14,154 nucleotides of DNA from a virus (taxonomy: Duplodnaviria > Heunggongvirae > Uroviricota > Caudoviricetes): IMG/VR virus record IMGVR_UViG_3300022594_000256, positions 67,368-81,521 of that record. One strand, given 5' to 3'. Position 1 is the stretch's first letter; the number at the start of each line of letters is the position of its first letter. The position numbers and the translations under genes are program-made. This document shows, one piece after another, positions 1 to 14,154 of the stretch. A model generated the notes under the pieces. That model worked only from the letters and a program-made list of their open reading frames with translations, made no database searches and was not told the DNA's origin.

Positions 1-454
1 TTATAGTATCATCTAAGTCAGCATAGGCAAGAAGGTTATTATTCCAACTTGTTCTAGAACCTTTAGTTCCTTTTACTCCACGCAAATATAAAATGTCATT
101 ACGACTTGGAACTTGAGGACTGTCAACATGCCAATCAAATGTATCTTTATCGCCAGCCATACCAGGCTTGCCATTTCTTAATTCAGCAGTAACTCTACAC
201 AATAACCCGTCTGAATCTATAGCATAGTCCGGAAACAACGGATTGTCTTTATCATACAACGGCGTAGGGTTTTTAAACATATGCAGTATTCTTAGCTCTT
301 CCTCAACCGTTAAGAACTGTTTTTTAAAAACAACTATTACATTAGTTGATATAAGTTTTGCTATTGCGTTTATGTCTTCCTGCGTACAAGTTTTTAAATC
401 AATATCAACAAGAGCAGTCCATCCATTGTTGTGTATGCTATAATTAAATGCCAT
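1..454 (-). CDS. TauD/TfdA-family Fe(II)/2-oxoglutarate dioxygenase, N-terminal 151 aa (runs off the left edge; absent from the ORF track)
   Basis: Manual translation from ATG at 454 is open to the edge: MAFNYSIHNNGWTALVDIDLKTCTQEDINAIAKLISTNVIVVFKKQFLTVEEELRILHMFKNP...DTFDWHVDSPQVPSRNDILYLRGVKGTKGSRTSWNNNLLAYADLDDTI. It has TauD-like segments: VVFKKQFLTVEE (cf. VLVFRxQxLTxEQ), WHVD (HxD iron ligands) and GSRTSW...AYADL (cf. GGDTxF...AYxxL). The start overlaps the end of the upstream ORF by 11 nt. Confidence 0.85.
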   Translation of the reverse strand, partial: MAFNYSIHNNGWTALVDIDLKTCTQEDINAIAKLISTNVIVVFKKQFLTVEEELRILHMFKNPTPLYDKDNPLFPDYAIDSDGLLCRVTAELRNGKPGMAGDKDTFDWHVDSPQVPSRNDILYLRGVKGTKGSRTSWNNNLLAYADLDDTI

Positions 455-1139
455 GGCCTTTTTCAATTAATTTTTGAATGATTAAATTAGCCAACTCTAC
501 ATGAAAATCTTCGCCGTAGTGTATTTCTAATTTTGTGCATTTCTTTTCTATAGCCCATTCTTCGGCATTTTTATAATTTCCAAAAGTTAACACACTATCT
601 CCAGTTGGAACAAATGACGGCTCGGTACTTTTTAAGTACAGTGGTATTTGTAAAAAATCAGCAGCATGTAACTGACATATTGCATCTACACAAAACATTA
701 ATTGTTTAAGATTATTACGCGGTTGATATATTTCTACAAATGTTCTGTTAACTTCTGATTCAAAGTTATTAGTACCTGCTTGAAAATATTTGTCCTTATC
801 ACAACCTATACCACCATCTGGGCAATATAATTCTGTAAGATCATATCGACCCCAAGAAAACAATACTAAACTATCTGGATGCTCTTGTACTGCTTCCACT
901 AATAATCGTAAGCTTCGATCGTTACTACCGCCAGACATTGCATAATTGTAACAAGGTACATTTAAATAGTCCGCTACCTTTTGCGGAAATGTTAATAACT
1001 TACCAGGAGCATCTAATTCTTCAATAGTTTTTTTTCCTGTTAAGTATGCCCTAGTTCTAAATTGTTCTAATGGTCCAGCTAACTCGCATCCTGCCGGAGT
1101 GCTATCACCAAACGCTAATACTGATTTGATTGTAGACAT
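444..1139 (-). CDS. SGNH/GDSL-like hydrolase (esterase/acyl-transfer fold)
   Basis: Block I LAFGDS with a catalytic-type Ser, block II NYAMSGGSNDRSLR, and C-terminal HYGEDFHVELANLI resembling the HPxxxGHxxxA block. Starts 1 nt after the radical SAM stop. Confidence 0.7.
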   Translation of the reverse strand: MSTIKSVLAFGDSTPAGCELAGPLEQFRTRAYLTGKKTIEELDAPGKLLTFPQKVADYLNVPCYNYAMSGGSNDRSLRLLVEAVQEHPDSLVLFSWGRYDLTELYCPDGGIGCDKDKYFQAGTNNFESEVNRTFVEIYQPRNNLKQLMFCVDAICQLHAADFLQIPLYLKSTEPSFVPTGDSVLTFGNYKNAEEWAIEKKCTKLEIHYGEDFHVELANLIIQKLIEKGHGI

Positions 1140-1140
1140 G

Positions 1141-2655
1141 TTAATTCCTTTGATTGATTTTTTTCAAAATATATTCATTTAAAAACTTTTTATGCGCTTC
1201 CCATGCGTTTAATACGGCAGAGTATTTAGATACGTTAATAGTAGATTTTAAATCAACACTTTTAGTCCCAGCAGCATATTCGGGAAAACTTAGTTGCCAG
1301 CAATCTACATTAAAATCATTAACTACATAATCTTGTAAATCGCCAGATATTCTTTTTGCATCGAAGATGTTCATTGTATCGTGTTCCCATAATACTTCGT
1401 TAGTGGAATAGTTACCTTCCTTCCAATTAAACAATGTAGTAGGGTCACCAAAGAAATCAACTTGACTTGTGCCCATTTTTCTAAGACCATATTTTTGTAA
1501 ATTACGAGCCATTTTACTAACGTTGGTATGATCCTTTTCACGATCGTCTTCTAAGTTTTCAACGATTAACGGAAACATTACTAGAGATTCTGTAATCCAG
1601 TTTTCCTTTAACCATTTCATATTATCGTGCCATTCTTGTTCAACACTATATGGCAACCCTACTATGAAACTTATTGTTCCTCTGTAGGTCTTACCCTGTT
1701 GCTTAAAATAGTCCTTAGTATCCAGCACTAGCTGTTTTACTTTATCCGGGTGCAGTCCCTTGCCTATTATCTTTCCACTTTGATGATTAAAAGTTTCAAT
1801 GCCGTAGTATTGACCTCCAAAGTTCATCCTAGCAAGTTCTTCTATCATTGATCTATTTTGAAATAGATCTGCTCGAATAAATCCGCTAAAGAAAGGATCA
1901 AAGTCTAACTTTTCTACAACATCGGCAAACTTAGAAATTTTTTCTACACGATCATTAAATGTTTCGTCGGCTACGTAGTATCGATCAATACCAAAATTAT
2001 CGTAGTTATATTTCATTTCGTATTCGAAACTTTCAGCAGATCTAGAAGTATCTTCTTTTAAACCTAGAACAGGAAAATTACAGAACGCACACGAAAATTT
2101 ACATCCTCTAGAAAATTCAACTGTTAACCATTCAAATGGTTCTAAGAAATCTCTCTTCTCCATAATGACAGAGTAGTCACCTAAATTAAATGACGGATAA
2201 GCATGTATAGCCTTAATAACTTTTTTCTGTCCAAAGAATGCAGGTTCAAAAATAAGCCCTGATGTAGAGTTCCCTGCAAGAGCCTTAGCTACGGCTAGCA
2301 TAGCTTCTTCTCCGTAACTGTCTACCCATATATCTATATTTTGTGCGGCACTGTGTAATACATTCTGTCCACCTATTACAATTTTAATATGCGGGTATTT
2401 TATTTTTAACCATGCAGTAAAATTAGTTAATGTATCGTTCCAATAGGAAAAGAATGTGCTAAAACCAAAAAATATTGTTTTGCTAGTAACTGACTGTTGC
2501 GTAAACTCTTTTAATTGTTCTAAGGGCCAATGGGCTGCAAAATCAACTACTTCTACATCCATTTCATTTTTTCTTAGATAGGTAGCTATCCTATGAGCTC
2601 CGCTACTGCGTTCCCAAGGATAGTTTCTAGAGGAAAAGATTAAAGCGTGATTCAT
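1141..2655 (-). CDS. Cobalamin (B12)-binding-domain radical SAM enzyme (class B methyltransferase-like)
   Basis: CxxxCxxC motif SRGCKFSCAFCNF. The N-terminal B12-binding Rossmann-like region has SGAHRIATYLR..DVEVVDF, GFSTFF and IVIGG. Core motifs include YVADETFN, GIETFN and ISFIVGLP. 504 aa. Confidence 0.9.
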   Translation of the reverse strand: MNHALIFSSRNYPWERSSGAHRIATYLRKNEMDVEVVDFAAHWPLEQLKEFTQQSVTSKTIFFGFSTFFSYWNDTLTNFTAWLKIKYPHIKIVIGGQNVLHSAAQNIDIWVDSYGEEAMLAVAKALAGNSTSGLIFEPAFFGQKKVIKAIHAYPSFNLGDYSVIMEKRDFLEPFEWLTVEFSRGCKFSCAFCNFPVLGLKEDTSRSAESFEYEMKYNYDNFGIDRYYVADETFNDRVEKISKFADVVEKLDFDPFFSGFIRADLFQNRSMIEELARMNFGGQYYGIETFNHQSGKIIGKGLHPDKVKQLVLDTKDYFKQQGKTYRGTISFIVGLPYSVEQEWHDNMKWLKENWITESLVMFPLIVENLEDDREKDHTNVSKMARNLQKYGLRKMGTSQVDFFGDPTTLFNWKEGNYSTNEVLWEHDTMNIFDAKRISGDLQDYVVNDFNVDCWQLSFPEYAAGTKSVDLKSTINVSKYSAVLNAWEAHKKFLNEYILKKINQRN

Positions 2656-2656
2656 A

Positions 2657-3226
2657 TTATTTTAAAAAATTTTCTAATGGATAGTCGAGATCAAATCCTA
2701 TAGTGGCTGTTAATCTTGGCTCAGACAAATCGGGATTAGTATAGATACCGTGAGCAGTCTTTGTATGGAATACAAAAGGTGCATTAGTTTCTACGTTAGC
2801 AATTTCAATTAGAGGATACTTGTCTTCTATTGTGTAATAAGGATTTCCTTCAGAAGTAAATTCTTCAGTAATTTTATTGCTATTTAAATCAAAAAATTTA
2901 GTAGACGACCCTTGACAGCTATGCACGGGCCATAATATACGATAGTCTAACACACCATGATCAACATGGACTCCACCTGAGAATTTAGGTGGAGTATAGA
3001 ATATTGCAACCATAACAATACGTGCAGGAATTATTTGCTTAGTAGCTAGTTCTAATTCGGGCACATTGTTTAATACATGATCTAAATCTAACGTAACCCA
3101 ACGAACATGATCTTCATTAAGAATATCTGTATGTTTTAAAACATATTGATAGAGTTTTTCACTAACTATCTCATGATTGTTAATATTTAGATAACTGTAG
3201 ATTTTAGGGGCATTATTCGTTGTCAA
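2657..3226 (-). CDS. Fe(II)/2OG-dependent oxygenase-like (DSBH/cupin fold) protein
   Basis: HxD in GVHVDH, distal His in TAHGIY and a C-terminal Arg strand PRLTATIGF. The TTG start has a GAGGT SD-like motif 6 nt upstream and overlaps the previous ORF by 14 nt. Confidence 0.7.
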   Translation of the reverse strand: MTTNNAPKIYSYLNINNHEIVSEKLYQYVLKHTDILNEDHVRWVTLDLDHVLNNVPELELATKQIIPARIVMVAIFYTPPKFSGGVHVDHGVLDYRILWPVHSCQGSSTKFFDLNSNKITEEFTSEGNPYYTIEDKYPLIEIANVETNAPFVFHTKTAHGIYTNPDLSEPRLTATIGFDLDYPLENFLK

Positions 3227-3851
3227 GCAAATACCTCATATCTCCCACACCGGCAATTCCGCCTACTAAAAAAATTCTCATAGTTTCTAAATTCTCAACA
3301 CTATGTATAGAATCAAAAGACATCCAATACCAGTTGTCTTCTTCGAGCGATGCTTCGGCTTGAGGTTCAATTTTACTATACGGAATAGCACAGTAGTCTA
3401 TTATTTCTAAATTTGTAAATTCTTCTTTAGGTTTGTACCATACTGTCTTTGTATCTTTACCGCCAGACTTTAACAGATATTGGAAACCGTTTCTTCTTCT
3501 ATTAACATCATCTAGATGCGGAGCACAATAAGGACCGCCTTCTACAAATAAGAATCCGTAGTATTCAAAAACATTTGTGATATTATGATTTTTTTCTTTA
3601 AAAAAATTTGAAACTTTTTGTTCTAACTCGGGGGACATTGCCATTGCACTAACACCTCCCGACTTTTCATAAAAAAGCATATCTTCGTTTTCCATGTGAT
3701 TGATAGCATCTTTATTTTCAGTTTCAAATCGTCTATGATACAATATTCTGTTTTGTCTTTGTGTTTCAAAAAGCTGCATTGCATTTTCTAAGCACTCTTG
3801 TTTTAGTTCTTCTGATAGGCAAGGCATAGCTATCATATTTTTATAATACAT
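3213..3851 (-). CDS. Fe(II)/2OG-dependent oxygenase-like (DSBH) protein
   Basis: HxD in CAPHLDD, followed by GFQYLLKSGG..TVWY. Distal His in DSIHSVENL and an Arg strand RIFLV. AAGGA SD upstream of the ATG. Confidence 0.7.
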   Translation of the reverse strand: MYYKNMIAMPCLSEELKQECLENAMQLFETQRQNRILYHRRFETENKDAINHMENEDMLFYEKSGGVSAMAMSPELEQKVSNFFKEKNHNITNVFEYYGFLFVEGGPYCAPHLDDVNRRRNGFQYLLKSGGKDTKTVWYKPKEEFTNLEIIDYCAIPYSKIEPQAEASLEEDNWYWMSFDSIHSVENLETMRIFLVGGIAGVGDMRYLLDNE

Positions 3852-3864
3852 AAAATTTCCTTAA

Positions 3865-4644
3865 TTATTTGCTATCGTAGCCTTCTACATCGATTTGTTT
3901 TCTAAATTCATCTGTGAATCGGCCATTAACACGAATTGTATATGTAGGGCGATTCACAGATTCGCCGCCGTGCCAATCTCTTTCGTCCCACCATGCGACT
4001 CTAGTTTCGATATATACTTTTTCTTTAGTTTCAGGATTTATAATATAGAATGGTCTATCACAGTCTGTTTTGATGTGAATGAATTCTGTAATTTGTCCAG
4101 ATAATTGTTCTTCTGGAATTTCAGGATCAAATATTCCTGTAACAGGATCTTCTGGATCGTGATGCTCCCAAGGAATTCCAGTAGCATCTAATGCCATTAT
4201 TGTTGCACTATATAAACTTTTAAAAATGCCAGCAGTTTGTAAACTTTGAATCCACTCAACTAATTTAGGAAAATGTAAACCTACTTCGCCAACACCTTTG
4301 TGTTTATAGTTCTCATCTAGTACTTTATAAACTATGTAGTGATCGTATGCGTGAAGTGAAAATTTCAAATAGGTAGTTAGTTGGTTATAAGTTAAGTCTT
4401 TACCGGCAATCTTTAATGGATCGTCTTCTGGCAACGATTTCCAATAGTTATAAATTTGTGATAGTGGTTTAATTTGTACACCTTGTGCGTGTGGATGTAC
4501 AGTTCCGGGATGATATACTTGTAGACCATAAATTGCAAGTTGATTTGCAGTTGCCATTCCTCTACATATTTCTGGATGCAGAGAATCAAAAACAGTTAAG
4601 TCTATGTGTTTTTGTAAGTCTATAAAGAGTCGATTTCTAATCAT
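3865..4644 (-). CDS. Fe(II)/2OG-dependent oxygenase-like protein (loosely Asp/Asn beta-hydroxylase-like C-terminal domain)
   Basis: HxD in WEHHDP, distal His in DWHGGE and an Arg strand YTIRVNG. First gene of the enzyme operon, with no SD upstream. Confidence 0.6.
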   Translation of the reverse strand: MIRNRLFIDLQKHIDLTVFDSLHPEICRGMATANQLAIYGLQVYHPGTVHPHAQGVQIKPLSQIYNYWKSLPEDDPLKIAGKDLTYNQLTTYLKFSLHAYDHYIVYKVLDENYKHKGVGEVGLHFPKLVEWIQSLQTAGIFKSLYSATIMALDATGIPWEHHDPEDPVTGIFDPEIPEEQLSGQITEFIHIKTDCDRPFYIINPETKEKVYIETRVAWWDERDWHGGESVNRPTYTIRVNGRFTDEFRKQIDVEGYDSK

Positions 4645-4675
4645 GACAATATTTATAAATTGCCATGATTAGAAA
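4634..4675 (-). repeat. Inverted repeat/hairpin with 17-bp stem and 8-nt loop, covering the start codon at 4644
   Basis: Minus strand reads TTTCTAATCATG-G-CAAT [TTATAAAT] ATTG-T-CATGATTAGAAA, i.e. 12 perfect bp, one G-U and 4 bp. Confidence 0.9.
4650..4657 (-). promoter_or_regulatory. T4-type late promoter motif TATAAATA
   Basis: Exact match to the T4 gp55 late consensus, 5 nt upstream of the ATG at 4644, mostly within the hairpin loop. Confidence 0.6.
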
Positions 4676-4682
4676 CTAGTGA

Positions 4683-5807
4683 TTATGGTCCAGTGAATGA
4701 TACCCAGCTAGTACCGTTATAACCCATAAAGTGATTTGTAGTAGAATTGAAAACAATCATGCCAGCCTCTGGTGCTGGATAACCATTTATTTGAGATGTT
4801 GAATAACTTGAAGCTTGGAAAATAGGAGCTCGGAAAGCACCCTTTGAATTAAATGTACATGTATTCAAACCGCCATTATTGTTATTGGTATTTAAATATA
4901 ATGTTGCTCCAGGATTCGAATCAGTCATTGTTGCCGTAGCTTCTAATGAACTTGCAATACCAGAAGTTTGGATATAACCACCGCCGTGATATCCGCCCAT
5001 ACTTAAATTCATTAACCAGTCACCCGGTTGACTATTTGTCGGAGAAGCTATTGTTCCTCTTGAGGAAAAGATATTAAACTGTGGAGTGCTTCCAGGAGTT
5101 CCATCAGCAGATACACCTCTAACCTGTGCAATTTGTTGTGCATTATTTTCAACGTACAATGAACCATTAGAAACAGATAATGTATTGTTAGTAAAAGATA
5201 AATTACTAGCAGTTACTGTAGTAGATGTAACAGTACCAGTAATGTTAATGTTTCCACTTCCAGTAACGTTATGTCCGTTTAATCCTAGGTTAGCACCCAA
5301 TAACGGATTACCGTCTTGACTAATAGCAGTAATTCCTTCAGGAGGTGTAGCCCAACTTAAATTTCCAGAACCGTCAGTTTTAAGATATTGATTAGAATGC
5401 CCAGATTGGCTAGGCAATGTTGTGCCACCACCGCCGCCTGTTACTGTAGCAGTGATTCTATGATCAACATCATCGTATAAAAATGTGATTCCAGTGTTAT
5501 AAGGATTACCGTTTGTTAAAGCCGTAGCAACTGCTGCTTGTGCTCTTGCAGGGGTAAAATACTGATTAGTTGTGCCTTCATTTAAACTATCGCTATTTGT
5601 AGAAGCTAAATGTAAATCTAATTTACCAGTACTTTGATTGTAGTTTACACCACTACCGCCAAGTTGAGAAGCAATATCAATACCACCTGCTGTGATACCA
5701 TCGCCTACGTAAAGTTTGTGACCGTTAGTGGTCCAAATTAATTCTCCAGCCGCAAACGTAATACCGCCGCGTTGTGATTCTGTTCCTCTTCTAATTTTGA
5801 GAGCCAT
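4683..5807 (-). CDS. Virion fibre/tail-fibre-like structural protein with Mtd_N-like N-terminal module
   Basis: The N-terminus LKIRRGTESQR..FAAGELIWTTNGHKLYVGDG matches the major tropism determinant N-terminal/hyaluronidase-N pattern. Common phage fibre motifs follow: SDSLNEGTTNQYFTPARA, LPSQSGHSNQYLKTDGSGNLSW, DGNPLLGANLGLNG, and C-terminal GMIVFNSTTNHFMGYNGTSW. G/S/T/N-rich, with a GGAG SD. Confidence 0.8.
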   Translation of the reverse strand: MALKIRRGTESQRGGITFAAGELIWTTNGHKLYVGDGITAGGIDIASQLGGSGVNYNQSTGKLDLHLASTNSDSLNEGTTNQYFTPARAQAAVATALTNGNPYNTGITFLYDDVDHRITATVTGGGGGTTLPSQSGHSNQYLKTDGSGNLSWATPPEGITAISQDGNPLLGANLGLNGHNVTGSGNINITGTVTSTTVTASNLSFTNNTLSVSNGSLYVENNAQQIAQVRGVSADGTPGSTPQFNIFSSRGTIASPTNSQPGDWLMNLSMGGYHGGGYIQTSGIASSLEATATMTDSNPGATLYLNTNNNNGGLNTCTFNSKGAFRAPIFQASSYSTSQINGYPAPEAGMIVFNSTTNHFMGYNGTSWVSFTGP

Positions 5808-5851
5808 TGTGCTTTCTCCGTTTCTTTGAAGTCGTTTGTGACTAATATACT

Positions 5852-5860
5852 GTATTTAGC
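5852..5860 (-). promoter_or_regulatory. Possible late promoter (GCTAAATAC) for the fibre gene
   Basis: TAAATA core lies between the upstream terminator and the fibre start. It matches only 6 of 8 positions of TATAAATA and the DNA is AT-rich, so support is weak. Confidence 0.35.
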
Positions 5861-5882
5861 GAAAAGAAAAGATAGCACAGCC

Positions 5883-5911
5883 AAAGAAAAAGGGCCCTTA
5901 CGAGCCCTTTT
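5883..5911 (-). terminator. Intrinsic terminator closing the rIIA-rIIB-kinase unit
   Basis: Minus strand AAAAGGGCTC-GTAA-GGGCCCTTTTTCTTT: GC-rich stem, GNRA loop and U-tract, 15 nt after the kinase stop. Confidence 0.9.
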
Positions 5912-5926
5912 AAAGTGCGTATTTTA

Positions 5927-6391
5927 TTACGCTGCGTTCCAGATTTCCTTAAAACCTTCTTCTTCAGTAGGCATAACGAAGCCATTAATCATAGAGCGCA
6001 TAACATGATCTGGAATGGTCTTTCCAGGGCGTCCAGCTAATCTGCGTGTTAGCTCTTCCTTTTCAGGAGTTGCAAAAACAATGGCGATCGCATGATAGTT
6101 TGGGAGCATGTTAAACTTACGTTTACGACTAGCTACTGTAGTACTAGTTTGGTCCCAAATGATATCCAGGCCGTTAGCTTTGCAGATCTCGACTTGGTTA
6201 GCCATCAGTTTTACAGCAATGGGCATGTATTCATCAAACACTTCAGAGTAAGTTTTGCCTTGTTTTGCAGCGTATTCTTCTACAAAATGGTCAGTACTTA
6301 CTACTGGAATGTCCTTAGCCCATTCCTGATTTTTAATCCAGGTAGATTTCCCACTACCTGGAACACCAACTAATACATACAGCTTATTCAT
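5927..6391 (-). CDS. P-loop kinase, AAA_33 / T4 polynucleotide-kinase-like kinase domain (no phosphatase domain)
   Basis: Walker A GVPGSGKST, then VVSTD, IIWDQTS..SRKRK and lid motif RRLAGR. 154 aa. Confidence 0.8.
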   Translation of the reverse strand: MNKLYVLVGVPGSGKSTWIKNQEWAKDIPVVSTDHFVEEYAAKQGKTYSEVFDEYMPIAVKLMANQVEICKANGLDIIWDQTSTTVASRKRKFNMLPNYHAIAIVFATPEKEELTRRLAGRPGKTIPDHVMRSMINGFVMPTEEEGFKEIWNAA

Positions 6392-6392
6392 A

Positions 6393-7238
6393 TTAAGGAT
6401 TATCTGAACTTGGTTGATTTGCAGCGTGTGCAGCCAATGCAGCAGCTACAGCAGCTTCAACCGCAGCTTTAATAGTTGCAGCGTCTACACCGTTAACTGC
6501 GGCAGATTGTTGAACTGGAGCAATGAACGCATCTGCTGCTTCTTTGTTAATTTCTTCAATAACTTCGTAGCGGCAAGCACGACCCTTTGTTGAATGATAG
6601 TCAGCTGGAATGCTAACAACATCACGTGGGTTGATCTTAAGGATAACTGTACGGCTATCGCTTCCACCGAAGTGTTTCAAATAGTCCTTAGAACAGAAGT
6701 GCAAACCAGTTGAGCAAGTGCGGTTAGCATCGTCATCAACTTCGTTACGTTCCATTTCAACAACAGTACCTACGCTATTATCCATAGTACCACTGTGGAT
6801 ATCTTTGTAGTCATTGCGAATTTTCTTGTAAGCCAAGAAGTGACCATCTGCCGTAATTGGCAAGTCGCCTTTTTCCAAGAAGCTGTACAATTCGTCAACA
6901 GCACGTTTGCTTGGGTTCTGCATCAAGTTTTCCATGAAGTTAACCATTGGTTCAACAGGGAAACCTTCTTGATACATCTCAACAAACTTGCCTGCCAAGT
7001 AGTTGTGGAACTCTTTACCTTTCCAGAACAACTTGTCGCCTTGGACTTCAACGTTACCTTGACCGTAGTTAAGGATAACTTTTTTAGGTTCAACTAGATC
7101 CTGTACAGAATCCCAGTCGTTATTTTTAATAGCGTCTTTGATCTTGTCATAGGAAATATGAGTCGAACCAATAGTGTGGCTGTTATTGCCAATTACAATA
7201 ACAATGTTTTTGCCTTGAATCAAATATGGGAATGCCAT
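6393..7238 (-). CDS. rIIB: rIIB-like protein
   Basis: Conserved rIIB core LPITADGHFLAYK, GTVVEMERNEVDDD..TCSTGLHFCS and KINPRDVVSIP.DY..TKGRACRYEV. Directly downstream of rIIA. Confidence 0.9.
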   Translation of the reverse strand: MAFPYLIQGKNIVIVIGNNSHTIGSTHISYDKIKDAIKNNDWDSVQDLVEPKKVILNYGQGNVEVQGDKLFWKGKEFHNYLAGKFVEMYQEGFPVEPMVNFMENLMQNPSKRAVDELYSFLEKGDLPITADGHFLAYKKIRNDYKDIHSGTMDNSVGTVVEMERNEVDDDANRTCSTGLHFCSKDYLKHFGGSDSRTVILKINPRDVVSIPADYHSTKGRACRYEVIEEINKEAADAFIAPVQQSAAVNGVDAATIKAAVEAAVAAALAAHAANQPSSDNP

Positions 7239-7239
7239 T

Positions 7240-9414
7240 TTAGATGCCTTTCGATTGATCGATTAAATTGATATACTCTGCTACCGCTTCGTCTTCACCG
7301 TACCGGATGCAATTAATCAGCGGATAGCGAGAGATAATTGCATTTGCTTTGTCGCGGAACGCTTGAATTGCTGCCTCTGGGTCAAACACAGTTTTAGGAC
7401 TGTAGCGTTTGATCAATCGGTTAATTGCATAACGATCCGCATCTTTGTCACCAGCATCCTTGAAAGTAGAAACCAACTCAGCGTATGGGCTCTTGCTATC
7501 AACTTTGCTAACAATGCCACTATTATAGCGCAAGAACGTGAAGTTGTCAAGCTCTTTTGCAATAAAGTTGCTAATTAATTTAGCATCAATTTTCTTCAAA
7601 CTCTTGGAAATGTGATCTTCAATGTTGATCCAGTTCTTTTGAGTTTTGATAAACTCAATGTCGCCTTTACGTACACCGTAAATCGAACCAACATTAAGAG
7701 CAGCAATACCGCAGTTTTTCAAATCACGATACAGTTCTTTAATGTCGCCCAGATTGTGAGCACTTTCGAGATTGAAACCACTCAGCGGCATGTAGTAATA
7801 AGTTTGCTTTGCATCAAAGCTATCAGCTTTGCCAGCATCACGCCACACCATGTCTTTCTGACGATAGTAGCCACCATAACCTTTTTCTTCAAGGCGCATA
7901 ATAGTAACGTTCTTGCCCATTGCGCTGCCAGTTTGCTCACGTTCTTTTTCACGCAAGCTGCTAGCACGTAGAATTGCCTTAGTAGGAGGATTACTAATAG
8001 CTTTCATAAATGCACGTACATTCATTGGCTTAGTTTTATCAATTGCGTTAAGAACATACACAATATCAGTAGCACGACCGTAGCCTGTACCTTTCTGCTC
8101 TTCACGGAAGTGGAACTTAGAACGCTCAAGCGCACCAATCTTTGTATCATTGACTACGAACCAAGTAGTGTTGCTAATACGGAATTCGTATGTCTGTGCG
8201 TAATTAGTTTGACCATTTGCATCCTTGTACGCTTCACTGTAGCTTTTCATGTTGCTAACGGTGTTGTTACCTGGAGACTTTTCAAAAGCATTAAGATTAA
8301 TGTTCATGTCAGCCAGTGCTGCAACAGTCAGGCGTGGCGCCTTAGTACGCATACCGTATTGATTGTCAACCAAGTCAAAGTTATTGTCAGCAGCATACTT
8401 TTGAACAGCAGCAGCCCATAGTTGACTACGGCCCTTGTCTGCAAGGTAAATTGCACGTTGCCACTTGTTTTTAATAGCATCTGCTTCTTCTGCAATCTTG
8501 TCAGCAAGAATAGCATTAACCTCTTCCAACTTACGTTTAATGCTGTCAATCGTTTGTGGAATGTAGCTCAAGCCTTCGCGTGATGCTTGGAAGTCCAATT
8601 CACCAATAGCAAATTCCATAACCAGGTTACAATCCAGCAAGTCCTTCAATTCACCCAAGTTCTTTTCAACGTTAGGAATTTGAATTGGGTAAGCAATATT
8701 ACCCATGATTGCAGTGCTGTGATAACCGTGACGGCGAGCAGCGTGTACGCCAGGAATGATGTCTTTGGTTTCGTATTCTACTTCATAGAAGTCAAAGTTG
8801 CTAACACCACTGACTACAGGACGATGTTTAAACCACTTGTAAACAGAGTGTGCTTCGTCGTGAAATTTGCTGAAATCCCAACGATCTTCAACTGAAAACT
8901 TAACTTCAACGCCGTTAGGTTCATCAGTTGTTTCTTCCATCATCAACGCAATTGACGGGACTCCTTGGTCGTTGATGAATGCTGAGTAGATGCGCTTCGA
9001 GTTATCTTGAATCGCGGTAACCGTAAAGTTATCAGTATAAGCAAAGGGAGACTTACTGCCCAAACCAAGAGCACCAATAAATTCATTGGAAGTTGTTTTA
9101 GTACTCTCAAAGTAAGTTGTGTAAATGTTTTTAACTTGTTCATGATTAAGTCCTGTGCCGTAGTCGCGGATTGAAAACCAAGGTTCTAATTGATTTGGGA
9201 GATGCACATCATATGGAGTGTCTACTTTGCCAGCAGCAACATGACTGTCAATTGCATTGCATGACAGTTCACGGATGATGGCTTTAATCTTGTTAGCATA
9301 CAAACCGCTAGACAGAATGTTAAATGCCTTAGCAGAATTACGAATACGGAACTCACCAATCTCACTAACGTTGCTCATGATAGCTTCGTTTTGTGGTGCA
9401 TTGTTGATAATCAT
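7240..9414 (-). CDS. rIIA: rIIA-like protein (N-terminal GHKL/HATPase domain)
   Basis: GHKL motifs IIRELSCNAIDSH, IRDYGTGL and IGALGLGSKSPFAY. 724 aa, paired with rIIB. Confidence 0.9.
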   Translation of the reverse strand: MIINNAPQNEAIMSNVSEIGEFRIRNSAKAFNILSSGLYANKIKAIIRELSCNAIDSHVAAGKVDTPYDVHLPNQLEPWFSIRDYGTGLNHEQVKNIYTTYFESTKTTSNEFIGALGLGSKSPFAYTDNFTVTAIQDNSKRIYSAFINDQGVPSIALMMEETTDEPNGVEVKFSVEDRWDFSKFHDEAHSVYKWFKHRPVVSGVSNFDFYEVEYETKDIIPGVHAARRHGYHSTAIMGNIAYPIQIPNVEKNLGELKDLLDCNLVMEFAIGELDFQASREGLSYIPQTIDSIKRKLEEVNAILADKIAEEADAIKNKWQRAIYLADKGRSQLWAAAVQKYAADNNFDLVDNQYGMRTKAPRLTVAALADMNINLNAFEKSPGNNTVSNMKSYSEAYKDANGQTNYAQTYEFRISNTTWFVVNDTKIGALERSKFHFREEQKGTGYGRATDIVYVLNAIDKTKPMNVRAFMKAISNPPTKAILRASSLREKEREQTGSAMGKNVTIMRLEEKGYGGYYRQKDMVWRDAGKADSFDAKQTYYYMPLSGFNLESAHNLGDIKELYRDLKNCGIAALNVGSIYGVRKGDIEFIKTQKNWINIEDHISKSLKKIDAKLISNFIAKELDNFTFLRYNSGIVSKVDSKSPYAELVSTFKDAGDKDADRYAINRLIKRYSPKTVFDPEAAIQAFRDKANAIISRYPLINCIRYGEDEAVAEYINLIDQSKGI

Positions 9415-9455
9415 TTGTAAGCCTTTCTGTGCCTGTGTGTTTAATTTAAGTATGT

Positions 9456-9484
9456 ATTATACTGCCAAAATTCCAGCTTGTCAA
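9456..9484 (-). promoter_or_regulatory. Sigma70-type promoter P1 for rIIA-rIIB-kinase
   Basis: TTGACA-agctggaattttggcag(17)-TATAAT, a perfect consensus. Confidence 0.9.
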
Positions 9485-9485
9485 C

Positions 9486-9743
9486 TCAATATGCGCAATG
9501 AATTACAAGTTTTTTAACATTTGGTATTTGGATGTTAGGCTCGTAAACAGCCTGTTCACCGTCCCAGCCATCTTCGCAATAGTCTGGGTGATCAGGTTGG
9601 ATGTGAGTGAACAGGACATCTTTACCTGTTTTGTGGCTTTTAAGCAATAGTGCTGGAGGAAAGCGTCCTGTATGCATACTAGAAAGTAAAAGGGTTTTAG
9701 TTTCTTTTTTGAACTCGCAAAGTGCAAGGCATACAGTTTTCAT
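9486..9743 (-). CDS. Hypothetical protein, 85 aa
   Basis: AGGAG SD before the ATG and its own perfect promoter upstream. It fills the gap between promoters. No recognisable family (contains CEDGWDGEQAVY). Confidence 0.75.
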   Translation of the reverse strand: MKTVCLALCEFKKETKTLLLSSMHTGRFPPALLLKSHKTGKDVLFTHIQPDHPDYCEDGWDGEQAVYEPNIQIPNVKKLVIHCAY

Positions 9744-9776
9744 TTAGTTCGCTCCTAACTGTTAAACAATGTGTGT

Positions 9777-9805
9777 ATTATACAGCCAAAATGTTCATTT
9801 GTCAA
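9777..9805 (-). promoter_or_regulatory. Sigma70-type promoter P2
   Basis: TTGACA-aatgaacattttggctg(17)-TATAAT. The -35 box contains the TGA stop of the 57-aa ORF. Confidence 0.9.
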
Positions 9806-9975
9806 TAGACTTCTTTAACAATATCAAATTCTTCTTTAGGCCACTTAGTTTTGAATTCTTCTGTTTTAACGTATTCGTTGTAGTCTTTAGCATTAAAGAA
9901 CACCTTAGTAAACTCTGTTTTAAACGAACCTTTTTTATTGATTGTTAGATAAACTGATTTTGCTGTTCCGGCCAT
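9802..9975 (-). CDS. Hypothetical protein, 57 aa (below the ORF-track cutoff)
   Basis: Manual translation MAGTAKSVYLTINKKGSFKTEFTKVFFNAKDYNEYVKTEEFKTKWPKEEFDIVKEVY*. AAAGGA SD, with promoter P3 directly upstream. Confidence 0.8.
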   Translation of the reverse strand: MAGTAKSVYLTINKKGSFKTEFTKVFFNAKDYNEYVKTEEFKTKWPKEEFDIVKEVY

Positions 9976-10002
9976 TTTGTGTTCCTTTGTAATTAAGTTT
10001 AT

Positions 10003-10031
10003 ATTGTACTGCCAAAAAAATAGCCCGTCAA
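10003..10031 (-). promoter_or_regulatory. Sigma70-type promoter P3
   Basis: TTGACG-ggctatttttttggcag(17)-TACAAT, one mismatch in each box. Confidence 0.8.
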
Positions 10032-10046
10032 CTAGACGAGCTATTT
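10014..10046 (-). terminator. Intrinsic terminator after the AAA ATPase, overlapping promoter P3
   Basis: AAATAGCTCGTC-TAGTT-GACGGGCTATTTTTTT: 12-bp stem with one G-U, and a run of 7 U. Confidence 0.85.
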
Positions 10047-10067
10047 GAGTTGTATTTCTACAACATA

Positions 10068-11144
10068 TTAAAATGCATCCCAGTACTTGTAAGTTTGTTC
10101 TTTAACTTTAGTAAGAACAAGTGTAGTACCGTCTGTATTTGAAAATACGTACTTAGTACCGTTGTCGTCGATTTTCTTAAGTTGGTTAGGTTCAAAAACC
10201 TTTGATTCCCAATCCCAGATTTCTTCGCCGTCTTCGTCTTTCTCGAACGCCTTGTAGTTAATGTGGACACGCTTGTTAAGCGGATTGCCCTGCCATTCTT
10301 TTTCGTCGAAATTGGTTTCAGCCATTTCTTCGCCATTGATCAGCAGCTTAATCTTGTAGCGTGACTCGTTACCGTACTCAGGCTTAGTATTAAGCATTTG
10401 CATAGCTTCTTGTGGAGTTTCGTTGAAACGGTTCATTTCTTCAACAAGTGCCTTGAGCATGTCAAAGTTGAACTGATCAAACGTACCAGCAATACCTACA
10501 ATCTTTTCGATGTGTTCTTTAGCCTTAAGATTGTCTTCGCAGTATTCACGGATGAAATCTGCTTCAAGGCCCTTGTACTCTAGTGAGTAGAACACACGAC
10601 CTGGACGATTACGCATGTGTGAATTAACACGCCACTTGTCGTTACAAGTAAGGACAAACAACTTTTTAGTTGGGTACACACCGTCAAGCAAGGTCAACAT
10701 CAACTCTTGATCGTGTTCGTCATAAACTTTTTCAAACTCGTCAAACACAACAATCAATGGTTGCTCGATAGATTGAATGAAAGCATTAAATGCTTCACCA
10801 CACCAGGGTTGATTAATAACAATGGTAGGAATGCCTTGCTCGTAGCCTTTTACAGAAAGCATCTTAGCTAGCAAAGTTTTACCAGATCCCTTTTCGCCGG
10901 TAAGCATCACACCGGTAGTAGTAGGGCGATCGTTAAATGCGTAAAGAATACGATCAGCACGTTTGTTAGTGTCACCGTAAATTTTACCACGGATTTCAAA
11001 GTTATCAATTTGTTCGAGATACATTTCACCAGTCATCTCATTCTTCTTGATAACATAGTTACCTGCAGGCAATGCTTCGTGCAAGTCCATAGCTTCTTTT
11101 TTAGAAACTTTGTACATATTGCCCATTTTCAGAAAGTAAGTCAT
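10068..11144 (-). CDS. Single-domain AAA+ ATPase
   Basis: Walker A GEKGSGKT, Walker B IVVFDEFEK, sensor-1 LTCN and arginine finger NRPGR. Confidence 0.85.
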   Translation of the reverse strand: MTYFLKMGNMYKVSKKEAMDLHEALPAGNYVIKKNEMTGEMYLEQIDNFEIRGKIYGDTNKRADRILYAFNDRPTTTGVMLTGEKGSGKTLLAKMLSVKGYEQGIPTIVINQPWCGEAFNAFIQSIEQPLIVVFDEFEKVYDEHDQELMLTLLDGVYPTKKLFVLTCNDKWRVNSHMRNRPGRVFYSLEYKGLEADFIREYCEDNLKAKEHIEKIVGIAGTFDQFNFDMLKALVEEMNRFNETPQEAMQMLNTKPEYGNESRYKIKLLINGEEMAETNFDEKEWQGNPLNKRVHINYKAFEKDEDGEEIWDWESKVFEPNQLKKIDDNGTKYVFSNTDGTTLVLTKVKEQTYKYWDAF

Positions 11145-11180
11145 TTTTCGCTCTTTCAGTTGCGTGTTGTTGAAGTTTAC

Positions 11181-11209
11181 ATTATACGATCAAACAGTAG
11201 GGCTGTCAA
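11181..11209 (-). promoter_or_regulatory. Sigma70-type promoter P4 for the AAA ATPase
   Basis: TTGACA-gccctactgtttgatcg(17)-TATAAT, a perfect consensus. Confidence 0.9.
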
Positions 11210-11220
11210 GCCCTACCATT
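11193..11220 (-). terminator. Hairpin after NAMPT (possible terminator) whose loop is the P4 -35 hexamer
   Basis: AATG-GTAGGGC-[TTGACA]-GCCCTAC-TGTT: 7 perfect bp extendable to 11 with two G-U pairs. The U-tract is weak (TGTTTG). Confidence 0.55.
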
Positions 11221-11223
11221 CAA

Positions 11224-12621
11224 TTATTTGCGAGCATTTGCTCGAACTTGCTCAAAAGTAATTTCTTGAACAAGTTTACCGTCTCGGTATACTTCTTCTA
11301 GCATAGAAGTGAATGGACCAAATCCTTTGTCAAACCAACCCTTAGGTTGATCAACAGCAGTTACCCACTCACTACCTGCTTTCCAAAGTTCAATACGTCC
11401 TGCTTTAGATTTCTTACCAGGATCGGTAATAGGATCTTTAACAACATCACGGTCCTCGCCGTTTACAGTAATGCTAGAGCATTTCATAGCAAACTTTTGA
11501 GTATCGCGATCCAACTGTTGAAGCAATGCGCCACCCATACCAAATGCAATGTTATCTGCACTGTAACCGTACACTTGGAATGAACCAAGGATCATACGGA
11601 TAGTGTGTTCGTTAACACCGTCACCTTGGATAAGACGAACGTTGTTTAGGACTTTAAAGCCTTTGCTGTTTACAGTTGATCCAAATTGCTTGTCTAGAAT
11701 TTGAACCAGCTTACGACAGACAATGTCAGGATCACCACTATCTGGACGAATAACAACGGTGGCACCACTATCAATAACCTGTTGACGAAGTTCTTCGCCC
11801 CAAAGTTTAGATGCGGCGTTAAAGACATCATAAGAATCAGACACGACAGCGACAATAGCGCCAGGCTTTGCAAATTGAGTGAGCATGTTATCATAGGCTT
11901 TTACTTCGTTGTCACGACCCCAACTTGTGATGGTGCTGTGTTCTGCGGCAGGAATTGAAAAGCCGCTAACACCAGCGTTATAGAACTCACGAGCATACAA
12001 GATACCGGTAACAGTATCAGTGCCCATGAAGTTAACGAGGTGGGCCGCGCCGCCAATGCCAGCGGACTCAAGGGAACTAACACCGCGAGCACCAAAGTCG
12101 TGTAACTTAAAATCGATAGTAGATGGGTCACCTGTCTTCTCCAATGCGTCAAGAATGACTTGTTTAATTTTCCAGCTCTGTGTTGCTACAGTAGTAGGAT
12201 ACCAAATTGCACGGAGCAAGGCTGTTTCCAACCATGTAGTTAACCAGAAGCATTCTGGATCTGTGTTTTCAATTGTTGCAAGCACCTGCTTGACAGGTAC
12301 AACTGTTCCTTCGGGGACGGCTCGGATAACAACTGGGAGGTATCCATTGTGCTTGTCAAGAATGTACTGCCATCCTGCGCGGTTGAAAGGCTCACCGTGT
12401 GCGGTAAGGATTTCATCAGCCACATCAATGTCTTGTTGTGTGATGGGCTCGAGTAAGTACTCTTTAATGAACGCTTGGAGGCCGAAGAATACAGTCTGAT
12501 CGTAACGTCCGCCTCTTGATTCAATGTAAGAATAAACACCTGTAGTTCCTGCTGGGTATTGTTTGAACATGCTAACTTTGTAGCTGTCAGTGTTGAGAAT
12601 AATATTTTTTGCTAATTTCAT
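11224..12621 (-). CDS. nadV: Nicotinamide phosphoribosyltransferase (NAMPT)
   Basis: Motifs TDSYK, YSYIESRGG, HDFGARG, PAAEHS, VVSDSYD, IRPDSGDP, IQGDG, FGMGGALLQ and KKSKAGR. 465 aa. Confidence 0.95.
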   Translation of the reverse strand: MKLAKNIILNTDSYKVSMFKQYPAGTTGVYSYIESRGGRYDQTVFFGLQAFIKEYLLEPITQQDIDVADEILTAHGEPFNRAGWQYILDKHNGYLPVVIRAVPEGTVVPVKQVLATIENTDPECFWLTTWLETALLRAIWYPTTVATQSWKIKQVILDALEKTGDPSTIDFKLHDFGARGVSSLESAGIGGAAHLVNFMGTDTVTGILYAREFYNAGVSGFSIPAAEHSTITSWGRDNEVKAYDNMLTQFAKPGAIVAVVSDSYDVFNAASKLWGEELRQQVIDSGATVVIRPDSGDPDIVCRKLVQILDKQFGSTVNSKGFKVLNNVRLIQGDGVNEHTIRMILGSFQVYGYSADNIAFGMGGALLQQLDRDTQKFAMKCSSITVNGEDRDVVKDPITDPGKKSKAGRIELWKAGSEWVTAVDQPKGWFDKGFGPFTSMLEEVYRDGKLVQEITFEQVRANARK

Positions 12622-12664
12622 GATAAACTCCTTATCAGTTTGTTGCCACCAGTCTATCTAGTGG
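12621..12664 (-). promoter_or_regulatory. Structured 5-prime leader of NAMPT (two hairpins, the second covering SD and start)
   Basis: CCACTAG-ATAGA-CTGGTGG (12664-12646) and TGATAAG-GAG-TTTATCA (12637-12621). The second includes the GGAG SD and the A of the ATG. Confidence 0.45.
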
Positions 12665-12674
12665 ACTTGTCTTA

Positions 12675-12703
12675 ATTATAACAGATAAACCTATACCTGT
12701 CAA
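12675..12703 (-). promoter_or_regulatory. Sigma70-type promoter P5 for NAMPT
   Basis: TTGACA-ggtataggtttatctgt(17)-TATAAT. The -35 box contains the TGA stop of the macro-domain gene. Confidence 0.9.
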
Positions 12704-13161
12704 CCTTTAAATTCTACCAAAGTGACCGAACCACCTTGAGTAGAAACACGCTGACTAAATGCTTCAAGCAAAGTCATAATGCGTTCTTTGTCGCCGTTAG
12801 CTAAACCCATGCCAATCAAAGGAAAGCCAAAACGATACTTGCCAAATCGGTTAGCTAACTTGCTAAGAATACGCTCAAATGCGTGATACTCGAACACGTC
12901 AACACCGTCACGGCTCATACTGTACTGCGTGTAAGCATTAATAATCACTAAACGACCATGCATACCGATTGTGTAAGAGCCTAGCTTGCCTGCATCGCCA
13001 CGCACAGTTTCATCATCTGCTGCACGAGCGTCAGGTAGCTTCACTGCAATTTGTGCAGCAATGCCTCCACCCATAGTATTGAAACAGTTGCACCCATGAA
13101 CAATAATATCAAACTCATTGTTCTTACCCATTTCAATCAAATCACCTTTAACTAATTCCAT
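12700..13161 (-). CDS. Stand-alone macro domain protein (ADP-ribose binding/hydrolase), 153 aa
   Basis: Motifs VKGDLI, IIVHGCNCFNTMGGGIAAQIA, INAYTQY and FGFPLIGMGLANG. The start is better placed at ATG 13161 (AAGGAG SD) than at the track start 13191, which overlaps the 50-aa ORF. Confidence 0.88.
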   Translation of the reverse strand: MELVKGDLIEMGKNNEFDIIVHGCNCFNTMGGGIAAQIAVKLPDARAADDETVRGDAGKLGSYTIGMHGRLVIINAYTQYSMSRDGVDVFEYHAFERILSKLANRFGKYRFGFPLIGMGLANGDKERIMTLLEAFSQRVSTQGGSVTLVEFKG

Positions 13162-13171
13162 TTCTAACTCC

Positions 13172-13324
13172 TTATAAAAATCTTGCAGCAATCAACGCTG
13201 CGTTTAATGCACTGGCAAACAAATTGAGATATCCAGCACTTGTATTTCCTCGTTGAAAGCAACCAATAGCAACCCAGCCACTAAAGATTGTACAACCTAC
13301 ATTAAGCAAGTATAGCCATTCCAT
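13172..13324 (-). CDS. Small hydrophobic protein, 50 aa, probably two transmembrane helices (below the ORF-track cutoff)
   Basis: Manual translation MEWLYLLNVGCTIFSGWVAIGCFQRGNTSAGYLNLFASALNAALIAARFL*. An AGGAG SD lies in the last codons of nadM. It starts 1 nt after the nadM stop, and its own stop abuts the macro-gene SD. Confidence 0.75.
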   Translation of the reverse strand: MEWLYLLNVGCTIFSGWVAIGCFQRGNTSAGYLNLFASALNAALIAARFL

Positions 13325-13325
13325 G

Positions 13326-14154
13326 TTATGCTCCTAAGAAGTGTTGAATAATTTCGTAGTGGTCTTCAAAGCACTCTTCGCTACGAACTTCTGCAATAGG
13401 AACCCAACGTGCTTTTTCTGCATCATCACTGCCTTTTACTTTAGGCAAGTCACCATCCGGTAATTGAATATGAAATGCATGTGTAATAATGCGTCCACGT
13501 GGGCTACGATCAATAGCGTCAAATACTTTGCTACGTTGAATGTTACCACGTAGTACTGGAGCAGGAACTTTGATTTGTGTTTCTTCACGAAGTTCGCGAA
13601 TAGCAGCATCTTCCACTGACTTGTCAGTATTAGCGTTTACATATCCGCCTGGCAATGCCCACAATCCCTTACCTGGCTCAGCACGGCGCTTAATAAGCAA
13701 GATGTGTCCGCTTTGGATCACAACAGCATCGGCAGTACTGAAGATTGGAGGATAAGGCAAACTTGCGTATTGCTTTTTGTAGTTAATCACAAACTCACGT
13801 TCGCGAATGATTTGTTCGTATGCTGGTTCGGCTCTAAAAGCTCTAAGAAAATCAAAAGTAGTTTCTGGAACAACACCTTTGATAAAGCTCATGTTCACAT
13901 CACGCTTGAAGAACAAGTCACGAATATTTACGGCTGAAAGAAATTCGATAAGTTCTACATCCTCAAAGTCCCATTGTGGAAACATGTCTAAGTAGAAAGA
14001 ACTGTCGTCTTTCTTGTGTCCAATAATACCTACACGATCACCGCCTTTAGTGTGCTTGGCTACAAGAGCTTGCACACGAACTGCCCATGCTTGATCGTTG
14101 TAAATGGTATCTGGGTTAGATTCGATAGCAATACGCATACTCAATCCGCCTGTT
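13326..14154 (-). CDS. nadM: Bifunctional NMN adenylyltransferase / Nudix ADP-ribose pyrophosphatase (NadM-Nudix, NatV-like), N-terminus off the right edge
   Basis: NMNAT C-terminal part (YNDQAW, IIGHKKDDSSFYL..FPQW, LSAVNIRD) fused to a Nudix domain (STADAVVIQSGHILLIKR, WALPGG..AAIRELREET, RSPRGRIITHA, GSDDAEKARW). The frame stays open to the window end, so the track start at 14144 is internal. Confidence 0.93.
   Translation of the reverse strand, partial: TGGLSMRIAIESNPDTIYNDQAWAVRVQALVAKHTKGGDRVGIIGHKKDDSSFYLDMFPQWDFEDVELIEFLSAVNIRDLFFKRDVNMSFIKGVVPETTFDFLRAFRAEPAYEQIIREREFVINYKKQYASLPYPPIFSTADAVVIQSGHILLIKRRAEPGKGLWALPGGYVNANTDKSVEDAAIRELREETQIKVPAPVLRGNIQRSKVFDAIDRSPRGRIITHAFHIQLPDGDLPKVKGSDDAEKARWVPIAEVRSEECFEDHYEIIQHFLGA

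Follow-up and report, generated by a model that had tools for sequence, protein, structure and literature searches.

A window of 14,154 nt from a giant (jumbo) uncultured freshwater phage of a pond habitat contained the fibre-proximal end of a hypervariable enzyme island of about 28 kb (contig positions 44.3-72.0 kb) with at least 15 genes for radical SAM enzymes and at least 11 for oxygenases. The island followed a fibre-like gene in a polar manner, its first enzyme gene was preceded by a conserved late-promoter motif combined with a hairpin, and a discrete cassette with a B12-type radical SAM enzyme was gained or lost between related phages. As the role of these genes, we tentatively favoured the modification, late in infection, of a virion substrate associated with the fibre, a reading to which we gave somewhat less than an even chance. 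The investment in oxygen-dependent and radical enzymes was large: at a genome size of about 350 kb, 28 kb corresponded to roughly 8%.

The available contig was 81.5 kb long (22% of the genome), and the related phages had genomes of 331-358 kb. The initial annotation had considered the enzyme cluster to be phage-borne, in agreement with both the IMG/VR record and the presence of rIIA and rIIB on the contig. The junctions between its six co-oriented enzyme genes (Table 1) were recomputed and were identical to those reported before, namely 13, -14, 1, 1, and -11 nt. The last value assumed the ATG at 454, which was also chosen by the gene calls, and the TTG at 466 would change it to -23. Furthermore, the cluster did extend beyond the left edge of the window: the edge gene encoded a TauD protein and was followed by two further TauD paralogs. 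The fibre-proximal run therefore comprised eight enzyme genes (g079, g078, g077, g076, g075, and g074-g072), and the further radical SAM genes sought to the left were present in the island. On the other hand, the view of the six genes as a self-contained operon or pathway had to be abandoned because they were only the right end of this island. We also found no described function that would fit such a gene set, as had been noted earlier.

Table 1. Features of the window (all on the minus strand; positions in nt)
Feature	Position	Strand	Basis	Remarks
g074, TauD/TfdA-type Fe/2OG dioxygenase, N-terminal part	1..466 (ORF 2-454/466)	-	Pfam TauD	runs off the left edge; gene ends at contig position 66982
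g075, SGNH/GDSL-type hydrolase, 231 aa	444..1139	-	family profile and catalytic residues	accessory cassette member
g076, class-B (B12-binding domain) radical SAM enzyme, 504 aa	1141..2655	-	Pfam and invariant Cys	core of the accessory cassette
g077, probable small cupin-type Fe/2OG oxygenase, 189 aa	2657..3226	-	motif	TTG start; rarest cassette member
g078, DSBH Fe/2OG oxygenase, 212 aa	3213..3851	-	AF2 fold and invariant motif	
g079, AspH-like DSBH oxygenase, 259 aa	3865..4644	-	AF2 fold and invariant motif	core island gene
18-bp hairpin pairing the g079 start codon (4644-4642)	4633..4676	-	MFE -22.4 kcal/mol, z -7.4	
g080, fibre-like protein, 374 aa	4683..5807	-	Pfam Mtd_N 6e-7 and homologue alignment	right border of the island
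CTAAATA, late-promoter-like variant	5853..5859	-	read from sequence	42 nt before the fibre ATG, GGAG ribosome-binding site between
Intrinsic-terminator-like hairpin	5882..5911	-	centroid fold, z -3.4	10-bp stem, GUAA loop, UUUUUCUUU tail

The gene ahead of the cluster was fibre-like, as previously annotated. Its product carried the conserved anchor MxLxIRRGT (Mtd_N) at the N-terminus, and the body and tip were variable. When fibre genes were picked without regard to the island, island genes were located within 6 kb downstream in 40 of 55 cases (15 of them directly adjacent), as opposed to 1 of 60 upstream. Thus, the synteny with fibre genes that the initial annotation had proposed as a test was observed and was strongly polar. 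In the survey based on g079, a co-oriented island enzyme gene started at most 120 nt after 16 of the 27 distinct fibres. In the survey based on the fibre, the identity of the first gene varied: it was most commonly g079 but could also be g075, g071, g072, g063, g057, or g054, or else, in the opposite orientation, g067, g068, or g076. The polar linkage persisted through complete reshuffling of the island. The third-position GC content of the fibre gene (0.21) agreed with that of g075-g079 (0.21-0.28) and differed from that of the early genes (0.36-0.39). Nevertheless, the fibre may be a mere backbone gene beside a plastic region, and since all the loci may stem from one phage clade, inheritance instead of selection could account for the conserved order.

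The loop of the hairpin at the start of g079 contained TATAAATA (4650-4657), located 5 nt ahead of the ATG. This element can be read as a T4-type late promoter, in which case the mRNA would be leaderless. The arrangement NATAAATA-N5-ATG was kept ahead of the g079 orthologues, and the late-promoter motif mentioned in the initial annotation was thus real and conserved in position. The ATAAATA heptamer had seven copies in 81.5 kb, six of which were at most 45 nt upstream of gene starts (0.18 expected). Hairpins with differing stem sequences were found in 7 of the 11 related junctions that were folded, or in 8 of 12 counting the one in the window. The CTAAATA element upstream of g080 may be the late promoter of the fibre gene, and the same ACTAAATA variant was also located ahead of the g079 orthologues in loci L044-L046. 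The terminator-like hairpin followed the gene for an AAA_33 kinase (g081) and set the fibre and enzyme genes apart from the early unit of rIIA, rIIB, and the kinase. Perfect sigma-70 promoters were found only upstream of and inside rIIA. The order of the transcription unit was terminator, late-type promoter, g080, hairpin with late promoter, and eight enzyme genes. Within the island, the late motif was limited to the g079-g072 operon, and the rest had no recognised promoter, which counted against late virion tailoring by the island as a whole. The layout of the transcription unit suggested that the fibre-proximal enzyme operon was probably expressed late.

Such timing beside a fibre gene would be unexpected if the enzymes hypermodified the phage DNA bases after replication (thymidine or 7-deazaguanine type) and protected them against restriction. 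In favour of this option, some phage thymidine hypermodification clusters reportedly contain radical SAM and PLP enzymes. It could also draw on a QueC-like PP-loop ATPase in the island and on the P-loop kinase g081, which was conserved beside the fibre and could be likened to a 5-hmdU DNA kinase. However, the QueC match was weak, with 32.8 bits and confined to the 60 C-terminal residues, and g081 was located upstream of the terminator in the early rII unit. Moreover, neither a ThyA-family hydroxymethylase (PF00303) nor TGT/DpdA (PF01702) was found in the own contig and four relatives (one of them 93%-complete), and the respective controls were positive in 10 and 14 of 14 genomes. Since the own genome was incomplete, this absence applied only to the 93%-complete relative. 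Accordingly, we disfavoured nucleobase hypermodification and considered it very improbable.

The islands of the related phages allowed us to distinguish core genes from accessory ones. The conserved core included g079 and the TauD genes, and among the 44 loci found via the g079 family, g067, g071, and g069 were present in 34-40. The g078-g077-g076-g075 genes (cupin-cupin-B12 radical SAM-SGNH) formed a cassette inserted between two core genes and absent from most of the related islands: g076 was found in only 5 of the 44 loci, g075 in 3, g078 in 2, and g077 in 1. Among phages with 46-70% identical g079 proteins, the cassette could be present, absent, or located elsewhere. In addition, g078 homologues were directly upstream of g076 homologues in six loci with other contexts (L006-L011). 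Thus, the cassette is a swappable accessory unit in which g078 consistently precedes the B12 radical SAM gene as its partner. Because the cassette is discrete, there are natural pairs of phages with and without it that can be used for comparison of virion chemistry.

The initial annotation described all six genes as tailoring enzymes and four of them as Fe(II)/2OG-type oxygenases. The first statement was correct for the enzyme set as a whole, with a motif as the support for its weakest member, g077. The second one was upheld for g074, where the Pfam TauD match was over the cut-off, and for g078 and g079, where confident AF2 models (pLDDT 94.9 and 91.6, respectively) had the DSBH core fold. Pfam gave no match for either g078 or g079. 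The iron-binding HxD...H triad and a downstream basic residue (typically about 10 positions past the distal His, for 2OG binding) were invariant in the family alignments of g079 (H161xD163, H190, and H225, with R215 and R238 conserved), g078 (H112xD114...(H183)...R192, with H183 at least 90% conserved), and g077 (H87xD89...H159...R171 across 16 homologues). According to the models, g078 and g079 are members of the Fe(II)/2OG oxygenase superfamily, and 2OG turnover is predicted for them. For both proteins, the structural matches were Fe/2OG oxygenases. The Foldseek matches of g078 were FIH, NO66, and PHD2 (E 7e-6), and each of its 50 best VIA-align matches was an Fe/2OG oxygenase, with Z up to 9.7. 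For g079, the Foldseek match in the PDB was PHD2 (E 4e-6), while the closest AFDB neighbour was an unnamed cluster (TM 0.82, 31% identity) followed by AspH-annotated entries. The structural matches of these oxygenases (Z at most 9.7, TM about 0.4-0.5) did not separate protein hydroxylases from small-molecule oxygenases. Since the basis for g077 was its invariant motif together with language-model neighbours (the nearest named Atlas clusters were AspH and 2OG-FeII_Oxy_3, 0.90), and profile and Pfam searches gave no support, we graded it as a probable Fe/2OG oxygenase.

The g079 family had 127 homologue clusters at 90% identity, none of them named, and a paralog in the island (g063b, 32% identical). 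It shared the DSBH fold and the HxD...H motif with the AspH family (PF05118: AspH, LpxO) but lacked a match to this Pfam family. Another island protein, g071, was a Pfam-positive PF05118 member, and the hhalign comparison of g079 with the g071 family gave a probability of 45% over about 50 columns. The full-length g074 protein (279 aa if started at the ATG at 454, 283 aa with the TTG start at 466) matched Pfam TauD with 2.7e-18, and its HVD motif fell within the window. It was the first of three tandem TauD paralogs (g074-g072) that were 42-54% identical to each other. The nearest solved structures of this subgroup were TfdA, TauD, and RdpA. Enzymes of the TauD/TfdA subgroup act mostly on small molecules, and this leaning counted against tailoring of the virion.

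The g076 product resembled class-B radical SAM methylases (TokK, CysS, PhpK, GenK, Fom3, and PoyC) in having a probable N-terminal B12-binding-type domain followed by a CxxxCxxC core. The Radical_SAM match (PF04055) was significant (5.7e-11, 43.3 bits versus the 29.5 cut-off). The B12-binding match (PF02310) had 7.5e-4 and 19.8 bits, below the cut-off of 32.1, and its residues 19-122 covered model positions 16-120 of 121. The best NCBIfam family was that of PhpK (1.3e-12, residues 19-351), which spanned both domains. The three cysteines of the CxxxCxxC motif (C185x3C189x2C192) were unchanged in all 10 homologues, with identities as low as 33%. Membership in a characterised subfamily (PhpK, GenK, PoyC, TokK, or HpnJ) was rejected since all NCBIfam matches fell far short of their cut-offs, the best one scoring 46.9 bits versus 600. 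In contrast to the known methylases, g076 also had a conserved but unmatched C-terminal extension (WEHDTMN motif) and was always paired with the private cupin g078. Its single-sequence search revealed no solved relatives at E 0.01 or better, and TokK was the best but weak one in the profile search (E 9.5e-5). There were zero g076 matches among 50,697 phage records. The paralog g058, 41% identical, had a comparable Radical_SAM/B12-binding picture.

For g075, the match of the protein itself to Lipase_GDSL (PF00657) was weak (E 0.028, 15 bits versus the 23.6 cut-off). Among its relatives, 16 of 34 matched PF00657 (best 2.6e-7) and 16 matched DUF6071. Both Block I (G11-D12-S13) and Block III (GGSN73) were present, and G11, S13, and N73 were at least 90% conserved in 34 homologues, down to 21% identity. 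The H213 residue was invariant, with D211 as the acidic partner in a DxH rather than a DxxH arrangement; E210 would make ExxH, but it was unconserved. The PDB profile search gave marginal TesA-type matches (E about 1), and 71 representative clusters were found in the 1.84-billion-protein library. Acyl groups on glycans are common targets of SGNH enzymes.

This last property, together with the resemblance of the TauD/TfdA-type enzymes to small-molecule dioxygenases, would also fit an island that makes or edits a small molecule or a sugar-type compound. The product could be a secondary metabolite, or else the LPS or capsule of the host could be decorated. It would act during infection, e.g., in superinfection block or in competition of infected cells, and the fibre adjacency would then reflect only a shared plastic 'host recognition' region. 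The equivalent block of a related 358-kb phage contained a NodU/CmcH-type carbamoyltransferase and a class-III aminotransferase, and other relatives had O-methyltransferase-like genes and a weak GT2. Such genes were more in keeping with a small-molecule or sugar target than with a protein target. The g056 gene with a class I/II aminotransferase lysine motif, the PP-loop ATPase, and an MFS transporter adjoining a 50%-identical bacterial g076 homologue pointed in the same direction. However, no GT1/GT2 glycosyltransferases were found in the 93%-complete relative or the own contig, and the scan of island proteins revealed no NRPS, PKS, or sugar-nucleotide enzymes. Virion assembly was a better fit than early reprogramming of the host for the late-type promoter and the layout for co-transcription with the fibre, and the polar linkage outlasted the reshuffling of the island. 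Thus, the small metabolite option of the initial annotation gained from the genes of the relatives and lost from the lack of scaffold-building enzymes, and we considered it possible but rather unlikely. If a metabolite was the target, the island would be among the largest virus-encoded biosynthetic clusters. A comparable cluster of 8-12 genes from jumbo cyanophages such as S-SSM6a was read by inference as acting in capsule decoration or secondary metabolism (Iyer, Anantharaman, Krishnan, Burroughs, Aravind 2021, PMC7824862, section 3.4.10). It shared with our phages several 2OG-Fe oxygenases, cupin-type DSBH enzymes, and carbamoyltransferases (the latter in the related 358-kb phage). On the other hand, it had a halogenase, a HemK-like methylase, and HAD phosphatases with no mention of radical SAM enzymes, whereas the present island had 15 or more radical SAM genes including the B12 type, a polar fibre link, and a late promoter.

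The combination of enzymes was also reminiscent of a classical proteusin-like RiPP, i.e., a precursor peptide encoded elsewhere that would be methylated, hydroxylated, and released as a toxin or signal. In polytheonamide maturation, the B12 radical SAM C-methyltransferases PoyB and PoyC pair with the 2OG hydroxylase PoyI on a single substrate. Several island radical SAM proteins had SPASM or twitch domains and weak matches to RiPP maturases, but all of these matches were far below the family cut-offs. Moreover, no Nif11 precursors (PF07862) were found in five records, including the own contig with 22% of the genome, although the positive control worked. The NHLP model (TIGR03793) had zero matches in these records and likewise zero in the control genomes. 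The island lacked small ORFs with conservation (the one candidate, g051, was spurious), and there was no conserved Cys-rich or repeat tail or peptides in the 81.5-kb contig, and no epimerase, N-methyltransferase, or dehydratase set as in the proteusin systems. The proteusin analogy of the initial annotation was therefore unsupported, and we regarded this explanation as improbable.

Decoration of virion proteins or their glycans, the first choice of the initial annotation, gained circumstantial support because the fibre synteny was polar and the late motif conserved; a substrate was not found. The lack of scaffold-building and DNA-modification entry enzymes in the 93%-complete relative also counted in favour of virion tailoring. 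Under this preferred reading, the enzymes would be produced late, along with the fibre, and their substrate would be tied to the host-recognition apparatus of the virion, i.e., either the fibre or a group that it carries. The oxygenases would hydroxylate this substrate, the B12 enzyme would C-methylate it or perform a related radical step, and the SGNH enzyme would trim acyl groups. With the cassette, one more step of decoration would be available, and related phages would thus come to differ in their decoration as the cassette is gained or lost. A more speculative and unlikely version was that the island is a leaderless, protein-directed maturation system. Its late enzymes would rewrite the receptor-binding fibre or its attached group by hydroxylation and C-methylation, and swappable cassettes would alter the decoration and hence host recognition or resistance to host proteases. 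If the fibre was the target, virion proteins would be matured post-translationally in a way that is new in kind, and such rewriting would provide a new route to diversify the adsorption apparatus with the fibre gene unchanged. The one-directional fibre anchoring across reshuffled relatives, the late-promoter and hairpin element, and the discrete B12 radical SAM/cupin/SGNH cassette provided handles for further work.

The closest known genomic setting was the 'host recognition cluster' (HRC) of T4-like pelagimyophages and cyanomyophages, in which radical SAM cassettes of pelagimyophages were found together with fibre genes (Zaragoza-Solas et al. 2020, PMC7029224). Similar to our case, it was a large non-syntenic island by the tail-fibre genes with enzymes unrelated to fibre structure, and close relatives differed by gain or loss of radical SAM cassettes. 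The variable gene set by the fibre and the cassette differences between close relatives placed the present island in the same category. However, the HRC was located inside the structural module (VrlC-gp14) and was dominated by glycosyltransferase and LPS genes. In contrast, the present island adjoined the early rIIA-rIIB-kinase unit, was dominated by radical SAM enzymes and oxygenases, had a near-complete relative devoid of GT1/GT2, and came from freshwater. Islands of this type were widespread in pond and lake viromes.

The initial annotation had described the six enzyme genes (g074 to g079) as a phage-borne tailoring operon. They proved to be a fragment of a larger island of radical SAM and oxygenase genes that continued to the left on the same contig, spanning approximately contig positions 44.3-72.0 kb, with GC and third-position GC below those of the flanking early genes. 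That the cluster ran past the left edge of the window, as first described, was borne out by the additional enzyme genes found there, including several of the further radical SAM enzymes that a check of the left flank had been meant to reveal, with g058 as a second B12-type member. Two N-terminal-twitch enzymes, g052 and g055, exceeded the NF033640 cut-off, and g056, which had no Pfam match, carried the class I/II aminotransferase PLP-lysine motif SLSKGLGLGWNRIG. A class-I SAM methyltransferase-like protein with VDIHGGWVG and IDIDP motifs was encoded on the plus strand at contig 46192-46869 (16192-16869 of L005, a piece of the same contig); g051, a candidate precursor peptide, was rejected as a spurious 144-aa antisense (minus-strand) ORF over the methyltransferase-like gene. 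In related islands, small cupins of the g063/g061 type (~170 aa, HxD...HxxxNxG) were repeated in tandem, with as many as six copies in an array. At the left border, an anticodon-less tRNA-like gene (contig ~44181-44330, L005 14181-14330, minus strand), for which ARAGORN made no call, lay behind its own perfect sigma-70 promoter (TTGACA-17-TATAAT) and headed an early operon diverging from the first gene of the island. Therefore, this gene bordered the island and was rejected as a part of it.

Features of the enzyme island and its surroundings (window positions unless a contig or related locus is named)
Feature	Position	Strand	Description	Basis or detail
g056	contig 51430-52323		297 aa	aminotransferase lysine motif
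g057, g061, g063, g063b	left of window		further small cupins	
g058	left of window		second B12-type radical SAM enzyme	41% identical to g076
g065, g066	left of window		Zn-ribbon radical SAM enzymes	
further radical SAM enzymes	left of window		SPASM-type and N-terminal-twitch	
g070	left of window		QueC-like PP-loop ATPase	
g071	left of window		AspH-family cupin	
two more TauD paralogs	left of window			
g074	window edge gene		279/283 aa, TauD/TfdA-type dioxygenase	Pfam 2.7e-18
g075	444-1139	minus	231 aa, SGNH/GDSL-type hydrolase	GDS, GGSN, invariant His
g076	1141-2655	minus	504 aa, B12-type radical SAM enzyme	Pfam, PhpK-family alignment
g077	2657-3226	minus	189 aa, probable oxygenase	motif only
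g078	3213-3851	minus	212 aa, Fe/2OG oxygenase fold	AF2 pLDDT 94.9
g079	3865-4644	minus	259 aa, AspH-like oxygenase fold	AF2 pLDDT 91.6
hairpin	4633-4676	minus	g079 start codon paired	ATAAATA in loop
g080	4683-5807	minus	374 aa, fibre-like	Mtd_N N-terminal domain
CTAAATA variant	5853-5859	minus	ahead of fibre gene	with GGAG
terminator-like hairpin	5882-5911	minus	3' of AAA_33 kinase gene	10-bp stem, GUAA loop, U-run
perfect 12/12 sigma-70 promoters	9777-9805, 9456-9484, 7522-7550	minus	TTGACA-17-TATAAT	
starts preceded by ATAAATA	g002, g007, g010, g023, g046, g079			
related fibre/g079 junctions with hairpin	L031, L036, L038, L043, L047, L050, L051			
carbamoyltransferase, class-III aminotransferase	L023 6357-7838, 10560-11714			
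tandem cupin arrays	L056 9308-13752; also L055, L059, L061			

All six ORFs were genuine, and their junctions of 13, -14, 1, 1 and -11 nt were as first described; the last of these presupposed an ATG at 454, and independent gene calls on identical contigs picked the same start. The closest solved relatives of g074, the first of three paralogs in tandem, were TfdA, TauD, and RdpA. The invariant His of g075 belonged to a DxH instead of a DxxH motif, and half of the g075 relatives matched Lipase_GDSL. In g076, the radical SAM core was above the Pfam cut-off and its CxxxCxxC was invariant; the match to the B12-binding domain was sub-threshold yet spanned nearly the whole model, and the PhpK-family alignment reached across both domains. 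NCBIfam and PDB sequence/profile searches placed g076 in no characterised subfamily. A lone homologue with 50% identity was present on a Pseudomonadales MAG contig (L024, 3495-5018), flanked by a MutY-type glycosylase gene (mutY) and an MFS transporter, and may represent either a relative from the host side or an artefact of binning. Another one, 27% identical and apparently split into two ORFs, came from a Bdellovibrionales MAG; neither bacterial context was informative.

Neither g078 nor g079 had a Pfam, PHROG or NCBIfam match, and their folds were modelled with high confidence from alignments of 27 and 34 homologues, respectively. The HxD...H...R motif was invariant in both. The g079 model matched PHD2-type prolyl hydroxylases in the PDB and, in AlphaFold DB, an unnamed protein (TM 0.82) followed by AspH-annotated entries, while all 50 of the 50 best VIA-align matches of the g078 model were Fe/2OG oxygenases (Z up to 9.7). 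Profile-profile links to the AspH-like g071 were weak (probability 22% for g078 and 45% for g079). Judging from its invariant H87xD89...H159...R171 at the usual spacing, with which language-model neighbours agreed, g077 was probably an oxygenase too; profile methods gave this identity no support, and profile-profile comparison with g078, g079, and the other island cupins returned nothing. Pfam scans of all g077- and g078-family members yielded nothing relevant, PDB sequence/profile searches with g075, g077, g078, and g080 nothing usable, and a pattern-limited scan of 185,579 species genomes no cellular relatives of g079.

Co-located families were scored in 44 viral loci found via the g079 family. 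The commonest were g067, g071, g069, g063b, g068, and g065/66, each present in 22-40 of the loci, and the families of g076 (5/44), g075 (3/44), g078 (2/44), and g077 (1/44) were rare. Close relatives had the gene order fibre-g075-g079-TauD or fibre-g079-TauD, and another one g078-g077-g076-x-g075-g079-TauD. Thus, g079 and the TauD genes belonged to the core, and g078-(g077)-g076-(g075) was accessory, a cassette that in this phage is inserted between g079 and g074. Six loci, other genomic contexts included, had g078 immediately ahead of a g076 homologue, and the stop and start codons at this junction frequently overlapped. A related 358-kb genome (L023, GCA_902725345.1) had a class-III aminotransferase between its g077 and g076 homologues and a NodU/CmcH-type carbamoyltransferase upstream; an IscA-like Fe-S protein was encoded at 10-336 of the same locus.

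It had been proposed to check whether the cluster kept its synteny with fibre genes. An impression from L006 and L023, two of the related loci, that this link was not conserved was overturned by larger samples. Among loci chosen via g079, 16 of the 27 distinct MxLxIRRGT-anchored fibres had a co-oriented island enzyme no more than 120 nt downstream. To remove the ascertainment bias, a second survey began from the fibre alone: island-family genes were found within 6 kb downstream of 40 of the 55 distinct fibres whose downstream sequence extended for 1.5 kb or more (directly adjacent in 15) and upstream of only one of 60, so the synteny was upheld. The first gene 3' of the fibre varied widely among loci, and the C-terminal domain of the fibre was of several unrelated types. 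Therefore, the linkage was that of the fibre gene to the island as such, and it outlasted thorough reshuffling of both. All loci may belong to one broad clade, in which case the linkage could reflect inheritance of a plastic region with a backbone gene as its anchor. The third-position GC of the fibre gene (0.21) was similar to that of the adjacent island genes (0.21-0.28) and of the giant fibre genes g003/g004 (0.23-0.26), unlike that of the adjacent early genes (0.36-0.39; window 4683-5807 versus 5927-9414). A complex prediction for g079 and g080 scored 0.00, which counted neither for nor against contact.

The late-promoter motif ATAAATA occurred only seven times on both strands of the AT-rich 81.5-kb contig. 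Six of these copies preceded a start codon by no more than 45 nt (0.18 expected), and the rest of the contig appears to avoid the motif, as would be the case for a T4-type late promoter. The g079 copy, present as TATAAATA, was 5 nt ahead of the ATG, and a dozen diverged phages shared the NATAAATA-N5-ATG spacing ahead of their g079 orthologues. Since a T4-type late promoter at this distance would start the transcript approximately at the AUG, we infer that the g079 mRNA is leaderless and late. Moreover, a stable hairpin with the motif in the loop and the AUG in the 3' arm was formed by the junction in the window and by 7 of the 11 related junctions that were folded, with stem sequences differing among phages (z from -2.7 to -7.4), which suggests that the AUG is masked when transcription reads through from the fibre gene. 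On the right, the six genes were followed in turn by g080, the AAA_33 P-loop kinase gene g081, rIIB, and rIIA, and every large ORF of the window was on the minus strand. Perfect sigma-70 consensus promoters were present in the window only ahead of rIIA (two) and within it (one). Together, the promoter motifs and the terminator-like hairpin point to a layout in which a putative early unit, rIIA-rIIB-kinase, would be followed by a terminator and a late unit of the fibre and eight enzyme genes. Contigs from metatranscriptome run X14 covered parts of the cluster, and one bridged the fibre/g079 junction (4621-5094); these were assembled contigs from an RNA library possibly containing DNA, their patchy coverage cannot rank genes, and they are at most a weak hint of transcription.

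Enzymes and precursors indicative of the substrate were searched for in the source contig as well as four related records, one of them a 331-kb relative that is 93% complete. In this set, no GT2 was above the cut-off, and only one relative had a GT1 above it, at a distance of 14 kb from the island. Neither a ThyA-family hydroxymethylase nor TGT/DpdA was detected in these records, with the controls positive, which argues against DNA modification, a highly improbable reading. The same records contained no Nif11 precursor, and we regard a classical RiPP pathway as improbable; the 81.5-kb contig had no Cys-His-x-Ser, Asn-Cys repeat or Cys-rich tails. On these search results, a pre-existing scaffold was the likeliest target. 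A small molecule or glycan would fit the TauD/TfdA-type enzymes and the SGNH hydrolase better, as it would the carbamoyltransferase, aminotransferase, and methyltransferase genes of the relatives. However, the polar linkage to the fibre and the late-promoter motif favour a virion-associated target, and we regard a metabolite or envelope-glycan pathway as possible though rather unlikely. Because of these same two features, we lean tentatively towards late tailoring of a fibre-associated virion substrate, which would be the fibre itself or something attached to it.

The closest published descriptions, neither studied experimentally, were the hypervariable island with fibre genes that is known in pelagimyophages and cyanomyophages as the 'host recognition cluster', where radical SAM cassettes distinguish close relatives (PMC7029224), and a predicted sugar/amino-acid modification cluster in jumbo cyanophages, which encodes 2OG oxygenases and cupins alongside carbamoyltransferases (PMC7824862). 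In comparison to both, the island described here stood out by three features that are not reported for them, namely the B12 radical SAM enzymes, the conserved late-promoter/hairpin element, and the quantified polar linkage to the fibre.

The window occupied the right end (67368-81521) of its source contig, an IMG/VR viral record of 81.5 kb that was 22% complete according to CheckV. Its rIIA gene matched the PHROG rIIA family (4e-128), and the rIIA of the closest cultured phages (KVP40-like) was only ~30% identical. Among 50,697 phage records, megablast found no match to the window; tblastn against phage records likewise found none for g076 and g080. At least 24 contigs, drawn from several samples and up to 345 kb long, shared the identical arrangement at the protein level. 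The stretch or a part of it was found in runs of nine studies (pond, freshwater, and viral metagenomes), and four studies contributed 12 runs with at least half of its sampled words; several studies contained it at full length.

The same contig carried another, smaller cluster of radical SAM genes, with low third-position GC, at 20705-28905 (g010-g015). It included g012, a 672-aa B12-type radical SAM-like protein, and g015, which was related to the N-terminal-twitch enzymes g052/g055 (26-31% identical). The late-promoter motif ahead of g010 was flanked by inverted repeats (TCTCGTGC...GCACGAGA).

Follow-up and report, generated by a model that had tools for sequence, protein, structure and literature searches.

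A start codon and a T4-type late promoter core enclosed in a conserved hairpin: candidate promoter-dependent translation of a leaderless phage message

Introduction

Here we asked why the first gene of an enzyme operon in an uncultured phage starts inside a long RNA hairpin whose loop holds the core of a T4-type late promoter, and in which RNA such a start codon would be available to ribosomes. The combination of a late promoter with a translation-blocking hairpin is a textbook device of phage T4, where it serves a handful of genes. A preliminary description of the locus had read it as a likely timing switch that could gate the whole operon.

The window, i.e. the complete stretch of 14,154 nt that was analysed, forms the 14-kb end of a viral contig of 81.5 kb (IMG/VR record IMGVR_UViG_3300022594_000256), for which CheckV gives a completeness of 22%, corresponding to a genome of roughly 370 kb. 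The contig is contained in pond and freshwater metagenome runs and carries rIIA, rIIB, tail-fibre genes and a large radical-SAM/oxygenase island; the source phage is an uncultured, freshwater, T4-like giant phage. Among the isolate relatives searched, the best match to its rIIA is about 29% identical, and no phage record matches the 259-aa product of the first operon gene. All genes discussed lie on the minus strand (Table 1).

Five perfect sigma70 promoters (12/12 matches to TTGACA-17-TATAAT, minus strand, at 12703, 11209, 9805, 9484 and 7550) sit in the rII/NAD-salvage early region (window 7522-12703); promoter-like sites as a whole are no more numerous than in shuffles, and what is striking is the five perfect matches on one strand. 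Taken together with the separate late-type box described below, they suggest host-type early promoters and a distinct late box, as in T4.

Table 1. Features of the locus, in positions of the window.
Feature	Position	Strand	Basis or remark
5' hairpin arm (anti-AUG arm)	4659..4676	minus	folds and inverted repeat
3' hairpin arm	4633..4650	minus	covers 5-nt spacer, AUG and next 3 codons
TATAAATA, putative late promoter core (-13 to -6)	4650..4657	minus	window's only copy
Predicted transcription start (+1), A of AUG	4644	minus	deduced from box position and 5-nt spacer
First operon gene, 259 aa, Fe(II)/2-oxoglutarate oxygenase-like fold	3865..4644	minus	fold search
Downstream co-oriented enzyme genes	1..3851	minus	no further late box
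B12/radical SAM gene	1141-2655	minus	
Tail-fibre-like gene, 374 aa	4683..5807	minus	Pfam Mtd_N at residues 4-39, E 6e-07
CTAAATA, variant late-type box	5853..5859	minus	45 nt before fibre ATG; relatives have ATAAATA
Intrinsic terminator	5883..5911	minus	G+C-rich 10-bp stem and U run
rIIB homologue	6393-7238	minus	
rIIA homologue	7240-9414	minus	

Results

The hairpin at the start codon

The gap between the fibre stop codon (4685-4683) and the ATG of the first operon gene (4644-4642) comprises the 38 nt 4645-4682 and contains, as described beforehand, a 12-nt antisense copy of the start region: TTTCTAATCATG (4675-4664) matches the reverse complement of CATGATTAGAAA (4645-4634) at every position. 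RNAfold pairs 4676-4659 with 4650-4633, starting 6 nt past the fibre stop codon. The 17 bp of the preliminary description were found in this stem, to which RNAfold adds a terminal G-U pair, giving 18 pairs, G-U pairs included, with a free energy of -22.4 kcal/mol around an 8-nt loop, UUAUAAAU. None of 200 dinucleotide shuffles folded as well (mean -6.7; z = -7.2), the same 18-bp stem formed in 98-nt and 201-nt contexts, and no other close inverted repeat in the 14-kb window is as long as this hairpin. In these in silico folds the AUG (4644-4642) is base-paired within the stem, so that the RNAfold check suggested at the outset returned a strong stem with a buried start codon.

The box (4657-4650) is followed by TTGTC and then by the ATG. 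The previously noted distance of 5 nt is thus exact and there is indeed no Shine-Dalgarno sequence between box and ATG, while the position of the box in the loop holds for all but its last A, which is paired. The box is flanked by the two arms, with the 5' arm (4659-4676) upstream of the predicted +1 (4644). The first 60 nt of the predicted late transcript (4585-4644) are unpaired at nucleotides 1-30 and reach only -4.7 kcal/mol as a whole. Coordinates, fold and repeat therefore confirm what had been seen at this locus.

A 9-codon upstream ORF, which opens at an ATG in the 5' arm (4667-4665) and ends 4 nt past the real ATG, was rejected as a by-product of the palindromic CATG; it is not conserved, being absent where relatives have G-U at this place. 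A second inverted repeat is found at window positions 3910-3961 (15-nt arms, 93% complementary, 22 nt apart), in the 3' end of the 259-aa gene and just before the Shine-Dalgarno sequence of the next gene.

The box as a probable late promoter

The window contains one copy of TATAAATA against 1.3 expected, which is not above chance, and the significance of the box can therefore only come from genome-wide and comparative analysis. On the 81.5-kb contig, ATAAATA occurs 7 times on both strands together, compared to about 25-34 copies expected from Markov models, an overall depletion of 3-5 fold. All 7 copies are intergenic and aimed at a gene start, with non-coding DNA amounting to roughly 10%, and 2 of the 7 genes behind them are tail-fibre/virion genes. 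In four cases an ATG with a Shine-Dalgarno sequence follows the box at 18-21 nt, and in three an ATG without one follows at 4-5 nt.

For comparison, we analysed two larger contigs whose versions of the enzyme island are up to 70% identical to that of the source phage. Both encode a gp55-family protein (phrog_234, E 2e-22 and 4e-25), and in both the box is 2-3 fold depleted and falls into the same two spacing classes. Extending the view to five large related contigs, gp55-family genes were found in three (phrog_234, E 1e-19 to 4e-25), the contigs that bear them having mainly the enzyme island in common with the source phage. On the contig itself, a 22%-complete fragment, a T4 gp55 query (phmmer, tblastn) gave no match, and phrog_234 was absent from it as well as from 15 ortholog fragments of about 10% completeness each; with fragments throughout, these negative results do not speak for a true absence. 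The source phage may encode a gp55 too, by a link that is indirect. Since the box is depleted, always intergenic and co-oriented, and precedes tail-fibre genes, its earlier reading as a T4-type late promoter is well supported at the level of sequence.

The distance between box and start codon gives this promoter reading a further consequence. At 17 of 102 sites in these three contigs an ATG follows exactly 5 nt past the box (binomial p 4e-10, with a background of 2.4% per offset), and 15 of the 17 ATGs open ORFs of at least 50 aa; a second, broad peak at 18-21 nt comprises sites at which a Shine-Dalgarno sequence is present. Late boxes of T4 span positions -13 to -6 ('A(-13) in place of T'; PMC2988020), so that a spacer of 5 nt would place +1 on the A of the AUG and yield a leaderless mRNA. 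By this analogy, we infer that transcription starts exactly at the AUG. The T4 genome (169 kb) contains two ATAAATA-N4-6-ATG strings, neither of which is an annotated start. In literature searches of incomplete coverage, no paper pairing 'leaderless' with TATAAATA was found, and queries for leaderless together with late promoter or gp55 returned only irrelevant matches.

Boxes close to start codons also occur in other settings. A 55-aa ORF of phrog_661 (L023:7257-7435; contig 43257-43435, minus) has ATAAATA 4 nt before its ATG, with the box directly past the previous stop codon and without a hairpin. Divergent pairs, in which NTAAATA lies 4-5 nt before each of two ATGs, back to back within about 40 nt, were observed at L023:16270-16330 (contig 52291 minus / 52310 plus) and in L075, L056, L057, L076 and L095; the pair at contig 52310 is kept at the orthologous place in two other contigs.

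Conservation of the hairpin and dependence on the upstream gene

Homologues of the 259-aa protein were collected from 19 and subsequently 80 IMG/VR loci. Orthologs carry NATAAATA as the box, and every ortholog locus that combines NATAAATA-N5-ATG with a co-oriented upstream fibre-like gene forms a hairpin with the box in or near its loop. Minimum-free-energy folds pair the complete AUG in 9 of the 11 box-bearing ortholog loci, and fold energies of -45 to +16 average about -15.5 kcal/mol for orthologs with the box, compared to about -6.4 for those without it. Arm sequences differ between relatives, with stems of 7-16 bp, and when the pair table is fitted to each fold, the spacer positions -5 to -1 display 3-5 standard pair types per position. 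In a covariance-model alignment with fixed register, covariation was 0.203 versus 0.141 for shuffled data, of which 5 of 500 reach 0.203, and only 0.05-0.09 with slid partners. A single consensus structure for all orthologs was rejected, as only 60% of cells pair and both loop sizes and registers vary.

At 8 of 11 loci the sense strand gave the better fold, the mean difference to the antisense strand being -3.2 kcal/mol (Wilcoxon p 0.027, this and the other p-values being optimistic and independence overstated, since the loci are phylogenetically related), as in L035 with -16.0 sense and -4.5 antisense, and 17 of 156 stem pairs are G-U. Better sense folds and G-U pairs argue for a structure that acts in the sense RNA and not as a DNA palindrome. 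The compensatory changes in relatives that the preliminary description had suggested looking for were thus found, in the form of varied pair types and of the covariation above, with the G-U pairs in favour of sense RNA.

The closest relatives (L001-L003) have an extra SGNH-like gene between the fibre and 259-aa genes, and here the cassette precedes the extra gene. In L002 the box and spacer are identical and the first gene is a different one, the 5' arm matching only up to the shared ATGA, and in L003 the spacer differs and is compensated. The 5' arm therefore tracks whichever coding sequence follows. The extra gene of these relatives, at about 2230-3001, has a GDS(T) motif, and the cassette has moved with the operon boundary.

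Formation of the hairpin furthermore depends on the orientation of the upstream gene. Among box-bearing orthologs an AUG-pairing hairpin was found in 11 of 14 contexts with a co-oriented upstream gene and in none of 4 divergent ones (Fisher p 0.011). For all 51 box-plus-gene sites of the three contigs we calculated how strongly the initiation region pairs with the 45 nt that precede the predicted start. This pairing across the start averaged -9.6 kcal/mol behind co-oriented genes versus -6.3 kcal/mol (Mann-Whitney p 0.004), and values of -10 or below were reached by 11 of 28 co-oriented sites versus 2 of 23. Sequence comparison thereby supports an occurrence of the hairpin only where read-through from a co-oriented upstream gene would be possible. 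Hairpins as a general trait of leaderless-type sites were rejected (p 0.62 versus control gene starts); they are a subset device, as in T4.

Two further late boxes were located in hairpin loops at L022:15500-15620 and L022:4130-4230 (contig 33577 and 22193, minus), where the 3' arm contains a Shine-Dalgarno sequence and an ATG or is directly followed by them, with duplex energies of -22.7 and -18.8 kcal/mol.

Upstream and downstream genes

Which RNA would carry both arms is determined by the gene upstream. The fibre-like gene is co-oriented with the operon, a terminator scan lists no terminator between it and the hairpin, and in the relatives orthologous fibre-like ORFs likewise precede the cassette. 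In metatranscriptome run X14 about half of the region's words are present, and assembled contigs cover 4621-5094 and 3862-4268, contigs of this kind being unable to show starts, ends or strand and DNA carry-over being possible. The early rIIA-rIIB-kinase unit ends in the terminator at 5883-5911, a short way upstream of the fibre promoter, the succession of terminator and promoter is kept in 9 relatives, and the leader of the fibre gene has a Shine-Dalgarno sequence. Given the fibre gene's own late-type box and the terminator behind the early genes, the main read-through RNA is, as judged from this layout, probably late as well. The switch between early and late times envisaged before is consequently weak, and the device probably distinguishes RNA of its own promoter from RNA that reads through, and not clearly late from early.

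Within window positions 5802-5911 the order of elements is terminator, pyrimidine-rich segment, CTAAATA, leader, Shine-Dalgarno sequence and ATG, and 10 relatives share this layout. The segment upstream of the fibre box can pair with the Shine-Dalgarno region and covers it in all of these relatives; only 5 of 11 loci, the window not among them, pair better than shuffles do (p<0.05).

For the 259-aa protein encoded behind the hairpin, no sequence or profile match was found in Pfam or PDB. Its AlphaFold model (pLDDT 84.7) gave Foldseek matches to PHD2, AsqJ and NMAD-1 of moderate quality (E about 4e-06, TM 0.3-0.45), and H161, D163 and H225 are invariant. Calling the protein 'oxygenase-like' on the basis of this model is reasonable, if not proven. 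A weak GDSL-like gene lies in the window at 444-1139. Genes 2, 3 and 5 of the operon have Shine-Dalgarno sequences of their own, and the hairpin would therefore gate the translation of the first gene only; the cluster-wide gate that had been suggested from coupling of the downstream genes is not upheld.

Discussion

What has been observed is the hairpin with its conservation and its dependence on context, a box that behaves like a promoter, and a spacing fixed at 5 nt. We propose, with reasonable rather than strong confidence, a model in which the promoter-in-hairpin arrangement is a translational gate with leaderless output. Block and release of translation would take place as follows. Read-through RNA from the fibre gene would hold both arms, and its 18-bp helix would bury the AUG, so that ribosomes could not start. 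RNA polymerase with a phage gp55-type late sigma would read TATAAATA in the loop and begin transcription 6 nt past the box, on the A of the AUG. The RNA made from this promoter would be without the 5' arm, would present an unstructured AUG at its 5' end and would be translated as a leaderless mRNA. It should be noted that an internal AUG without a Shine-Dalgarno sequence would be poorly translated anyway, and the need for a lock is therefore not self-evident. Of the interpretation in the preliminary description, the promoter, the hairpin around the AUG and the T4 precedent are retained in this model, and the timing switch and the gate over the whole cluster are given up.

Several other functions of the stem have to be weighed. 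It might mainly serve the fibre mRNA, as a stabiliser of its 3' end or a non-canonical transcript boundary, and overlap the start codon merely due to the 38-nt gap. Such a role would likewise predict hairpins only behind co-oriented genes, it agrees with the hairpin following the fibre stop by 6 nt, and one metatranscriptome contig, a weak indication, extends from the fibre gene across the hairpin and stops 12 nt beyond it. We nevertheless consider it unlikely, since there is no U run past the stem and the terminator scan omits the hairpin, yet the phage has canonical terminators (5883-5911); since even the short stems of relatives (7-10 bp) centre on the box, with the 3' arm always covering spacer and AUG; and since the enrichment with orientation concerns pairing across the start site and not any hairpin that follows a stop codon. 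An intrinsic terminator in the strict sense was rejected: the stem is A/U-rich, continues into UCGACUC without a U run and is unlisted by the terminator scan. RNase III prefers roughly two helical turns of duplex, and the window does offer a near-perfect duplex of 18 bp. That the stem is a site at which RNase III or another processing activity cuts the read-through RNA is still improbable, because the stems of the relatives are only 7-16 bp, which leaves no conserved two-turn duplex, and because a cut inside the stem would not generate a 5'-terminal AUG.

Two further explanations concern the DNA and the box, and we give very little credence to either. The inverted repeat is centred on the promoter, and DNA topology affects T4 late promoters (PMC2988020), as would be expected of a palindrome that functions in DNA, be it as operator of a dimeric regulator or as a cruciform modulating promoter opening. 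The sequences of the arms, however, covary instead of being conserved, a point against a sequence-specific binder, and 17 G-U pairs together with the weaker antisense folds argue against a symmetric DNA structure. ATAAATA, on the other hand, could be an A/U-rich translation signal beside the ATG instead of a promoter, with the hairpin being unrelated to it, in line with boxes that directly precede start codons without a Shine-Dalgarno sequence. But the box is also found 17-29 nt upstream of genes with a normal Shine-Dalgarno sequence, it is strongly avoided elsewhere on both strands, and it is identical to the T4 late core in a group whose related phages encode gp55.

Returning to the translational gate with leaderless output, an extension to the whole clade is possible, and we put it forward tentatively. 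The clade may run a large share of its late programme via leaderless mRNAs from late promoters at a fixed 5-nt distance to the AUG, and may add anti-AUG or anti-Shine-Dalgarno hairpins where read-through is possible, so that a start codon would work only as the 5' end of an RNA. If true, promoter-dependent translation would be a general design rule here, compared to the few special cases in T4. Should mapping confirm the 5' ends, it would follow that an entire class of leaderless messages can arise from gp55-type late transcription, with effects on gene calling and start-site prediction in large phages, and that translation can depend on the promoter from which an RNA originates, even within a late transcription unit. 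The locus also offers a starting point for studying how the unexplained radical-SAM/oxygenase island is expressed.

Comparison with known systems

In T4, the initiation regions of genes e (lysozyme), soc, 49 and I-TevI are sequestered by hairpins in RNA initiated upstream, with a late promoter inside the structure (PMC3014915), a precedent that had been cited correctly for this locus. Common to both is a helix that buries the start region in read-through RNA (here in silico), a TATAAATA promoter whose own transcripts would be without the 5' arm, and conservation among relatives. In T4, however, late transcripts retain a leader that includes a Shine-Dalgarno sequence, and what the helix hides is this sequence and/or the AUG, whereas here a Shine-Dalgarno sequence is absent, only AUG and spacer are hidden, and the start is predicted on the AUG itself. 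The upstream RNA is early or middle RNA in T4, and probably late fibre mRNA plus terminator leak here.

T4 late promoters have the 8-bp core TATAAATA at -13 to -6, where variants in the first positions are tolerated, and this core is recognised by gp55 together with gp33 and the clamp gp45 (PMC2988020). The boxes described here have the identical core, precede structural genes, are avoided elsewhere and are accompanied by a gp55-family gene in related phages. They differ in that a large class lies exactly 5 nt before an ATG, compared to none at annotated starts in T4, and in that gp55 was not found on the 22%-complete contig. Leaderless mRNAs of phages and bacteria, such as lambda cI transcribed from PRM, are recognised by their 5'-terminal AUG (cited in PMC5312081, ref 27). 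With these the predicted messages share a 5'-terminal AUG and the lack of both leader and Shine-Dalgarno sequence, and they would be distinct as a regular class made from a T4-type late promoter and combined with an anti-AUG hairpin.

By analogy, the hairpin can therefore be regarded as a leaderless variant of the control known from T4 e, soc and I-TevI; the present analysis contributes the anti-AUG hairpin and its dependence on the orientation of the upstream gene. The same T4 logic would thus operate, in leaderless form, in a distant uncultured giant phage, with the promoter placed one promoter-to-start distance before the AUG.
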